64,000 nt of DNA. Source: Alphaproteobacteria bacterium. Lineage in GTDB: Bacteria > Pseudomonadota > Alphaproteobacteria > Micropepsales > Micropepsaceae. Both the position numbers and the translations under genes were made by a program. Of this stretch, positions 1 through 64,000 are shown piece by piece. Under the pieces are notes generated by a model. The model saw nothing but the letters and a program-made list of their open reading frames with translations. It searched no databases and was not told the origin of the DNA. Location of the stretch: positions 102,745-166,744 of the forward strand of contig CANJJD010000002.1 in the NCBI GenBank assembly GCA_947474645.1, in the 5' to 3' direction. Each line of letters begins with the position of its first letter. Positions within the stretch are counted from its first letter, which is position 1.

Positions 1-2139
1 GTCCGAAACCGGGAAGCGGATCGCCTTGCCGCCGCGAGTGGTCAGCAGGAAATCCTCGGCATCGGTGCAGGTGGCGACGCCGATAATACCGTCGCCCTCC
101 GCCAGCTTCATGGCGATCTTGCCGTTCTTGTTGACCTGGCCGAAATCCGAAAGCTGGTTGCGGCGCACATCGCCCGACTTGGTGGCGAACACCACATTCA
201 GCTTGTCCCATTCGCCATCGTCTTCCGGCAGCGGCAGGATGGTGGTGATGCGCTCGCCTTCCGCCAGCGGCAGCAGGTTAACCATCGCCTTGCCCTTGCC
301 GGCGATGCGCGCTTCGGGCAACCGCCAGACCTTGAGCTTGTAGGCCATGCCGGTGGAGGAGAAGAACAGCAGCCAGGCATGGGTGGACGCCACGAACAGG
401 CTGGTGACGAAATCCTCGTCCCGCGTCGCCATGCCCGAACGGCCCTTGCCGCCGCGGCCCTGCACCCGATACTCGTCCAGCGGGGTGCGCTTGATATAGC
501 CGTTATGGGTGACGGTGACGGCGACATCCTCGCGCTCGATCAGCGCTTCGTCTTCCAGTTCCGTCTCGGCGTCGATCAGCTCGGTCTTGCGCGGGGTGGC
601 GAATTCCTCGCGGATCGCCGTCAACTCGTCGCGGATGATGGTCATGACCCGGCCGCGGCTGGACAGGATGTCGAGATAATCGGCGATCGCCAGGCCCAGC
701 TTCTGGGCTTCATCGTTGATTTCGTCGCGGCCCAGTGCGGTCAGGCGCTGCAGGCGCAGGTCCAGGATCGCCTTGGCCTGTTCTTCGGACAGCGTGATGG
801 TCTCATTGGGACCCATCTTGTGACGCGGGTCGGCAATCAGCGCCACCAGCGGCGCCACGTCCTTGGCCGGCCAGTCGCGCGCCATCAATTGCTCGCGCGC
901 AGTGGCCGCATCGGGGGCGGCGCGGATCAGGCGGATGACTTCATCGATATTGGCAACGGCGACAGCCAGGCCGACCAAGACATGGCCGCGGTCGCGGGCC
1001 TTGGTGAGGTCGAACTTGGTGCGGCGGGTGACGACGTCCTCGCGGAAACCGACGAACGCCGCCAGCAGTTCCTTGAGGTTCATCTGCACCGGCCGGCCGT
1101 CGTTCAGGGCCAGCATGTTGACGCCGAAGCTCATCTGCAGGTTCGAGAAGCGGTAAAGCTGGTTCAGCACTACCTCGGACGAGGCGTCGCGCTTCAGTTC
1201 GATCACCATGCGCATGCCGGAGCGGTCGCTTTCGTCGCGAATGTCCGAAATGCCTTCGATCTTCTTGTCGCGCACCAGTTCGGCGATGCGCTCGATCAGC
1301 AGCGCCTTGTTCACCTGATAGGGCAGTTCGGTGACGATAATGGCTTCGCGGTCCTTGCGGATTTCTTCCACCGCGCAACGCGCCCGCATCAGGATCGAGC
1401 CGCGGCCGCGCGCCAGGGCGGCGCGGGCATTCTGCTTGCCGATCAGCAACGCCCCGGTGGGGAAGTCCGGTCCCGGCACGATTTCAGTCAACTGTTCCAG
1501 ACCGATGGACGGGTCTTCGATATAGGCGAGGCAGGCATCGATCACTTCGCCCGGATTGTGCGGGGGAATATTGGTAGCCATGCCCACCGCGATGCCGGCA
1601 GAACCATTGATCAGCAGGTTGGGGAAACGCGCCGGCAACACCACCGGCTCCCGCTCGGTGCCGTCGTAATTGTCACGGAACTCGACCGTGTCCTTGTCGA
1701 TGTCCTCGGTCAAGGCGTGCGCGATCTTGGCGCGGCGCACCTCGGTGTAACGCATGGCGGCGGGCGGATCGCCGTCCACCGAGCCGAAATTGCCCTGGCC
1801 GTCGATCAACGGCGCGCGCATGGAGAAATCCTGCGCCATGCGCACCAGCGCGTCGTAAATCGACTGGTCGCCATGCGGATGATATTTGCCGATGACGTCG
1901 CCGACCACGCGCGCGGATTTGCGATAGGCCTTGTTCCAGTCGTAGCTGTTCTCGTGCATCGAATAGAGGATGCGCCGGTGCACCGGCTTGAGGCCGTCGC
2001 GCGCATCGGGCAGCGCACGCTGCACGATCACGCTCATCGCATAGTCCAGATAGGACCGCTTCAGCTCGTCTTCGACCGCGATGGTTTGGGTGGGATTGCC
2101 GCCTTCGGGCGGGCTGATCGTGTCGGGATTGTCGCTCAA
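1..2139 (-). CDS. gyrA: DNA gyrase subunit A (3'-truncated by the window edge)
   Basis: Manual translation from TTG at 2139: MSDNPDT...[53 protein letters not shown] (catalytic Tyr). GyrA box QGRGGKG near 440-460 distinguishes it from ParC. Missing from the ORF track because there is no stop inside the window. Confidence 0.97.
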
Positions 2140-2380
2140 AATGCGGCCTTCAAAAACGCGGAAAAATCAGGGGCGATTCCTAGCATTTTGGACTGGCCCA
2201 AACCAGCAAATTAACCCCGCAGGGGCGGCCAAAAACCCATTGATTTCATTGAAGAAAATTGCGCCATCAAGGCTCCTCTGCCGCGGCGCAAAACGAGCGC
2301 AAATCCTGGGGATCAAATAGCCCCGCGCCAGACACAAACGGCAGAGGGATTCGCATGCCCGCATAGCAGAGTAGGCCGCA

Positions 2381-2998
2381 TTAACGCGCTCGCGCGGACT
2401 GTCCCAAAGCCTCCAGCTCAGTCATCACCCGCGCTATGTCATAAGCATAAATCAGCCTTTCCGAACGCATATCCTTGTAGCCAAAGGTGATGCCGACCAG
2501 GCTGCCCGAAGCGTCCACCACCGGGCCGCCGGAAAAACCGGGTCCGGCATTGCCGGCAAAGGTGAAATAGGCCGGGGCGGTGCAGCCAGGGCATCGCGTG
2601 ATCTCGCGCACCGTGCCATGGGCGACGCGCAGCTCGCGGTCGGCGCCCTGGCCATAGGCGGTGACGCTTTGTCCGATCACCGGCGCGACCGTCGGCGGCG
2701 CGGCCGTTCGGCCGGTGCGAAAAAACATCAAATCGTAATCCTGCCGCGTGCCGATCACGTTCTTGGGATTGATCAGATTGACGTTATGGGCGTTGGTGAC
2801 GGCAATGCCCGGCGCGATCACCACCGCCGCGCCCTCGGCGCTGTCCAGTCCCAGGTGCACCCGGCCATGCAGCGGCAGATAGGCCGCCGCGATGCCGGTT
2901 TCCGAGATTGCGGCAGCCGGCAGGCCCGATGAAGAGGCACAGCCGGAGACCGCCAGAAGAAGGAAAAAAGCGGCGAGACTAGAAGGGGATTTCGTCAT
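2381..2998 (-). CDS. Trypsin-like (S1) serine protease, predicted lipoprotein
   Basis: Lipobox LAVSG-C; TNAH (His), DYDL (Asp), GFSGGP (Ser) motifs. Start chosen at MTKSPS (2998), overlapping the 3' end of ssb by 20 nt. Confidence 0.8.
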
Positions 2999-3425
2999 CC
3001 ATCTCGTCGCGCTGGAAGCTGGCCGGGGCTTCGCCGGCGCCGCGGCCGCCACCCTCGCCGCCGGCGCCGCGGCTATCCAGCATTGTCAGCTCGCCGCGGA
3101 AATTCTGCAGCACCACTTCGGTCGAGTATTTCTCAGCGCCGTCCTTGTCGGTCCATTTGCGGGTCTGCAACTGGCCTTCGACATAAACCTTGGCGCCTTT
3201 CTTCAAATACTTCTCAGCCACATCGGCGAGGTTCTTGTTGAAGATCACCACCCGGTGCCACTCGGTCTTTTCCTTCTTCTCGCCGCTGGCCTTGTCGCGC
3301 CAGGTTTCAGAGGTGGCGATGGAAAGAGTGACCACCGGATCGCCGGACGTCATGCGGCGCACCTCCGGGTCCTTGCCCAGATTGCCCACCAAAATCACCT
3401 TGTTGACGCTACCCGCCATGATCAT
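2979..3425 (-). CDS. ssb: Single-stranded DNA-binding protein
   Basis: [19 protein letters not shown]...TEWHRVVIF...DDEIPF acidic tail. Confidence 0.98.
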
Positions 3426-3505
3426 TCTCCGTGTCCGGCCGCGACGTTAGACGAGACCTGCCTGCCCGCGCCATCGGAGCGGGGTTTATGTCTGTGTATA
3501 GCATC

Positions 3506-3520
3506 GTTCTCTATTTGTTC
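3506..3520. promoter_or_regulatory. Alphaproteobacterial LexA (SOS) box GTTC-N7-GTTC upstream of ssb
   Basis: GTTCTCTATTTGTTC is an exact match to the alpha LexA direct-repeat consensus. It overlaps a minus-strand TTGGAA-N17-TATACA promoter-like sequence facing ssb. Confidence 0.85.
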
Positions 3521-3573
3521 CAATAGCGTTGCTGCCCCTTTTCCCCGATAAGCAAGCTAGGCGGGTGAGGCGC

Positions 3574-5043
3574 ATGCCCTTCAATTCCTATCCCTATTTC
3601 CTGTTCCTGGCCGTCGCGGTACTGGGCTTTCGCCTGCTGGAAAGCCGCGCCCTCACCGGCCGTCGGATATTGCTGCTGCTGGCCTCTTACGCCTTCTATG
3701 CCTGGTGGCGGGCCGACTTCCTGTTGCTGCTGTGCGGCTCGACCCTGGTGAACTACACGCTGGGGCGGGAAATCGAGCAGCGCCGCGCCAAGGGCCAAGG
3801 CCGCCGCCCCATTCTGATTGCGGGCCTGGTGTTCAACCTCGGGCTGATCGCCGCTTTCAAATATGCCGGCCTGCTGACGGGCACCGCCAACCAGTTGTTC
3901 GGCATCGGGCTGCCGCTGCCCGACTTTTTCCTGCCGCTGGCGATCAGCTTCTTCACCTTCGAGCAGATCAGCTATCTGGTCGATGCCGATGCGGGCAAGA
4001 CGGCGCGTTACAGCCTGCTCGATTACGCCCTGTTCGTCGCCTATTTCCCGCATCTCATTGCGGGCCCCATCGTGCGCCACAACGATTTGATCCCGCAGTT
4101 CCACCAGATGCGATCGCGCAATGACGATCTGGCGGCTGGTGTGACCCTGTTCACCATCGGCCTGGCCAAGAAAACCCTGATCGCCGACAATCTGGCGCCC
4201 TTCGCCGACGCCATCTTCAATGCCGCCGGGCGCGGCATTGCTTTGGGGCCCACCGATAGCTGGCTGGGCATGCTGTTCTTCGCCTTCCAGATCTATTTCG
4301 ATTTCAGCGCCTATTCCGACATGGCGCTGGGCTCCTCGTTGATGCTGGGCATCCGCCTGCCGGTGAATTTCCATTCGCCCTACAAGGCGGCCAGCATCAT
4401 CGAGTTCTGGCGGCGCTGGCATATCTCGCTGTCGGCCTTCCTGCGCGACTATCTCTACATCCCGCTGGGCGGCAACCGGCAGGGTCGCGGGCGGCGCTAT
4501 CTCAATCTCTTCGTCACCATGCTGCTGGGCGGGCTATGGCATGGCGCAAGCTGGACCTTCATGCTGTGGGGCGGACTGCATGGCCTCTATCTGTCCATCA
4601 ATCACGCCTTCCGCCATGCCAGCAAAGGCGTAGCCGCCCCTGCCGCGCTGAAGCAGCCGCTTCACATCGCGTCCGTGGCGCTGACCTTCCTGGCCACCTC
4701 GCTGGCCTGGATCGTGTTCCGCAGCCCCGACCTCGCCTCAGCCCGCAACATGGCGGGCGGCCTTGTCGGCCTGGGCCATTCCGCCGTTGTGAGTTTTTCG
4801 CCCCTGGCGGCGGCCACGCTGCTGCTGTTGTTCGGTTTGGTCTGGTTCATGCCCAATTCCATGGAATTGATGTGGCGGCATGACCCAGCCCTGCCCTCGC
4901 CTTACGATAACCAGCCCGTGAAACCGGCGAAATTCCTGTCCTGGAAGCCCACGCGATGGAATGCCGCCGCCTATGGCCTGCTCTGCATCGTGGCGGTGCT
5001 GGCGCTGTCCAATCTCAAACCCTTCATCTACTTCCAGTTCTGA
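3574..5043 (+). CDS. MBOAT family O-acyltransferase (AlgI/DltB-like)
   Basis: [56 protein letters not shown] (catalytic His), C-terminal FIYFQF. GAGG RBS before ATG 3574. Confidence 0.93.
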   Translation: [489 protein letters not shown]

Positions 5044-6065
5044 TGGAAAAGACCCGCTACCCCGTCTGGTTTTTGGGCACGGTGCTTGCGGCCATCGCGG
5101 CGCTGGCCGCGTTCAACGCCTGGGCGGAGCATTTCATCCTGACCCATCCCGCCGGCGGCAGCGTGCAGACCCTGTCGGGCTTTGAGCGTGCCGTGAAACC
5201 CGCCTGGCTGGAAGCGACCCGGCCCGAACTTGTCTTTGTCGGTTCCAGCCGGGTGCGCGACGCCTTCGATCCAGTCTTGATTGATCCGGCGCTGAAGATC
5301 CGCAGCTTCAACTACGGCGCCTCCAGCATGTCGCCCTATGAGGCGCGCCGCCTGGTGCAGGATGCGTTGGCGCATCCTTCCGTGAAGACGGTGGTGGTGT
5401 CGCTGGATGCCTTTACCGGCAACGGCGGCGCCGGCGAGGCCCTGCCCAGCTTTGACGAAACCCGCCTGGCGGTGACGCCGGCCGGCGATCCCACACCGCG
5501 CCGCGGCTTGTGGCTGTTCACCACCCGTTATCTCAGTGGCGGCGCGCTGGGCATGAATGCGCTGGGCATTTATGCGCTGGCACGGTTGAAGCCTGGCGAG
5601 ACCGCCGCCGATCGCCCCGACATCTTCAACGCCTATAGCCACATGACCGAAGCGGTGATGCGGCGCGACCTGGCGTACCGCCGGGCGCGCAGCATGAGCA
5701 TGGGCCCGCGCGCGCGCGGCGAACTGGTCGCGATGCTGGCCGCGGCCTGCCGCGCGAGCGCCAGGCTGATCGTCTACTTCCCGCCCGATCACACCGCCAT
5801 TGTGCGGCAGTACCGGCAGAGTGATGCCGCAGGCTTCACCGCCTTCAAGAAAAACGTCGCGGCCGAGGTCGCGCGCGCAAATGCAAGCTGCCCGGCCCAG
5901 ACGGAGCTGCTGGACTTCATGCAGCCGAACGCCCTCACCACCGAAACGATGGTGAAGGGTTCAAGTCCGGATTATGTGGATCTGGTGCATATCCGCCCGC
6001 CCGCAGGCCTCTGGTTGTTACGCCAGATGGGGCTATTGCGGCAGGGGAGCGTGACCGGAAACTGA
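5043..6065 (+). CDS. Membrane-anchored SGNH/DltD/AlgJ-like acyl-transfer partner
   Basis: Start overlaps the MBOAT stop (TGATG). N-terminal TM helix, FVGSSR block-I-like motif, C-terminal DxxH (DLVH). Confidence 0.72.
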   Translation: MEKTRYPVWFLGTVLAAIAALAAFNAWAEHFILTHPAGGSVQTLSGFERAVKPAWLEATRPELVFVGSSRVRDAFDPVLIDPALKIRSFNYGASSMSPYEARRLVQDALAHPSVKTVVVSLDAFTGNGGAGEALPSFDETRLAVTPAGDPTPRRGLWLFTTRYLSGGALGMNALGIYALARLKPGETAADRPDIFNAYSHMTEAVMRRDLAYRRARSMSMGPRARGELVAMLAAACRASARLIVYFPPDHTAIVRQYRQSDAAGFTAFKKNVAAEVARANASCPAQTELLDFMQPNALTTETMVKGSSPDYVDLVHIRPPAGLWLLRQMGLLRQGSVTGN

Positions 6066-6067
6066 CC

Positions 6068-6325
6068 TCAGGTGGAGGTGGCCGGGGTGACAACGGGGCA
6101 ATGGGCCGCGTCGCACGCGGCGCTGCTGGAGCCGCTGATGGCGACCGCGACCGCAACCACGGCGATGGCGATGCCGCCGCCGACCAGCAGCAAATTGGTG
6201 CGCCGCTGGGCTTCCTGCACACCAGCGGGCTTGCCGGCGGTCAGGGCCCCCTCGGCCGCAAGGGCTTGGGAACCCATCGCCGCCGCCAGTGCCATTGCCG
6301 TCGCAGCCTTGCGCAAATTCGTCAT
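6068..6325 (-). CDS. Small secreted/membrane peptide, GKPAGV family copy 1 (85 aa)
   Basis: AGGGGA RBS; signal peptide ending ALA|AEG; second hydrophobic helix; clear paralogue at 11612-11878. Confidence 0.82.
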   Translation of the reverse strand: MTNLRKAATAMALAAAMGSQALAAEGALTAGKPAGVQEAQRRTNLLLVGGGIAIAVVAVAVAISGSSSAACDAAHCPVVTPATST

Positions 6326-6431
6326 CGTCAGTCCCCTGAAATCCGCCATGTGCGGTGTAAAAGGTTGTTCCTGCTGGCCAATCACGGGCCGTCTCAGCGC
6401 TATTAGTACGGATAATCGCGGGATTGCAAAT

Positions 6432-6460
6432 GAACAATCACGGCAAAATCATGATTGTTC
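6432..6460. promoter_or_regulatory. Inverted repeat GAACAATCA-N11-TGATTGTTC, candidate operator in the divergent promoter region
   Basis: Perfect 9-bp arms. An internal palindrome AATCATGATT lies at 6447-6456. Confidence 0.45.
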
Positions 6461-6471
6461 TCTTTTTGTTT
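6457..6471. promoter_or_regulatory. Probable LexA box (GTTC-N7-GTTT) upstream of the FkbM-uvrA unit
   Basis: GTTCTCTTTTTGTTT is 13/15 identical to the ssb box and lies ahead of the transcript carrying uvrA, a canonical SOS gene. Confidence 0.65.
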
Positions 6472-6493
6472 TCGATGGCTCCGCAAAAAGGCT

Positions 6494-7357
6494 ATGAACA
6501 GGCCCATGGACTTGCTGACCGAGATTCTCAATCCCAAACGACTCACCGCCATCGTGGATGTGGGCGCCAATCCCATCGACGGCGATCCGCCCTACAAGGC
6601 GATGCTGGCGGCGGGCCTGTGCGAGGTGACCGGCTTTGAGCCGCAAGCCCATGCGCTGGCGAAGCTCGAACAGAGGAAGGGTCCGCGCGAACGTTATCTA
6701 CCGTACGCTTTGGGCGACGGAACTTCGCGCACGCTCCATGTCTGCGAACTGGAAGGCATGACCAGTTTGCTGGAACCCGACCCCGCACATCTGGCGCTTT
6801 TCAATTTGTTTCCTATATGGGGACAAGTGAAACAGCAGATCCCCGTCACCACCAGGAAACTGGACGATGTCGCAGAGATCGCCGTGATGGATTTCCTGAA
6901 AATGGACGTCCAGGGCGGCGAGCGCGATGTGCTGGCGCATGCCACAGCAAGGCTGAAGGACGCGGTGGCGGTCCAGACCGAGGTTTCCTTTGTTCCCCTC
7001 TACAAGGACCAGCCGCCCTTTGGCGAAATCGACCTGATGTTGCGGGAACTCGGCTTTCTGCCCCATTGCGTCACCGGCACCAAGATTTGGCCGCTATCGC
7101 CCCTGGTGGTGGGCAATGAACCCAATCGCGGCATCCGCCAATTGCTGGAAACCGACATGGTCTATGTCCGCGACATCAGCAAGCCGGAAGCCATAAGCAC
7201 CGAGCAATGGAAGCATCTCGCCCTGGTGGCGCACCATTGCTATGGCTCCTACGATTTGGCGCTGAAGGCCATCGTCACCCTGATGGAACTGGGCACAGTG
7301 CCCAAGGGCGCCAACACGCGTTATCTCGCCGGCCTGCCCGCCAGAAAATCGAACTGA
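6494..7357 (+). CDS. FkbM family SAM-dependent methyltransferase
   Basis: VDVGAN (motif I), [20 protein letters not shown] motifs. Start at 6494 or 6506. Confidence 0.85.
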
Positions 7358-10236
7358 TGCTGAAGAACATTTCCATTCGCGGTGCCCGCGAGCACAATCT
7401 CAAGAATATTGATGTCGAGATTCCGCGCGACACCCTGACGGTGCTGACCGGCCTGTCGGGCTCGGGCAAGTCGTCCCTCGCCTTCGATACCATCTATGCC
7501 GAAGGCCAGCGCCGCTATGTCGAATCGCTGTCAGCTTACGCCCGCCAGTTCCTGGAGCTGATGCAGAAGCCCGACGTGGACCATATCGAGGGTCTGTCGC
7601 CAGCCATCTCCATCGAGCAGAAGACCACCTCCAAGAATCCGCGCTCCACCGTGGGCACGGTGACCGAGATCTACGATTACCTGCGCCTGCTGTTCGCCCG
7701 CGTCGGCGTGCCCTATTCGCCGGCCACCGGACTTCCCATCGAAAGCCAGACCGTCAGCCAGATGGCCGACCGGATTCTCGCTTTGCCCGAAGGCACGCGG
7801 CTTTACCTGCTGGCGCCCATCGTGCGCGGCCGCAAGGGCGAATACCGCAAGGAACTGGCGGAGCTGCAGAAGAAGGGCTTCCAGCGCGCCAAGGTGGACG
7901 GCAAGTTCTACGACATCGGCGCCACACCGGCGCTGGACAAGAAGTTCAAGCATGACATCGAGATCGTGGTGGACCGCATCGTGGTCAAACCCGACATCGG
8001 CAACCGCCTGCCCGATTCCATCGAGACGGCGCTGGGCTTGGCCGACGGGTTGCTGGTGGTGGAATTTGCCGACGAGAAGGAAAAAGACGGCAAGCCGCGC
8101 CAGATGATGCTGTCATCCAAGTTCGCCTGCCCGGTCTCGGGCTTCACCATCACCGAGATTGAGCCGCGGCTGTTCAGCTTCAACAACCCCCATGGCGCCT
8201 GCCCGGAATGCGACGGGCTGGGGGTGCAGAATTACTTCGACGAAGCGCTGGTCGTGCCGGACGAGAGTCTGACCTTAAAGAAGGGCGCCGTGGCGCCCTG
8301 GGCCAAGTCGTCCTCGCCCTATTACCTGCAGACGCTCGAGGCCCTGGCCCGCCACTACAAATTCTCCATGAACGATGCCTGGGAAGACCTGCCCAAGAAG
8401 GCGCGGGACGTGATCCTGCACGGATCGGGCGAAGAAGTGATCAAGTTCACCTATGACGACGGCATGCGCCGCTATGACACCAAGAAGGAATTCGAGGGCG
8501 TCATCCCCAACATGGACCGCCGCTATGGCGAGACCGACAGCGCCTGGGTGCAGGAGGAACTGGAGCGCTTCCAGTCCGAAAGCCCTTGCGAGGTCTGCAG
8601 CGGCTACCGGCTCAAGCCCGAAGCCCTGGCGGTGAAGATCGGCGCCTTGCATATCGGCGAAGTCTGCAGCCAGTCCATCCGCGACGCCGATGGCTGGTTC
8701 CGCGATATCGACAAGAAGCTGAACAAGCAACAGCAGGAAATCGCCGTCCGCATCCTGAAGGAAATTCGCGCCCGGCTGAAATTCCTCAACAATGTGGGCC
8801 TGGACTATCTCACCCTGGCGCGCGCCTCCGGCACGCTGTCGGGCGGAGAAAGCCAGCGCATCCGCCTGGCCTCCCAGATCGGTTCGGGCCTGACCGGCGT
8901 GCTTTATGTCCTGGACGAGCCGTCCATCGGCCTGCACCAGCGCGACAACGGCAAATTGCTGGAATCGCTCAAGGGCCTGCGCGACATGGGCAATACCGTG
9001 CTGGTGGTGGAGCATGACGAGGACGCCATCCGCCAGGCTGACCATGTCATCGACATGGGCCCGGGCGCCGGCGTGCATGGCGGCCACATTATCGCCCAGG
9101 GCACCCCGGCCGACATCATCGGCAACAAGAAAAGCCTCACCGGAAAATATCTCAGCGGCGCCGAAAACATCCCCATCCCGGCCCAGCGCCGCAAGGCGGT
9201 GCATAACCGCTGGCTGAAAGTGGTGGGCGCGCGCGGCAACAACCTCAAGAACGTCACCACCCAGATCCCGCTGGGCACCCTGACCTGCATCACCGGCGTG
9301 TCGGGCGGCGGCAAGTCCACCCTGACCATCGAGACCCTGTTCAAAGCTGCGGCCAAGAAACTAACCCAGGCCCGCGAACAGCCGGCGCCGCATGACCGCA
9401 TCGAGGGGCTGGAGTTCCTGGACAAGGTCATCGACATCGACCAGAGCCCGATCGGCCGCACCCCGCGCTCCAACCCGGCCACCTATACCGGCGCCTTCAC
9501 TCCGATTCGTGACTGGTTCGCCGAACTGCCGGAATCAAAAGCCCGCGGCTATGCGCCCGGCCGCTTCAGCTTCAACGTCAAGGGCGGACGCTGCGAAGCC
9601 TGCCAGGGCGACGGCGTCATCCAGATCGAGATGCACTTCCTGCCCGACGTCTATGTCCAATGCGATGTCTGCAAGGGCAAGCGCTACAATCGCGAAACTC
9701 TGGAAGTGAAGTTCCGCGACAATTCCATCGCCGATGTGCTGGACATGACCATCGAGGCCGGCGCCGAACTGTTCCGGGCGGTGCCCTCCATCGCCGAGAA
9801 GCTGGAGACCCTCAAGCGCGTGGGCCTGGGCTATATCTCCATCGGCCAGCAGGCCACCACCCTGTCAGGCGGCGAGGCCCAGCGCGTCAAGCTGTCCAAG
9901 GAATTGTCGCGCCGCGCCACCGGCCGCACGCTTTACATCCTGGACGAGCCCACCACGGGCCTGCATTTTCATGACGTCAAGAAGCTCTTGGAAGTGCTGC
10001 AGGAGCTGGTGGACCAGGGCAACACGGTGGTGGTGATCGAGCACAATCTGGAAGTCATCAAGATCGCAGACTGGCTGGTAGATCTGGGACCGGAGGGCGG
10101 CGATGACGGCGGCGAGATCGTGGGCAGCGGCACGCCGGAAGACGTGGCGAAGAACCCGCGCTCCTATACCGGCCAGTATCTCAAGCCGCTGCTCAAGAAC
10201 GCGGCCGCGCCAAAACGATTGAAGGCCGCGCAGTAA
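7357..10236 (+). CDS. uvrA: Excinuclease ABC subunit A
   Basis: [13 protein letters not shown], two Walker A motifs ([18 protein letters not shown]), LSGGE signatures, Zn-finger cysteines. ATG 7357 overlaps the FkbM TGA. Confidence 0.98.
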
Positions 10237-11097
10237 TCAGGCTAGGATTTCGATCTTGGGCTCGTCCTTCAGGGTCCGCCAGACCGAAACGCTCGCGCCC
10301 GCCAGAAGCCCGATCATCAAAGGCGAGAAGAAAAAGCCCAGCCCGCAGGTCAGGGACAAGGTCTGGCGCGCATGCATCACCGCGGCGAGCATCTGGACCT
10401 GGGTTGTAGCGCCCGGCGTGACGTCGGGCTTGCCGCCCACTGCGGCATCGATCAGCGACACCACCAGCAGCAGCGGCAGGAACAGGCCCAGCAGCACGCC
10501 CAGCAGCGGCAGGAAATTGCCCGCCGAGAGCGTCCAGGCCCGGCGCAGCACCGGCGCGGCTTCGTTCACCGCAATCGCCGGCGCCAGCAGCAGGAAGCGC
10601 GCCAACACCACCACGCCGATGCCCAGCATGGCCATGATGGCAAAGGCGCCGGCCGCGCCCTGGCTTTTCGCCGCGCCCAGCATCAGAACGGCGTTGGCGC
10701 CGACCATGACGATCGCCGCCACCAGCAGCATCAGTCCGGCCAGGGCGAAGAACGCACGGAACATGCGCCATTCCAGCGGACCGAAGGCGAAATGAATGAC
10801 GGACGGCGCGGTGCGCGCGCCCAGCGCCAACTGGATCACCGCGGTGAACATCACCGCATAGAGCAGCATCACCGCCACCAGATAGCCCATCATCATCAGC
10901 ATCGCCGGGCCCATCTGGGCGCCGTTGCCGCTGGCGAGGAAATCGATGAAGTCGTTGTAGAAGCGGTAGAAGGTGAAAAAGCGGGCGACGGTGATCATCA
11001 CCATGGACACCCAGATCAGGCCTATGATCCCGCCCAGATTGGTGCCGGCGAAAATATAGGCGTCACGGATGGTCTGGGCGACGGGAATGCGCCGCAT
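10237..11097 (-). CDS. Hypothetical polytopic membrane protein
   Basis: About 6 hydrophobic segments and genome-typical codon use. Its stop abuts the uvrA stop. Confidence 0.7.
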   Translation of the reverse strand: MRRIPVAQTIRDAYIFAGTNLGGIIGLIWVSMVMITVARFFTFYRFYNDFIDFLASGNGAQMGPAMLMMMGYLVAVMLLYAVMFTAVIQLALGARTAPSVIHFAFGPLEWRMFRAFFALAGLMLLVAAIVMVGANAVLMLGAAKSQGAAGAFAIMAMLGIGVVVLARFLLLAPAIAVNEAAPVLRRAWTLSAGNFLPLLGVLLGLFLPLLLVVSLIDAAVGGKPDVTPGATTQVQMLAAVMHARQTLSLTCGLGFFFSPLMIGLLAGASVSVWRTLKDEPKIEILA

Positions 11098-11106
11098 CAA
11101 GCCTGC

Positions 11107-11361
11107 TCAGAACTCATCGAAGGGGCGTAGATCGTCGAACACCGGCGCCTTGGGCGCGGTTGCGTCCTGCCACAGGCCCATGGCCCAGGCGGTCACGGCG
11201 GCGGCGATGGGCAGCTTGGCCAGGCCCGCCAGGGGCTCGGTCACCAGGGCCAGGCGGCGGCGCGGGACAAACACGGCGACGCTCACGGCGGCAGCGGCCA
11301 GCAAGCCCGCTCCCAGCGCCAGCCTGGCGTAATTGGTACCCTTGTGTTCTTCCTCGGCCAT
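11107..11361 (-). CDS. Small hypothetical membrane protein
   Basis: MAEEEHKGTNYARLALGAGLL..., two hydrophobic stretches. Start at 11361 or 11370. Confidence 0.55.
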   Translation of the reverse strand: MAEEEHKGTNYARLALGAGLLAAAAVSVAVFVPRRRLALVTEPLAGLAKLPIAAAVTAWAMGLWQDATAPKAPVFDDLRPFDEF

Positions 11362-11552
11362 CGCACGCATTTCCCTGATTGAGCCTATATAGGTGGCGCT
11401 TGCGGCGCCGTCATCCATATCCTGTGCCGTTCCGACGCTTTCGCTCTTCCGTCTCCCAAAGGACGCAGGGCCCAGCATCTTCGCACGGACCCAAGACAAA
11501 AGCGTTAAAGCGGTGCCGAATTAAGGCAGAGCCAAGGTGAGCCCAGAACAGC

Positions 11553-11585
11553 AAAAAGCCTACCCTCTATCAGGAGAGCAGGCTT
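11553..11585 (-). terminator. Rho-independent terminator after GKPAGV copy 2
   Basis: AAGCCT...AGGCTT hairpin followed by a T-run on the minus strand. Confidence 0.65.
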
Positions 11586-11611
11586 CTGGCTATTCTTGAG
11601 AACGGATTGCC

Positions 11612-11878
11612 TTACGGCGAAGCTGCGTTCGTGGTCGCCACGGAGAATGTTTGGGTGGCCGGAACGCGATCACCACTCTCGTTGCCGACAATTACGGCCA
11701 CACCAGTGATAACCGCAGCGGCAACGGTGCCGATGATGATCGTGCCAGTACCAATTTCCTGGGCCTTGTTCACACCAGCGGGCTTGCCCGGAGCGAAGGC
11801 TCCGTCAGCGGCGAAAGCTGAAGTACCAATTAACGTTACCACCGAAACCGCGGCAACAGCAGTCTTAAAACCAAACAT
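11612..11878 (-). CDS. Small secreted/membrane peptide, GKPAGV family copy 2 (88 aa)
   Basis: AGGGGA RBS; signal ending AFA|ADG; hydrophobic helix; own terminator; paralogue of 6068-6325. Confidence 0.85.
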   Translation of the reverse strand: MFGFKTAVAAVSVVTLIGTSAFAADGAFAPGKPAGVNKAQEIGTGTIIIGTVAAAVITGVAVIVGNESGDRVPATQTFSVATTNAASP

Positions 11879-12177
11879 AGGCTTCCCCTGTTTATTTGAT
11901 GACCGGATACTTGTCCGAAGCTAGGACCCAAGTCAACCGGACTTTCTGGGTTCCTTTTTGACTGTTGCCAAAAAGCTTTACGGCGCTGCGAGGTCCGATT
12001 TCGCACACCATATCACAGGCCTGGCGCCACCCCTAGGGAATCGGCAAAAAGCCCAAAAATCCTCGAATTTCCCTGTAAAAAAACGGTTTTTTGGTCCCCT
12101 CCTTTGTTGCGGATGCGAAAAAACATGGGACCAGGGAGTTGTTTGCGCACCCTGCCCCGCCTGCTAAAGCCTGCCCC

Positions 12178-13545
12178 ATGACCAAAAAATTGCACATCAT
12201 TGGCGCCGGACTCGCCGGCTCCGAGGCCGCCTGGCAGGCCGCCAAGGCTGGCATCCCGGTGATTCTGCATGAAATGCGCCCCATCCGGGGCACCGAGGCG
12301 CACCAGACCGATTCTCTGGCCGAGCTTGTGTGCTCCAATTCCTTCCGCTCCGACGATGCCGCCAACAATGCCGTGGGCCTGCTGCATGAAGAGATGCGCC
12401 GCGCCGGCTCGCTGATCATGGCAGGCGCTGATGCTCACAAGCTGCCCGCCGGGGGCGCCCTGGCGGTGGACCGGCATGGCTTTTCGGCCGCCGTCACCGC
12501 CGCATTGGAGAATCATCCGCTGGTCACCATCGCCCGCGAGGAAATCACCGCCCTGCCCCCGGCCGATTGGGGATCTGCGATCATCGCCACCGGGCCCCTG
12601 ACCTCTGCCAGCCTGGGCGCCGCCATCGGCGAAGCCACCGGCCAGGACCATCTCGCCTTCTTTGACGCCATCGCGCCCATCATCCACCGCGAGTCGATCA
12701 ATTTCGACATCGCCTGGTTCCAGTCGCGCTACGACAAGGAAGGCCCCGGCGGCGGCGTGGCCGATTACATCAACCTGCCGCTGGACGAAGCCCAGTATAA
12801 AGCCTTTGTCGCCGCGCTGATCACCGGCGAAAAGACTGACTTCAAGGAGTGGGAAAAGACCACGCCCTATTTCGAAGCCTGCCTGCCCATCGAAGTGATG
12901 GCGGCGCGGGGCGAACAGACCCTGGCGTTCGGGCCGATGAAGCCGGTGGGGCTGATGGATCCGCGCACGGGCCAACGTGCTCATGCCGTGGTGCAGCTTC
13001 GCCAGGACAACAAGTTAGGCACCTTGTGGAACATGGTGGGTTTCCAGACCAAGCTGAAACATGCCGAGCAGGTGCGCATCTTCCGCACCATTCCGGGCCT
13101 GGAGGAGGCGCAGTTCGCGCGGCTGGGCGGGCTGCACCGCAACACCTTCATCAATTCCCCGCGCCTGCTCGACAGCCAACTGCGCCTCAAGTCACAGCCG
13201 CACCTGCGCTTCGCCGGCCAGGTGACGGGGGTGGAAGGCTATGTCGAAAGCGCCGCCATCGGCCTGTTGGCGGGCCGCTTTGCCGCCGCAGAACTGGCAA
13301 GCGCGGAAGGGCTGGCCCCGCCCCCCACCACCGCGCTGGGCGCCCTGATCTCCCACATCACCGGCGGCGCCGACGCCCGCACCTTTCAGCCCATGAATGT
13401 CAATTTTGGATTGTTCCCGGAATTTCCCAAATCGGCGAAAATCCGCGGGAAAGACCGCAAGCAGGCGATGAGCGCGCGGGCGCTGGAAGACTTAAGCGTC
13501 TGGCTGGGGCACTCCATTCCGCGAAGTGGGCAGGCCGCCGAATAG
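12178..13545 (+). CDS. trmFO: Folate/FAD-dependent tRNA (uracil-54) methyltransferase
   Basis: [61 protein letters not shown]. Confidence 0.96.
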
Positions 13546-13608
13546 GCTGGCGCAACTTCGCCCGGTTCCGTACGTTTCCAGTGAGGCAACACCAGAATTG
13601 GAAACAGC

Positions 13609-13989
13609 ATGGATATCCCTCTCGAGCTTTCCTTCCACAATGTCGAACCATCCGATGCCCTGAAGGCGTCGGTTGCGGCCCATGTCCAGAAGCTCGAGCA
13701 ATTCCACGACAACATTATCGGCTGCCGGGTGGTGATCGAGATGCCGCACAAGAGCCAGAAGGCCAGCGGCAATCCGCCGGACGTGCATATCGTGGTCAGG
13801 GTGCCGGGCAAGGAAATCGTGGTCAGCCGCGAATACAATCATGGCGGCCACAAGAAGGCCGCGACCGACGCCTATGCGGTGCTGGACGAGGCTTTCCTGG
13901 TGGCCCAGAAGCAGCTCAAGGATTATCGCCGCGTCAGCCATGGCGACGTCAAGCACAAGGCCCCAGCCGCGCAATCGACCGAGATATAA
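13609..13989 (+). CDS. HPF/RaiA family ribosome-associated protein
   Basis: MDIPLELSFHNVEPSDAL...CRVVIE.PH...D.Y..LDEAF...KQLK pattern. Confidence 0.8.
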   Translation: MDIPLELSFHNVEPSDALKASVAAHVQKLEQFHDNIIGCRVVIEMPHKSQKASGNPPDVHIVVRVPGKEIVVSREYNHGGHKKAATDAYAVLDEAFLVAQKQLKDYRRVSHGDVKHKAPAAQSTEI

Positions 13990-13991
13990 TT

Positions 13992-14018
13992 TCGCAGATA
14001 CAGCGCCGCTATCTGCGA
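13992..14018. terminator. Hairpin between convergent genes
   Basis: TCGCAGATA...TATCTGCGA 9-bp stem; no clear U-tract. Confidence 0.4.
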
Positions 14019-14062
14019 GATTGCGCGCCAAGCGGAAAAGTCCGCGCGGCGTCCTCGGCGAA

Positions 14063-14863
14063 CTATAGCCGCTTCTTCATGGCCGCGCTGAGCAGCGCCA
14101 TCTGGCGCCGATGTATCGGCACCTCGCGGCCCATCTTGCGCAAGTACACCGGCACCAGCGCGGCGGGCAGGATCGCTGCCAGGGCGGCGCGCGGCTTGGG
14201 CGCTGCGCGCGCGGCAAAGAAATGATCGCGCGCCCTCAGGCCCATCTGCCTTTTGGCGGCCACCAGCCGCGGATCATCCTTTTCCAGGTGAAAGAATTCT
14301 TCCGGCGTCAGATGCATCGCCGTCAGCATGTCCAGCGGCAGATACAGCTTGTGCCGGCTGTTGTGGACCGGCAGCGCCCGCACCAGCCCGGCCAGGCCAT
14401 AGGCGAGCCCCGCTTCACGCACCACAGCAGGATCGCCGCCCAGGATGCGCGCCGCCAGCCGCATCACCGCGCCGCTGGTGGCATCCACGTAGGTTTCCAG
14501 GGCTTCGAAATCGGCGAACTGCTCGGCGGAGGAATCAAAGTCGCGCACGGCGATGATGGCTTCCAGCTCGGCCAGGCCCACCTCCCGCTCGGCGAACAAG
14601 GCCGCCAGGCCGCGCGCCGCATCATGGTTGCGCGGGCTGCCCTTGGCGGCGCCTTCGGCAGTTTCGCGCCACCATTCCAGCTTTATCGCCCCCAGCATGG
14701 GTTCGCGCACCGTCTCGGCGATGCGGCTGACTTCGGCATTGAAGGCATAGAGTGCAAACAGGAAGGGCCGCTGGTGCGCCGGCGCGAACAGAGCGCTGAA
14801 ATAGCGGTCGGGATCGGCGGCGCGCACCGAGGCAGCAAGGCGATTGGCTAACGCGGCGTCCAT
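14063..14863 (-). CDS. Squalene/phytoene synthase family protein (NDUFAF6-like)
   Basis: DPDRY.S.LFAP...ALYAFNAE..RI..V.EPMLG.IKL.WWRE pattern. Confidence 0.85.
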   Translation of the reverse strand: MDAALANRLAASVRAADPDRYFSALFAPAHQRPFLFALYAFNAEVSRIAETVREPMLGAIKLEWWRETAEGAAKGSPRNHDAARGLAALFAEREVGLAELEAIIAVRDFDSSAEQFADFEALETYVDATSGAVMRLAARILGGDPAVVREAGLAYGLAGLVRALPVHNSRHKLYLPLDMLTAMHLTPEEFFHLEKDDPRLVAAKRQMGLRARDHFFAARAAPKPRAALAAILPAALVPVYLRKMGREVPIHRRQMALLSAAMKKRL

Positions 14864-14876
14864 CGAACCTCAAAAG

Positions 14877-14904
14877 AAAAAGGCCGCCCTTGCGGACGGC
14901 CTTT
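14877..14904 (-). terminator. Rho-independent terminator after the puuD-like gene
   Basis: AAAGGCCG...CGGCCTTT stem with a T-run on the minus strand. Confidence 0.7.
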
Positions 14905-14928
14905 AATTCTTAGCCCGTCAAACCACTC

Positions 14929-15555
14929 TCAGTACAGGTGACCAGCAGCCACCATGCTGAACAGCATGGGAACCGACAACAGGGTGTTGATGCGGCTGAA
15001 GATCATCGCCGTCTTGCCCGCCGCGGCCTTCTCGTCCGCCGACAGGCTGAGATATTTGCCGCCGATGTTCAGGGCCTTTTGCTGGTTGGGCCAGATCACG
15101 AACCAGACATTAAACCACATGATGGTGCCCAGCCACATGCCGATGCCGATGGCGAGGTACTTGGGTACCAGCGGCCAGCCCGCGGCGCCTTCGCTGAGGT
15201 CCAATGTATAGGCTTCAACCAGGTAGTGATTGCGCAGCGCCAGGATGATGCCCAGCACGATGGTGACCATCGCCGACCAGCGGAACCAGAACAGGGCGGC
15301 CGGCGCGATATAGCCGGTGACGCCGCCTTTCAGCTCGGCCGGCACCTTGGGCATGGTGGGGATCTGCACGAAATTGAAATACCAGAGCAGGCCGATCCAC
15401 ATCACGCCGGCGGCGATGTGCAGCCAGCGCAGCACGAACAGTTCGAAGGCCGGGCCGTCAAAGCCCTGCGTGGCGCAGTAAAGGCCGACCAACAGAAACG
15501 CCAGCACGAAGCTGGCAATCACCACATTGCGCAGATTTCCCAAAAAGGCCGCCAT
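14929..15555 (-). CDS. Urate hydroxylase PuuD N-terminal domain (DUF989-like) membrane protein, no cytochrome c domain
   Basis: LRWLHI.AGVMWIGLLWYFNFVQ, ALFWFRW, IMWFNVWFVIWPNQQK, SRINT.LS.PML. Confidence 0.75.
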   Translation of the reverse strand: MAAFLGNLRNVVIASFVLAFLLVGLYCATQGFDGPAFELFVLRWLHIAAGVMWIGLLWYFNFVQIPTMPKVPAELKGGVTGYIAPAALFWFRWSAMVTIVLGIILALRNHYLVEAYTLDLSEGAAGWPLVPKYLAIGIGMWLGTIMWFNVWFVIWPNQQKALNIGGKYLSLSADEKAAAGKTAMIFSRINTLLSVPMLFSMVAAGHLY

Positions 15556-15638
15556 GGGTTCCCCTCCCCTTAGATTCGAAGCGGGAACTCTAGACCAAGG
15601 TTGCCCGCTTGTCGCCTCTCTCGCGAAGCCGCAAAGGG

Positions 15639-17249
15639 TCAGATGGTCAGGGTGCGGGGACGGGCAGTGTTCAGCCAGGTGATCACGATCAGCCGCGTCA
15701 CCATCACCGAGGTGAAGAAGGAGGTTATGATGCCCACCCCTAAGGCCACCGCAAAGCCCTTGATCATGCCGGTGCCCAACTGGAACAGGATCAGCGAGGC
15801 GATCAGATGGGTCATGTTGGCGTCGACGATGGTCGCCATGGCGCGGCGGAAGCCGGTATCGATCGCCGCCAGCATGGTGCGGCCGTTGCGCTGTTCCTCG
15901 CGGATGCGCTCATAGATCAGCACGTTGGCGTCCACCGCCATGCCCATGGTGAGCACGATGCCGGCAATGCCCGGCAGGGTCAGGGTGGCGCCGAAGGCCG
16001 TCAGGGTCGCCAGCAGCAGCACCACGTTGAGGGTCAGGGCGATGTCGGCGAACACGCCGAACAGGCCGTAGCGCAGGATCATGAACAGCGCGACCATGAC
16101 CAGGCCCGCCAGCGCCGAATAGCGGCCGGCGGTGATGGAGTCCGCGCCCAGCTCGGCGCCGACGCTGCGTTCCTCCAGCGGCTTGAGCGGCGCGGGCAGC
16201 GCGCCGGCGCGCAGCAGGATCGCCATGTCGTTGGCGCCCGCGGCGGTGAACTGGCCCGTGATAAAGCCGGAACCGCCCAGGATCACGCTGTTGATCACCG
16301 GATCGGTGATGACCTGCTTGTCCAGCACGATGGCGAAGCGGTGGCCGACATGCTCCTTGGTGACGTCGCCGAACTGGCGCGCGCCCACACTGTCCAGGCG
16401 GAAATTCACCACCGGCTGGCCGGTCTGGGGATCGAAGCCCTGGCTGGCGTCGGTCAGCCGGTCGCCCGACACCATGATCCGGCGCTGCACCACCACCTTG
16501 CGCGGCGGCGCATTCTTGTTGGCGTCGTTCATCACCGGCAGGATCTCGTCGCCGATCGGCGGCACCTGGGCCATGGGATTGGCCTGTTCGTCCACCAGCT
16601 GGAAGCTCATCTTGGCGGTCTTGCCCAGGATGTTCTTGAGCTGGGTGGGATCCTGAAGGCCGGGCACCTGCACCAGGATGCGGTCGTCGCCGGAGCGTTC
16701 GATGGAAGGCTCGCGCGTGCCCAGCTCGTCGATGCGGCGGCGCACAACTTCGATGGACTGGTCCATCACCTGCTGGCGGGTCAGGGTCTTGAAGGCGTCG
16801 CTCATATGCAGGTTGAAGACGCCGGCGCCCGGCTCGGTCAGATCATATTCCTTGCCGCCCACCGACAGGACCGAACCGGTCATGGCCGGATTGACGCTCT
16901 GGATCAGGGTGCGCGCTTCATCCAGGCGCGAGGCATCGGTCACCCGCACCGACACGGTATCGCCACGGGCGTTGAGATCGGTGAGCGGGATACGGGCCTT
17001 GCGGAGCGTGGCGCGAATGTCGCCCACCAGGGTTTCGACGCGATCACGCGTCACCTGGTCGAAATCGACGCCCAGCAGCAGATAGGAACCGCCTTGCAGA
17101 TCCAGGCCCAGATTGACGGCCGAACTGGGCAGGAATCCGGGAATCTTGGCGCGCATGGCCGGCGACAGGGCATTGGGCAGCGCGAACAGGATGCCGCACG
17201 CCACGATGAAGAGGGTGATCAGGCGCGTCCAGATCGAGACTTGCAGCAC
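15639..17249 (-). CDS. secD: Protein translocase subunit SecD
   Basis: LGLDLQGG, RRIDELG..EP, RFAIVLD, LRAGALPAPL..ER.VG..LG, GMAVDANVLIYERIRE. 536 aa, i.e. not a SecDF fusion. Confidence 0.96.
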   Translation of the reverse strand: MLQVSIWTRLITLFIVACGILFALPNALSPAMRAKIPGFLPSSAVNLGLDLQGGSYLLLGVDFDQVTRDRVETLVGDIRATLRKARIPLTDLNARGDTVSVRVTDASRLDEARTLIQSVNPAMTGSVLSVGGKEYDLTEPGAGVFNLHMSDAFKTLTRQQVMDQSIEVVRRRIDELGTREPSIERSGDDRILVQVPGLQDPTQLKNILGKTAKMSFQLVDEQANPMAQVPPIGDEILPVMNDANKNAPPRKVVVQRRIMVSGDRLTDASQGFDPQTGQPVVNFRLDSVGARQFGDVTKEHVGHRFAIVLDKQVITDPVINSVILGGSGFITGQFTAAGANDMAILLRAGALPAPLKPLEERSVGAELGADSITAGRYSALAGLVMVALFMILRYGLFGVFADIALTLNVVLLLATLTAFGATLTLPGIAGIVLTMGMAVDANVLIYERIREEQRNGRTMLAAIDTGFRRAMATIVDANMTHLIASLILFQLGTGMIKGFAVALGVGIITSFFTSVMVTRLIVITWLNTARPRTLTI

Positions 17250-17253
17250 GCGC

Positions 17254-17550
17254 CTATTCCTTGTCGGCGCTCTTGCTGCGCACGTCGGACAGGGTGGTCT
17301 TCAGCACCCGGACCTGCACATTATCGGCGATCTCGATCAGGATTTCCGGCTCGCCGGCCTCCGAGGACTTGACCACCTTGCCCAGGATGCCACCTGCGGT
17401 CACCACGGTGTCGCCGCGGCGCAGATTGTCCACCATGTTGCGCAACTGCTTCTGGCGCTGGCTTTGCGGCCGCCACAGAAGAAAGTAGAAGATCGCGATC
17501 ATCGGCAACGCCAAGGTCAGCGTCTGGAACATCGGATCGTTCGTATTCAT
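17254..17550 (-). CDS. yajC: Preprotein translocase subunit YajC
   Basis: IFYFLLWRPQ...L.RGD.VVT.GGI.G; directly upstream of secD. Confidence 0.93.
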   Translation of the reverse strand: MNTNDPMFQTLTLALPMIAIFYFLLWRPQSQRQKQLRNMVDNLRRGDTVVTAGGILGKVVKSSEAGEPEILIEIADNVQVRVLKTTLSDVRSKSADKE

Positions 17551-17646
17551 AGTGTGGGGCTTTCGGCGTAGTGGGCGGCGGGTGAATGCGGGCGGACTAT
17601 AGCGGGACAGCCCTCCTTTGCAACCGTGAGAATTCAAGGGGTTAGC

Positions 17647-18522
17647 ATGGCAAAGAGCGGCAAGAGCAAGGCTTTGGCAGAGCCCGCGCTTCAGCAGCGG
17701 ATCGCCGAGGCGCTGGAGCGGCTGGCCCCGCCTGCCCTGGGCGCGACGCTGCCCAAGGGCGACGCCTTTGTCTGGGAGCCGGCGCAGGGCGGTTTGGTGG
17801 CGGTGCCCCATGTCGCCCATGTGGATCTGTCGCTGCTCAAGGGGATCGAAAGCCAGCGCGACACGCTACTGGCCAACACCAGGCGCTTCGCCGAAGGCCT
17901 GCCGGCCAACAACGCCCTTTTGTGGGGCGCGCGCGGCATGGGCAAGTCCAGCCTGGTCAAGGCGGTGCACGAACAGATCAATGCCGGGCGCAAGGACCAC
18001 CTGGTGCTAATCGAAATCCATCGCGAGGACATAGACAGCCTGCCGCTGCTGCTGCGCGTACTGCGCAAGGGCACGCGCCGCGTGGTTTTGTTCTGCGACG
18101 ATCTTTCCTTCGACAAGGACGATACCAGCTACAAGTCGCTGAAGGCGGCGCTGGAAGGCGGTATCGAGGGACGGCCCGCCAACACCATTTTCTACGCCAC
18201 CTCCAACCGGCGGCACCTGATGCCGCGCGATTCGGTGGACAATGAGCGCGGCACCGCCATCAATCCCGGCGAAGCGGTGGAAGAAAAAGTCTCGCTGTCG
18301 GACCGCTTCGGCCTGTGGCTGGGCTTTCATCACTGCGGCCAAGACGAATACCTGTCCATGGTCGAAGGCTATGCGGCTTTCTATAAGCTGAAGCTGGCAC
18401 CGGAGGAATTGCGCAGTCGCGCCTTGGCCTGGGCAATCGGACGCGGGGGCCGCTCAGGCCGCGTTGCGTGGCAATTCATTCAAGATTTGGCGGGGGAGTT
18501 GGGGCAGAAGCTGGATAATTGA
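17647..18522 (+). CDS. AAA+ ATP-binding protein (DUF815 family)
   Basis: LLWGARGMGKSSL Walker A, LFCDDLSF, YATSNRRHL, EEKVSLSDRFGLWLGF, RSGRVAWQF. Confidence 0.9.
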   Translation: MAKSGKSKALAEPALQQRIAEALERLAPPALGATLPKGDAFVWEPAQGGLVAVPHVAHVDLSLLKGIESQRDTLLANTRRFAEGLPANNALLWGARGMGKSSLVKAVHEQINAGRKDHLVLIEIHREDIDSLPLLLRVLRKGTRRVVLFCDDLSFDKDDTSYKSLKAALEGGIEGRPANTIFYATSNRRHLMPRDSVDNERGTAINPGEAVEEKVSLSDRFGLWLGFHHCGQDEYLSMVEGYAAFYKLKLAPEELRSRALAWAIGRGGRSGRVAWQFIQDLAGELGQKLDN

Positions 18523-18531
18523 GTCCCAAAC

Positions 18532-18635
18532 TGTCATGGCCCGCAAATGCGGGCCATCCAGATGACGCCAGCGTTTTAATTTCAGGATGAATCACCAATC
18601 CAACTGGATGGCCCACACTCCGGTGGGCCATGACA
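18532..18635. repeat. Inverted doublet of REP-like palindromes
   Basis: TGTCATGGCCC-x-GGGCCATCCAG on + (18532-18561) and the same frame on - (18604-18635), each with an internal hairpin. Confidence 0.7.
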
Positions 18636-18643
18636 CTGTTGGT

Positions 18644-19306
18644 TTAGTTGCTCACCGTGGTCGAAGCCAGGTAGTTGCGCGGATTGACCGGCGTGGTGGC
18701 CGAACGAATCTCGAAGTGCAACTGCGGGCTGATTACATCGCCGGTCTGGCCGGCATAGCCGATCACCTGGCCCTTGGCGACAAAGTCGCCGCGCGACACG
18801 ACCAGGCGGTCGGCATGGGCATAGGCTGTCGTATAGCCGCCGGAATGTTTCACCAAAATCAGATTGCCGTAATTCTTCAACTCGTCGCCGGCATAGGTGA
18901 CGGTGCCCGAGGCGGATGCATGGATCGGTGCCGCCAGGGTGGTGGCGATATTGATGCCGTCATTCTTGGCGCCGCTGGCGGTGGAGCCGAAATCGGCAAT
19001 CACCCGCCCCGACACCGGCCAGGCAAAGGCCGGCGCATTGCCGGAAGCGATGGGCGCCAAAGTCTGGCTGGTGACCGGCGTATAGGGTGTCACATTGCGG
19101 GTGACGTAATTGGGCGTGGGCCGGGCGCCGGTTTCTTCATAGGTATAGGTCTTGGAGCCGCCGCTGGGTTTGTTGCTGGCGACGCGGGCGTGCTGGGTGG
19201 TGTTGACGCCCCAATCCAGATGGGTGCGGGGACTGGTATCAGCGCAGCCCGCCATCAGGGGCGCGCAGGCCAAGGCCGCTACGGCAAAAATGATCTTCTG
19301 ATCCAT
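18644..19306 (-). CDS. M23 family peptidase-like lipoprotein (NlpD-like, no LysM)
   Basis: Lipobox LMAG-C; WPVSGRVI..FG, NDGINI, YGNLILVKH, YAH, LHFEIR. Confidence 0.87.
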   Translation of the reverse strand: MDQKIIFAVAALACAPLMAGCADTSPRTHLDWGVNTTQHARVASNKPSGGSKTYTYEETGARPTPNYVTRNVTPYTPVTSQTLAPIASGNAPAFAWPVSGRVIADFGSTASGAKNDGINIATTLAAPIHASASGTVTYAGDELKNYGNLILVKHSGGYTTAYAHADRLVVSRGDFVAKGQVIGYAGQTGDVISPQLHFEIRSATTPVNPRNYLASTTVSN

Positions 19307-19441
19307 CGGATGGTGCCTTTTGCACTGTCTCGAAAAGGATCATGGCGGGAAAAAGTTGAGAAGGGTTTAACCTTAAACACGCTGAACGGCGCGGCTTTGC
19401 AGGCGTTTCCGGCCCACACCTCGCAAAGATTAACACTTTCT

Positions 19442-20206
19442 TTATTTTCCCAGTGCTGTGCGCAAGGTCCCCAGCACACCCGTCTCCGTCAGGTTCAGGT
19501 GCAGCGGCGTCACCGCAATGTGATTGCCATAGATCGCGCCCACATCGGTATCGTCCGGTGGCGTGGCTTTGCGGCGGCGCAGGCCGATCCAGTAGTAGGC
19601 GCGCTGGCGGGCATCCATGCGCTCCTCGATCTCGGTGGATTGCAGGTCGTACTTGCCCTGCGGCACCACCTTCACGCCCTTGACCGACGCGGCCGGGCAA
19701 CCGGGGAAGTTCACATTGATCAGGGTGCCGGCGGGCCAGCCCGCCTTGACCAGCGCCGCCACGGTGGCCGGGCCATGCACCTCGCCCGCCGACCAGTCGA
19801 TCGCATGGCGGTCGCCTTCGTCATAGCATTGCGACAGGGCGATGGACGGAATGTTGAGGGCACAGCCTTCCATGGCGCCGGCGATGGTACCCGAATAGGT
19901 GACGTCATCGGCCAGGTTGGAGCCCCAATTGACGCCCGACAGCACCAGGTCGGGCAGATGGTCTTTCAGGATGTGTAGGCAGGCCATCATCACGCAATCG
20001 GTGGGCGTGCCGCTGACGGCGAAGCGGCGTTCCTCCAGCGGTCGCAGGCGCAGCGGCGAGGTCAGGGTGAGGGAGTGCGAGGCGCCCGACTGTTCATTTT
20101 CCGGCGCCACCACCCAGACGTCATCCGAAAGGCTGCGGGCGATGTTTTCCGCAACGACGAGGCCCGGCGAATGGATGCCGTCGTCATTGGTGACCAGGAT
20201 TCTCAT
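19442..20206 (-). CDS. surE: 5'/3'-nucleotidase SurE
   Basis: [34 protein letters not shown]. Start overlaps the serS stop (TAATG). Confidence 0.96.
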   Translation of the reverse strand: MRILVTNDDGIHSPGLVVAENIARSLSDDVWVVAPENEQSGASHSLTLTSPLRLRPLEERRFAVSGTPTDCVMMACLHILKDHLPDLVLSGVNWGSNLADDVTYSGTIAGAMEGCALNIPSIALSQCYDEGDRHAIDWSAGEVHGPATVAALVKAGWPAGTLINVNFPGCPAASVKGVKVVPQGKYDLQSTEIEERMDARQRAYYWIGLRRRKATPPDDTDVGAIYGNHIAVTPLHLNLTETGVLGTLRTALGK

Positions 20207-21669
20207 TATGTTTTCTCGATGACTTTCTTGCCGCCCATATAAGGCTGCAGCGCATCGGGGATGGCGACACTGCCATCCGCCTGCTGGTAGTTTTCCAGAA
20301 TGGCAACCAGGGTGCGGCCCACCGCCAGGCCGGAGCCGTTCAAGGTGTGCACCGGCCCCTTCACCTTGCCTTCGGCATTGCGATAGCGGGTGTTCATGCG
20401 CCGGGCCTGGAAATCGCCGCAGTTGGAGCAGGAGGAAATCTCGCGATAGGCGTTCTGCCCCGGCAGCCACACTTCAATGTCATACGTCTTGATCGCGCCG
20501 AAGCCCATGTCACCGGTGCAGAGCGTCACCACACGGTGCGCCAGATCGAGCTTCTTGAGGATTTCCTGCGCCGCATCGGTCATGCGCTCATGCTCGGAGT
20601 TAGACTGGTCCGGCGTGGTGATCGAGACCAGCTCCACCTTGGAGAATTGATGCATGCGGATCATGCCGCGCGTGTCCCTGCCCGCCGCCCCGGCCTCGGC
20701 GCGGAAACAGGGCGTGAAGGCGGTGAAGCGCAGCGGTAATTCGGCCTCGCCCAATATTTCGTCGGCCACGTAGTTCGTTAGGGAAACTTCGGCAGTAGGG
20801 ATGAGCCAAAGCCTCTCGGGGTTTTCAAGCGAGTCCAACTGCCGCTCTACTTCTTTTTCATACTCAAAAATATCGTTGGGCCAGGGAGAATTAGTTCCTG
20901 CTCTGAAAAAAGTCTTTCCCTGCTGTTCGAGTTCTCTAATGGCTAATGTACCGGCCAAGCGGCGGCGCTCCAAATCACCTGCACTATTAGATGTCGAAAA
21001 CAAATCATCCTTGAACTTAGGCAGTTGGCCAGTGCCAAACATCGCCTGATCTCGCACCAGCACGGGCGGTGAGACTTCCGTGTATCCGAACGCGACCGTA
21101 TGCGTATCCAGCATGAAGGCTCCCAACGCGCGCTCCAACTTCGCCAAATCGTTCTTGAGGTACACAAACCGCGCGCCTGACACTTTGACAGCGCGCTCAA
21201 AATCCATCTGGCCCAGCAACGCACCGATCTCGAAATGTTGTTGGGGATTGTTGATGCCCGGCGGCTTACCGAAGCTGCGCTTTTCCACCGCCACATTGGC
21301 GCTTTCATCGGCGCCGTCCGGCACGTCCGCTGCCGGGATGTTGGGAATCACCGCCAGCGCGTCGCGCAAATCTTTTTCCAGTTCGCGCTGCTCGGCTTCG
21401 CCCTGCTGGATGCTCTCTTTCAAGCCCGCCACTTCCGCCATCAGGGCGGCGGCGCCCGCTTCGTCCTTCTTGGCCTTGGCCTGGCCGATCAGCTTGGAGG
21501 CGTCGTTGCGGCGGGCCTGCTCGCCCTGCAGCCGCACCAGCAGATCGCGCAATGCCTTGTCTTTTTTCAGCAAATTGTCGGCAAGGCTTTGCGCATCACC
21601 CAGCCCGCGGCGCTGCAGGCCGCGCACAAAGGCCGCCGCATCGTCCCGAATAGCCTTGATGTCGTGCAT
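20206..21669 (-). CDS. serS: Serine--tRNA ligase (487 aa, with an internal insertion)
   Basis: [68 protein letters not shown]. Confidence 0.97.
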
Positions 21670-21743
21670 CGCAAATCTCCCGCGCCCGGTCATGCCACGG
21701 CCCCCGGCCCCCGTCAAAAGCACCGCTTTCCGCGACCCCCGGG

Positions 21744-21758
21744 TTAACAAAAACCTAA
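21744..21758. promoter_or_regulatory. Putative CtrA site between serS and the histidine kinase
   Basis: TTAA-CAAAAAC-CTAA (reverse strand TTAG-N7-TTAAC), one mismatch to TTAA-N7-TTAAC. Confidence 0.5.
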
Positions 21759-21915
21759 AATCACCCCTGCAATTGCGCAGGGCCCCGCAACCACGCCGCA
21801 ACCGGAGCCCGCGTAACATGCCACGGCATTATTGGGGGGATGTCCGGTGCGCCGGCATTTCGCGACACAAGTCACAGCCCATATTAGGGCGCTGTTCGAC
21901 CGGCTGGACGGCCAG

Positions 21916-22914
21916 ATGTCCAGGTTCGGGCGTTTCGGCTCGACCGCCGCGCTGACCGCCATGGCGGTGTGCGCCGTGGTGCCGCTGCATTTCCTGGTCC
22001 GGGTGGTCGAAGGCCTGCCGGTCCAGCCCATCTCGGCGGTGAACATCGCCATCGAGATCGCCATCATCGCGGCGCCGATCATCTTTTATGCCCGCGACGT
22101 GATCGCCCAGCTCCAGACCAGCCGCACCATCATGGACGGCATGTCGCGGCGCCTGAAAGTCTCCGTCGAGCAGGCGCAGGAAGCCAACCGCGCCAAGTCC
22201 GCCTTCCTGGCCAATATGAGCCATGAACTGCGCACGCCGCTGAACGCCATCATGGGTTTTTCGGAAGTGATGAAGGACCAGCATCTGGGCCCCTTGGATA
22301 ATCCCCGCTACCTCGCCTATGCCGGCGACATCCATGCCAGCGGCCAATATCTGCTGGGCATCATCAACGACATCCTGGACCTGTCCAAGATCGAGGCCGG
22401 CAAGATGTCGCTGGACAGCGCCGAGGAATTCCCGCTGGCCCATGCGGTGGAAGGCTCGCTTTCCATCTGCCGCACCCTGGGCGAAAAATTCGGCGTGCGC
22501 ATCGAAAGCCGATTGCCGCCGGAAGACGTGCAACTGCTGGCGGTGGAACGCATGATCCGCCAGATCCTGATCAACCTGGTGGGCAACGCCATCAAGTTCA
22601 CCCCGGCCGGCGGGCGCGTCACCATCGGCGGCGCGCCGACCGCTGATGGCGGCTATGCCCTGACGGTGCAGGATTCCGGCATCGGCATGACGGATGAGGA
22701 CATCCACAAGGCGCTGACGCCCTTCGGCCAGATCGAGAACAAGATGACCGCCACCCATAACGGCACCGGCCTGGGCCTGCCGCTGGCCAAGGCGATGCTG
22801 GAACTGCATGGCGGAAGCCTGGATATCACCAGCGCGCCGGAGCGCGGCACCTGCCTGACCCTGAATTTCCCGCCTCAACGCATCCGCATCGGCCGGAAAG
22901 CGGCGGCCGCCTAG
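21916..22914 (+). CDS. Orphan sensor histidine kinase, PleC/DivJ/PdhS-like HisKA
   Basis: Two TM helices; ANRAKSAFLANMSHELRTPLNAIMGFS; N, G1 (DSGIG), F and G2 (GTGLGL) boxes. Start uncertain (21832-21916). Confidence 0.88.
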   Translation: MSRFGRFGSTAALTAMAVCAVVPLHFLVRVVEGLPVQPISAVNIAIEIAIIAAPIIFYARDVIAQLQTSRTIMDGMSRRLKVSVEQAQEANRAKSAFLANMSHELRTPLNAIMGFSEVMKDQHLGPLDNPRYLAYAGDIHASGQYLLGIINDILDLSKIEAGKMSLDSAEEFPLAHAVEGSLSICRTLGEKFGVRIESRLPPEDVQLLAVERMIRQILINLVGNAIKFTPAGGRVTIGGAPTADGGYALTVQDSGIGMTDEDIHKALTPFGQIENKMTATHNGTGLGLPLAKAMLELHGGSLDITSAPERGTCLTLNFPPQRIRIGRKAAAA

Positions 22915-23723
22915 GCTTGCGTGACCTCGGTGGAGTCCGCGGCCCGGGCCGCCTGCTCCTTGGCGCGGCCGCGCTCGATCAGGACCACGCTGATGATCGA
23001 AATCTCGTAGAGCAAGGTCAGCGGCACCGCGAGACTCAGCATGGAAATGGCGTCCGGCGGGGTGAAGATCGCCGCCACCGCGAACAGAGCAACGATGGCG
23101 TAGCGGCGCATTTCGCGCAGCGCCTTGGCGCTGACGATGCCGACCTTGGCCAGCAGCGACAGCAGCACCGGCAATTGAAACGTCAGGCCGAAGGCGAAGA
23201 TCAGGGTCATCACCAGATCGAGATAGTCGCTGACCTTGGCCTGGAGCTCGATGCCCATCGCCGTGCCGGTGGCCGGCACCTGGTAACCGGCGAAGAATTC
23301 GATCGAGAAGGGCAGCATGATGTAATAGACGAAGGCCGCGCCGATCGAAAACATCACCGGCACGCACAGCAGGAACGGCCAGAAGGCGTTCTTCTCATGC
23401 TTGTAGAGGCCGGGCGCCACAAACAGCCAGATCTGCCAGGCGATAATGGGAAAGCCCAGGCAGATGCCGCCGAACATACCGATCTTCACATTGGTGAAGA
23501 ACACTTCGGTCAGCGCGGTATAGATCAGGTGATTGGTGGCGGCATGCAGCGGCCGCGTCAGGAAGGCGAAAATCTGGTTGGCGAAGGCAAAGCAAAGGCC
23601 GGCGCAGGCCAGAAACGACAGCACCGACCAGATCAGCCGGGTGCGCAGCTCCAGCAGATGCTCCATCAACGGCGCCTTGGTGGCGTCCAGTGCGGCTTCG
23701 TCTTCGGGGGTGGGCGTGATCAC
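22911..23723 (-). CDS. tatC: Twin-arginine translocase TatC
   Basis: PLMEHLLELRTRL, FVAPGLYKHEK, FGL.FQLPV, RRYAIV, TPPDAISML. Confidence 0.96.
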   Translation of the reverse strand: MITPTPEDEAALDATKAPLMEHLLELRTRLIWSVLSFLACAGLCFAFANQIFAFLTRPLHAATNHLIYTALTEVFFTNVKIGMFGGICLGFPIIAWQIWLFVAPGLYKHEKNAFWPFLLCVPVMFSIGAAFVYYIMLPFSIEFFAGYQVPATGTAMGIELQAKVSDYLDLVMTLIFAFGLTFQLPVLLSLLAKVGIVSAKALREMRRYAIVALFAVAAIFTPPDAISMLSLAVPLTLLYEISIISVVLIERGRAKEQAARAADSTEVTQA

Positions 23724-24148
23724 GGCGCAGCGGTTCCGGCGGAAGCGGGCGTGACAGGCGCGGCGGTGTCAGTGACTTCAAATTCGCCGCTGCGCGGTTC
23801 GACGGCGCCTTCGGCCGGCACGCTGGTGTCCGCGAGAACCTGATCGGCGCCGTCCGTCACGGCGGCGGTGGATTGGTTGACCGACTGGGTGGCCTCGTCC
23901 ATGGCGCCCATCATGTCGGTGACCGGGTTGTTCTTCTTGAGGTTCTCGATTTCCTTGCGCAGCTCATCCAGTTCGGTCTGGCGCGCCATCTCGTCGAAGC
24001 TCTTGCGGAACTCATTGGCCATGGCGCGGGCCTTGCCCGCCCACTTGCCCGCCATGTGCATCAGGCGCGGCAGATCCTTCGGCCCCACCACGACGAGCGC
24101 GACGACCAGGAGAATGAGGATGTGACTCCAGCTGAACAGATCAAACAT
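23720..24148 (-). CDS. tatB: Twin-arginine translocase TatB
   Basis: MFD...ALVVVGPKDLP; located between tatA and tatC. Confidence 0.93.
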   Translation of the reverse strand: MFDLFSWSHILILLVVALVVVGPKDLPRLMHMAGKWAGKARAMANEFRKSFDEMARQTELDELRKEIENLKKNNPVTDMMGAMDEATQSVNQSTAAVTDGADQVLADTSVPAEGAVEPRSGEFEVTDTAAPVTPASAGTAAP

Positions 24149-24161
24149 GGGACTCGCACCG

Positions 24162-24359
24162 TCAGACGGTGGTCTTGTCCTTGTTGGTGTCCTCGGCGTT
24201 GATCACCTTGGGGTCATCCTTTTCCGACAGCCCCTTTTTGAAGCTGTTGATGCCCTTGCCGAAGTCGCCCATCATGTCGGAAATCTTGCCGCGGCCGCCG
24301 AACAGAACCAGCGCCACCGCGCCCAGGATCAGCCAGTGCCAGATGCCGAATGTACCCAT
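24162..24359 (-). CDS. tatA: Twin-arginine translocase TatA
   Basis: [11 protein letters not shown]...[23 protein letters not shown]; AGGAG RBS. Confidence 0.95.
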
Positions 24360-24597
24360 GAGACTTCTCCTAAACGCTTGAAATCCTGAACCTTTGACCG
24401 CGCCTCCCATTCGGGGGCGCCGGCCTTGGACCCTTTAAACCCCCTTGGGGGCCAGGGCGCAAGTATCGGCTGGAAAAGGGGTTATTTTGCGTCGGGTCGA
24501 GCAAGGCTGCGGAAACCCGGCCGCTCGCCCAAGCTCGCGGCGTTCGATGCTCAAATCGGTCCACCGGACCGATTTGTCCGGCTGCGCCGGCCGCATC

Positions 24598-26064
24598 TCA
24601 CCCCACCAATATCTCGCCTTTGCGGCCCAAGGTGTCAGCGAGTTCACCAAGACGTTTTTGGACCGGCTCGCCGGCAATCGCCTCGCGGCGGGTCGGCACT
24701 TCCAGGATCACCTTGGACGGGGTCATGCGCAGGCGGTAATGCGCCAACTCCCCTGCCGCGCTGGCCGACAGCGAAAAGGCGAAGCGCCAGGCCAGCCCCA
24801 GCAGCAGGGCGTATTTCTCTTCGTCCTTGTCCAGCAGCCCGGCCATCGCCAGGCCTTGCGGGACATCCTCGTCGCCGGAGTAACGGTGGAAGACCGATGC
24901 CGCGATCAGCGCGCGCTCGCGGTGCGTGGCGCCGGCAAAAGGCGCGGTCAGCACCTGGCCGAAGGCGCCGGCGGCGCGGTCGTCGGGATGACGCCGCCAA
25001 GCCACGTCGGAGAAAAGGGCCGATGCCGCGCGCACCCGCTCCTCGGCCGCGCCCTGGCCTTCAAACAAGGGCGCGGTCCATTTGAGCATTTCTTCAGCAT
25101 GCACCGGCACGCGCGCATTGCGGGCATTGGCGGCGCGGGCAAACTCCACCAACGGATCCGCGCTGCGCTCGTCCGCCGGCAGCCCGGCATAGAGCAGGCC
25201 TTCGCGCAGGCCGTAAGCTGAGATCACCACATCCTTGATGTCGCCGGCTTCCAGCAGCCGCTCCAGCACCACGGCGCCGTAAGGCAGGCTTTCGGCGCGG
25301 CGCTTGGACACGACCTTGATCTTGCGCACGCTGTCCTTGGACAGGCCGGCCAGCAGCCGGCACAGCCGCAGCGCCCGGCCGCGCGGGATGGTGTAATGCT
25401 GCAGGACATGGAGCGGATAATTCTGCTCCTCCATGTCCACCCGCGCGAAGCTGCGCCAGATGCCGCCCACCGCATAGAGCGCCGGCGCCGACAGACCGGG
25501 AATATTCTTCAAGCCTTTGTCGACAATGTCTCGCGCCTTGTCGGCATCGCCTTTCGACTGGTCCATCAGCCGCAAGGGCCCGAACGGCAGGGTGGTGGCC
25601 GCGCCGGTCTTGCCGCCTTTCACCGAAACCATGTCGAGAGAGCCGCCGCCCAGATCCGCCGCCAATCCGTCAGCATCCGGAATGCCCGCCACCACGCCTT
25701 CTGCGGCGATGCGCGCCTCATCCTCGCCCGCCAGCACGCGGATCGGCCGGCCCCAGGCGGCTTCGGCGCGGCGGATGAACTCGGCGCCATTGGAGGCATC
25801 GCGCGCCGCGGCGGTGGCCACGGCGTCGCGGGTTTCCACTTCCAAACCGTCGGCGATCAGGCGAAAGCGCGCCAGGGCTTCCAGCGCCGCGGCGCAGCCC
25901 TCCGCATGCAGCCGGCCGCTGGTGACCATGTCGCGGCCGATGGCGCAGATGGATTTTTCGTTCTGCAGGGTGGCGGCCACCCGCGTCTGGGTCTCATAGA
26001 CCACCAAGCGCACCGAGTTGGAGCCGATGTCGACAATGGCGACAGGCCCACTGCCCTTGGCCAT
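24598..26064 (-). CDS. ppx: Ppx/GppA exopolyphosphatase
   Basis: IVDIGSNSVRL, ATAAAR.A.N, GEDEA, DLGGGSL, S.YGLREG; follows ppk1. Confidence 0.92.
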   Translation of the reverse strand: MAKGSGPVAIVDIGSNSVRLVVYETQTRVAATLQNEKSICAIGRDMVTSGRLHAEGCAAALEALARFRLIADGLEVETRDAVATAAARDASNGAEFIRRAEAAWGRPIRVLAGEDEARIAAEGVVAGIPDADGLAADLGGGSLDMVSVKGGKTGAATTLPFGPLRLMDQSKGDADKARDIVDKGLKNIPGLSAPALYAVGGIWRSFARVDMEEQNYPLHVLQHYTIPRGRALRLCRLLAGLSKDSVRKIKVVSKRRAESLPYGAVVLERLLEAGDIKDVVISAYGLREGLLYAGLPADERSADPLVEFARAANARNARVPVHAEEMLKWTAPLFEGQGAAEERVRAASALFSDVAWRRHPDDRAAGAFGQVLTAPFAGATHRERALIAASVFHRYSGDEDVPQGLAMAGLLDKDEEKYALLLGLAWRFAFSLSASAAGELAHYRLRMTPSKVILEVPTRREAIAGEPVQKRLGELADTLGRKGEILVG

Positions 26065-26067
26065 GGG

Positions 26068-28293
26068 CTATTTCCGGCGCTTCGCCGGATTCTGCATCTT
26101 GAGCGCGCGGCCGCGGCCCGAAAGCGACGGGTTGGTCATGAAGTAGGTGTGCGCGGAGAAAGCATCGCCGTCCTCGGAGTGAGAATCACGGACATAGCGC
26201 CCGTCCGCCTCCATATACCAGCTTTGCGCCTGGTCTTTGAGCTGCGCCACCATGATCTGGTCAAGGACTTGTTGATGGACGGTGGGATTGTCCACCGGGA
26301 CCAGGGTCTCCACCCGCCGGTCCAGGTTGCGCGGCATCCAGTCGGCCGAGGAGATATAGACCTTGGCGTCCTTGTGCGGCAGTTCATGGCCGTTGCCGAA
26401 ACAGATGATGCGGCCATGCTCCAGGAAGCGGCCGACGATGGACTTGACCCGGATATTGTCGGACAGGCCCGGCACGCCGGGACGCAGGCAGCAGATGCCG
26501 CGCACGATCAATTCGATCTTCACCCCCGCCTGGCTGGCGCGGTACAGCCCGTCAATCATGCCCGGATCCACCAGGCTGTTCAGCTTGACCCAGATGAAAG
26601 CGGGCTTGCCGGCGCGGGCATGCATGATTTCCTGCTGGATGCATTCGCTCAGCCTTCCGCGCAGGGTGAGCGGCGACATGGCCAGTTTTTCCAGGCTGGT
26701 GGGCTCGGCATAGCCGGTGATGAAATTGAAAAGCTGGGCGGCGTCGCGCCCCAGCGCCGGATCGGCGCTGAACAGCGACAGGTCGGTGTAAATCTTGGCG
26801 GTGTTGGGGTGATAGTTGCCGGTGCCGAAATGGCAATAGGTGGCAAGCTGGCCGCCCTCGCGCCGCACCACCAGGCTGATCTTGGCGTGGGTCTTGAGCG
26901 CAATGAAGCCGTACACCACCTGCACGCCGGCCCGTTCCAGGTCGCGGGCCCATTTGATGTTGGCGGCCTCGTCAAAGCGCGCTTTCAGTTCCACCAGGGC
27001 GGTGACCGACTTGCCGGCTTCCGCCGCCTCGATCAGCGCCCCGACGATGGGGCTGTCGGATGAGGTGCGGTAGAGCGTCTGCTTGATCGCCACCACGTCC
27101 GGATCGGCGGCGGCCTGGCGGATGAACTGCACCACCGTGTCGAAGCTTTCGAACGGGTGATGGACGATCAGGTCCTTTTCGCGGATGGCGGCAAAACAGT
27201 CGCCGCCATGGTCGCGGATACGCTGGGGAAAACGCGCGACATAGGGCTTGAACAAAAGTTCGGACCGTTCGGACAGGATCAGCTTGCCGAGATCCGACAG
27301 GCCCATCAGGTTTTCGATGATCACGATTTCCGAATCGTCCAGGTCCAGATGCTCGGCGATGAAATGGCGCAGCGCCTCGGGCATGGAGGCGCTGCATTTC
27401 ATGTGAATCACGCTGCCGCGCCGGCGGCGCTTGAGCAGGCTCTCGAACAGCAGCACCAGGTCTTCGGCTTCTTCTTCCACTTCCACGTCGCTGTCGCGCA
27501 GCAGGCGGAACATGCCCCAGCCGGTGACGCCATGGCCGGGGAACAGCCGGTCGAAATACTGCGCGATGACATGCTCCAGCGGAATGAAGCGCACGGTGCG
27601 GGGATTGGTGTCCGGCAGGCGGATGAAGCGCTTGAGCTGCGGCGGCACCGGGATCAGGGCCGAGAAGCCCTTGCCGTGCTTGTTGGTCAGTTGCACCGCG
27701 ATGGTGAAGCCCAGATTGGGAATGAAGGGAAAGGGATGCGCCGGATCAATCGCCAGCGGCGTCAGCACGGGGAAAATCTGGTCGGCGAACTGCTTGTCCA
27801 GATAGCCATGGTCGCGAGGCTCGAGCTCCTCGCCGGTGACGACGCTGATGCCTTCCTTGCGCAGGTCCGCATGGAGCTGCGACCAGATATTCTGCTGGTC
27901 GGTGATCAGGCCGCGGGCGCAGCGGTCCACCTCGGCCAGTTGCTCGGCGGGCGTCAGACCGTCGGCGCTCGGGGTGGCGACGCCGGCGCGCACCATGCCC
28001 ATCAGGCCGGCGACGCGCACCATGTAGAACTCGTCCAGGTTGGAAGCCGAGATGGACAGGAAGCGCACCCGCTCGAACAAAGGATGGCGGCGGTTCAGCG
28101 CTTCCTCGATGACGCGGCGGTTGAAGGCCAGCCAGCTCAGCTCGCGGTTGACGAAGCGCTGCGGCGAGGCCGGGTCGAAGGAATGGTTTTCGCCCTGGTG
28201 TGCCAGGGACATCACGTCTTCGGTGGAGACGGACGCGTCGGCGTCATCCTCGTTGGCCACGGCGAGGGGCTGGATCGGGCTGGGATTGGACAT
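26068..28293 (-). CDS. ppk1: Polyphosphate kinase 1
   Basis: [74 protein letters not shown]. Confidence 0.97.
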
Positions 28294-28315
28294 GCCCCAG
28301 CCTAGTCTCCCTATC

Positions 28316-28333
28316 GTGAAATTGTCATGACAA
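28316..28333 (-). promoter_or_regulatory. Putative Pho box upstream of ppk1
   Basis: Minus strand TTGTCAT-GACA-ATTTCAC has 7-4-7 spacing like CTGTCAT-N4-CTGTCAY. It contains the 12-bp palindrome TTGTCATGACAA. Confidence 0.45.
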
Positions 28334-28339
28334 AGAGTG

Positions 28340-28987
28340 TTAAAACAGCCGGGGCTGCGGCGGGCCGTCCAACAAGTCCTTGATAAGGCTAAGATTTACC
28401 GGCCGCTTGGATTGCAGTGCGGCGGCGTCGGCCCGGGCCACGAAATCACGGATCGCGCCCGGGGACCGCTCCAGGCTGCGGATCATGTGAGCCACCACGC
28501 TTTCGGGAACAGCCAGTTGGCGGTCGGCGAACAGCTTCACCGCCAGGCCCATCAGCAAGGCGTCGTCCGGCGCCCATAGCGCAAAGGCCAACAGGGCGCG
28601 GCTGCGCGATACCAAATCTGGCAAAGTGAACGGCCATTCCGACGGCGACATCAGCGACGTCAGCAACAGTGGCGCGCCCCGTTCCAGCAGCGCGAACAGC
28701 GGCGCTTCGGCAACCCCTGCCCCCACATTCTCCACCACCAGTGGGCCATCCGGGATGCCGCTGTTCAGATCGGCGGCGTCCATCACCGTGGCGCCGGCCT
28801 TGTCAGCCCAAACCGCCGCCAGATGGGATTTGCCCGACGCTGGTGGGCCATGCAGCGCCGCCGCCGGCGCCGGCCAGTTGGGGAAGGAATCGATGAAGGC
28901 CACGGCGCGCGCATTGCCGGGCGCGACGATGAAGTCGGCGCGGCCCTGCGCGCTGCGCACTTCCAGGGGAAGGACAAGCTGCGTCAC
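28340..28987 (-). CDS. hdaA: DnaA regulatory inactivator HdaA
   Basis: GTG start with GAGGA RBS; QLVLPL N-terminal motif, [30 protein letters not shown]. Typical position upstream of ppk. Confidence 0.85.
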
Positions 28988-28994
28988 TTGATCC

Positions 28995-29543
28995 TCATGG
29001 GGCCGTGTGCCTTCCGGCGGCGCGCAGCAATACCCCGGCATAGGCGATGGCGGACAACAATGTAGCGCCGGCGCAGATCCAGGTGGCCGCCAGCATCAGG
29101 CGCGGCGCGTGCAGGTCGAAGGCCAGCAGCAGCAGCGCGCCAAGAATGTAGAGCACCTGAATCACGGTGGAGAGTTTGCCCAGGAACAGGGGTTCGAACT
29201 TCAAAGGCAGGCCGAGGAACTTGACCAAAAGCCAGCCGGCGGCGATGGAGAGATCACGTGCCGCCACCAGCACCAGCAGCCAGACCGGCGTCACGCCGAC
29301 GGTGCACAATGCGACCAGGCACAGCAGCATCAACAGCTTGTCGGCGGCCGGGTCCAGCCAGGCGCCGAAATCCGACGTCACGCCCCAGCGCCGCGCAATG
29401 AAGCCGTCCAGCCCGTCGCTGGCGCCCGCCGCGGCGAACACCAGCAACGCGGCGGTGTCGTGATTGGCGTGGATCAGCCAGGCCGCCAGGGGCGCGGCCG
29501 CGAGCCGCAATGCCGAAAGCAGGTTCGGCACATGCCGGATCAT
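28995..29543 (-). CDS. CDP-alcohol phosphatidyltransferase
   Basis: PNLLS.LRL, SDGLDGFIARRW...S.FGAWLDPAADK signature. Confidence 0.9.
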   Translation of the reverse strand: MIRHVPNLLSALRLAAAPLAAWLIHANHDTAALLVFAAAGASDGLDGFIARRWGVTSDFGAWLDPAADKLLMLLCLVALCTVGVTPVWLLVLVAARDLSIAAGWLLVKFLGLPLKFEPLFLGKLSTVIQVLYILGALLLLAFDLHAPRLMLAATWICAGATLLSAIAYAGVLLRAAGRHTAP

Positions 29544-30598
29544 TGGGGCTTGGCGAGCATCCATTGCCCGCCGCGATTGGTCAGGGTCAGCCCCGCAGCA
29601 CCCATCGCCTCGCGCAGTTGCTCCACGCCGCCCATATAAGCCAGGTTGATGCGGGCATAGTTGATGTTCATCGCCGTCACCGTCACGCCGGTGACATTGC
29701 TGATCCCGCCCAGCGCAGTCTGAATTTCACCCCATTGCTCCAGGCCGGCGATGCGCACATCGGCGCTCAGCCGCCCGCGCTGGGAAAAGTCTATGGCGCT
29801 GCGCGTCTTCCACAGATCTTCCATGGCCCGCACCGCGGCTTGCGCCGCCGCCGGATAGGTGGTGCCCACCGTCTGCAGCATGGGCACGTCCACGCTGGTC
29901 TTGGCCGGCTGCTCGCCCGCGCCCAGGCGGCGGATATTCACCGTCATCTTGCCGTTGGCGTAAGACGCCTGCACCAGCCCCACTTCGCTGACCCGGTTCT
30001 TGACCGCCACCGCGGAAACATCGTTCCAGGTGGCGGCGTCGAAATTCAGCGCCGCCAGCGCGGCATCGTCTTCGGCCGCCAGGATGGTGAATGGCACCAG
30101 CGAATCGCGGAAGGCGGGCGCCTGCAGCGCAGCGGCCCATGGGCCATGGCTGACACCCGGCGACATGGGGATCACCAGGATGCGGCGCACCGGCGCCTGG
30201 GAATAAGCGATCTGGGCGGCGCGCAGGGTGCGCGCCACCGCATCGGGATTGAACATGTAAGTGACGTCGGCGACATAGCGGGTGGTGGAGCGCCGCTCAT
30301 TGGCGACGGTGAAGCCGCGGCCCAGACGCCCCAGGGTTGCGGCGTCCAGCGCCGGCTGACGGGCCCAGTCGGCCTGGCGGGTAAGACGGCGATAGAGAAT
30401 CTGGAATGCCCGCCCGCGCCCCTGGGCGATGGCGGCATTGAAAGCCTCGGTGGTGGAGGCGGCGCCGGCATCCACATGCACGCCGGAAACCGTGTAGAGC
30501 GATTCTTGTGCCCGCGCCGGAACGGCGCCAATCAACAAAGTTGCGGGGACCGCCAGGAACAGGGCGGCGGCAAAAAAGCAGAGTGCGCGGACGGTCAT
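29540..30598 (-). CDS. DUF2066-like exported protein
   Basis: Signal peptide, YTV.GVHVDA.A; conserved position divergent from purM. Confidence 0.65.
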   Translation of the reverse strand: MTVRALCFFAAALFLAVPATLLIGAVPARAQESLYTVSGVHVDAGAASTTEAFNAAIAQGRGRAFQILYRRLTRQADWARQPALDAATLGRLGRGFTVANERRSTTRYVADVTYMFNPDAVARTLRAAQIAYSQAPVRRILVIPMSPGVSHGPWAAALQAPAFRDSLVPFTILAAEDDAALAALNFDAATWNDVSAVAVKNRVSEVGLVQASYANGKMTVNIRRLGAGEQPAKTSVDVPMLQTVGTTYPAAAQAAVRAMEDLWKTRSAIDFSQRGRLSADVRIAGLEQWGEIQTALGGISNVTGVTVTAMNINYARINLAYMGGVEQLREAMGAAGLTLTNRGGQWMLAKPQ

Positions 30599-30749
30599 GC
30601 AAAGCCTGTGTTGAACGGCGCGACTATACCGGCCGATCATGACCGGAGGAAGGCGCTAACGTCATGCCAAAACAGGCAAATTCGAGGGTCCTGTGAGCAG
30701 CCCGCCTACCCGCCTTGCGCCTCAGCCGAGCTCTATTTAAACGGGGTTC

Positions 30750-31817
30750 ATGCCTTTTCCCGAAAACGGCCTGACTTATAAAGACGCGGGCGTGGATATC
30801 GACGCCGGCGAGGCGCTGGTGGAGCGCATCGGCCCTGCCGCCAAGGCGACGCGGCGGCGCGGCGCCGATGCCGACCTGGGTGGTTTTGGCGGGCTGTTCG
30901 ACCTCAAGGCGGCCGGGTTCACCGATCCCATCCTGGTGGCGGGAACCGACGGGGTCGGCACCAAGCTGAAACTGGCGATCGACACGCGGCGATTTGACGG
31001 TATCGGCCAGGACCTGGTTGCCATGTGCGTCAACGACATTGTGGTGCAGGGCGCCGAGCCGCTTTTCTTTCTGGATTATTACGCCACCGGCAAGCTGGAC
31101 GTGGAAGCCGCCGCCGTGACGGTGGAAGGCATCGCGCGGGCCTGCAAGGAATCGGGCTGCGCCCTGATCGGCGGCGAGACGGCGGAGATGCCGGGTCTTT
31201 ATGCCAAGGGTGATTTCGATCTCGCGGGATTTGCGGTCGGCGCGGTGGAACGGGGTGACATCCTGCCCAAGCTGAACACGATGAAAGCGGGCGATGTGCT
31301 GATCGGCGTCGCCTCCAGCGGCGTGCATTCCAACGGCTATTCGCTGGTGCGCAAGGTGGTGGAGAAATCCGGACTGGCGCTGAGCGATGCCGCGCCCTTC
31401 GCGGCGGGCAAGAGTTTGGGCGAAGCGCTGCTGACACCCACCCGGCTTTATGTGCGCGCCGCCCTGGCCGCGATGAAGACCGGCGGGGTGAAGGGCCTGG
31501 CCCATATCACCGGCGGCGGCATCACCGACAATCTGCCGCGCTGCCTGCCCGATGGGCTGGACGGCGAAGTGGATCTTTCTGCCATCGCTGTGCTGCCGGT
31601 GTTCCAATGGCTGGCCAGGACGGCGGGCATCGCGGAAAGCGAAATGCTGCGCACCTTCAATTGCGGCATCGGCATGGTGGCGGTGACGGATGAGGCAAAC
31701 GCGGACGCCGTGATCGCCGCCTTCCAACAGAATGGCGACACCGCTGTCCGCATCGGTAAGCTGATTGCCGGCAGCGGCGAAGCCAAAGTCGTCACGCGCG
31801 GGGCTTTGAAGCTTTGA
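30750..31817 (+). CDS. purM: Phosphoribosylaminoimidazole (AIR) synthetase
   Basis: [60 protein letters not shown]. Confidence 0.97.
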
Positions 31818-32422
31818 CCCCCTCTTCTGTTGAGAAGAGTGTTGCCGTCCTTATCTCCGGGCGCGGCAATAACCTGGGCGCCCTGATCGCGGCGCAGGAT
31901 TCCAGCTACAAGATCATCCTGGTGATCTCCAATGTCGAAGGCGCCGCCGGGCTGGACAAGGCGGGCTCCGCAAATATTCCCACCTTGGTCATCCCCCACA
32001 ACGGCAAGACACGCGAAGCGTTCGACGCCGAGATGGATGCCGCCTTGCGCGCGGCGGGCGCGCAGATCGTGGTGCTGGCCGGCTTCATGCGCATCCTGTC
32101 GGATGGCTTTGTGCGCGGCTGGGAGGGAAAGCTGATCAATATCCACCCCTCCCTGCTGCCGGCCTATCGCGGTACGCGGGTGCATGAGCGGGTGATCGAG
32201 GCAAAAGAAGCGCTGTCCGGCGCATCCGTGCATTTCGTGGTGCCGGAACTGGATGCCGGCCCGGTGATCGCGCAAGCCAGCGTGCCGGTCCATGCGAGCG
32301 ACACGCCGCAAGCACTGGCCGACCGGGTGCTGGAGGTCGAGCTCAAGCTTTATCCCGAAGCCCTGAAACTGCTGGCGACGGACAAGGTGAAGCTGCAGAA
32401 CGGCCTCGCCGTCTTTAGCTGA
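31814..32422 (+). CDS. purN: Phosphoribosylglycinamide formyltransferase
   Basis: [37 protein letters not shown]. Confidence 0.95.
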
Positions 32423-33245
32423 AACCCGCGATCTGCGCCGAAGCCTCCCACAAACGCTTGGCGTCGGCATCGTTGCGCGCTTCGGCGGTGGGGGTGGTGG
32501 GCTTGCACTCAAAGAAATACTCGCCCGTCACGCCGGCGACATCCGGCGAAGATGCCAGGTAGATGATGGTCTTGGCGCCCTCTTCCGGCGCGATGGCGCC
32601 GATCGGCTTGGCCACTTTCATCACCGTGCCCATCAGCCCGCCGGAATTGTCGCCGAAGCGGGTGGCGACAAAGCCGGGATGCAGGGCGTTGGCGGTGACA
32701 CCGTCCGGCGTGCGCCGCGCCAGCTCGCGGTTGAACAGGATGTTGGCCAGCTTGGATTTGGAATAGACCGGAAAGCCGACATAGCCACGACTGGACTGCA
32801 GGTCGTCGAATTTGAGCTTGGCGCCGCGATGGGCATTTGACGCCACGGTGACGATGCGCGCGCCGGGCTTCAACTTGTCCAAAAGCAGGTTGGTGATGAC
32901 AAAATAGCCCATATGGTTCAGGGCGAAGGTCATCTCCAGCCCATCCGCCGTTTCCTGCCTTTTGTTGAACAGGGCGCCGGCATTGTTCACCAGCACGTCG
33001 ATCTGCGGTTCGCCCGTCAGCAACGCACCCACCCGCTTCATTTCCGACAGCGTCGAAAGATCGGCCATGTGCACGGCATGATCGGCGCCCGGACCCGCCT
33101 TGCGCAGCTTGGCCATGGTGTCGTCGGCGCGGGCCTTGTCACGGGCGGTGAAGACGATGCGGGCGTCCTGCTCCGCCAGGCGGATCGCGGCAATCTCGCC
33201 GATGCCCGAGGTGGCGCCGGTGATGACGATGGTTTTGCCGCGCAT
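32415..33245 (-). CDS. Short-chain dehydrogenase/reductase (retinol dehydrogenase/WWOX-like)
   Basis: TGATSGIG, NNAG, F.LNH.GYF, YSKSK (YxxxK), HPGFV.T. Confidence 0.9.
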   Translation of the reverse strand: MRGKTIVITGATSGIGEIAAIRLAEQDARIVFTARDKARADDTMAKLRKAGPGADHAVHMADLSTLSEMKRVGALLTGEPQIDVLVNNAGALFNKRQETADGLEMTFALNHMGYFVITNLLLDKLKPGARIVTVASNAHRGAKLKFDDLQSSRGYVGFPVYSKSKLANILFNRELARRTPDGVTANALHPGFVATRFGDNSGGLMGTVMKVAKPIGAIAPEEGAKTIIYLASSPDVAGVTGEYFFECKPTTPTAEARNDADAKRLWEASAQIAGFS

Positions 33246-33278
33246 GAAAAAAGGCTCCGTTCATGGGAACGGAGCCTT
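33246..33278 (-). terminator. Rho-independent terminator of ndk
   Basis: 12-bp perfect stem AAGGCTCCGTTC/GAACGGAGCCTT plus a T-run on the minus strand. Confidence 0.85.
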
Positions 33279-33302
33279 ATATCTCAAAAAGACAGTACCG
33301 TC

Positions 33303-33725
33303 TTAGCCGGGAATGTCGCCATCCGTGAAGAACTGCGCGATTTCGATCTTGGCATTCTCCGGGCTGTCGGAGCCATGCACCGAATTCTCACCGATCGACA
33401 ATGCGAACAGCTTGCGAAGTGTGCCTTCGGCCGCTTCCTTGGGGTTGGTGGCGCCCATCACTTCACGATAGCGGGCAACGGCATTCTCGCCTTCCAGCAC
33501 CTGCACAACCACCGGCTCAGCGGTCATCTGGCTGACCAGCTCGCCATAAAAAGGGCGGTCCTTGTGCACTTCATAGAATTTCTTGGCTTGGGCATCGCTC
33601 AGGCGAACGCGCTTCTGCGCCACGATGCGCAGGCCGGCATCCTCGATCACGGCATTGACCTTGCCGGTGAGGTTGCGGCGCGTGGCGTCCGGCTTGATGA
33701 TCGAAAAGGTGCGCTGAACGGCCAT
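33303..33725 (-). CDS. ndk: Nucleoside diphosphate kinase
   Basis: [24 protein letters not shown]. Confidence 0.98.
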
Positions 33726-33808
33726 GAAACTCTCCAGATTGGGGTAAAACCGCGCGGGTTATGCAATGTGTTTGCGCTCAGGGCAAGCATCGTTATAAGG
33801 CCCCATAA

Positions 33809-35686
33809 ATGCTGGCGATTGACAACATCACGGTGCGGATCGCCGGGCGGGAAATCCTGTCCGGCGCCACCGCCAACCTGCCCGCGGGCCGCCGCATCGG
33901 GCTGGTGGGGCGCAACGGCGCGGGCAAGTCCACCCTGTTCAAGGTGATCCTGGGCCAGTTGCACCAGGATGGCGGGGAAATAAGTTGGCCCAATGCCTGG
34001 CGGGTGGGCGCGGTGGCGCAGGAAGCCCCCGGCACCGAAACCAGCCTGCTCGACACCGTGCTGGAAGCCGATCCCGAACGGTTGGGGCTGCTGGCGGAAG
34101 CGGAACACGAAACCGACGGACATCGGTTGGGCGATATCTATCACCGCCTTGAGGCGATCGACGCCTATACCGCCCCGGCGCGCGCGGCGGAAATCCTGGC
34201 GGGCCTGGGCTTCTCGGCGGAAGACCAGTTGCGCCCCTGCCGCGAATTCTCAGGCGGCTGGCGCATGCGCGTGGCCCTTGCCGCGATCCTGTTCAGCGCG
34301 CCCAACCTGTTGCTGCTGGACGAACCCACCAACTATCTGGATCTGGAAGGCGTGTTGTGGCTGGAGAACTTCATCCAGAAATATCGCGGCACCATCCTGA
34401 TCGTCAGCCATGACCGCGACCTGCTCAACACGGCTTGCGAATTCATCGTGCATCTGGAGCGCGGCAAGCTGAAGCTCTACACCGGCGGCTACGACACCTT
34501 CATGGCCACACGGGCCGCGGCGCGCGCCAACGACATGGCCTTTGCGAAAAAGCAGGACGCCGCCCGCGCCCACATGCAGAAATTCGTGGACCGCTTCAAG
34601 GCGTCGGCCGCCAAGGCCGCCCAGGCGCAAAGCCGCATGAAGATGCTGGCCAAGATGGCCATAGTGGAAGTGCCGCCCGACGAACATGTCGCGCCCATCC
34701 GCATTCCCCAGGCGACCGCCGCCTCGCCGCCGCTGATCACCATGGACCGCGCCAGCGTCGGCTATGAGGCGGGCAAGCCGATCCTCACCGGCATGTCCTT
34801 CCGCTTCGATCCCGAAGACCGCGTCGCGCTGCTGGGCAAGAACGGCAACGGCAAATCCACCATGGCCAAGCTCTTGGCCGGCAAGCTCACGGCGATGGGC
34901 GGCGACTTCACCCCGGCGCGCAAGCTGGTGGTGGGCTATTTCGCCCAGCACCAGGCCGAAGAACTCGACACCGCGATCACGCCCATTCTCACCCTGCAGC
35001 GCCTGCGTCCCAAGCTGACCCTGGAGCAGGTGCGCGGCCAGTTGGGCGGCTTCGGCTTTTCCGCCGACAAGCAGCAGACCCAGGTCGGCAAGCTGTCGGG
35101 CGGCGAGCGGGCGCGGCTGATGCTGGCGCTGGCCACGTTGGACAAGCCCAATCTTCTTATTCTCGACGAACCCACCAACCATCTGGACATTGACGCCCGC
35201 AACGAGCTGCTCACCGCGCTGAATGATTTCGACGGCGCGGTGATCCTGGTCAGCCATGACCGCCGCCTGATCGAAGCCACCGCCGACCGGCTGCTGCTGG
35301 TGTCGGACGGCCATGTCACGCCGTTCGAGGGTGACCTGGACGATTACCGCAAGTTCCTGCTCAGCGGCGACAATGCGCCGACCCGCCGGGCCCCCATTCC
35401 CGAGGTCAAGGTCAACAAGGACGAAGCCCGCCGCAGCAATGCCGAGAAGCGCCAGAACCTGAAACCCCTCAAGGACAAGGTGAAGGCCGCCGAGCACCAG
35501 ATTGCCGACCTCACCGCCGAGATGGCCAAGCTGGACAAGGCGCTGTCCGACCCCCTGCTGTTCAGCAAGGACCCCGCCAAGGCCGCGGCCGTGTCCAAGA
35601 AGCGCGCCGACGCCGCGCGCAAGCTGGAAGCGGCGGAAAAAGCCTGGGTGGCGGCCAGCGAAGCGTACGAAAATGCCAATGCGTGA
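33809..35686 (+). CDS. ABC-F family ATPase
   Basis: Two NBDs (GRNGAGKST, FSGGWRMR, LLLDEPTN; GKNGNGKST, LSGGE), no TM segments, C-terminal coiled coil. Confidence 0.93.
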   Translation: MLAIDNITVRIAGREILSGATANLPAGRRIGLVGRNGAGKSTLFKVILGQLHQDGGEISWPNAWRVGAVAQEAPGTETSLLDTVLEADPERLGLLAEAEHETDGHRLGDIYHRLEAIDAYTAPARAAEILAGLGFSAEDQLRPCREFSGGWRMRVALAAILFSAPNLLLLDEPTNYLDLEGVLWLENFIQKYRGTILIVSHDRDLLNTACEFIVHLERGKLKLYTGGYDTFMATRAAARANDMAFAKKQDAARAHMQKFVDRFKASAAKAAQAQSRMKMLAKMAIVEVPPDEHVAPIRIPQATAASPPLITMDRASVGYEAGKPILTGMSFRFDPEDRVALLGKNGNGKSTMAKLLAGKLTAMGGDFTPARKLVVGYFAQHQAEELDTAITPILTLQRLRPKLTLEQVRGQLGGFGFSADKQQTQVGKLSGGERARLMLALATLDKPNLLILDEPTNHLDIDARNELLTALNDFDGAVILVSHDRRLIEATADRLLLVSDGHVTPFEGDLDDYRKFLLSGDNAPTRRAPIPEVKVNKDEARRSNAEKRQNLKPLKDKVKAAEHQIADLTAEMAKLDKALSDPLLFSKDPAKAAAVSKKRADAARKLEAAEKAWVAASEAYENANA

Positions 35687-35729
35687 AGGGGCTTGCAGGC
35701 CCTAAGGCATGCTTTAGGCTGGCGCCGCC

Positions 35730-36776
35730 ATGACCGATAACAGATTTTACGAACGGGCCGGTCCGTTCACCCTGGCCGAAATCGCCGCGCGCATCGGCGC
35801 CGAGCCGGAAAAGGGCGCAGCCCAGATCACGCTGCGCGACGTGGCGGCGCTGGAAAGCGCCGAGGCCGGCGACATCTCGCTGTTCAGCGACGCCAAATAT
35901 GCCAACGCCTTCGCCGTCACCAAGGCCAGCCTGGTCATCACCTCCGACAAGCTGGCCAAGCTGCCCCATGGCGTGAGTTTGCTGGTGGTGCCCAATCCGC
36001 GCCTGGCCTTCGCCCAGGTCGGCCACATCTTCTATCCGCCCGCCAAGCTGCAGCCCGGCGTGCGCGTGACCCATCCGGTGCATCCCACCGCCACGGTGGG
36101 CGAAGGCACCGAAATCGGTCCCGCGGGCGAGATCGGCGCCGGCGCACAGATCGGGACCAACTGTTACATCGGCAACAATGTGGTGATCGGGCGCGGCGTG
36201 GTGATCGGAAATGATTGCCGCATCGGCGCCAACTGCGTCATCACCCATGCGATGATCGGCAACCGGGTGGTGATGGGTCCCAACAATTCCATCGGCAATC
36301 AGGGCTTTTCCTTCGTGCCCAGCCAGGACGGATTGTTGCGCGTGCCGCAACTGGGCCGCGTCGTCGTCGAGGATGAAGTGGAGTTCGGCTCCAACTGCAC
36401 CGCGGACCGCGGCGCCATCGGCGATACCCATATCGAGCGCGGCGTGCGCTTCGACAGCCTGATCCATGTCGGCCACAATGTGCGCATCGGCCATCACAGC
36501 CTGCTGGTGGCGCAGGTCGGCATCGGCGGCTCCACCACCGTGGGACCCATGGTGCTGATCGGCGGCCAGGTCGGCATCAGCGACCATCTCACCATCGGCG
36601 CCGGCGCGCGGCTGGCGGCGCGCTCCGGGGTCACCCGCGACATCGGCGTCGGCGAGCGGGTGGGCGGCTACCCGGCGCGTCCCCTGAAGCGCTGGCACCG
36701 CGAAACGGCCTTGCTGGCCAAGATGGCCAAGCCCAAAAAGCCAAACGATCAAGACGGCGAACAAGAACAAGAATAA
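35730..36776 (+). CDS. LpxD-like hexapeptide N-acyltransferase (divergent paralogue)
   Basis: LpxD N-terminal domain (PFTLAEIA...PNPRLAF), hexapeptide repeats, DRGA.GDT, GHNV, GQVGI.DHL. Not inside the usual lpxD-fabZ-lpxA cluster. Confidence 0.8.
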   Translation: MTDNRFYERAGPFTLAEIAARIGAEPEKGAAQITLRDVAALESAEAGDISLFSDAKYANAFAVTKASLVITSDKLAKLPHGVSLLVVPNPRLAFAQVGHIFYPPAKLQPGVRVTHPVHPTATVGEGTEIGPAGEIGAGAQIGTNCYIGNNVVIGRGVVIGNDCRIGANCVITHAMIGNRVVMGPNNSIGNQGFSFVPSQDGLLRVPQLGRVVVEDEVEFGSNCTADRGAIGDTHIERGVRFDSLIHVGHNVRIGHHSLLVAQVGIGGSTTVGPMVLIGGQVGISDHLTIGAGARLAARSGVTRDIGVGERVGGYPARPLKRWHRETALLAKMAKPKKPNDQDGEQEQE

Positions 36777-36785
36777 GGAGCCGCC

Positions 36786-38054
36786 ATGGCCCAAGCACAG
36801 CTTTCCAGCATCGTGCCCAAGCTGCATCTGCGGCTGATGCCGGTCCTGTTGATGATGTACGTCATGGCATTCCTGGACCGGGCCAATGTCAGCTTCGCCA
36901 AGACCGGCCTGACCCTGGATGTGGGCATCGGTGATGCCGCCTTCGCCTTCGGCGCCGGGCTTTTCTTTGTCGGCTATGCCACGCTGGAAATACCCTCCAA
37001 CCTGATGCTGCACCGGTTCGGGGCGCGGCGCTGGATGGCGCGCATCATGATCACCTGGGGCATCGTTTCGGCCGCCAATGCCTTTGTCACCGGCCCCAGC
37101 AGTTTTTATGCGGTGCGCTTTCTTCTGGGCATGGCCGAGGCCGGATTCTTTCCCGGCGTAATCTATTACATGACCTATTGGTACCCGACCGCGGCTCGCG
37201 CCCGCTCCGTCGGCCTGTTCTATTACGGCGCGCCGCTGGCGTTGACCTTCGGCGGCCCGATCTCGGGCCAGTTGGTGGCGCATGACGCGTTTGGCCTGCA
37301 TGGCTGGCAAGTGATGTTCCTGGTCGAGGGCCTGCTGGCATCGCTGGGCGGCATCGCGGTGCTGTTCCTGCTGCATGACCGTCCCGAACAGGCGCCCTGG
37401 CTGAATGCGGACGAGAAGGCCGTGCTGGGCGCGGCGCTGGCGGAGGATGACGGCGCGCGCGAGCATCCGAGCGTGCTCAACGCCCTGCGCGACGGCCGCG
37501 TGCTGTATCTGGCACTGGTCTATTTCCTGGTGCAGATGGGCTTTTACGGCCTCACTTTCTACCTGCCGACGCAGGTTGCGCGGTTGCTCGGCACCAGCAT
37601 CGGGCTGCAAGTGGGGCTGGTGACATCCCTGCCCTGGATCTGCGCCCTGATCGCGGTAACCGTTGTGCCGCCATGGTGCGACCGCAAAGGTAACGCCCGC
37701 GGCATCGGCGCCCTGAGCGCCGGCATCGCTGGCATCGCGCTGGCGGTATCGGCGCTGGCGCCCTCGCCGCTGGTGGCGCTGATGGCGCTGTGCGTGGCGG
37801 CGGCCGGCCTGATCGTTGCGCCGGCCTTGTTCTGGTCCTTGCCGACCGGGCTCTTGGGCGGCGCGGCGGCGGCCGGCGGCATCGCCCTGATCAACTCGAT
37901 CGGTAATCTCGGGGGCTTCGCCGCACCGAATTTGCGCGCCTGGCTGGATGCAGCTTTCGCCAACCACAGCGCCGGCCTGTTGGGATTGGGCGCGGCCTGC
38001 ATGATCGGGGCGTGCTGCTACGCGGTGGCGCCGCGCCGTTCAGCGCAAGTGTGA
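36786..38054 (+). CDS. MFS transporter, anion:cation symporter (TtuB/RhmT-like)
   Basis: FLDRANV, EIPSN, GARRWMARIM, LLGMAEAGFFPG, INSIGNLGGF. Confidence 0.9.
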   Translation: MAQAQLSSIVPKLHLRLMPVLLMMYVMAFLDRANVSFAKTGLTLDVGIGDAAFAFGAGLFFVGYATLEIPSNLMLHRFGARRWMARIMITWGIVSAANAFVTGPSSFYAVRFLLGMAEAGFFPGVIYYMTYWYPTAARARSVGLFYYGAPLALTFGGPISGQLVAHDAFGLHGWQVMFLVEGLLASLGGIAVLFLLHDRPEQAPWLNADEKAVLGAALAEDDGAREHPSVLNALRDGRVLYLALVYFLVQMGFYGLTFYLPTQVARLLGTSIGLQVGLVTSLPWICALIAVTVVPPWCDRKGNARGIGALSAGIAGIALAVSALAPSPLVALMALCVAAAGLIVAPALFWSLPTGLLGGAAAAGGIALINSIGNLGGFAAPNLRAWLDAAFANHSAGLLGLGAACMIGACCYAVAPRRSAQV

Positions 38055-38810
38055 CTTGGCGATAGAAACCCATTCGCGCTGGCGCGAGCGGTAATAACCC
38101 GGCGCACCCTTCACCGATTGGAGAATTTCGGCGAACAGCGCCCGGGCGCGGTCGTTCTGTCCCAGGCTTTCCAGCAACAGTCCGAAGCGGGCGCGGGCTT
38201 CCTCGCCGGGATAGCGGGCAACGACTTTTTCAAACTGCGCCACCGCTTCGGCATTCTTGTTCTGCAGCGCCAGCGCCCGGGCATAATCCAGCTCGGCATC
38301 GGCATCGAACGCCGCCGGATCAACCGCCTTCAGTTGAACAAAAAGGCTTTCGGCTTCGGCGCCCTGGCCCGCCAGCATGCGGGCGCGGCCCAGCCCCTTC
38401 AGCAGGGTGGGATCATTGGCACCCAACGGTCCCTGCATGGCGCTTTCATACAGTTCGATCGCTTCGGCAAAAAAGCCGCGCTTGACGCTTTCATCCGCCA
38501 GCGCCCGCTTGGCGTCCACCGAGCCGACCAGTTCCACCTGACGTTTCTTTTCGCGATAGCCGCGTCCCGGATCGGCGGCCTGGGCCACGCTGCCCCGGAA
38601 ACGGCGCATGCCATGGCTGTTCAGCAAATCGGGAATCACCGCCATCACCAGATAGGCCAGCCACAGCGCCGCCAGCGCCAGTACACTGATAAAGGACGCC
38701 AGGCCCATGCCCATGATCCACATCGGCGTGCGGCCACTGCGGATGACATGCCAGGCCAAGGCCAGGTCAATCAGCAGGATGGCGATATTGAAAGAGGAGA
38801 AATAGCCCAA
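38040..38810 (-). CDS. Membrane-anchored tetratricopeptide-repeat protein
   Basis: Two N-terminal TM helices followed by TPR-like helical repeats (AIELYE.A, LDYARAL, A.YGLLL). Confidence 0.72.
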   Translation of the reverse strand: MGYFSSFNIAILLIDLALAWHVIRSGRTPMWIMGMGLASFISVLALAALWLAYLVMAVIPDLLNSHGMRRFRGSVAQAADPGRGYREKKRQVELVGSVDAKRALADESVKRGFFAEAIELYESAMQGPLGANDPTLLKGLGRARMLAGQGAEAESLFVQLKAVDPAAFDADAELDYARALALQNKNAEAVAQFEKVVARYPGEEARARFGLLLESLGQNDRARALFAEILQSVKGAPGYYRSRQREWVSIAKSHLR

Positions 38811-38822
38811 GGGATTTTCCGG

Positions 38823-39281
38823 TCAGTTCTGTTTTTCGAATTTCCCGGAAGGCGTTTCCTTCCAGTAGGTCACATCATGCCCCACGGCCTTGGCGTCTTT
38901 CCATGCCGCGCGGGCTTTTCCAAGCGCCGCTTCGTCCCGGCCATCGAACAGCAGGACCACGCGCGCCAGATCGGAAAGCGTGTTCCAGTCGCTGGGCTCA
39001 GCGCCCCCGACATAAAAGACGATCTGGGCGGAATTGGGATTGCCCTCTTCCACCGAAATCAACACCGGCTGGCCCGCCGCATCGCCGTCGCCGGCCTGGG
39101 CATGGGGCAGGAAGCTCTGGTCGTCATAGGTCCACAGCAAACTGTCCAGCGCATCGGAGCGTTCCGAAGAATCCGTGCGGATCATCGCTCGCCAGCCGCG
39201 CTGGAGCGATTTCTCAACCAGTCCCGGCAGCACGTCTTCCAGCGAGCGGCGCTCCAGATGATAGAACAGCGTCTCGGTCAT
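38823..39281 (-). CDS. holC: DNA polymerase III chi subunit
   Basis: FYHL, LVEKSL.RGWR, LD..LWT....FLPH, FDG.D...L..AR..WK. Confidence 0.92.
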   Translation of the reverse strand: MTETLFYHLERRSLEDVLPGLVEKSLQRGWRAMIRTDSSERSDALDSLLWTYDDQSFLPHAQAGDGDAAGQPVLISVEEGNPNSAQIVFYVGGAEPSDWNTLSDLARVVLLFDGRDEAALGKARAAWKDAKAVGHDVTYWKETPSGKFEKQN

Positions 39282-40786
39282 GCCTCGTAATGTTCCTTCA
39301 TCAGCCGGTTGAGCAGCCGCACGCCCCAGCCGGTGCCCCAACTGGGAATGGTCGGCTTCTGCTCGCCGTCCTGCCAGGCGACGCCCGCGATATCCAGATG
39401 CGCCCACACCGTGTGCTTCTCGATGAAGCGCAGCAGGAACTGGGCGGCGGTGATGGCGCCGGAATTGGCGCCGCCGATATTCTTCATGTCGGCGATCTTG
39501 GAGCGGATCATCTTGTCATAGAAGGGATCCAGCGGCAGTTGCCACACACGCTCGCCGGTGTAACGGCCCACCGCCTGCACGCGGCTCACCAGTTGGTCGT
39601 CGTTGGAGAAGATGCCGGCATGTTCATAGCCCAGGGTCTGCACGATGGCGCCTGTCAGCGTGGCGAGGTCGATCACCGCCCTGGGCTTGAAGCGGCGCTG
39701 CGTATAGGTCAGCGCATCGGCCAGCACCAGCCGGCCTTCGGCATCGGTGTTCAAGACCTCGATGGTCTGGCCCGACAGGGATGTCAGCACATCATCGGGA
39801 CGGAACGAGGTGCCGTCCGGCATGTTCTCCACCAGCCCGATCACGCCCACCACATTGACCTTGGCCTTGCGCGTCGCCAGCGCCAGCATGGTGCCGGTAA
39901 CGGTGGCGGCGCCCGCCATGTCGCCCTTCATGCCCTGCATGCCGGCGCCGACCTTGATGGAAAGCCCGCCGGAGTCGAAACACACGCCCTTGCCCACCAG
40001 GGCGAAGGGGCGCGCGTTTTTCTTGCCGCCGTTCCATTGCATGACGACAAGCTGGCTTTCTTTCTCACTGCCCTGCCCCACGCCCAGCAGGGCGCCAAAG
40101 CCCTGCTTCTTCATTTCCGCTTCGCCCAGGATTTCGATTTTCACGCCCAGCTTGCCAAGCTGCGCCTTGGCGCGGCGCGCGAACTCGGCCGGATAGAGGA
40201 TATTGGGCGGCTCGTTCACCAGGTCGCGCGCCAGAAAGATTCCGTCGGCCACCGCCGCGAGGCCGGCATGCGCCTTCCTGGCCGCCGCCGCATCCGGCGT
40301 GGCGATGCGCAGCGTCTTCAGTTTCTTCTCATACTCATCCAGGTTGCGGGTGCGGTACTTGTCGAAGGCGTAACTTTTCAGCCGCGCGCCAAAGGCCAGA
40401 TGCGCCGCCAGTTCCGCTTTTTTCACTTTCGCGCCCTTGGGCACGTCAATCTCGATCCGCGCCGCGCTTTCGCCCACCGCATGCAGGCGGGCCACGATCT
40501 GCGCCCCCAGCGTCTCCAACCCCTTCTCGTCCACCAGCTCGGGCTTGCCCAGCCCGGCCAGCACCAGCCGCGACGCCGCCATACCGGCCGGCGCCAGGAC
40601 TTCCAGGATCTGCCCGGCCTTGCCGCTGAAGCGGGAAAATTTCAGGGCGCGGGTGACGGCGCCGCCGCTGGCCTTGTCCAGGCGGACCGCCGCCGGCAGC
40701 AGGGCGCTGCCTTCGGCGGCCCCCACCACCCAGGCGCCCCCGTCTCGGGCCGCGGCGTCATCGGGCGCAACAAAGGAAATCTGCAT
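39278..40786 (-). CDS. pepA: Leucyl aminopeptidase (M17)
   Basis: VGKGVCFDSGGLSIK, MKGDMAGAA, NTDAEGRL, DLATLTGA, HLDIAG. Confidence 0.95.
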   Translation of the reverse strand: MQISFVAPDDAAARDGGAWVVGAAEGSALLPAAVRLDKASGGAVTRALKFSRFSGKAGQILEVLAPAGMAASRLVLAGLGKPELVDEKGLETLGAQIVARLHAVGESAARIEIDVPKGAKVKKAELAAHLAFGARLKSYAFDKYRTRNLDEYEKKLKTLRIATPDAAAARKAHAGLAAVADGIFLARDLVNEPPNILYPAEFARRAKAQLGKLGVKIEILGEAEMKKQGFGALLGVGQGSEKESQLVVMQWNGGKKNARPFALVGKGVCFDSGGLSIKVGAGMQGMKGDMAGAATVTGTMLALATRKAKVNVVGVIGLVENMPDGTSFRPDDVLTSLSGQTIEVLNTDAEGRLVLADALTYTQRRFKPRAVIDLATLTGAIVQTLGYEHAGIFSNDDQLVSRVQAVGRYTGERVWQLPLDPFYDKMIRSKIADMKNIGGANSGAITAAQFLLRFIEKHTVWAHLDIAGVAWQDGEQKPTIPSWGTGWGVRLLNRLMKEHYEA

Positions 40787-40899
40787 GCTATATCTCCGGG
40801 CAAGGACGGGGTATTTTGGCGAAAATCCTAGTTCTGATGCTAGTTTAGGTCGAATCCGCGCCGACCTCCAACAAGGGTGCCCCAAGGCCAATGAAGGTC

Positions 40900-42105
40900 A
40901 TGTCAGACCCGCGCCCAGAGGCGTCCCCGGCGGCGCCAGCGCGCCCGCCAACGCAGAAGGCCGGAAAAACGGGGTGGCTGCGACCGCCGCGCCTGTCCGT
41001 CTATATCCTGGTCCAGCTTCTGGCCCCGGTGGCGGTGCTGACCCTGCTCCTGACCAGCGTGATCTGGCTGGTCTCGATCCTGCCGCTGCTCGACCTGGTG
41101 ATCAATCGCGGCCAGTCGGCGCCTACCTTCCTCTATCTGATCCTGCTGATCCTGCCGACGCCTCTGGTTGTGATCATGCCCATCGCCTTCTTCTTCGCAG
41201 CCCTCTTCACCCTGCACCGGCTGCAGGGCGACAGCGAGCTGGTGGTGATGGCGTCGGCCGGCTATTCGCTGCGCCAGCTCGCCGCCCCGGTGCTGGCCTG
41301 CGCCGCCATCACGATGGTGCTGACCTATGCCTGCGTCCTCTACCTGATGCCGGCGGGCCAGCGGGCGCTGCGCGACAAGGTGATGGATATTCGCGCCGAC
41401 GTGGCCGGCGCGCTGCTCAATGAAGGCGAGTTCAACGCCGCCGCGCCGGGCCTGACCGTGTTCCTGCGCCAGCTTGGCAACAATGGCGAGATCAAGGGCA
41501 TCCTGGTGCACAACAACCAGGACCGGAAGCGGCCCATCACCTACATCGCCGAGAAGGGAATTCTCGCCCAGACGCCGGCGGGCACGCGCCTGATCATGCT
41601 GGACGGCACGGTCGAAACCGGCGCGGAGAACGGCAAGCAGCTCCAGGTTCTGCGTTTCGAAAGCTACACGCTGAGCCTGGACCAGTTCGCCGGGCCGACG
41701 CGCAACACCTTGCGCAAGATGAACGAGCGTTACCTGGACGAATTGCTGTGGCCGCAGGAGAAACAGGGCCTGACTCCACGCATTCGCGACCAGTTCTTTG
41801 CCCAGGCGCATGATCGCATCGCCCAGCCGCTCTATTGCATCACCTTCGCCCTGATCGCGCTGGCGGCGGTGATGCGCGGACGGCGCCAGCGCGGCAGCGT
41901 CGCCTTGCGCCTGACCATGGCCAGCATGGCGGCGGCGGGCCTGCGCATCGCCGGTTACGGCGTGATGGGCGTGGCGCAGCACAGCCCGCCCCTGGTCATC
42001 GTCTTCTATCTTTTGCCGCTACTGGGTGCGGCCGCCGCCATCGCCGTGCTGGCGGGATATTCGCCCACCGCCTTGCGCGCGCGCCTGCGGGTGCAGACGG
42101 CATGA
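40900..42105 (+). CDS. lptF: LPS export permease LptF
   Basis: D.ELVVM.SAG.S motif; first of the YjgP/Q pair upstream of lptD. Alternative start at 40891. Confidence 0.88.
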   Translation: MSDPRPEASPAAPARPPTQKAGKTGWLRPPRLSVYILVQLLAPVAVLTLLLTSVIWLVSILPLLDLVINRGQSAPTFLYLILLILPTPLVVIMPIAFFFAALFTLHRLQGDSELVVMASAGYSLRQLAAPVLACAAITMVLTYACVLYLMPAGQRALRDKVMDIRADVAGALLNEGEFNAAAPGLTVFLRQLGNNGEIKGILVHNNQDRKRPITYIAEKGILAQTPAGTRLIMLDGTVETGAENGKQLQVLRFESYTLSLDQFAGPTRNTLRKMNERYLDELLWPQEKQGLTPRIRDQFFAQAHDRIAQPLYCITFALIALAAVMRGRRQRGSVALRLTMASMAAAGLRIAGYGVMGVAQHSPPLVIVFYLLPLLGAAAAIAVLAGYSPTALRARLRVQTA

Positions 42106-43193
42106 GCTGGTCCTGGACGCTTTACCGGTACCTGGCGGTGCAGTTCCTGCTGGGCGTCACCGTGGTCTATGCCCTGTTCCTGGCGCTGGCCTTCTCTATT
42201 GACGTGGTGGACCTGCTCAACCGCACCGCAGGACACAATGTGTCCACCTCGGTGGCGATCGGCATGGCGGTGCTGCAACTCCCCGATCTGGGCCAGAAGA
42301 TGCTGCCCTTCGCCATCCTGCTGGGCGGCGTGTTCACCTTTGTGCGCCTGTCGCGCAGCCGCGAGCTGGTGGCGACACGCGCCGCCGGCGTCTCGGCCTG
42401 GGATTTCCTGTTGCCGCCGCTGACCGTGGCGGTGCTGATCGGGGTGGCCACCGTCACCCTGTTCACGCCCATCTCGGCGCGGATGTTTTCCGAATTCGCC
42501 GGCCTGGAGGCGCGCTACGTCAAGGGACAGGAAAGCCAGTTGTCGGTGTCGATGAACGGGCTGTGGCTGCGCCAGGGCGATGCCAAGCAGCAATCGGTGA
42601 TCCATGCCCTGCGCGTCGCCCAGCAGGGCGAGCATCTGGAAGACGTGCTGGTGCTGCTCTATGGCGCCGATGATCATTTCCAGGGCCGCATCGACGCCCG
42701 CTCGGCGCAGTTGCGCGAAAATTTCTGGACCCTGAACGATGCCTGGGTGTCAGGCCCCGCCGGCAATCCGGTGCATCATGATACCTACAACCTGCCCACC
42801 ACCCTGACGCCGGAACAGATCGTGGAAAGTTCCACCGCGCCCGATGCGCTGTCCTTCTGGGACCTGCCCGGCTATATCCGCGCCGCCCAGGCCGCCGGTT
42901 TCTCGGCCACCCGCTATCAGCTCTACCTCTATACCCTCTACGCCCTGCCCGCCTTGTTCGCGGCCATGGTGTTCATGGCGGCCAGCTTCTCGCTCCGGCT
43001 GGGGCGCGAAAATGCCGTGGCCCGGGTCATCCTGCTCAGCGCGGCCTGCGGCTTCGGCGTCTTCTTCTTCCAGGACCTGACCACCGTGCTTGGCCGCTCC
43101 GGCGCGGTGCCGACCCTGCTGGCGGCGACGGCGCCCGCCTTGGCCTCTATCCTGATCGGCATGACACTCGTCTTCTCGCAGGAGGATGGCTGA
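42102..43193 (+). CDS. lptG: LPS export permease LptG
   Basis: L.RYLA, SRELVA.RAAGVS, L.FWDLP.YI, C-terminal ...QEDG. Confidence 0.9.
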   Translation: MSWSWTLYRYLAVQFLLGVTVVYALFLALAFSIDVVDLLNRTAGHNVSTSVAIGMAVLQLPDLGQKMLPFAILLGGVFTFVRLSRSRELVATRAAGVSAWDFLLPPLTVAVLIGVATVTLFTPISARMFSEFAGLEARYVKGQESQLSVSMNGLWLRQGDAKQQSVIHALRVAQQGEHLEDVLVLLYGADDHFQGRIDARSAQLRENFWTLNDAWVSGPAGNPVHHDTYNLPTTLTPEQIVESSTAPDALSFWDLPGYIRAAQAAGFSATRYQLYLYTLYALPALFAAMVFMAASFSLRLGRENAVARVILLSAACGFGVFFFQDLTTVLGRSGAVPTLLAATAPALASILIGMTLVFSQEDG

Positions 43194-43257
43194 TGCCCTC
43201 CTCCTGCCTTAATTCAAAGGCGCGTCTGCTGACGCATCCGCGCGGGGAAGCCGGCTG

Positions 43258-45474
43258 ATGCGCGCCAGTGTCTTGCGTCTTGGCCTGCTGGGCGCCTGCG
43301 CCCTGATTCCGCTGATCGCCCAGGCGGCGCAGATTCGCGCGCCCGCCATCAAACCGCCTGCCAAGAACGCGCCCATGCTGCTGCAGGCCGATGAGATCAT
43401 CTATGACAGCGAGGGCAAGACGGTGTCGGCCGTCGGCCATGTCGAGATCGTGGATGACGGCCGCACCCTGCTGGCCGAGCGGGTGGATTATGACCAGATC
43501 AACGACAAGGTAACGGCGCGCGGCCATGTCAGCATCACCGATGCGCGCGGGAATGTCGCCTTCGCCGACCATGTGGTGCTGACCGACCATCTGCGCGACG
43601 GCGCGCTGTCGGGCTTCGGCGCCCTGATCGGCAAGACCGGGCGGCTGGCCGCCCGCCGCGCCCAGCGCGTCAACGGCACCACGGTGATCGCCCATCGCAC
43701 CGCCTACACCCCGTGCAAGATCTGCAACAAGCCCGGCCAGCGCACGCCTTTGTGGCAGGTCAAGGCCGAGCGCGTGGTCTATGACCAGACCAAGCACAAG
43801 GTGCGCTTCAAGAGCGCCACCATTTCCGTGCAGGGCGTGCCCGTGGCCTGGGTGCCGGCCTTTTCGGTGTCCGATCCCACGGTGCGCTATGCCAGCGGGC
43901 TTTTGACGCCGGAAGCCGGCAACTCCACCAAGATCGGCTACTTCATTCGTTTGCCGGTCTATGTCGCGATCTCGCCCAGCCAGGACCTGACGATGGCGCC
44001 GATGTTCTCCACCTCCGGCGGCGACGTGCTGGAGATGGAATACCGCGCCCGCTGGAACAATAGCGGGCTGTGGTTCCAGGGCAGCGGCGCCTACAATCCC
44101 GATGGCGGGCTGGCGGGGTCGCCCGGCGCGCAGACCTATGGCCATATCTTCGGCTCCGGCCGTTTCGCGCTCAGCGAAAACTGGCGCACCGGCTTCGACG
44201 TGCAGGCCACCAGCAACAGCGCCTATATGCGCTTCTACGACATCTCGTTCCTGGACCGGCTGGTCAACGACATCTTCCTGGAGGCCACGCCCGGCCGCTC
44301 GCGCTTCGCCCTGACCAGCTATTATTTCCAGGGCCTGCGTTCCACCGACGTCACCTCGCGCATTCCCTTCGTCCTGCCCAAGGTGGAATTTTCCTACATC
44401 CCCGTCCAGAAAGTGGGGGGGGGCACCTTCCGCTTCGACGTCAACGCCGTCTCCATCGGCCGCGACAACCAGCGCAACGACCAGCGCATCACCGCCGAGC
44501 TGAACTGGAAGAAGCCCTTCGTGCTGGAGAATGGCCAGCTCTGGACCCTGGTGACCGACGCGCGCGGCGATGCCTATCACTTCGACACGCCGCGCGGCGG
44601 CCCGCCCCGCACCAGCGACGCCACATTGGAACGTGGCACCGCCTATGTCGCGCTGGACTGGCGCTGGCCCTTCGTCGCCGAAGGCAGCCGGCCGGGCCAT
44701 TCCTATATCGTGCAGCCCATCGCCCAGTTCATCGCCCAGCCCTATGGCGGCAATCCCACCGGCCTTCGCATCGAAGACTCCCAGGCCTTCGAATTCGACG
44801 ACAACAATATCTTCAGCTTCAACCAGGTGCCCGGCTACGACCTGATCGAGAGCGGCCCGCGCGCCAATGTCGGCGCCATGGCCGAAGCGCTGTTTCCCGG
44901 CGGCAAGGTCGAGGCCCAGGTCGGACAGACCTACCGGCTGAAGCGCGATCCCCTGTTCGCCGCCTTTTCCGGCAATAGCGGCACCTCCTCGGACCTGGTG
45001 GGCAGCTTCTCGGTCAAGTTCCCGCACCTGGACATCACCGACCGCTGGGACGTGGACCGCGGCAACGGCACGGTCCGGCGGCATGAAATCTATGCCACGG
45101 GCAGCTACAACCGCTCGTCGCTGCAGGTCAGCTATGTCCAGCTCCCCCCGTCGGTCCTCACCCTGGGCCTGCCCAGCCGCGAGGAGGTCAACGCCCAGGC
45201 CGACATCAATCTGTGGCGCAACTGGCAGGTGTTCGTCGCCGGCCAACGCGATCTTTCCAACAACCAGTTCCTCAACACCGAATATGGCCTGGGCTATGAG
45301 GATGAATGTTTGGCCTTGTCCCTAGCCTACCGGCGCAGATACACCTCCGACCTGATCCTGGGCGTACCCCCCTCGACCTCGGTCATTCTGCGCTTCAGCC
45401 TCAAGACCGGGGACACCCCGATCCAGCCCTTCTCCTTGTTCCCCCGCGATGTTTTCGCCCTGACCCACCCCTAA
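43258..45474 (+). CDS. lptD: LPS assembly protein LptD
   Basis: LQADEI.YD, YTPC..C...P.WQ, SGLL.P, FEFDD.N.F..N...GYD. Confidence 0.92.
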   Translation: MRASVLRLGLLGACALIPLIAQAAQIRAPAIKPPAKNAPMLLQADEIIYDSEGKTVSAVGHVEIVDDGRTLLAERVDYDQINDKVTARGHVSITDARGNVAFADHVVLTDHLRDGALSGFGALIGKTGRLAARRAQRVNGTTVIAHRTAYTPCKICNKPGQRTPLWQVKAERVVYDQTKHKVRFKSATISVQGVPVAWVPAFSVSDPTVRYASGLLTPEAGNSTKIGYFIRLPVYVAISPSQDLTMAPMFSTSGGDVLEMEYRARWNNSGLWFQGSGAYNPDGGLAGSPGAQTYGHIFGSGRFALSENWRTGFDVQATSNSAYMRFYDISFLDRLVNDIFLEATPGRSRFALTSYYFQGLRSTDVTSRIPFVLPKVEFSYIPVQKVGGGTFRFDVNAVSIGRDNQRNDQRITAELNWKKPFVLENGQLWTLVTDARGDAYHFDTPRGGPPRTSDATLERGTAYVALDWRWPFVAEGSRPGHSYIVQPIAQFIAQPYGGNPTGLRIEDSQAFEFDDNNIFSFNQVPGYDLIESGPRANVGAMAEALFPGGKVEAQVGQTYRLKRDPLFAAFSGNSGTSSDLVGSFSVKFPHLDITDRWDVDRGNGTVRRHEIYATGSYNRSSLQVSYVQLPPSVLTLGLPSREEVNAQADINLWRNWQVFVAGQRDLSNNQFLNTEYGLGYEDECLALSLAYRRRYTSDLILGVPPSTSVILRFSLKTGDTPIQPFSLFPRDVFALTHP

Positions 45475-45630
45475 ACCCGCCCCCGCCCTAGGGTTTTTCG
45501 CAGGTGCCCAGTTTTCCTTGATTGCGGCGGGATTTTCCGTATTTTGTCCGCAGGTTAGGGGGTCCGGTAGCGTCCATATAGAGACGCGGAGCGCCTTGAT
45601 GACCCTTTTTTACGGCCAACGATCAGATTG

Positions 45631-47271
45631 ATGATGCGAATTGCCACCACCCTTTTGCTGGGCGCTGCCGTACTGGCTGGCGCATCGGCCGCATCGCTGG
45701 CCCAAGACGGGTTCAAGCCGGTTCCAGCGGTGGCGCCGCTGCCGTCCAAGGCCGAACCCAAAGCCGAACCCAAGGCCGCCATCAAACAGGCCGCCGTCAC
45801 GCCGCCCGCCGTGGGGCCCGCCGTCAGGCCGGCGATGGACGTTCCGCCCAGCGCCGACGCGCCGCCGACCGCCGACGCGCCGCCCACCGCGGATGACCCA
45901 CCCATCGCGTCCGATGGTCCCCGCGATGCCAACGGCGATCCGGTCGTCCAGGAAGCCAAGAACAACAGCGCGGCAGTGCTGGACGCCGCCAGCGAACAGG
46001 ACGCGGGCGATACCGATTCCATCATCGCCACGGTCAATGACGAATCCATTTCCGCCTTCGAACTGCGCCAGCGCATGTCGCTCTACATGGCGTTGAACGG
46101 CTTCACCATGCAGCAGCTGACGGCCGAGCAGAAGGTCCGCATGCGTACCCAGATCCTGGAACAGCTGGAAGCCGAGAAGGTGCAGCTTCAGGAAGCGGTG
46201 AAGAAGAAGATTACCGTCAGTCCGGTCGAGGTGGACAAGCGCATCAACAACATGATGCAGGAAAACCGCTTCACCATGGATCAGTTGCGCCAGAACCTGA
46301 CGGCCGCCGGGGCCAGCGAGGAAGCGCTGCGCGCCCAGATCACCGCATCGGTGGCCTGGCAGAAGGCGGTGCAGGACGAGTATGGCGACCGGGTGAATGT
46401 CACTCCCGAAATGGTGGCCACGGAAATGGCCCGTTATGCCGAAGGCGCCAACAAGGCGCATTACCGCGTAATGGAAATTTTCCTTCCCGTGGACAATCCC
46501 GAGCAGGACGCCAAGGTCAAAAAAGACGCCGAAGAAGTCGAACGGCAGTTGCACCAAGGCGCGCCCTTCGCGGTGGTGGCCCGCCAGTTCAGCCAGCATC
46601 CCACCGCGGCCACCGGCGGCGACATGGGATGGATTAATGAAGGCCAGCTTGCGCCGGAACTGGACGCGGCCCTGAAGAAGTTGGAGGTGGGCGACATGAG
46701 CGCCCCCATCCGTTCGACCGGCGGCTATTATGTGCTGGGCCTGCGCGAACGCCAGGAGCCCCTGGGCACCAAGATCGCCGATGCGCCGACGGCGGGCGCC
46801 GGCCCCACCGGCACCCTGCCGCTGGCGCGGCTGCTGTTCCCCGTCGACCCGCGCACGCCCAAGGCCCAGCTCGAAGAGATCATGCGCGTGGCGGTGACGA
46901 TCCAGCAACGCTACCAGGGCTGCAAGCAGCTGGACGAGTTGCACACCAAGATGACCGGCACCGTCTATATGGATTTGGGCGATGCCAAGCTGTCCGACCT
47001 CAGCCCGCAGATCCAGGAAGCGATGAAGAGCACCAAGCCGGGTGAAGCTGCCGCGCCATTCCAGGACGAAGCCGGCATCGAGCTGATCGGGCGCTGCGAC
47101 AAGCGCGTCGAAATCAAGACCGCCTATGTCATGCCCACCCGGCAGGCGATAGAAGACCAGCTGTTCCAGAACCAGATCGCCGCCCTGGCGCGGCGCTATC
47201 TGCGCGACCTGAAGCGCGACGCCAACATCCAGGTGCGCGATGACAGCAAGCCCGATGCCCTTATCCGCTGA
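45631..47271 (+). CDS. surA: SurA family periplasmic chaperone/PPIase
   Basis: IIATVNDE.IS, F..VARQFS..PTA..GGDMGW, RRYLRDLKR.A; lptD-surA-pdxA-rsmA synteny. Confidence 0.85.
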   Translation: MMRIATTLLLGAAVLAGASAASLAQDGFKPVPAVAPLPSKAEPKAEPKAAIKQAAVTPPAVGPAVRPAMDVPPSADAPPTADAPPTADDPPIASDGPRDANGDPVVQEAKNNSAAVLDAASEQDAGDTDSIIATVNDESISAFELRQRMSLYMALNGFTMQQLTAEQKVRMRTQILEQLEAEKVQLQEAVKKKITVSPVEVDKRINNMMQENRFTMDQLRQNLTAAGASEEALRAQITASVAWQKAVQDEYGDRVNVTPEMVATEMARYAEGANKAHYRVMEIFLPVDNPEQDAKVKKDAEEVERQLHQGAPFAVVARQFSQHPTAATGGDMGWINEGQLAPELDAALKKLEVGDMSAPIRSTGGYYVLGLRERQEPLGTKIADAPTAGAGPTGTLPLARLLFPVDPRTPKAQLEEIMRVAVTIQQRYQGCKQLDELHTKMTGTVYMDLGDAKLSDLSPQIQEAMKSTKPGEAAAPFQDEAGIELIGRCDKRVEIKTAYVMPTRQAIEDQLFQNQIAALARRYLRDLKRDANIQVRDDSKPDALIR

Positions 47272-48223
47272 AAGCGGATCATTGAATAAGCCCGGTAAGG
47301 CTGACGCACCGATCCTCATCACTATGGGCGAGCCGTCGGGCATAGGGCCCGAAGTCGCGCTGGCCGCCTTCGCGCATTTCGGCGGCAAGGTGGGCAGCCA
47401 TCCCCTGAAGCTGGTGGGCGATGCGCAGCTGTTCGCAAGCGTCAGCAATGCGCTGATCCCCACCAATTCGAAGGTTGCAGCGGTGCCGGGCAAGCCCGAT
47501 CCCGCCAATGCGGCCGCCGTCACCGAGGCCATCGAAATCGCGGTGAAGCAATGCCTGGACGGCGCGGCCGCCGCCCTGGTCACCGCGCCCATCCACAAAT
47601 CGGTGCTGAATGCGGCCGGGTTCGCCTTTCCCGGCCATACCGAATTCCTGGCCCACCTCACCGGCGCGCGCCGGGCAGTGATGATGCTGGCCAGCGACGC
47701 ATTGCGGGTGGTGCCGCTGACCATCCACATGCCGGTGGCTGATGTTCCCCGCGCGATCGACAAGCAATCGGTGTTCGAGACCGGCGAGATCATCCTGACC
47801 GCGCTGCGGCGGGATTTCGGGATTCTCAACCCGCGCCTGGCGGTGGCGGGCCTCAATCCCCATGCCGGCGAAGACGGCGTGTTGGGCAGCGAGGATGAAG
47901 CCATCATTGCTCCCGCCATCGCGGCGCTCAAGGCGCGCGGTTTTGCCGTGAAAGGTCCGCTGTCCGCCGACACGCTGTTCCACGAAGAGGCGCGCAAGGG
48001 TTACGACGCGGCGCTGTGCATGTATCACGACCAGGCGCTGATCCCGATCAAGACCCTGAGCTTCTGGGACGGGGTGAATGTCACCTTGGGCCTGCCCATC
48101 GTGCGCACCTCGCCCGACCACGGCACCGCGCTGGACATCGCCGGACAGGGCAAGGCCGATGTCCGCAGCATGATCGCCGCGATCCGGATGGCGGCGGACA
48201 TGGCCGATGCCCGCAGCCGATAA
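47255..48223 (+). CDS. pdxA: 4-hydroxythreonine-4-phosphate dehydrogenase
   Basis: [49 protein letters not shown]. Start uncertain (47255 or TTG 47282). Confidence 0.94.
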
Positions 48224-49037
48224 ATTACCGCCTCTGCGCGAAGTGATCGCCGCACACGGGTTGGCGCCCAAGAAGTCGCTGGGCCAGAACTTCCTGTTCG
48301 ACCTCAACCTGACCGCCAAGATCGCCCGCGCTGCGGGCGCGCAGGACGGCGGCACCTTCTATGAAGTCGGTCCCGGCCCCGGCGGGCTGACGCGGGCGCT
48401 GCTGGGCGAAGGCGCGGATAAAGTGATCGCGGTGGAGCGCGACGTGCGCTGCCTGCCCGCGCTCGAAGAAATCGCCGCTGCCTGGCCGGGAAAACTGCGC
48501 GTCATCTCGGATGACGCGTTGGAACTGGATGAAGCGTCCATCCTGCCGCAAGGCGTGCGCATCGCCGCCAACCTGCCCTACAATGTCGGCACCGCCATCC
48601 TGATCAAATGGCTGACCGCGCAAACCTGGCCGCCGGTCTGGGCCAGCCTGACCCTGATGTTCCAGAAGGAAGTGGCCCAACGCATCACCGCCAAGCCCAG
48701 CGGGGAACATTATGGCCGGCTGTCGGTGCTGGCGCAGTGGCGCTGCACGGCCAAGATATTGTTCGACGTCAACCCGAACGCCTTCGTGCCGCCGCCCTCG
48801 GTGACCTCGTCCATCGTGCGGCTGGAGCCGCGCGAAAAGCCGCTGGCGCCCTGCCGGCTGCCGGATTTGGAAAAAATCACCGCCGCATCCTTCGGCCAGC
48901 GCCGCAAGATGCTGCGCCAGTCGCTTAAAGCCCTGGGCGGCGAGGTGCTGCTGGCCAAGGCGGGCATCGATCCGACGCAGCGGCCGGAAGACCTCACCAT
49001 CGAACAGTTCGCCGCGCTCGCCCGTGCCTTGGCGTAG
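48207..49037 (+). CDS. rsmA: 16S rRNA adenine dimethyltransferase
   Basis: [48 protein letters not shown]. Confidence 0.97.
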
Positions 49038-49057
49038 CCAACATTAAAAAAACCTGA

Positions 49058-49840
49058 TCAGCCGAATACGCTGCGCAGCAGGTTGGTGGAGCGCGCCAGG
49101 GGATTGGTGCGGATCGCCGCTTCCTCCACCGCCAGATAGTGAAACAGCCCGTCCAGCGCCTTGCCCACGGTAAAATCCACCAGGTCGAAGCGGCCCATGC
49201 TCTGGCTGACGAAGGGGATGGCGCTCGCCCGGTCCTGCACCGACTTCAGCGCCCGCATGGCGCCCGCGCCGGTCAGCGCCGTGCTGACGATGGGATGAAA
49301 CTCGGTGGTCAGGGTGCCCGATGTGGTGCGCTGGAAATACTGGGTCACCGAATCCTGCGGGCCCGTCAGGATGCCGCGCGCATCGTCAAAGCTCATGCTG
49401 GACGCCGCATCGACGAAGATATTGAGCGCCTTGGGCGCGGCCTGTTCGGCGCCCCGGTTCATCCGAAGGGTCAGATCGTCCAGCAGGCCGGCGGCGCCCA
49501 CCGCCCGCAGCGGCTGGGCAACGCGCTCCAGCCCGCCCGGCAGGGGAATGCGGATGGCGGGATCGCCGAAATAGCCATTGGGCTTGCCGACCTGGCCGAT
49601 CACCTTGCGCGACGCCACCTTCATGGCGTCTTTCAGGCCCGCGCCGATCTGGTTCTGGCTGAGCGCCGCGCCCGCGGGCGCCCCGACGGATGAACCGGCA
49701 GGCGTGGCCGCCGACGATGGGGTGCGCTTGAAAAAATCGCTGACCGCGCCCGGAAGCTGGATCTGGGCCGCGGCCTTCAAGGGCAGCAGCGTGAGCAGGG
49801 CGCCAATAATTGCGCGCCGCGAATTTTCGGTATCGGACAT
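49058..49840 (-). CDS. DUF4197-like exported protein (possible Tat substrate)
   Basis: SRRAII twin-arginine leader; GLKDA, GYFG...IRIPLP, MNR.AE.AAP, ALDGLF..L..EE..IR.NP. Confidence 0.78.
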   Translation of the reverse strand: MSDTENSRRAIIGALLTLLPLKAAAQIQLPGAVSDFFKRTPSSAATPAGSSVGAPAGAALSQNQIGAGLKDAMKVASRKVIGQVGKPNGYFGDPAIRIPLPGGLERVAQPLRAVGAAGLLDDLTLRMNRGAEQAAPKALNIFVDAASSMSFDDARGILTGPQDSVTQYFQRTTSGTLTTEFHPIVSTALTGAGAMRALKSVQDRASAIPFVSQSMGRFDLVDFTVGKALDGLFHYLAVEEAAIRTNPLARSTNLLRSVFG

Positions 49841-49895
49841 TTGGCCCCCGCCATTTCAATCCGTGCAGTATGGCACAAATTCCGCGCGCGGAAAC

Positions 49896-50192
49896 CTAGC
49901 CTTTGGGCGTCACCGCGTCGGCGACCTTTTTCTTGGCGCTGGGCGAAAGCAGCTTCATCACCAGGATAAAGCCCGACAGGACCAGGCAGATGCTGTTGGA
50001 CGCGATCAGCGGCCATTGGCGCAGCATCACCCCATAGGCGCACCACAGCGCAAAGGCGGTGACGGTGATGGCATACATGCCCAGCGAGATGTCCTTGGTC
50101 TGGCGGGTGCGGATGATCTTGACCGCCTGGGGCGCGAAGCTGACGGTGGAGGCGATGGCGGCCAGGCTGCCCAGGATGACAACCGGGGTCAT
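49896..50192 (-). CDS. SemiSWEET/PQ-loop transporter
   Basis: FAPQ.VK..RT..TKDISLGMY, W..YG, I..N; three TM helices. Confidence 0.9.
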   Translation of the reverse strand: MTPVVILGSLAAIASTVSFAPQAVKIIRTRQTKDISLGMYAITVTAFALWCAYGVMLRQWPLIASNSICLVLSGFILVMKLLSPSAKKKVADAVTPKG

Positions 50193-50818
50193 ACCAGCTT
50201 GCCGACGAACCCGGAGATACCGGTCTGGCGGCTGCGCTTCAGCCGCTCGGCATTGAGGATCGCCTGGATATCGGCCAGCGCCTTTTCCACATCGCTGTTG
50301 ACCACGACATAGTCATATTCCGGCCAATGGCTGATCTCGTCCGCCGCCTTGGCCATGCGCCCCGCCACGGTTTCATCGCTGTCCTGGGCTCTGGTTTTCA
50401 GGCGCCGTTCCAGCTCGTCATGGCTGGGCGGCAGGATGAAGATGCTGACCAGGTCGTCGCGCTTTTTTTCCTTGAGCTGCTGGGTGCCCTGCCAGTCAAT
50501 GTCGAACAGCACGTCGCGGCCCGCCGACAAGACGTCATTCACAAGATGCGAGGGCGTGCCGTAGCGATTGCCGAACACCGTGGCATGCTCCAGGAACTTG
50601 CCCTGCGCCTGCCAGGCGTCGAACTCTTCGGGCTTGAGGAAGTGATAATCCGTGCCGTGCTTTTCGCCCGGACGCATCGGCCGCGTCGTGGCGGACACCG
50701 AAAGCTGGATATTGCCATCACTCTCCAGCAGGCGGCGCGACAGGGTGGTTTTTCCCGCGCCGGACGGCGAGGACAGGACCAGCATCAGGCCCCGGCGCGC
50801 GATCTGGTCATTCGACAT
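50189..50818 (-). CDS. gmk: Guanylate kinase
   Basis: SSPSGAGKTT, SATTR.MRPGE, FGN.YGT, DIDWQG, FILPPS. Confidence 0.97.
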   Translation of the reverse strand: MSNDQIARRGLMLVLSSPSGAGKTTLSRRLLESDGNIQLSVSATTRPMRPGEKHGTDYHFLKPEEFDAWQAQGKFLEHATVFGNRYGTPSHLVNDVLSAGRDVLFDIDWQGTQQLKEKKRDDLVSIFILPPSHDELERRLKTRAQDSDETVAGRMAKAADEISHWPEYDYVVVNSDVEKALADIQAILNAERLKRSRQTGISGFVGKLV

Positions 50819-51698
50819 TCTGGGCCTGCTCGCGGAACTGGTCGATCATCGCCTTAAGGGCGAGGCCGGTGCGGGTCAATGCGATGTCGCTGGACTTGGA
50901 GCACAGCGTGTTGGCCTCGCGGTTGAATTCCTGGGACAGGAAATCCAGCTTGCGGCCCACGCCCTTGCCCTCACGGATGAGCGCGCGAGCGTCCTGGACA
51001 TGGGCGGTGAGCCGGTCCAGTTCCTCGCGGATATCGGCCTTGACCGCCAGCAGCGCCACTTCCTGCGCCATGCGGTCGTCGGAAACCGAGCCCGCCTCCA
51101 GCAATTCCTTCACCTGTGCGGCGAGCCGCGCCTTCAGCGCCGCGGGCTGGGCCGCCGCCAGCCGCCCCGCCTCGCCCACCAGTCTTTCGATCTCGTCCAT
51201 CTGCGCGGTCATCAGCGCCGCCAGCTTGGCGCCTTCGCTGCCGCGTTCCTTGGTCAGCCGGTCGAAGGCCGCGGCCAGGCTTTCCAGGATCGCGGCGTCG
51301 CGATGGCCGCGGGTCACCGCATCCATGGGCTCGGCCGCGTCATCGGCCACGATCACGCCCTTGAGCGCCATCAAGCCATCCACCCGCGCCGGTGCCAGCC
51401 CCGTTTCGGCGGCGACCTCGCGCGCAATCCTCACCGCACTGGCCAGGGCGACTGCATCGATGCTGAGGCCGCGCGCGGTTTCGGGCTGTTCGACGGACAG
51501 GGAAATCTGGAAGGCGCCCCGCAGGAAGCGTTCGCCCGCCAGCCGCCGCGCCGGTGCCTCCAGCCCGTCATAGCCCGGCGGGGTGCGCAGCCGCAGGTCC
51601 AGGCCGCGGCCATTGACGCTCTTGGCTTCCCAGCGCCAGCGCAAGCCTTCATGGCTGCCCGTATTGTCGGCAAATCCCGTCATGCTGGCGAATGTCAT
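50808..51698 (-). CDS. yicC: YicC/YloC family endoribonuclease
   Basis: SMTGF, SVN.R.LD, K.DI.EELDRL, GRKLDFL.QEFNREANTLCSK, EQAQNVE. Confidence 0.93.
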   Translation of the reverse strand: MTFASMTGFADNTGSHEGLRWRWEAKSVNGRGLDLRLRTPPGYDGLEAPARRLAGERFLRGAFQISLSVEQPETARGLSIDAVALASAVRIAREVAAETGLAPARVDGLMALKGVIVADDAAEPMDAVTRGHRDAAILESLAAAFDRLTKERGSEGAKLAALMTAQMDEIERLVGEAGRLAAAQPAALKARLAAQVKELLEAGSVSDDRMAQEVALLAVKADIREELDRLTAHVQDARALIREGKGVGRKLDFLSQEFNREANTLCSKSSDIALTRTGLALKAMIDQFREQAQNVE

Positions 51699-51731
51699 GG
51701 TCCAGAACCTAGCGCGCGGGCGCGGGCGCTG

Positions 51732-52835
51732 TCACCTGTGGCGGCGCACGCGTTTCTTGGGGAGTGCAGGCAGCTTGGGCGCCATCGCATCGGGGATCGA
51801 GATGGGCGGATTTTCCAGCCGGTCGTTGACCTCGACCTGGCGGCTCTCCGGCTGAATTTCACTGGCCTGGTTCCGGCGCTCGAAGGCGCGATAGGCGGCG
51901 ACATTGCGCGCCTGCTCGGCGATGGTGGCGGCGAAGGCATGGCCGCCATGGCCGGTGGCGACAAAATACAGGTCGCCATTGGCTTCCGGATTGAGTACCG
52001 CGGCGATGGAATCCTTGCCCGGATTGCAGATCGGGCCGGGCGGCAGCCCCGCGATCACATAGGTGTTGTAGGGCGTGGCGGCGGCCAGCTCGCTGGCGCG
52101 GATGCCGCGGCCCAGCGGATAGCCTTTGGTAAGGTCATAGATGATGGTGGGATCGGTCTGCAGCCGCATGCCAATCTTCAGCCGGTTGACGAAGATCGCG
52201 GCGATATGGCGGCGCTCGCGCGGCAGGGAAGTTTCCTTCTCCACAATCGAGGCCAGGATCAACGCTTCGCGCTGGGACGCCAGCGGCAGGCCGGGCGCGC
52301 GGCTTGCCCATTTCTCCGCCAGGAAGGCGTCGCGCGCCCGCGCCATCTTGGCCAGCAGATGGGCGCGGGTCTCGCCGCGAGTGAACAGATAGGTCTCCGG
52401 CAGCAGGCTGCCTTCCTCCGGCACCGGCCCGGCATCGCCGGTCAGCACGGGATGCTTCTGCACCAGTTTCCAGATCATGTCGCTGGTCAGGCCTTCGGCG
52501 GCGGTCAGCTTGTGCTGGATGGAGCGGCCTTCCACCAGGATGGTGGCGATCGCGCTCAACGAGGCGCGGCTGGGAATGGCAAATTCGCCGGCCTTCATCT
52601 TGCTGGCCAGGCCGCGCAGCCGCAGATCGGCTTCGAACAACAACCCGCTGCGGATCACGCCCTTCTGTTCCAGAAGCTGGGCGATGTCATGGGCGCGGGA
52701 GTGGGGCGCCACCAGGATCACCGTCTCCTCGCCCCAGGGCGCTTGCGGGCCCGGCGCATCCCAGTTGGCCTGAGCCCACAGGGCCGCCCCTGCAGCCATG
52801 ACGCCCAGCACAACCAGTAGAAACAGAAAGCGCAT
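51732..52835 (-). CDS. mltG: Endolytic transglycosylase MltG
   Basis: EGSLLPETY, LASIVEKET, RLQTDPT.IY, YNTY...GLPPGPI.NPG, LYFVA.G.GGH.F. Confidence 0.93.
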   Translation of the reverse strand: MRFLFLLVVLGVMAAGAALWAQANWDAPGPQAPWGEETVILVAPHSRAHDIAQLLEQKGVIRSGLLFEADLRLRGLASKMKAGEFAIPSRASLSAIATILVEGRSIQHKLTAAEGLTSDMIWKLVQKHPVLTGDAGPVPEEGSLLPETYLFTRGETRAHLLAKMARARDAFLAEKWASRAPGLPLASQREALILASIVEKETSLPRERRHIAAIFVNRLKIGMRLQTDPTIIYDLTKGYPLGRGIRASELAAATPYNTYVIAGLPPGPICNPGKDSIAAVLNPEANGDLYFVATGHGGHAFAATIAEQARNVAAYRAFERRNQASEIQPESRQVEVNDRLENPPISIPDAMAPKLPALPKKRVRRHR

Positions 52836-54091
52836 CAAATTTTGGAGAGGATCAGCGCGGCATTGGTGCCGCCGAAGCCGAAGCTGTTGGACATGGCGAC
52901 CTTGACGTCGCGCTTCTGTGCCTTGTGCGGCACCAGGTCCATCGCGGTGGTGACGTCGGGATTGTCCAGATTGATGGTGGGCGGCACGATGCCGTCGCGC
53001 ATGGCCAGCAGGCAGAAGATCGCTTCCACCGAACCGGCCGCGCCCAGCAGATGCCCGATGGACGACTTGGTGGAGGACATGGCGATCTTGGCGGCGGCAT
53101 TGCCCAGGATGCGTTCCACCGCGCCCAGTTCGATGCCGTCGGCCATGGTCGAGGTGCCGTGGGCGTTGACGTAGTCGATGTCGGACGGCGAAATCCCGGC
53201 GCGCTTCATCGCCATCTGCATGGCGCGGTAGCCGCCATCGCCGTCTTCCGACGGCGCGGTGATGTGATAGGCGTCGCCCGACAAGCCATAGCCCTTCACT
53301 TCGCCATAGATTCTGGCGCCGCGCGCCTTGGCATGTTCGTATTCTTCCAGCACCACGATGCCGGCGCCCTCGCCCATCACAAAGCCGTCGCGGTCCTTGT
53401 CATAGGGGCGCGAAGCCTTGGTCGGGGTGTCGTTATAGGCGGTGGAGAGGGCGCGGCAGGCATTGAAGCCGGCGATACCGATGCGGCAGACGGCGCTTTC
53501 GGCGCCGCCGGCAATCATCACGTCGGCATCGTCGAACGCGATCAGCCGGGCGGCATCGCCAATGGCATGCGCGCCGGTGGCGCAGGCGGTGACCACCGCA
53601 TGGTTGGGACCCTTGAAGCCATGCTCGATGGAGACATAGCCCGACACAAGATTGATCAGTCGGCCCGGAATGAAGAAGGGCGACAGGCGGCGGGGGCCCT
53701 TTTCATGCACCAGTATCGAAGCCTGCTCAATCCCGTCCAGCCCGCCGATGCCCGAACCGATCAACACGCCGGTGCGGTACTTGTCCTCGTCGCTTTGTGC
53801 CACCCAGCCGGAATCGGTGACGGCCTGCTTGGCCGCCGCCAGCCCATAGATGATGAAATCATCCATGCGCCTTTGTTCCTTGGCATCCACCCACTGGTCG
53901 GGATTGAACGTCCCGTCCGTGCCATCGCCGCGCGGCACCTGGCAGGCGATGCGCGTCGCCAGGTCGTCGGTCTTGAACTTGGTGATGGCGCTGGCGCCCG
54001 ACTGCCCGGCGAGCAGGCGTGCCCAAGTCTCCTCCACCCCGCAGGCCAGCGGCGTGACAAGACCCAGGCCGGTGACAACGACCCTGCGCAT
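52835..54091 (-). CDS. fabF: 3-oxoacyl-ACP synthase II
   Basis: MRRVVVTGLG, VTACATGAH, NAHGTST, STKS.IGHLLGA, NSFGFGG. Confidence 0.96.
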   Translation of the reverse strand: MRRVVVTGLGLVTPLACGVEETWARLLAGQSGASAITKFKTDDLATRIACQVPRGDGTDGTFNPDQWVDAKEQRRMDDFIIYGLAAAKQAVTDSGWVAQSDEDKYRTGVLIGSGIGGLDGIEQASILVHEKGPRRLSPFFIPGRLINLVSGYVSIEHGFKGPNHAVVTACATGAHAIGDAARLIAFDDADVMIAGGAESAVCRIGIAGFNACRALSTAYNDTPTKASRPYDKDRDGFVMGEGAGIVVLEEYEHAKARGARIYGEVKGYGLSGDAYHITAPSEDGDGGYRAMQMAMKRAGISPSDIDYVNAHGTSTMADGIELGAVERILGNAAAKIAMSSTKSSIGHLLGAAGSVEAIFCLLAMRDGIVPPTINLDNPDVTTAMDLVPHKAQKRDVKVAMSNSFGFGGTNAALILSKI

Positions 54092-54115
54092 AGGGTTAAG
54101 ACCTTTTACGCCGGA

Positions 54116-54355
54116 TCAGGAGGCGTTGGCTTTGTCGATGTACTTGACGGCGTCGCCGACGGTCACGATGGACTCGGCCGCGTCATCGGGAATCTCGATG
54201 CCGAATTCTTCTTCGAACGCCATGACCAGCTCGACGGTGTCGAGGCTGTCGGCGCCCAGATCTTCAATGAAGGACGCGGTATCCGTGACTTTTTCGGCAT
54301 CGACATTGAGATGTTCGACGACGATCTTCTTCACGCGCTCGGCAGTATCGCTCAT
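54116..54355 (-). CDS. acpP: Acyl carrier protein
   Basis: [20 protein letters not shown]. Confidence 0.98.
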
Positions 54356-54501
54356 GGACTTGTAAGCCTCTCCTAGAATTTAAAACCGGCTAATTGCGGA
54401 AACGCCGGGACCACACAATTGGGTGCTTCGTGAGGTGGCCGGTTAGGTAACATAAACCCTCTAGTCCCGCCAATCTGAAGCTTAAGCTATTGTAATTGCT
54501 A

Positions 54502-55242
54502 TTATATCATCGCCATCCCGCCATTGATATGGATGGTTTCCCCGGTCACATAGGCCGCTTCCTCCGACGCCAGCCAGGCCACGGCGGCGGCAATTTCGCC
54601 CGGCAAGCCCATGCGGCCGGCCGGGATTCGCTGGCTGATCATCTCTTTTTGCTGGTCGGTCAGCACATCGGTCATGGCGGTCTGGATGAAGCCGGGGGCC
54701 ACGGCATTGACGGTGATGTTGCGGGAGGCGACCTCGGCCGCCAGGGATTTGGTCATGCCGACAAGGCCCGCCTTGGCGGCGGCATAATTGCCCTGGCCCG
54801 GATTGCCGGTGGCGCCGACCACGCTGGTGATCTGGATGATGCGGCCCCAGCGCTTTTTCATCATGCCGCGCAGCACGGCGCGGCTCAGGCGGAAGGCGGC
54901 GGTGAGATTGACGGCGATCACCTGGTCCCACTCGTCATCCTTCATGCGCATGAAGAGATTGTCTTTGGTGATGCCGGCATTGTTGACCAGGATGTCGATG
55001 CCGCCGCCCGCCGCTTCTTCCGCCGCCTTGGGCAGGGCCTCGACGGACGCGATGTCGGACAGATTGGCCGGGGCGATGAAGGCACGCGCGCCCAACTCGG
55101 CACGCACGGCTTCCAGCGCTTCGGCACGGGTGCCGGACAAAATTACCGTGGCGCCCTGGCCATGCAGCGCTTTCGCAATCGCGCCGCCGATGCCGCCGGA
55201 GGCGCCGGTAACGAGTGCGGTCTTGCCTGTCAGGTCGAACAT
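54502..55242 (-). CDS. fabG: 3-oxoacyl-ACP reductase
   Basis: TGASGGIG, NNAGITKDNL, GNPGQ.NYAAAK, VAPGFI.T.M. Confidence 0.96.
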   Translation of the reverse strand: MFDLTGKTALVTGASGGIGGAIAKALHGQGATVILSGTRAEALEAVRAELGARAFIAPANLSDIASVEALPKAAEEAAGGGIDILVNNAGITKDNLFMRMKDDEWDQVIAVNLTAAFRLSRAVLRGMMKKRWGRIIQITSVVGATGNPGQGNYAAAKAGLVGMTKSLAAEVASRNITVNAVAPGFIQTAMTDVLTDQQKEMISQRIPAGRMGLPGEIAAAVAWLASEEAAYVTGETIHINGGMAMI

Positions 55243-56186
55243 CAGAGAGCCTTTCCGAAAGCTTCGAGGTCGGCGGGCGTATCCAGTGTGATCATCTGCA
55301 GCGACGGATCAATGCGCTTGACCATGCCGGACAGAACCTTGTTGCCGCCGAACTCCACCGTGGTGTCGATGCCAAGGCTTTTGAGGGCGAGAATGGATTC
55401 GCGCCAGCGCACCCGGCCGGTGACCTGCTCGACCAGCAGCTTGCGGACGGCATCGGGATCGCTGGCTTGCTGCGCGGTGACATTGGCCAGCACCGGCGCG
55501 GCCAGCGGACGGATGGTAACAGCGGCCAGCGCCTGCGCCATCTTGTCGGCGGCGGGCTGCATCAAGGGACAATGGAACGGCGCGGACACCGCCAGCGGCA
55601 GGGCGCGCTTGATGCCATGCGCCTTGGCGATGTCGGGCACGCGCGCCAGGGCGTCGAGGGTACCGGAAATCACCACCTGGCCCGGCGCATTGTCGTTGGC
55701 GACGACGCAGGTGCCGCCGGCAGCGGCGGCTTCCCGGGCGACCTGTTCGGCCTGCTCGATCTCGGCGCCGATCAGGGCGGTCATGCCGCCTTCGCCCACA
55801 GGCACGGCGGACTGCATCGCCTGGCCGCGCGTCTTCAAAAGGCGCGCCGTGTCGGACAGCGAAAAAGCCCCGGCGGCACAGAGCGCGGAATATTCGCCCA
55901 GGCTGTGACCGGCCACCATCTTGGCGTGCTTGCCGACATCCAGCCCCATGTCTTTTTCGAGAATGCGCACCACCGCGATGGAAGCGGCCATGATGGCGGG
56001 TTGGGCGTTCTCGGTGAGTAGCAGATCGGACCCAGGACCTTCCCACATGATTTTGGAAAGCTTCTGGGACAGCGCGTCATCCACTTCCTGGAAGATTTCG
56101 CGCGCGGCCGCGAAGGCATCGGCCAGATCCTTGCCCATGCCGATCTTCTGGCTGCCCTGTCCGGGAAAAATAAAGATGCGAGTCAT
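55242..56186 (-). CDS. fabD: Malonyl-CoA:ACP transacylase
   Basis: FPGQGSQ, GHSLGEYSA, SAPFHC.LM, VTG.VRWRES. Confidence 0.96.
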   Translation of the reverse strand: MTRIFIFPGQGSQKIGMGKDLADAFAAAREIFQEVDDALSQKLSKIMWEGPGSDLLLTENAQPAIMAASIAVVRILEKDMGLDVGKHAKMVAGHSLGEYSALCAAGAFSLSDTARLLKTRGQAMQSAVPVGEGGMTALIGAEIEQAEQVAREAAAAGGTCVVANDNAPGQVVISGTLDALARVPDIAKAHGIKRALPLAVSAPFHCPLMQPAADKMAQALAAVTIRPLAAPVLANVTAQQASDPDAVRKLLVEQVTGRVRWRESILALKSLGIDTTVEFGGNKVLSGMVKRIDPSLQMITLDTPADLEAFGKAL

Positions 56187-56218
56187 GCGGCCAGACAAAT
56201 CAAGAGGGCCCCAAGGAG

Positions 56219-57502
56219 TCAAGGTTGAGTCAAGTTTCGCGGGAAGAATACCCGCCCGATCACCACCACCGACACAGCGGCCAACACCAGCATCCCCGAC
56301 AACAACGCCATGCCGAGGGTGAAGTTGCCGGTCGTCTGTCGGGCCCAGCCCATCAGCGAGGGGCCGAAATAGCCGCCCAGGTTGGAAAAGCTGTTCAGCA
56401 GCGCCAGCCCGCCCGCCGCGGCGGTGCCACGCAGCATCGCGGACGGCAAGGTCCAGAATACCGCCAGCGCCGCATAGATGCCGCTGGCCGCGACGCACAG
56501 CGACAGGATGATCAGGCCGTGATGGGCGAACCACACCGCCCCCACCAGCCCGGCGGCGCCCGCCAGCGCGCCGAAGGCGACATGGCCGGCGCGCTCGCCG
56601 CTGCGATCGCTGGATGCGCCCAGCGCCACCATGGCGCCCATCGCCAGAAGATAGGGCAGCGCGCTGATGAAGCCCGTCTGCAGGTTGGAATAGCCCATCG
56701 CCTTGATCATCTGGGGCAGCCACAGGCCCATGCCATACAGCGCGATGACGATGGAAAAATCCGGGATCATCAAAAGCCAGATGCGCTTATCCAGCAGCAT
56801 CTCCTTCAGGCCGTGGAGCTGGCCCGGCGGCTCGGCGGCCAGGCGCGCGGCGATGATCTGCTTCTCCTCCGGGCTGAGCCATTTCGCCTTGGCCGGACCG
56901 TCGGGCAGCATCCACAAGGTTGCCGCGCCGCATAACAGCGACGGGATGCCTTCCAGGATCATCATCCACTGCCAGCCGGACAGCCCATGCCCCTCGATAC
57001 CCAGCAACCAGCCGGAAAGAGGTCCGCCGATCACCGCCGACAGCGGCACCCCGCCCAGGAACAAGGCAATGAAGCGCGCTCGTGTGGACTGTGGGAACCA
57101 GTAGGTCATGTAGAGGATCATGCCGGGATAGAGCCCGGCTTCCGCCGCGCCCAGCAGGAAGCGCACGATAAAGAAGCTGATGGGCTCGCGGCAGAAGGCG
57201 GTCAGCATGGACAGGATGCCCCAACTGACGCAGATGCGGCACATCCAGATGCGCGCGCCTACCTTTTGCAGCATCAGGTTGGACGGCACCTCGAACAGGA
57301 AATAGCCCAGGAAGAAGATGCCCGCGGCATTGCCATAGACCTGCGGCGAGAAGCCCAGCTCGCGGTTCATCTGCAGGGCTGCGAACGAGATGTTGGAGCG
57401 GTCCAGGAAGGCGACGACATACATCAGCGCCATGAACGGAATCAGCCGCCAGGCGGCGCGCGCCAGGATCTTGTCGGAGCGGGCAAGTTCGCTTGCGTTC
57501 AT
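56219..57502 (-). CDS. MFS transporter, ACS family (TtuB-like)
   Basis: FLDRSNI, EVPSN, GARIWMCRI, AEAG.YPG. Confidence 0.9.
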   Translation of the reverse strand: MNASELARSDKILARAAWRLIPFMALMYVVAFLDRSNISFAALQMNRELGFSPQVYGNAAGIFFLGYFLFEVPSNLMLQKVGARIWMCRICVSWGILSMLTAFCREPISFFIVRFLLGAAEAGLYPGMILYMTYWFPQSTRARFIALFLGGVPLSAVIGGPLSGWLLGIEGHGLSGWQWMMILEGIPSLLCGAATLWMLPDGPAKAKWLSPEEKQIIAARLAAEPPGQLHGLKEMLLDKRIWLLMIPDFSIVIALYGMGLWLPQMIKAMGYSNLQTGFISALPYLLAMGAMVALGASSDRSGERAGHVAFGALAGAAGLVGAVWFAHHGLIILSLCVAASGIYAALAVFWTLPSAMLRGTAAAGGLALLNSFSNLGGYFGPSLMGWARQTTGNFTLGMALLSGMLVLAAVSVVVIGRVFFPRNLTQP

Positions 57503-58767
57503 CACGGCGCGCGGCAATGGCGGGCCAGCACGGCCATGGAGAGCGCCGCCGCCAGCGCGACGCCCATGCACATATACATGCCGATGGTGTAGCTGCCGGT
57601 GGTCTGCAGCAGCCAGCCCATCAGGCCGGGCCCAACAAAGCCCGACAGGTTGGCCACCGAATTGATCAGCGCGAAGGCGCCGGCCACCGCCGAGCCGCCC
57701 AGGAACAGAGGCGGCACCGACCAGAAGGTGGCCAACCCCGAATAGACGCCGCCCGACGCCAGGCAGAAGCCCAGGATCACGATGGCGTCATTGCCGCCGA
57801 TGGCGGCGATGCCAAAACCCACCACCGCCACCAGGGCGGAGATGACGAAATGCGCCGCCCGCTTGCCGGTACGGTCGCTGGACAAGCCGATCACCCACAA
57901 CACCGCCAGCGAGGCGGTATAGGGGATCACCAGGATGTAGCCGGTCTGCTTGATAGTGTAGCCCATGGCATGGACCATCTGCGGCATCCAGAAGCCCAGG
58001 GCATAGATGCCGAACACGATGCAGAAGTCCGGAATGATCAGCGCCCAGACCCGCCAGTCCTTCAGCATGTCGCCAAAGCCGTGCACCTGCGCGCGGGGCT
58101 CGGCGGCCAGCCGCGCCATCACGATGTCTTTCTCCGCCTCCGTCAGGAAGCCGGCCTTGCGCGGATTGTCGGGCAGGCCCCACCAGGCCAGGAAACCCAG
58201 CGCGATGGTGGGAATGCCTTCCAGCAGGTACATCCACTGCCAGCCCTTCAGGCCGTAACCCGCCAGTCCCATCAGCCAGCCCGACAGAGGCGCGCCGATG
58301 ATGTTGGACACCGGAATGCCCATGCAGAAGAGCGCCAGGATGCGCGCCCGCGTCGCCGACGGAAACCAATAGGTGAAATAAAGCAGGATGCCGGGATAGA
58401 AGCCGGCTTCCGCCACGCCCAGCACGAAGCGCAGCAGGAAGAACATCACCGGGCCCTGCACAAAGGCAAACGCCATCGAGACCAGCGCCCAGGTGATCAT
58501 GATGCGCGCCATCCAGATGCGCGCGCCCACCCGTTCCATGATCAGGTTGGAAGGCACTTCGAACACCAGATAGCCCAGGAAGAAGACGCCCGTGCCCCAG
58601 CCGAACACTTCGGGCGAAAAGCCCAGGTCCTGATTCATGGTCAGGGCGGCGAAACCGACATTCACCCGGTTGAGGAAGGCGGCGACGTACATCGCCAGGA
58701 TCAGCGGCACCAAACGCCAGGCGGCGCGGCGCAGGATCGCGTCCGCCTCATGCTGTATCGCTGTCAT
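57502..58767 (-). CDS. MFS transporter, ACS family (TtuB-like), tandem paralogue
   Basis: FLNRVNV, EVPSN, GARIWMARI, AEAGFYPG. Its stop overlaps the next gene's start (ATGA). Confidence 0.9.
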   Translation of the reverse strand: MTAIQHEADAILRRAAWRLVPLILAMYVAAFLNRVNVGFAALTMNQDLGFSPEVFGWGTGVFFLGYLVFEVPSNLIMERVGARIWMARIMITWALVSMAFAFVQGPVMFFLLRFVLGVAEAGFYPGILLYFTYWFPSATRARILALFCMGIPVSNIIGAPLSGWLMGLAGYGLKGWQWMYLLEGIPTIALGFLAWWGLPDNPRKAGFLTEAEKDIVMARLAAEPRAQVHGFGDMLKDWRVWALIIPDFCIVFGIYALGFWMPQMVHAMGYTIKQTGYILVIPYTASLAVLWVIGLSSDRTGKRAAHFVISALVAVVGFGIAAIGGNDAIVILGFCLASGGVYSGLATFWSVPPLFLGGSAVAGAFALINSVANLSGFVGPGLMGWLLQTTGSYTIGMYMCMGVALAAALSMAVLARHCRAP

Positions 58768-58888
58768 TGCCCCTTGCGCCCCAACGCTTTTGGCCACCGT
58801 CGCATCGTCTTTGCGGGCGGTCCAGTACCCCGGAATGCCCGTCCGGGCCAGGCTTAAGAGCCTGCCCGGCCTGGGTTTTTCCTGGTCC

Positions 58889-58917
58889 TTGCCCTGGTGC
58901 GGCCTTTTCTCTATAGA
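58889..58917 (+). promoter_or_regulatory. Sigma70-type promoter of rpsF-rpsR-rplI
   Basis: TTGCCC-N17-TATAGA about 135 nt upstream of the rpsF ATG. Confidence 0.6.
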
Positions 58918-59051
58918 CCCGCCCTTCACGGCTGCGGTCGTCAGGAGCCTCCTTGTGGAGGTAGCGCATGGTGCGCGGTCCCGGCGAGCCAAGGCGAAGC
59001 GGCGGGACCCTCCCCGCGCCTCGTTCCGCAGTCAAAGGAAAGGGAAGCAAG

Positions 59052-59423
59052 ATGGCTCTTTATGAGCATCTTCTGATCGCGCGCCAGGATATCAGCGCGC
59101 AACAGGTGGACGCACTGGCCACCCATCTCAAGACCATCGTCGAAGGCGAAGGCGGCAAGATCGAGAAGCAGGAATATTGGGGCCTGCGCGGACTTGCCTA
59201 TCGCATCAAGAAGAACCGCAAGGGCCATTACGTCCTGCTGAACATCAACGCGCCGTCCAACGCCGTGGTCGAGCTGGAACGCCAGCTCAAGATCAACGAA
59301 GACGTGCTGCGCTACATCACCGTCAAGGTGGACCAGTTCGACACTTCGTCGAGCAAGGCCCGCCGCGACGACAAGCCCGAAGGCGCCAAGCCCGAAGGCG
59401 AAGCCGAGGAGATCCTGGTATGA
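59052..59423 (+). CDS. rpsF: 30S ribosomal protein S6
   Basis: [37 protein letters not shown]. Confidence 0.97.
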
Positions 59424-59755
59424 GCTACGGTGGAAATCGTGACGGTGGCCGCGAAGGCGGCCGTGGTGGCGACCGCGAAGGCGGCCGTGGCGGCGACCGC
59501 GAAGGCGGCCGCGGCGGACGCGAGGACGGCGCCCGCCGTCCCTTCTTCCGCCGCAAGAAGACCTGCCCCTTCTCGGGCGATAACGCCCCCAAGATCGACT
59601 ACAAGGACGTCAAGCTCCTGCAGCGCTTCATTTCCGAGCGCGGCAAGATCGTGCCGTCGCGCATTACCGCGGTCAGCAACAAGAAGCAGCGCATTTTGGC
59701 CAACGCCATCAAGCGCGCCCGCTTCATGGCGCTGCTGCCCTATGTCGTGAAGTAG
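59420..59755 (+). CDS. rpsR: 30S ribosomal protein S18 with RGG-rich N-terminal extension
   Basis: [47 protein letters not shown]. Missed by the ORF track; ATG 59420, TAG ends 59755. Confidence 0.96.
59450..59521 (+). repeat. Three copies of a 24-bp tandem repeat encoding REGGRGG(D/R)
   Basis: CGCGAAGGCGGCCGYGGYGGMSRC units at 59450, 59474 and 59498. Confidence 0.9.
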
Positions 59756-59765
59756 GAGAACCACC

Positions 59766-60353
59766 ATGCAAGTGATCCTGCTCGAACGCGTCGAAAAGCT
59801 CGGCCAGATGGGCGATGAAGTGAAGGTGAAGGACGGCTTCGCCCGCAACTTCCTGTTGCCCAAGAAGAAGGCGTTGCGCGCCACCAAGGCGAACCGCGAA
59901 TACTTCCAGGGCCAGAAGGCCCAGCTGGAAGCCAACAACCTCAAGCTGAAGGGCGAGGCCGAGAAGATCGGCAACAAGCTCGACGGCCAGAAGTTCGTCC
60001 TGATCCGCCAGGCTGGCGATCGCGGCCAGCTTTATGGCTCGGTCAGCCCCCGCGACATCGCCGATGTCATGGAAAAGGGCGGCTTCAAGGTGGACCGCCA
60101 CCAGGTCTCGATCAGCGTGGCGATCAAGTCCATCGGCCTGTTCACCATTCCGGTGGTGCTGCATCCCGAAGTGAAGGTGAACATCACCATCAACGTCGCC
60201 CGCAGCGAAGACGAAGCCGCCGCCCTGGCGCGCGGTGAGGACGTGCTGGCCGCCAAGACCGAAGCCGAGGAAGCCGCTATGGCCGCCGAGGAACTGTTTG
60301 AAGCCGGCGCCGCACCCAAGGCCGAAGGCGAAGAAGAAGCCGAGGAAGCCTGA
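59766..60353 (+). CDS. rplI: 50S ribosomal protein L9
   Basis: [36 protein letters not shown]. Confidence 0.97.
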
Positions 60354-60373
60354 TTTCTTCGACAGACGAAATG

Positions 60374-60405
60374 AAAAGGCCGGTCGCAAGACCGGCCTTT
60401 TTCTT
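60374..60405. terminator. Bidirectional Rho-independent terminator
   Basis: AAAAGGCCGGTC-GCAA-GACCGGCCTTTT. Confidence 0.88.
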
Positions 60406-60797
60406 TAGGCGGCGCCGGACTGGACGGCGAATTGGTGGCGCGTGAGACCGGCCGGCGGATCGCCGAAGAACACTTCCACGCTTTTCAGCTTCCCATCCTG
60501 AAACGTCATCAATTCGGCGTTGCGGAAATGGGCATCGGGATGGGTGGTGTTGGGAAAATGCATCGTGCATTCGTAAGCCACGAACACGGATGCGCCGTCC
60601 TGCATCACCGTCACAAAGTCGAACTTCTGGTGCAACGGCTCCCTGGGCCAGCAGCGCTTGAACCAGGCATCGCGGTTAATGTGATCGTCGAACGGGCTGG
60701 TGAAGGTGAAATCGGCCCGCAGATGCTCTTCCATGAAGGCGCGGTCGTGCCGCTCAAAGGCGCGGTAGTAAGCCTTGGCCTGTTCCCTGAGGTCCAT
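60405..60797 (-). CDS. NTF2/SnoaL-like protein
   Basis: YY.AF...DR...E..L..DF.FTSP.D...DR..W...CWP, F.NAE...F..GK...VEV.FG; GGAG RBS. Confidence 0.78.
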   Translation of the reverse strand: MDLREQAKAYYRAFERHDRAFMEEHLRADFTFTSPFDDHINRDAWFKRCWPREPLHQKFDFVTVMQDGASVFVAYECTMHFPNTTHPDAHFRNAELMTFQDGKLKSVEVFFGDPPAGLTRHQFAVQSGAA

Positions 60798-60808
60798 CGC
60801 AATCTCCA

Positions 60809-61258
60809 TCAATCCAGCGACTTGCCCAACGCATCCATCAGAAAGTTGGTGCCATGCTCCCGCGAGCCGGCATCGTCATAACCGTCCAGGTAATCGCCAT
60901 ATTCGGTCAGGACCAGCTTCGTGCCGCCACCCTCGGCAGTCAGTTCAATACAGGCCTGGGAGACAGAGATCTTCCTGCCGTCCAGGTGCATGACATAGCT
61001 GTAGATGATCCGTTCATTGGGCACGATGTCGCGATAGACGCAGTCGAACGCCGTCATCATGCCATTGGCATGCTTGCCGCTCAGGCTTTCGCGGCCGCCT
61101 TCGCGGAAGTCGAAGCTCTTTTCGTGGCTCTCGAAGCCCGACGGGCCGGTGAACCATTTGCGCTTGGCCGCATCGTCGGCAAAGGCCTGGAACACGCGGG
61201 CGGGCGCATGTTTCCAATGACGGGTGATGGTGAAACTGGCATGGCTGACCGACGGCAT
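60809..61258 (-). CDS. SRPBCC (AHSA1-like) domain protein
   Basis: H..F.I.R.....P.RVF.AF.D...KRKWF, Y.DIVPNERI.Y.Y.M, RE.GT..L.D.L. Confidence 0.85.
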   Translation of the reverse strand: MPSVSHASFTITRHWKHAPARVFQAFADDAAKRKWFTGPSGFESHEKSFDFREGGRESLSGKHANGMMTAFDCVYRDIVPNERIIYSYVMHLDGRKISVSQACIELTAEGGGTKLVLTEYGDYLDGYDDAGSREHGTNFLMDALGKSLD

Positions 61259-61815
61259 CAGGCGCTCTCCTTGACGTAGTGAAGGCGGCTGACGCCGTTG
61301 TCGAAGGGCTTGTGGCCCGCCAGCTTCAGTTTGCTTCTGACCGCGCCCTGGAAATAGGGAATGCCGGCGCCCAGCAGGATCGGATTCTGGAATATCCAGA
61401 ACTCATCAATGGCATCCAGTTCCAGGAAGGAATGCACCAGGCCGGGGCTGCCGAAGATCAGCAGGTTTTTGCCCTCGCCCTGCTTGTCGGCAAGAATATC
61501 CTTCGCCTCGCGCCGCATCTGGACGTTGTTCCAGTCGCTGCCGGGCATGGTGCGCGAGAAGGTAAGCTTGGGAATCTGCTCCACCCAGCGGGCATGGCGC
61601 ACTTCGGGCGAGTCAGGCTTGCCCAGCATGGTCGGCCAATAGCCGCGCATCATGTCATGGGTGACGCGGCTATAGACCGCCGCGCCGGCGGTTTCGATCA
61701 GGCTGGTGGCGTCGGCGAAGATCGCCTCGTTGAACGAAATCCAGTCCATCTCGCCCTTGGGCCCGCCGCAATAGCCGTCCAGCGACACATGCATCAGGGA
61801 AATCAGCTTTCTCAC
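61258..61815 (-). CDS. Dihydrofolate reductase-like (RibD C-terminal) protein
   Basis: RKLI..MHVSLDGY..GP, IFGS..L...L...DAIDEF.....P..LG.G; GTG start overlaps the ArsR stop. Confidence 0.85.
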   Translation of the reverse strand: MRKLISLMHVSLDGYCGGPKGEMDWISFNEAIFADATSLIETAGAAVYSRVTHDMMRGYWPTMLGKPDSPEVRHARWVEQIPKLTFSRTMPGSDWNNVQMRREAKDILADKQGEGKNLLIFGSPGLVHSFLELDAIDEFWIFQNPILLGAGIPYFQGAVRSKLKLAGHKPFDNGVSRLHYVKESA

Positions 61816-62147
61816 TTTTCGTCCTCCGCTTTTGTCTGGTCGAGATAGGCGTTCAGTCCATCCAGGCTGTGTTCCCACATGACGCGCCGCGCGCTGACCC
61901 AGCGCTCAGCCAGGCTGAGCTTTTCCGGATCGATACGGCAGGTGCGCACCCGGCCCTCCTTGCGGCTGGTCACCAGCCCGGCATCTTCCAGCACCTTCAG
62001 GTGCAGCATCACCGCCGGCAGCGACATGGGCAGGGGCACGGCCAGTTCGCTGACCGTGGCGGGGCCGATGACCAGCCGTTCGACCATGGCGCGGCGGGCG
62101 GGATCGGCCAGCGCGGCGAAAGCCTTGTCCAGTTTATTGTTAAGCAT
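61812..62147 (-). CDS. ArsR/SmtB family transcriptional regulator
   Basis: LD.AF.ALADP.RR.MV.RL, V..HLKVLE.AGLV.S.K.GRVRTC. Confidence 0.92.
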   Translation of the reverse strand: MLNNKLDKAFAALADPARRAMVERLVIGPATVSELAVPLPMSLPAVMLHLKVLEDAGLVTSRKEGRVRTCRIDPEKLSLAERWVSARRVMWEHSLDGLNAYLDQTKAEDEK

Positions 62148-62155
62148 GTACTTAA
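62140..62155. promoter_or_regulatory. Candidate autoregulatory ArsR operator TTAAG-N6-CTTAA overlapping the start codon
   Basis: Perfect inverted repeat TTAAGCATGTACTTAA spans the ATG. Confidence 0.65.
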
Positions 62156-62249
62156 GTATTCCACCAGCCCCGCCCCCCAAGCAAGCCTGCCGCGATTATT
62201 TCTGCTGGCCTAACTGGGGTATGGTCCTCCTGCCCAACAGGAGGACGCG

Positions 62250-63074
62250 ATGTCCGTCCAGACCCAGTCTCCGCGCATCACGGTGCCGCAGATCCGCGCC
62301 CACAAGGGCGGTGAGCCCATCGTCTGCCTGACCTGCTACCACGCCCATACCGCCAAGCTGCTCGATCAACATGTCGACCTGATGCTGGTGGGCGACAGCC
62401 TGGGCATGGTGATGCACGGGCTGGAAAACACCGTGGGCGTCACCCTGGACATGATGATCACCCACGCCAAGGCGGTGATGCGCGGCTCCAAGCGCGCGCT
62501 TGTCACGGTGGACATGCCGTTCGGTTCCTATGAGGAAAGCCCGGCAGTGGCGTTCCGCAATGCCGCCCGCATCATGCAGGAAACCGGCGCCACCGCGGTG
62601 AAGCTGGAAGGCGGCGTCCGCATGGCGGAAACCATCGCCTACCTGACCCAGCGCGGCATTCCGGTGATGGGCCATATCGGCCTGACGCCGCAGATGGTGC
62701 ATGTGAAGGGCGGCTTTCGCACCGTGGGCCGCGAGGAAAGCGAATGGCCGGCGCTGCTGGCCGATGCCCATGCCGTGTCGGACGCCGGCGCCTTTGCCGT
62801 GGTGCTGGAAGGCATGGCCGAACCCCTGGCCGCCCGGATCACGCGTGAGATCGCCATTCCCACCATCGGCATCGGCGCCAGCCCGGTCTGCGACGGCCAG
62901 GTGCTGGTGATGGAGGACATGCTGGGCTTGAACCCCAACCCGCCCAAATTCGTGCGCCAGTATGCCCAATTAGGCCCGGCCATCGCGGCGGCGGTCGAGG
63001 CTTATGCCAAAGACGTGCGCAGCCGGTCCTTCCCGGGGGTGGAAAATGTCTACCCCATGAAAAAAGCCCAGTAA
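62250..63074 (+). CDS. panB: 3-methyl-2-oxobutanoate hydroxymethyltransferase
   Basis: [38 protein letters not shown]...DGQVLV. Confidence 0.97.
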
Positions 63075-63179
63075 AAGCCCCTTTTCGAGGCCAATTCTTA
63101 CCGGCGGGCGCATTGCGCGCGAAGGCCGCGCGGGCTAATTAACGCGTCCCGTCAAAGACTTCCCTGAAGGACTGCCGCC

Positions 63180-63899
63180 TTGAGTGATATTTTCCGCGAA
63201 GTCGAGGAAGACGTTCGCCGCGAACGGTTCGAAAAGCTGTGGAAGAACTATGGCAACTACGCCATCGCCGCCCTGGTGCTGCTGTTCGTGGGTATTGCCG
63301 GCTGGCAGGTGTGGGCACGCTATGACAGGCAAGAGCGCGCCAAGGTTTCCGATCAATTCCTGGCCGCCCAGCGCATCACCAATCCCCAGGCCCAGGCCAG
63401 CGCCATGGTGGACCTGGCCCGCACCGCCCCCAAGGGTTACGCCAATGTGGCGCGTCTGGCGCAAGCCGGCGCCATGTTCGCTTCCGGCCAGCAAGGCAAC
63501 GCCATCGCGCTGTACAAGGAAATCGCCGCCGGCGACAACGGCCCGATCGGATCGGTGGCGCGGGTGCGCGCCGGCTGGGCGCTGGCCGACACCGCGTCGC
63601 GCAAGGATCTGACCGAACTTCTGGCGCCGCTGGACAAGAGCGGCAATGCCTGGCGCGAGAATGCCCAGGAAATCCTGGCCTATGCCGATTACCGCGCCAT
63701 GGACACCAAGTCGGCGCTGGCCAAATACACCGCTTTGTCGACCAACAACGAGGCGCCCGACGCCCTGCGCGCCCGCGCCAAGGCGATGGCGGCGTTCCTC
63801 AAGAATGGCGGCGCCATCAGCTATGGCAGCGTGCCGGTTGCTCCGGTGCCGGTGCCTCCTGCCGCTGCGCCCGCAACGCCCGCGGCGCCGGCGAACTAG
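63180..63899 (+). CDS. YfgM-like membrane-anchored TPR protein
   Basis: TTG start, MSDIFREV.EDVRRE...KLW..YG, single TM helix, helical repeats. Confidence 0.82.
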   Translation: MSDIFREVEEDVRRERFEKLWKNYGNYAIAALVLLFVGIAGWQVWARYDRQERAKVSDQFLAAQRITNPQAQASAMVDLARTAPKGYANVARLAQAGAMFASGQQGNAIALYKEIAAGDNGPIGSVARVRAGWALADTASRKDLTELLAPLDKSGNAWRENAQEILAYADYRAMDTKSALAKYTALSTNNEAPDALRARAKAMAAFLKNGGAISYGSVPVAPVPVPPAAAPATPAAPAN

Positions 63900-64000
63900 A
63901 TGAAATCGCCCCGCCGTTTCCTGCTGGTGACCCTGGCCGTGTCGCTGCTGCTCGGCGGCTGCTCGGTGATCGACCAAGTGGAAAGCTGGTTCGACAGTTC
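63900..64000 (+). CDS. Lipoprotein, probably BamB (partial, runs off the right edge)
   Basis: MKSPRRFLLVTLAVSLLLGG-C lipobox directly after the yfgM-like gene. Product inferred from synteny only. Confidence 0.55.
   Translation, partial: MKSPRRFLLVTLAVSLLLGGCSVIDQVESWFDS

Follow-up and report, generated by a model that had tools for sequence, protein, structure and literature searches.

A clade-specific split of the ssb–uvrA pair in a soil alphaproteobacterium, with a predicted LexA box on each side and an FkbM-family methyltransferase gene probably in an operon with uvrA

The window, i.e., the whole stretch of 64,000 nt that was analyzed, comes from a soil alphaproteobacterium of a Rhizomicrobium-like genus. 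In the window, ssb and uvrA do not form an adjacent, divergent pair that shares a single operator in a short intergenic spacer. The pair is split: the two starts are 3,931 bp apart, four genes lie in between, and a LexA-type site precedes ssb on one side and the inserted gene joined to uvrA on the other (Table 1). This agrees with the separation of about 3.9 kb given in a preliminary description of this DNA, and Pfam verifies SSB, MBOAT, Methyltransf_21, and UvrA. A search against Rfam over positions 2900–7600 gave no credible match.

Table 1. Genes and sequence features of the ssb-to-uvrA region (positions within the window).
Feature	Position	Strand	Details
ssb	2979..3425	-	148 aa; Pfam SSB, E=1.3e-38; syntenic in all relatives
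Putative ssb core promoter	3495..3523	-	-35 TTGGAA (3523-3518), 17-nt spacer, -10 TATACA (3500-3495)
Box 1, GTTCTCTATTTGTTC	3506..3520	+	Predicted consensus alphaproteobacterial LexA box; exact GTTC-N7-GTTC
MBOAT gene	3574..5043	+	DltB/AlgI-like O-acyltransferase; first island gene; Pfam MBOAT, E=1e-36
Partner ORF	5043..6065	+	340 aa; start overlaps MBOAT stop (ATGA)
Small ORF	6068..6325	-	85 aa; found in some island genomes only
Conserved block GCAAATGAACAAT	6426..6438		94% column identity
Box 2, GTTCTCTTTTTGTTT	6457..6471	+	Predicted near-consensus LexA box, last base T instead of C
Conserved block AAAGGCTATGAA	6487..6498	+	91% column identity; holds -10-like TATGAA
FkbM gene	6506..7357	+	FkbM-family SAM methyltransferase, 283 aa; start fixed by conserved ATGGA
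Element B, CTGGCGCTTTTCAATTTGTTTCCTATATGG	6791..6820	+	Invariant block of 30 nt in FkbM codons 96-105
FkbM stop/uvrA start, TGATG	7355..7359	+	TGA 7355-7357 shares its A with ATG 7357-7359
uvrA	7357..10236	+	959 aa; Pfam UvrA_DNA-bind, UvrA_inter, ABC_tran; relatives align from residue 1

The MBOAT product scores 161 bits against the NCBIfam model LTA_dltB, which is under the family cut-off. The partner ORF returned no match in a family search; it adjoins MBOAT in all genomes carrying the MBOAT–partner–FkbM island, with 70–86% amino-acid identity. In L061 and L070, the partner gene ends about 60 nt from the FkbM start, and the small ORF is therefore apparently missing there. These two genomes also lack the GCAAATGAACAAT block, the partner gene extending to box 2. 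This block is preceded in the window by a palindromic -35-like TTGCAA (6424–6429); the two elements are probably signals for the small ORF.

The FkbM protein exceeds the cut-offs of both Pfam Methyltransf_21 (PF05050; 71.6 bits, cut-off 22.7) and TIGR01444 (56.5 bits, cut-off 37.7), and its orthologues in 23 species are 70–89% identical. The ATG at 6506 is the sole in-frame start conserved across the 23 orthologues; the alternative starts TTG 6455 and ATG 6494 were discarded, the frame of the latter not being conserved. FkbM homologues at 50–56% identity occur in Bradyrhizobium, Mycobacterium, and others, without linkage to uvrA, ssb, or MBOAT.

Box 1 is located upstream of both flanking genes, at 81 nt from the start of ssb and 54 nt from that of MBOAT. 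Both of its GTTC halves are retained, with a variable spacer, in 23 of 24 relatives. It occupies the spacer of the putative ssb promoter and overlaps its -35 hexamer, while TTCCAATAGC together with the TA of the -10 hexamer is conserved in all 19 aligned genomes. The promoter hexamers given here were assigned by hand, since a scan of positions 2900–7500 with the sigma-70 consensus did not detect any promoter, nor were terminators in excess. The preliminary description had suggested that the MBOAT operon, too, may possibly have been captured into the SOS regulon. Box 1 sits in the spacer of the conserved putative ssb promoter, and any influence of box 1 on MBOAT is a matter of conjecture.

The genome encodes lexA (C5:60555), and GTTC-N7-GTTC boxes precede lexA, recA (in tandem), and imuA-imuB-dnaE2. 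In the genus, boxes with one mismatch are conserved in core SOS promoters, indicating that imperfect sites are in use; in the lexA and recA promoters, the mismatch falls in the first half-site. Box 2, situated 35 nt upstream of the FkbM start, has the half-sites GTTC-N7-GTTT and hence one mismatch to GTTC-N7-GTTC. Both boxes lie ahead of ssb and FkbM as had been described, and they are identical at 13 of 15 positions, positions 8 and 15 being different. The final T of box 2 is found in none of 32 lexA, recA, and imuA sites and only once among the other 33 boxes, which suggests that the affinity of box 2 may be low.

Matches to GTTC-N7-GTTC with at most one mismatch number 31 in the window against 34 expected. 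The bare motif thus occurs at chance frequency and the pattern alone is no proof, so matrix ranks and conservation were used instead. Matrix 1 comprised 33 ssb, uvrA, lexA, recA, and imuA boxes of the genus, with the FkbM box not included; matrix 2, which is independent, was made from lexA, recA, and imuA promoter sites only and holds no ssb or uvrA site. Among the 5.3 million positions of the 2.64-Mb genome, box 1 is the best-scoring site with matrix 1 and ranks fourth with matrix 2 (20.8 bits), and box 2 ranks third and 19th, respectively (15.8 bits with matrix 2). Across 23 genomes, box 2 shows 98.6% column identity, compared with 45–50% in the flanking 15–18 nt. The chance frequency of the motif would favor regarding box 2 as a functionless near-match; the two ranks and the conservation amid diverged flanks refute this reading, which retains next to no probability.

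The comparison with relatives shows that ssb and uvrA were once divergent neighbors with one common LexA box of the alphaproteobacterial type, and that one clade gained MBOAT, the partner ORF, and FkbM. Among the congeners, G019, G017, and G005 have the adjacent, divergent form with a single GTTC-N7-GTTC box, which also occurs in six further alphaproteobacterial families. Only one clade (support 0.97) carries the island, and its sister lineages have the adjacent form. Thus, the ancestral state proposed in the preliminary description and the linkage of the two genes in relatives have both held. In G014, a decayed relic of the island is present, in which FkbM is a pseudogene and box 2 and the TGATG junction remain; no second relic was found among 151 congeners.

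The proposal that the insertion split and also duplicated the ancestral operator fared less evenly. The insertion is confined to a clade and has a box on each side, as proposed; a duplication is conjectural, as only the 15-mer is common to boxes 1 and 2 and their flanks are unrelated. Moreover, the likeness of their T-rich spacers is a general trait of LexA boxes in the genus. In G016, a recent independent case, the uvrA-side box shares only about 20 nt with the ancestral spacer, and the comparison of the spacers gives a z of about 5 with the box included and about 0 with the box masked.

The region upstream of uvrA was surveyed in the 14 island-free congeners for which it was in hand. A perfect box lies within about 150 nt of uvrA in 12 of them; in G006, two inserted ORFs separate the box from uvrA, placing it about 780 nt upstream. 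Only one of the 14, G023, has no box upstream of uvrA. LexA control of uvrA hence appears as the conserved state, the loss of which is tolerated, as G023 indicates. Where the island is present, no site other than box 2 qualifies as a candidate uvrA operator.

The 15 positions of box 2 are identical in 20 of the 23 genomes. In L061 and L066, spacer bases are changed and GTTC...GTTT is kept, whereas in L054, also an island genome, the second half-site is broken and the T-rich run is kept; in the G014 relic, the box is preserved as GTTCCCCTTTTGTTT. This pattern leaves some room for a role other than LexA binding, in which box 2 would be kept as a T-rich promoter or UP element, or as the site of another regulator, and uvrA would have left the SOS regulon in this clade. 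Neither the spacer nor the non-consensus final T varies, where genuine LexA boxes drift in the spacer; a boxless uvrA exists in G023, and L054 retains the T-rich run after loss of the second half-site. However, a match of 14 of 15 positions to a top-ranking LexA site, at the position expected of the ancestral uvrA operator, would then be a coincidence; L061 and L066 vary the spacer while keeping the half-sites, and no further copy of such an element occurs in the genome. We therefore regard this alternative as improbable.

Between box 2 and FkbM, the AAAGGCTATGAA block stands 5–7 nt from the ATG and 17–21 nt from the box in all genomes. Judging by sequence, it is possible that the TATGAA within it is the -10 hexamer of an FkbM promoter, which would imply a leaderless mRNA or one with a very short leader.

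The overlap of the FkbM stop with the uvrA start, noted in the preliminary description, is conserved in 23 of 23 genomes (TGATG in 22 and TAATG in one). Within FkbM, no terminator-like site was found on the coding strand and, apart from element B with its weak match of 7.0 bits, no LexA-like site of at least 7 bits; between the FkbM and uvrA genes, too, no further LexA-like box occurs. The two genes accordingly display operon features, namely, a common strand, a stop/start overlap, and no terminator or operator in between. The earlier view that uvrA lacks its own signals is weakened by an invariant block with a CTATAT hexamer inside FkbM.

This block, element B, is the longest run of columns with at least 94% conservation in the whole ssb-to-uvrA alignment. 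It contains a -10-like CTATAT (6813–6818) and a weak -35 hexamer, CTGGCG (6791–6796), and may be an internal promoter of uvrA, which would complicate the reading of FkbM and uvrA as an operon. Its codons CTT, AAT, TTG, TTT, CCT, and ATA are rare and AT-ending in a genome of 64% GC and are nevertheless frozen in 23 species, while the corresponding protein segment is variable in the distant FkbM homologues without uvrA linkage. In the G014 pseudogene, CTGGCG and CCTATATGG are kept together with their spacing, the middle being altered, and the element stands about 105 nt from uvrA, a distance usual for a leader. Element B is a clear candidate regulatory element within a coding sequence. It occurs once in the genome, so that a repeated motif or a site of a regulon was discarded; scored as a LexA site, it reached only 7.0 and 4.4 bits, and this reading was likewise discarded. 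Sigma-54, IHF, CtrA, and DnaA sites, compared by eye, did not fit in spacing or sequence.

These properties raise the alternative that uvrA is transcribed mainly from a promoter in element B and that box 2 controls FkbM only or adds an inducible part. The freezing of rare codons in a segment that varies elsewhere, the length of the invariant run, and the retention of its ends in G014 argue for it; the poor -35 hexamer, the negative promoter scan, and a leader of about 530 nt in intact genomes argue against it. Furthermore, a simple promoter would not explain the frozen spacer, retention in a single relic genome could be due to chance, and an antisense promoter, a site for another regulator, or a translational pause could also underlie the block. 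We hold this alternative to be possible, though doubtful. It overlaps with the explanation by a LexA-controlled operon, and both can hold.

The explanation we favor, with some reservation, is that LexA represses an FkbM–uvrA operon from box 2 and that box 1 lies within the ssb core promoter. With a LexA box kept on each side, the methyltransferase gene is probably part of a damage-inducible operon with uvrA. Box 1, in the spacer of the ssb promoter, would mediate the repression of ssb. A promoter would lie between box 2 and the FkbM ATG, with the box coinciding with its -35 region or immediately preceding it, from which repression by LexA of a bicistronic FkbM–uvrA transcript is inferred. Upon DNA damage, RecA-stimulated cleavage of LexA would induce both FkbM and uvrA, and uvrA would be translated by coupling at TGATG. 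The fixed final T would render the operator weaker than the consensus and allow sizeable basal expression and early induction of uvrA, with element B probably acting as a second, LexA-independent uvrA promoter.

Counted in favor of repression from box 2 were its ranks, the conserved island of sequence that it forms, its retention in G014, the use of the motif ahead of lexA, recA, and imuA-imuB-dnaE2, the imperfect boxes of other SOS promoters, the perfect box upstream of uvrA in most island-free congeners, the overlap in 23 of 23 genomes, and the precedent in Vibrionaceae. Counted against it was the frozen spacer of box 2, at which genuine LexA boxes vary, so that another or an additional constraint must act on box 2. 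Also counted against it were the unusual final T, the lack of a convincing -35/-10 pair, a spacing between box 2 and the -10-like block that ranges from 17 to 21 nt, the broken half-site of L054, the boxless uvrA of G023, and the prospect that element B could drive most of the uvrA transcription.

A rearrangement of this kind is known from Vibrio, and the locus represents a conserved variant of it. In Vibrionaceae, a divergent uvrA–ssb pair shares one LexA site, and where an insertion splits uvrA from ssb, both genes retain LexA sites, from which the authors concluded that SOS control of the two genes is under selection (Sanchez-Alberola et al. 2012, PMC3323433). The two cases have in common the gene pair, the regulator, the insertion, and LexA sites on each side. 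However, the Vibrionaceae motif is CTGT-N8-ACAG, whereas the direct repeat of the alphaproteobacterial type is found here, and the insert is a phage there and a set of envelope-modification genes here. Unlike in Vibrionaceae, an inserted gene lies between the operator and uvrA, to which it is joined by a stop/start overlap, and at least 23 species stably maintain this arrangement.

Within Alphaproteobacteria, the operator of the Caulobacter crescentus SOS regulon is GTTC-N7-GTTC (da Rocha et al. 2008, as cited in PMC9578287). Operators of the same type stand here ahead of lexA, recA, imuA-imuB-dnaE2, and uvrA, although box 2 deviates from the consensus at its last base. To our knowledge, FkbM and MBOAT genes are not among the reported members of the SOS regulon of C. 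crescentus. The divergent uvrA–ssb promoters of Sinorhizobium meliloti were reportedly placed by Tapias and Barbe in 1999 under GAAC-N7-GAAC, equivalent to GTTC-N7-GTTC. That pair matches the adjacent form of G019, G017, and G005, whereas in the window, 3.9 kb and four genes separate ssb from uvrA, and there are two separate boxes. The 1999 study, Mol Gen Genet 262:121, is cited in PMC1839093.

The locus illustrates how passenger genes can enter a core SOS operon with its regulation kept: the operator remains in place as the new 5' end, the stop/start overlap fuses the passenger to uvrA, and in one lineage, the passenger is decaying while regulatory pieces remain. If FkbM, and perhaps MBOAT as well, is indeed controlled by LexA, the SOS response of these little-studied soil alphaproteobacteria would extend to envelope modification; the general picture of SOS regulation is unchanged by the locus. 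The link between surface modification and DNA damage drawn in the preliminary description is speculation. A bolder and rather unlikely reading is that the uvrA operator region repeatedly captures envelope-glycan genes by selection, that LexA couples surface acylation and methylation to DNA damage, that FkbM is a true SOS gene, and that 30 nt of its coding sequence are frozen to house a second uvrA promoter. A change of phage receptor, or tolerance of desiccation or UV during the SOS response, would be example roles in such selected capture.

Envelope genes do recur beside the uvrA operator in the genus. An AT3-SGNH O-acyltransferase gene is divergent from uvrA in six genomes, the two ORFs between the box and uvrA in G006 are small, and in G016, a Methyltransf_23 gene lies between two perfect boxes.

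At the ssb–uvrA locus of the source genome (G000; 2.64 Mb, 64% GC), the two genes are separated by an island comprising an MBOAT gene, a partner ORF, a small ORF and FkbM, and the island is accompanied by one LexA-type site next to ssb (box 1) and another ahead of FkbM (box 2). The preliminary description had reported two boxes identical at 13/15 positions and an overlap of the FkbM stop with the uvrA start; both are exact on reading the sequence, the terminal A of the FkbM TGA also being the first base of the uvrA ATG. A family search with the partner ORF returned no match. The FkbM start is assigned to the ATG at 6506, since the ATGGA found there is kept in all aligned orthologues, while starts at 6455 and 6494 were rejected because they are out of frame in most of them.

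Features of the ssb–uvrA locus, in window positions (window, G000:C2:102745-166744)
Feature	Position	Strand	Remarks
ssb	2979-3425	minus	ORF scan
Box 1	3506-3520		GTTCTCTATTTGTTC
MBOAT/DltB-like acyltransferase	3574-5043		ORF scan
Partner ORF, 340 aa	5043-6065		own start, overlapping the MBOAT stop
Small ORF, 85 aa	6068-6325	minus	
Conserved block	6426-6438		GCAAATGAACAAT
Box 2	6457-6471		GTTCTCTTTTTGTTT
Conserved block	6487-6497		AAAGGYTATGA
FkbM-family methyltransferase	ATG 6506, stop TGA 7355-7357		
Element B	6791-6820		CTG GCG CTT TTC AAT TTG TTT CCT ATA TGG; CTGGCGCTTTTCAATTTGTTTCCTATATGG
uvrA	7357-10236		

The direct repeat GTTC-N7-GTTC is the established LexA motif of alphaproteobacteria (PMC9578287, PMC3323433), and uvrA belongs to the small SOS core conserved among alpha- and beta-Proteobacteria (PMC3323433). 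Judged by the bare pattern, box 2 is no more than chance: copies with at most one mismatch number 31 in the window against 34 expected, and the 45 exact copies in the genome are mostly intragenic with GC-rich spacers. The bare pattern is blind to the spacer, and the LexA boxes of the genus have a T-rich spacer in common, approximately GTTC-Y-Y-N-T-T-W-T-GTTC. The genome clearly uses an alpha-type operator, since a lexA gene is present and boxes precede lexA (GTTCTACTTTAGTTC), imuA-imuB-dnaE2 (GTTCATGTTATGTTC) and recA (in tandem). Scored with a matrix of 33 boxes from which the FkbM box was left out, box 2 reaches 22.8 bits and ranks third in the genome, after box 1 and the imuA box; lexA's own box scores below it. 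A second matrix draws solely on sites in the lexA, recA and imuA promoters of congeners and so is independent of ssb and uvrA; it gives box 2 15.8 bits and rank 19 of 5.3 million positions, although the final T, absent from its training set, incurs the largest possible penalty. At this rank, chance should yield about 0.001 hits in the spacer of about 170 nt upstream of FkbM. This fixed T, which 1/33 boxes used for the first matrix and 0/32 used for the second have at that position, should make LexA binding weaker. The genus has conserved one-mismatch boxes in its lexA and recA promoters.

An initial sample of 24 congeners contained an FkbM orthologue in only three genomes besides G000; sought at ≥70% identity in species-representative genomes, orthologues were found in 23, labelled Rhizomicrobium sp., Alphaproteobacteria bacterium and similar. 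Wherever the contig is long enough, the gene order is constant (611-aa ORF, trypsin-like protease, ssb, box, MBOAT, partner, box, FkbM, uvrA). Of the 23 aligned genomes, 20 have GTTCTCTTTTTGTTT as box 2, and the other three have GTTCTCCTTTTGTTT, GTTCCCATTTTGTTT and a degenerate GTTCTCTTTTTTTTA; column identity is 0.986 in the box against 0.45 and 0.50 in the 15-18 nt that border it to the left and right. Both GTTC halves of the ssb-side box are intact in every genome except one, but its spacer varies freely. Twenty-two genomes have TGATG at the FkbM/uvrA junction and the remaining one has TAATG. No linkage to uvrA, ssb or MBOAT is seen for the FkbM homologues of Bradyrhizobium, Mycobacterium and others that share 50-56% identity.

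As to the origin of the split, ssb lies beside uvrA in six other families of the class, and the congeners G019, G017 and G005 have the two genes side by side in divergent orientation with just one perfect box, which lies 115-155 nt ahead of uvrA, the arrangement that the preliminary description had suggested looking for in relatives. The island genomes group into a single clade in a tree of uvrA codons, with support 0.97, and the sister of this clade is G019 plus G016. Placed within this clade is G014 (L047, G014:C41 4370-5020, minus strand), in which the only ~620 nt between ssb and uvrA hold a decayed island relic: roughly the first 20 codons of MBOAT joined to a piece from further along that gene, some 30 codons from the FkbM N-terminus with a middle FkbM fragment, both LexA-type boxes (box 2 being GTTCCCCTTTTGTTT) and the TGATG junction. 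Because the island genomes are one clade with this relic nested inside it, the island is ancestral to the clade and has decayed once, with the regulatory pieces left behind; no second relic was found among the 151 congeners searched. The uvrA of G017 (L021) is also nested in the island clade (support 0.93-0.95), and its adjacent ssb and uvrA are separated by a spacer of the ancestral type with clear homology to the G019 spacer; this mismatch of arrangement and tree may stem from recombination, from the locus having been replaced laterally, or from chimerism of the MAG, which is 75% complete.

The proposal that the insertions duplicated an ancestral operator is not demonstrable, as boxes 1 and 2 share nothing beyond the 15-mer and have unrelated flanks. 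The likeness of their spacers is a genus-wide LexA preference: GTTCTCTTTTTGTTC stands on the ssb side in three relatives. A recent, independent insertion is found in G016 (L048, G016:C17 3850-4950), where a Methyltransf_23 gene between ssb and uvrA has a perfect LexA box on each side, GTTCCTGTTTTGTTC and GTTCCCATTATGTTC. The uvrA-side flank of its ssb-side box is homologous to the ancestral spacer (z = 6.1), the ssb-side flank more weakly so (z = 2.6), and the uvrA-side box has only about 20 nt around it in common with that spacer, a pattern that would be compatible with a short duplication without proving one. This methyltransferase occupies the former uvrA leader.

Three conserved blocks, box 2 being the middle one, lie upstream of FkbM. 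The first is missing in the two genomes where the partner gene reaches box 2, and it therefore probably belongs to the small ORF. At 6424-6438, upstream of that ORF, a conserved TTGCAAATGAACAAT is seen, which these two loci, L061 and L070, likewise lack; there the partner gene nearly touches box 2 and the small ORF is apparently absent. The third block places a TATGAA-like hexamer 5-7 nt ahead of the ATG in every genome, and no properly spaced Shine-Dalgarno precedes FkbM in G000. If this hexamer served as a -10 element, the FkbM mRNA would be leaderless or near-leaderless, and the -35 would fall on or beside the 3' half of box 2 (spacing 17-21 nt), so that LexA bound there would occlude it. 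Such a promoter is our best guess; a sigma-70 consensus scan of 2900-7500 detected no promoter.

Perfect boxes within about 150 nt of uvrA occur in 12 of the 14 non-island congeners with the uvrA upstream region at hand; G006 has one about 780 nt upstream, before two inserted ORFs, and G023 alone has no box at uvrA. These congener boxes, the lack of any further LexA-like site in 6472-7357 and the retention of box 2 in G014 support a putative dependence of uvrA on box 2. The split locus first described is confirmed as an observation and its interpretation is supported in part only, the functional readings being drawn by inference from sequence and comparison.

Element B, a block within FkbM, is near-invariant at every position in a codon alignment of 23 FkbM genes, including synonymous sites, and uses rare AT-ending codons, which are unusual at 64% GC. 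In an alignment of 4.9 kb spanning ssb to uvrA+600, no other run of columns conserved at ≥94% is as long, those in ssb, the MBOAT motifs and the uvrA Walker A region included. Since distant FkbM homologues do not conserve the peptide it encodes, the constraint acts on nucleotides and is specific to the uvrA-linked clade. The FkbM pseudogene of G014 keeps CATCTGGCGCTTTTCAAT and TTCCTATATGG with unchanged spacing, about 105 nt from uvrA. Element B occurs once in the genome, matches no Rfam family and, considered as a LexA site, was rejected as not LexA-like by matrix scores. It contains CTATAT, which we take to be the alphaproteobacterial -10 consensus, 16 nt downstream of a weak CTGGCG, and could act as a promoter within the gene or as some other embedded cis-element. 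We read it as a candidate second uvrA promoter, a reading that is less likely than not and would be compatible with LexA control at box 2; only if confirmed as a promoter would it count against the preliminary reading, which had named a uvrA promoter inside FkbM as evidence to the contrary.

Alignment of 19 ssb-MBOAT spacers revealed an invariant TTCCAATAGC straight after box 1 and a conserved TA 6 nt ahead of it. The ssb strand carries TTGGAA, 17 nt and TATACA (TATGGG in most relatives), so that box 1 would fill the spacer of a predicted ssb promoter and overlap its -35, the classical position of a repressor. MBOAT starts 54 nt past box 1, with a conserved CTTTTCC-CCGATAAG block between. LexA control of MBOAT is possible but unsupported, because no well-spaced hexamer pair could be assigned between box 1 and the MBOAT start. 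At 3485-3495, about 10 nt from the ssb-side box, most island genomes have a DnaA-box-like TTATCCAC, replaced by TTATGTCTGT in G000 and its closest relative (L072).

A direct precedent exists in some Vibrionaceae, in which a phage insertion split uvrA-ssb and each gene kept an independent LexA site (PMC3323433). Compared with these, what is new here is the alpha-type setting, a passenger methyltransferase between operator and uvrA that is fused to uvrA and stable over at least 23 species, and the frozen intragenic element B. Envelope-glycan genes frequently adjoin the uvrA operator in the genus, the Methyltransf_23 gene of G016 among them. Six congeners, G023, G004, G003, G013, G010 and G018 (L050, L051, L023, L028-L030), have an AT3-SGNH (OafA-type) O-acyltransferase divergent from uvrA, in ssb's place; the G023 uvrA-acyltransferase spacer contains no LexA-like site, the box remaining with ssb. 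Passengers between operator and uvrA occur in a second, unrelated case, G006 (L024, G006:C238 700-1500), where two small ORFs of 110 and 121 aa follow a perfect box and extend to 2 nt from the uvrA start; the gene whose end lies immediately upstream of this box is GT25-like. The ssb-uvrA gap looks like a permissive landing site.

Elsewhere in G000, the lexA promoter (C5:60462-60502) has, beside its perfect box, a second conserved one-mismatch box, GTACCGGCTTTGTTC, which is GTTTCGGATTTGTTC in most congeners, and the recA promoter (C48:8999-9093) has three sites, one being a conserved GTAC/GTGC-N7-GTTC. Further high-scoring LexA-type sites outside the window lie at C7:44681, C34:17188, C33:12851 and C5:87509; among them, one is about 215 nt upstream of dnaE, one is just 3' of parC and one is upstream of a 782-aa ORF.

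Follow-up and report, generated by a model that had tools for sequence, protein, structure and literature searches.

Copy 1 and copy 2, two small genes in the window (the whole stretch of 64,000 nucleotides of alphaproteobacterial DNA that was analysed), probably encode Sec-exported envelope proteins that belong to an order-specific, multi-copy YjbE/GfcA branch and act as partners or cargo of Yjb/Gfc export. Both genes are dispersed, monocistronic paralogues of a founding gene adjacent to yjbF. Their family is a divergent, order-specific branch of PF11106 (YjbE, with GfcA as its E. coli paralogue), based on matches to PF11106, profile alignment with YjbE and the yjbF/yjbH gene context.

The two genes in the window

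The sequence-only reading had described one architecture for both genes, and this description holds: each protein has a 23-aa signal ending AxA, a core, a hydrophobic helix and a Ser/Thr/Pro tail, and each gene has the AGGGGA ribosome-binding site 5-6 nt 5' of its ATG. The features are as follows, with a slash in the protein layouts at the end of the signal peptide.

6068-6325, minus strand: copy 1 coding sequence, 85 aa, stop codon within the coordinates, starting MTNLRK; 92.3 bits with family HMM A1; layout MTNLRKAATAMALAAAMGSQALA/AEGALTAGKPAGVQEAQRRTN-LLLVGGGIAIAVVAVAVAI-SGSSSAACDAAHCPVVTPATST
6257-6325, minus strand: copy 1 putative signal peptide, residues 1-23, ending A-L-A, as read from the sequence
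6206-6256, minus strand: copy 1 conserved core AEGALTAGKPAGVQEAQ, with the GKPAGV part at 6218-6235
6137-6193, minus strand: copy 1 hydrophobic Gly/Ala/Val/Ile segment, residues 45-63
6071-6136, minus strand: copy 1 Ser/Thr/Pro tail with the CDAAHC pair
6332-6337, minus strand: copy 1 ribosome-binding site AGGGGA (tcccct on the plus strand), 6 nt from the ATG
11612-11878, minus strand: copy 2 coding sequence, 88 aa, stop codon within the coordinates, starting MFGFK; layout MFGFKTAVAAVSVVTLIGTSAFA/ADGAFAPGKPAGVNKAQEIGTG-TIIIGTVAAAVITGVAVIVG-NESGDRVPATQTFSVATTNAASP
11810-11878, minus strand: copy 2 signal peptide, residues 1-23, ending A-F-A; helix at 4-23 in the AF2 model
11759-11809, minus strand: copy 2 conserved core ADGAFAPGKPAGVNKAQ, with the GKPAGV part at 11771-11788; residues 24-35 a non-helical loop in the AF2 model
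11684-11743, minus strand: copy 2 hydrophobic segment, residues 46-65; helix 36-65 in the AF2 model
11615-11683, minus strand: copy 2 polar tail (NESGDR...TTNAASP), disordered in the AF2 model (pLDDT about 55)
11884-11889, minus strand: copy 2 ribosome-binding site AGGGGA
11545-11596, minus strand: copy 2 intrinsic terminator, hairpin and UUUUU, -32.8 kcal/mol, z=-5.41

The resemblance between the copies far exceeds chance (BLASTP, 35% identity over 68 aa, E=4e-10), and the cores AEGALTAGKPAGVQEAQ and ADGAFAPGKPAGVNKAQ are identical at 11/17 positions, as had been counted. The 18-nt stretch that had been reported as identical even at synonymous sites, GGCAAGCCCGCTGGTGTG, is likewise real between the two copies, being the reverse complement of 6218-6235 and 11771-11788. 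Different synonymous codons stand at this place in the remaining six paralogues and in the Rhizomicrobium orthologues, and the chance that all six codons agree in one pair is about 0.012 from genome codon usage. The identity is therefore no family trait; it stems from chance or from local conversion on a small scale and does not mark a signal at the nucleotide level. The richness of copy 2 in T-ending codons was also correctly seen: its T3 of 0.33 lies above the highest value among 1887 long ORFs (0.29) and compares with 0.13 for the genome on average. Copy 2 does have its own terminator, a strong hairpin followed by a U-run that none of 200 shuffles folded equally well; for copy 1, a terminator hairpin was sought and none was found.

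Positional orthologues of each window copy are under purifying selection, with a dN/dS of 0.45 for copy 1 and 0.19 for copy 2, each against the Rhizomicrobium orthologue in the same synteny. In the Rhizomicrobium MAG L009, the copy 1 orthologue (11705-11980) has the Cys pair and the copy 2 orthologue adjoins trmFO. The CxxxxC pair noted earlier in the tail of copy 1 is present as CDAAHC, and a pair spaced CxxxC or CxxxxC recurs in the copy 1 orthologous lineage. Copy 2 has 178 homologues of 58-86% identity, each about 88 aa long, and its orthologues conserve an N-Q/E-S-G-D-R turn and a T-F-x-x-A-T-T...P ending.

A multi-copy family of one order

The proposal that small exported or membrane proteins form a chromosomally expanded family was borne out by the profile search for copy number that had been suggested for this genome and its relatives. 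The source genome (G000, 2.6 Mb) holds eight paralogues, and the family profile recovered 743 clusters (50% identity) from public data at E<=1e-3, nearly all of them 72-95 aa long. The family is almost confined to one alphaproteobacterial order, consisting of soil-associated Rhizomicrobium relatives, with 1-16 copies per genome.

Every member has a cleavable-looking signal peptide followed by a short stretch with the near-invariant core motif L-x-x-G-K-P-A-G-V-x-x-A-Q, then a helix of 18-22 residues built from Gly/Ala/Val/Ile/Leu, a turn made up of Ser/Gly/Asn/Asp, and a Thr/Ser/Pro tail that is uncharged. A constant motif with a variable polar tail, as originally proposed, thus extends across the family, with the motif at the N-terminal side. 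In an alignment of 105 members, one G and one A of the core never vary, conservation is at least 90% for L, G, K, P and A, and the Ala at -1 of the signal peptide reaches the same level. The most hydrophobic 18-residue window has a family mean Kyte-Doolittle value of 2.5 and consists of A (24%), V (20%), G (16%), L (15%) and I (15%). Standard insertion would place the tail in the cytoplasm, yet its Cys pairs, poly-Pro and poly-Thr look extracytoplasmic.

Housekeeping genes (hfq/hflX, mfd, trxB, aroA/cmk, uvrA and trmFO) surround six of the eight paralogues, and the neighbours of the window copies are uvrA, trmFO, a pair of MBOAT genes and genes for hypothetical membrane proteins; as had been observed, there are no phage genes nearby. 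These surroundings bear on the earlier comparison with procoat and pilins, by which the proteins would be subunits of filaments or surface fibres like phage procoat, Flp/type IV pilin or VirB2 pilin. The M13/fd procoat has a 23-aa leader that signal peptidase I removes, AEG... at the mature N-terminus and a single hydrophobic helix. The family shares this layout, including a short N-terminal ectodomain, and the helical-hairpin insertion of procoat may be a fair model for how the family proteins enter the inner membrane. Weak TrbC/VirB2 Pfam matches were also obtained for 5/105 members (best E=7e-4). All TrbC matches are below the cut-off, however, the family has no PHROG match, and no natural solved structure was matched, the sole match being a designed helical repeat (E=0.0018). 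Unlike procoat, the family has no basic DNA-binding C-terminus: the tail is an uncharged Thr/Ser/Pro stretch with a mean of 0.5 Lys+Arg per protein. The genes belong to the chromosome, are inherited vertically and occur in several copies, the prepilin motifs G/FxxxE and G/xxxxEY are absent, and pilus, Tad, type IV secretion and phage genes are absent beside all eight copies. We consider a filament role highly improbable.

Hardly more credible is the suggestion that the genes encode precursors of RiPPs or of signalling peptides, or else bare sorting signals at the C-terminus (sortase, exosortase or rhombosortase type). Many paralogues in which a hydrophobic helix and a variable tail come after a constant motif would fit such a scheme, but beside none of the eight copies is there a gene for a modifying enzyme, a peptidase-ABC exporter or a sortase-like protein. 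The NCBIfam sorting-signal models were unmatched except for one CoaP_CTERM match (E=0.0018, 1/105 members), a passenger domain and a basic C-terminal cluster are both absent, and the conserved part is N-terminal while the variable part is low-complexity Thr/Ser.

Linkage to yjbF and yjbH

Per genome, one paralogue and a yjbF/gfcB-type lipoprotein gene are arranged tail-to-tail, near yjbH/gfcD and a GfcC-fused OPX gene, in a cluster for the export of capsule or exopolysaccharide. In the source genome this is the paralogue at C2:17930-18208, about 90 kb from the window copies, and its cluster encodes YjbF (125 bits), YjbH (610 bits), a Wzy_C protein and an OPX protein with a fused GfcC_C module (23.3 bits, above the cut-off). 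Since the cluster holds a family member together with yjbF/gfcB, the GfcC-fused OPX gene and yjbH/gfcD, the gfcABCD/yjbEFGH module is complete in its four parts. Motif, spacing and tail type are common to all eight paralogues including the yjbF-adjacent copy, which puts their shared descent with that copy beyond doubt.

The linkage recurs across the order. All 21 YjbH loci examined (21/21) hold a family member, in the order yjbF-> <-member, and in at least 34 genomes a member lies within 6 kb of yjbH. Of 121 genomes from the order, the family and YjbH occur together in 58, the family alone in 9, YjbH alone in 17 and neither in 37 (odds ratio 14, Fisher p=5e-10), and in single-copy genomes the copy is typically located at yjbF/yjbH. 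Seven genomes of the order carry members without detectable YjbF or YjbH, among them G022 with orthologues of both window copies, so the dispersed paralogues may be able to act independently of that machine.

Relation to YjbE and GfcA

PF11106 is by far the commonest Pfam match of the family, found in 19/105 members at E<0.01. One member, P0200, exceeds the cut-off (34.1 bits against 27.9) and covers profile positions 9-79 of 79, and the best PF11106 match in the whole source genome is the YjbF-adjacent paralogue. Neither window copy matched PF11106 in a search even at E<=10; this and their distance from the cluster count against the Yjb reading. With hhalign, profile A2 aligned end to end with E. 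coli YjbE (83.5% probability, E=8e-6, 69 columns), and 20 YjbF-adjacent members aligned with it over the hydrophobic end, turn and poly-Thr (91%, E=1e-6), while the family profile aligned with GfcA over the signal peptide alone. Part of the sequence evidence for homology with YjbE comes from low-complexity segments. The earlier remark that the family was not recognised as a named one thus needs correction, given the 19/105 matches, the hhalign results and the gene context. A match to a characterised family had been named as grounds for rejecting the proposal, and what was found goes only half that far because PF11106 is a named family that is functionally uncharacterised.

E. coli YjbE (b4026; PF11106, 'Exopolysaccharide production protein YjbE'), the product of the first gene of yjbEFGH, resembles the family in its length of about 80 aa, its Sec signal peptide ending AxA and its A-P-x-x-x-G-x-x-A-G straight after the cleavage site (APVQVGEAAGS against APLAPGKPAGV in the family, the pairing also made by hhalign). 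Its Gly/Ala/Val hydrophobic stretch, G-G-D-G-S-N-type turn, C-terminal Thr run and genomic linkage to yjbF, a GfcC module and yjbH are also shared. In contrast, GKPAGV is not conserved as such in YjbE, and its hydrophobic stretch is about 9 residues against the 18-22 residue helix of the family, so YjbE is probably soluble in the periplasm. E. coli yjbE is also single-copy and co-transcribed upstream of yjbF, whereas the cluster copy of the family is convergent to yjbF and the others are dispersed; that the cluster member is not co-transcribed as in E. coli counts against the Yjb reading.

GfcA (YmcD, b0987, 'threonine-rich inner membrane protein'), encoded first in the group 4 capsule operon gfcABCDE-etp-etk, shares a signal peptide ending AFA/A. 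In both, a long hydrophobic segment (Gly/Ala/Val/Thr in GfcA) leads into a polar turn and a Thr-rich end; the N-D-S-G-D-G-G of GfcA can be compared with VIVGNESGDR of copy 2 and VVSNQSGDR of its orthologues. Where the family has the GKPAGV motif, ahead of the hydrophobic segment, GfcA instead carries a long stretch rich in Thr.

The members could instead be generic small single-pass inner-membrane proteins, such as modulators of membrane enzymes or envelope-stress micro-proteins, without a functional tie to Yjb/Gfc export; the likeness to YjbE would then be compositional (signal peptide and Thr run) and a polysaccharide role limited to the yjbF-adjacent copy. The missing PF11106 matches of the window copies, the members kept in the seven genomes without YjbF or YjbH, the six paralogues amid housekeeping genes and a hydrophobic segment that makes a good transmembrane helix, compared with the short stretch of YjbE, are consistent with this. 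Against it, all eight paralogues match the yjbF-adjacent copy in motif, spacing and tail type, lone copies are typically found at yjbF/yjbH, and the hhalign alignment with YjbE reaches beyond the tail from end to end. We regard this explanation as unlikely, if clearly less so than a filament or precursor role.

Proposed role

GfcA is described as a small protein, rich in Ser/Thr and either secreted or located in the inner membrane, whose function is unknown; the buoyancy phenotype of the capsule was disrupted when any gfc gene was lost (PMC8592465), and capsule expression needed all seven gfc genes (PMC13621845). GfcA is needed for the capsule (PMC8592465; PMC11494523; PMC13621845), GfcB is LolA-like (PMC8592465) and the N-terminal barrel of GfcD/YjbH is FapF-like (PMC9603273).

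For copies 1 and 2, read as members of the YjbE/GfcA branch, we infer that the most likely mode of action is as cargo or partner of the YjbF-GfcC-YjbH outer-membrane module. After signal-peptide cleavage, the hydrophobic helix would hold the protein in the inner membrane and leave the GKPAGV stretch on the periplasmic side. The constant motif could serve as a handle for a shared partner, with the LolA-like lipoprotein YjbF and the YjbH double barrel as candidates, and the variable Thr-rich tail would be the working or displayed end. The paralogues may thus be alternative cargoes or partners of one outer-membrane export or anchoring machine.

The two window genes

The two small genes of the window lie on the reverse strand and carry a common GKPAGV motif.

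6068-6325, reverse strand: copy 1, coding sequence of 85 aa, MTNLRKAATAMALAAAMGSQALA / AEGALTAGKPAGVQEAQRRTNLLLVGGGIAIAVVAVAVAISGSSSAACDAAHCPVVTPATST
11612-11878, reverse strand: copy 2, coding sequence of 88 aa, MFGFKTAVAAVSVVTLIGTSAFA / ADGAFAPGKPAGVNKAQEIGTGTIIIGTVAAAVITGVAVIVGNESGDRVPATQTFSVATTNAASP

The sequence-only reading had described these genes as a paralogous pair, and the features on which it relied were all recovered. The proteins are 35% identical across 68 residues (BLASTP, E=4e-10), 11 of the 17 residues in their cores agree, and in both genes the ribosome binding site AGGGGA is located 5-6 nt ahead of the ATG. Folding also confirmed the terminator proposed for copy 2, a strong hairpin of -32.8 kcal/mol (z=-5.4) with a U-run after it, while no terminator was found for copy 1. 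No promoter was detected by a sigma-70 consensus scan, which likewise missed the copy 2 terminator, and Rfam returned no RNA family within positions 5000-13000 of the window. The cysteine pair of copy 1 is kept as CxxxC or CxxxxC all through its orthologous lineage.

An 18-nt stretch at the motif had further been reported as identical in the two genes even at synonymous sites. This identity exists, but it is peculiar to the pair and not a feature of the family. Other synonymous codons are used at the site by the remaining six paralogues of the genome and, in a Rhizomicrobium MAG (GCA_035693565.1), by the orthologues of copy 1 and copy 2. A nucleotide-level constraint was rejected, and the chance of a six-codon agreement for one pair is about 0.012. 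The identity is without any nucleotide-level message. The abundance of T-ending codons in copy 2 was upheld (T3 0.33 versus a genome mean of 0.13) and exceeds that of every one of the 1887 long ORFs of the genome, with a GC3 of 0.56 versus 0.80 for the genome. The bias is kept in the orthologue of copy 2 (6001-6264 of L009, the syntenic locus in the Rhizomicrobium MAG), where T3 is 0.32 despite a dS of about 1.2. Codon bias linked to high expression does not explain this, because the highly expressed housekeeping genes AtpD, DnaK, GroEL and RpsA show the opposite pattern (T3 0.06-0.08).

Gene order is shared with the Rhizomicrobium MAG and includes trmFO, copy 2, a small ORF, a 287-aa membrane protein, uvrA, an FkbM-type methyltransferase and copy 1; the gene after the MBOAT comes next to copy 1 there, as in the window. 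Compared with the orthologues in this MAG, dN/dS was 0.19 for copy 2 and 0.45 for copy 1, and both window genes are coding and under selection. Three further observations were made in the same region.

3529-6065, forward strand: MBOAT gene (126.8 bits), then a 369-aa ORF without Pfam match
7207-7357: overlap between the mechanical uvrA ORF start at 7207 and the end of the FkbM-like gene (6455-7357)
10237-11499, reverse strand: two conserved hypothetical membrane proteins of 287 aa and ~83-130 aa, without Pfam match, between copy 2 and uvrA

The 369-aa ORF is convergent to copy 1 and ends 2 bp before its stop, and the Rhizomicrobium MAG preserves the pairing with copy 1 and the FkbM-type methyltransferase. 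Judging from where the L009 orthologue starts, the true start of uvrA is probably at ~7360, right after the methyltransferase stop. The hypothetical membrane-protein pair is also in place in that MAG (L009 6490-7617) and may form one unit with copy 2, though copy 2 has its own terminator.

An expanded, order-specific family

The genome (2.64 Mb, 64% GC) encodes eight paralogues of one layout, on which protein, motif and profile searches all agree, and a profile of these eight matched 743 clusters at E<=1e-3 and 93 at E<=1e-10 among 1.84 billion representative proteins, with lengths of nearly all matched family clusters between 72 and 95 aa. The family first suspected from two genes is thus real and large. 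For copy 2 there are 178 close homologues, all of ~88 aa; every family member among its protein matches is named 'hypothetical protein' at the source, and the organisms among the named matches are Rhizomicrobium, assigned to Micropepsales by NCBI, and MAGs labelled 'Alphaproteobacteria bacterium'. Of the 121 genomes sampled within this order, 67 have the family, with 1-14 copies each, and one relative (G009) reaches 16 copies. It was absent from all 16 genomes examined from other families of the class, and a 300-genome sample of the class gave a single match outside the organism's own family (f1).

In an alignment of 105 members, the Gly and Ala of ...PAG-V-x-x-A... are invariant, and the Ala at -1 of the signal peptide as well as the L, G, K, P and A of L-x-x-G-K-P-A are conserved in at least 90%. 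The most hydrophobic 18-residue window begins about 10 residues after the motif throughout the family, has a Kyte-Doolittle mean of 2.5 and is composed mainly of A (24%), V (20%), G (16%), L (15%) and I (15%). The tail that follows has a median length of 21 residues (T 27%, S 18%, G 12%, N 9%, A 9%, P 8%), and is almost uncharged (means per protein: 0.5 Lys+Arg, 0.64 Asp+Glu). Its last residues are often G-T-[SA]-P. An AlphaFold2 model of copy 2 based on the family alignment predicts a helix at residues 4-23, a non-helical motif loop at 24-35, a second helix at 36-65 and a disordered tail, at a mean pLDDT of 64.6.

Direct Pfam and NCBIfam scans of copies 1 and 2 assigned no family, giving only noise, with HbpS-like, CwsA and CcmE matches below cut-off. 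The NCBIfam scan of the 105 members found no family either, and a literature search for the motif string GKPAGV found nothing. The mature N-terminal Ala-Asp was considered as a peptidoglycan-linking motif of the Rhizobiales type and set aside, as AD occurs in some paralogues only and others have AE, DT, AP or EP.

Association with a Yjb/Gfc-type export cluster

One of the eight paralogues, hereafter the cluster copy, is part of a polysaccharide cluster outside the window, ~90 kb upstream on the same contig (C2).

C2:14000-30000: complete polysaccharide cluster (locus L013)
C2:17930-18208: cluster copy, a GKPAGV paralogue convergent to a YjbF/GfcB lipoprotein gene (125 bits), 77 bp apart
Between cluster copy/yjbF and yjbH: manC and a 1027-aa OPX protein (Poly_export plus SLBB)
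C2:23268-25616: YjbH/GfcD homologue (610 bits), 5 kb from the cluster copy

In full, the locus contains galU, yjbF, the GKPAGV paralogue, manC, the OPX-GfcC gene, yjbH, a gene for a 325-aa protein without Pfam match, one for a Wzy_C protein, and gmd. The C-terminus of the OPX protein matches the C-terminal domain of GfcC (GfcC_C) above its cut-off; the protein is a 'Class 2 OPX with integrated GfcC module' as described in PMC9603273, and the locus is an example of the pairing 'Class 2 OPX plus GfcD-like barrel' of Saidi et al. 2022. Since yjbF, the GfcC-bearing OPX, yjbH and a family member are co-located, all four parts of gfcABCD/yjbEFGH are there, with the GKPAGV protein taking the role of YjbE/GfcA. 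It is the cluster copy that occupies this yjbF/gfcB-yjbG/gfcC-yjbH/gfcD neighbourhood, and not the window copies.

The arrangement recurs in relatives, where a family member was found in 20 of 20 further yjbH loci (21 of 21 including the organism's own), in the order yjbH-> yjbF-> <-member or galU-> yjbF-> <-member; in one relative (G041) the position of yjbF between yjbH and the member was confirmed. Among the 121 genomes, the family and YjbH occur together in 58, the family without YjbH in 9, YjbH without the family in 17, and neither in 37 (odds ratio 14, Fisher p=5e-10, uncorrected for phylogeny). A member lies within 6 kb of yjbH in at least 34 genomes and within 1.2 kb in 16, and where a genome has a single copy, this is usually at the yjbF/yjbH locus. 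In two of the nine family-only genomes (G108 and G019), yjbF adjoins a member at a contig end; the absence of yjbH there probably reflects a gap in the assembly.

Outside the cluster, six paralogues are each found alone among unrelated genes, at uvrA/FkbM/MBOAT, trmFO, hfq-hflX, mfd, trxB and aroA-cmk. In our reading, the founding member is the counterpart of YjbE/GfcA in an export cluster of the Yjb/Gfc type, and the remaining members, both window genes among them, are dispersed paralogues. The serious rival explanation takes the dispersed copies for generic small membrane proteins whose role has nothing to do with polysaccharide export. In its favour, the window copies fall below detection by the Pfam model of YjbE (PF11106), and seven genomes keep family members though YjbF and YjbH are absent. 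In these genomes (G022, G129, G133, G062, G016, G096 and G137), neither YjbF nor YjbH is detectable, and 1-4 members are present in each, among them orthologues of copy 1 and copy 2 type; both window copies have clear orthologues in G022, which is 97% complete. Because of these seven genomes, the dispersed copies may have a function of their own.

Sequence comparison with YjbE and GfcA

The model PF11106 ('Exopolysaccharide production protein YjbE') has 79 positions and a gathering cut-off of 27.9 bits. It did not match copy 1 or copy 2 even at E<=10, and in a search of the whole genome the cluster copy alone was matched, at 19.2 bits and so below the cut-off. When the 105 aligned members were scanned one by one against Pfam, PF11106 was the clear leader, with 19 members at E<0.01, of which one (P0200) passed the cut-off at 34.1 bits over model positions 9-79. 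Profile comparison was done with a single YjbE sequence, because YjbE homologues are almost all enterobacterial near-identical sequences or frame-shifted fragments, from which no diverse profile could be obtained. With hhalign, the family profile aligned to E. coli YjbE over 69 columns (83.5% probability, E=8e-6), pairing A-PLAPGKPAGV with A-PVQVGEAAGS, and a profile of the 20 yjbF-adjacent members over 24 columns (91%, E=1e-6) that run from the last part of the hydrophobic segment through the turn to the Thr run, in both cases with scores of a kind inflated by low-complexity composition.

In architecture, the family corresponds to YjbE/GfcA: a protein of ~80-100 aa begins with a signal peptide, continues through a hydrophobic segment of Gly/Ala/Val and a Gly/Asn/Asp/Ser turn, and ends in a Thr-rich C-terminus. 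E. coli YjbE follows the same plan (signal peptide AWA/A, PVQVGEAAGS, a Gly/Ala/Val stretch, GGGDGSN and a T7 run), and E. coli GfcA resembles the family in its hydrophobic segment and NDSGDGG-Thr end. Unlike YjbE, however, GfcA aligned to the family profile with its signal peptide alone (7.8%). By itself, the sequence evidence for the YjbE link is shaky, because much of the aligned sequence is low-complexity; the link is settled by the genomic evidence.

Other identities considered

A likeness to phage procoat or pilins, proposed from the layout of the two proteins, found no support: there is no basic tail, no PHROG match, no match to a solved structure of a natural protein and no assembly or phage gene nearby. 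The basic DNA-binding C-terminus and phage genes expected for a phage major coat protein are lacking, PHROGs gave no match to the family, and the neighbours of the eight paralogues are housekeeping or envelope genes, not phage genes. A profile search of the PDB matched a designed helical repeat and no natural protein. Pilins (type IV, Flp, TrbC/VirB2) are not supported, as TrbC was matched by 5 of the 105 members only, with a best E of 7e-4 and all below 27.9 bits, cleavage is of the AxA type, and the copies have no genes for Tad, type IV pili or type IV secretion as neighbours. The alternative of RiPP precursors is not supported either, there being no partner enzymes beside the copies. Nor is a bare sorting signal (LPXTG, PEP-CTERM, GlyGly-CTERM), for lack of a passenger domain and a basic cluster; the motif ends ~10 residues ahead of the helix and the tail of ~21 residues is uncharged, and NCBIfam sorting-signal models gave, among the 105 members, one CoaP_CTERM match (E=0.0018).

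Probable mechanism

In E. coli, the group 4 capsule needs all seven gfc genes, gfcA included (PMC13621845), and a requirement for exopolysaccharide or group 4 capsule is published for E. coli gfc and yjb only (PMC8592465, PMC13621845). GfcA and YjbE have no known activity and are described as 'entirely uncharacterized' (PMC11494523). GfcB, whose fold is LolA-like, binds GfcD jointly with GfcC (PMC8592465, PMC9603273), and GfcD and YjbH are double barrels with an N-terminal half like the amyloid exporter FapF (PMC9603273). The anchor that holds the group 4 capsule on the cell is not known (PMC13621845).

Each family protein starts with a Sec-type leader that has an AxA site and contains one strongly hydrophobic helix, with the near-invariant short motif between them, and in each genome one copy is linked to yjbF, GfcC-OPX and yjbH. 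The mature protein would probably reside in the inner membrane with its GKPAGV stretch in the periplasm, where this constant stretch would be a handle for a shared partner, with YjbF as the first candidate because of its fixed gene pairing with a family member. The variable Thr-rich tail would be the functional or displayed end, and the presence of many paralogues that share the handle suggests alternative cargoes or adaptors of one machine. The side of the membrane on which the tail lies is a puzzle, as a cleaved leader and a stop-transfer helix put it in the cytoplasm, whereas the conserved Cys pairs, poly-Pro and poly-Thr of the tails look extracytoplasmic. In two relatives, the tails of yjbF-adjacent members (L027 5900-6277 in G103, L034 5824-6132 in G073) have C-x4-C, then poly-Pro and/or 9-11 Thr; such tails look like an extracytoplasmic, mucin-like stalk and conflict with a simple N-out/C-in topology.

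A bolder proposal, which we consider improbable as a whole, casts mini-proteins of the YjbE/GfcA type as the cargo of the Yjb/Gfc outer-membrane module and as the missing anchor of such capsules. The LolA-like lipoprotein YjbF/GfcB would pull the hydrophobic helix out of the inner membrane and pass it on to YjbH/GfcD, at its FapF-like or laterally open barrel, and the Thr-rich tail would be on the surface, displayed on or holding the polysaccharide and possibly glycosylated by the Wzy_C-family enzyme of the cluster. In this order, up to 16 interchangeable cargoes would share one GKPAGV docking handle and differ in their tails. Export via YjbH together with anchoring or decorating of the polysaccharide is an idea also raised by Larson et al. 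and Saidi et al. If the proposal is true, the surface coat would be combinatorial and peptide-anchored.

Significance

The genes do not represent an unknown kind; they are an order-specific, expanded and motif-bearing variant of the YjbE/GfcA mini-proteins. The family is not a new system, but an unusually informative natural variant of a capsule-export component whose role has been open since 2005. In practical terms, more than 700 protein clusters gain a family assignment, and the residues L-x-x-G-K-P-A-G-V-x-x-A-Q and a defined partner set (YjbF, the GfcC module and YjbH) are indicated for testing. YjbE/GfcA is required in widespread capsule and exopolysaccharide export modules, and this order offers a natural experiment in which the mini-protein has gained a near-invariant periplasmic motif and 8-16 copies with differing Thr/Ser/Pro tails, sometimes without the export genes. 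Such a pattern would be expected of a set of substrates or adaptors recognised via one constant handle.
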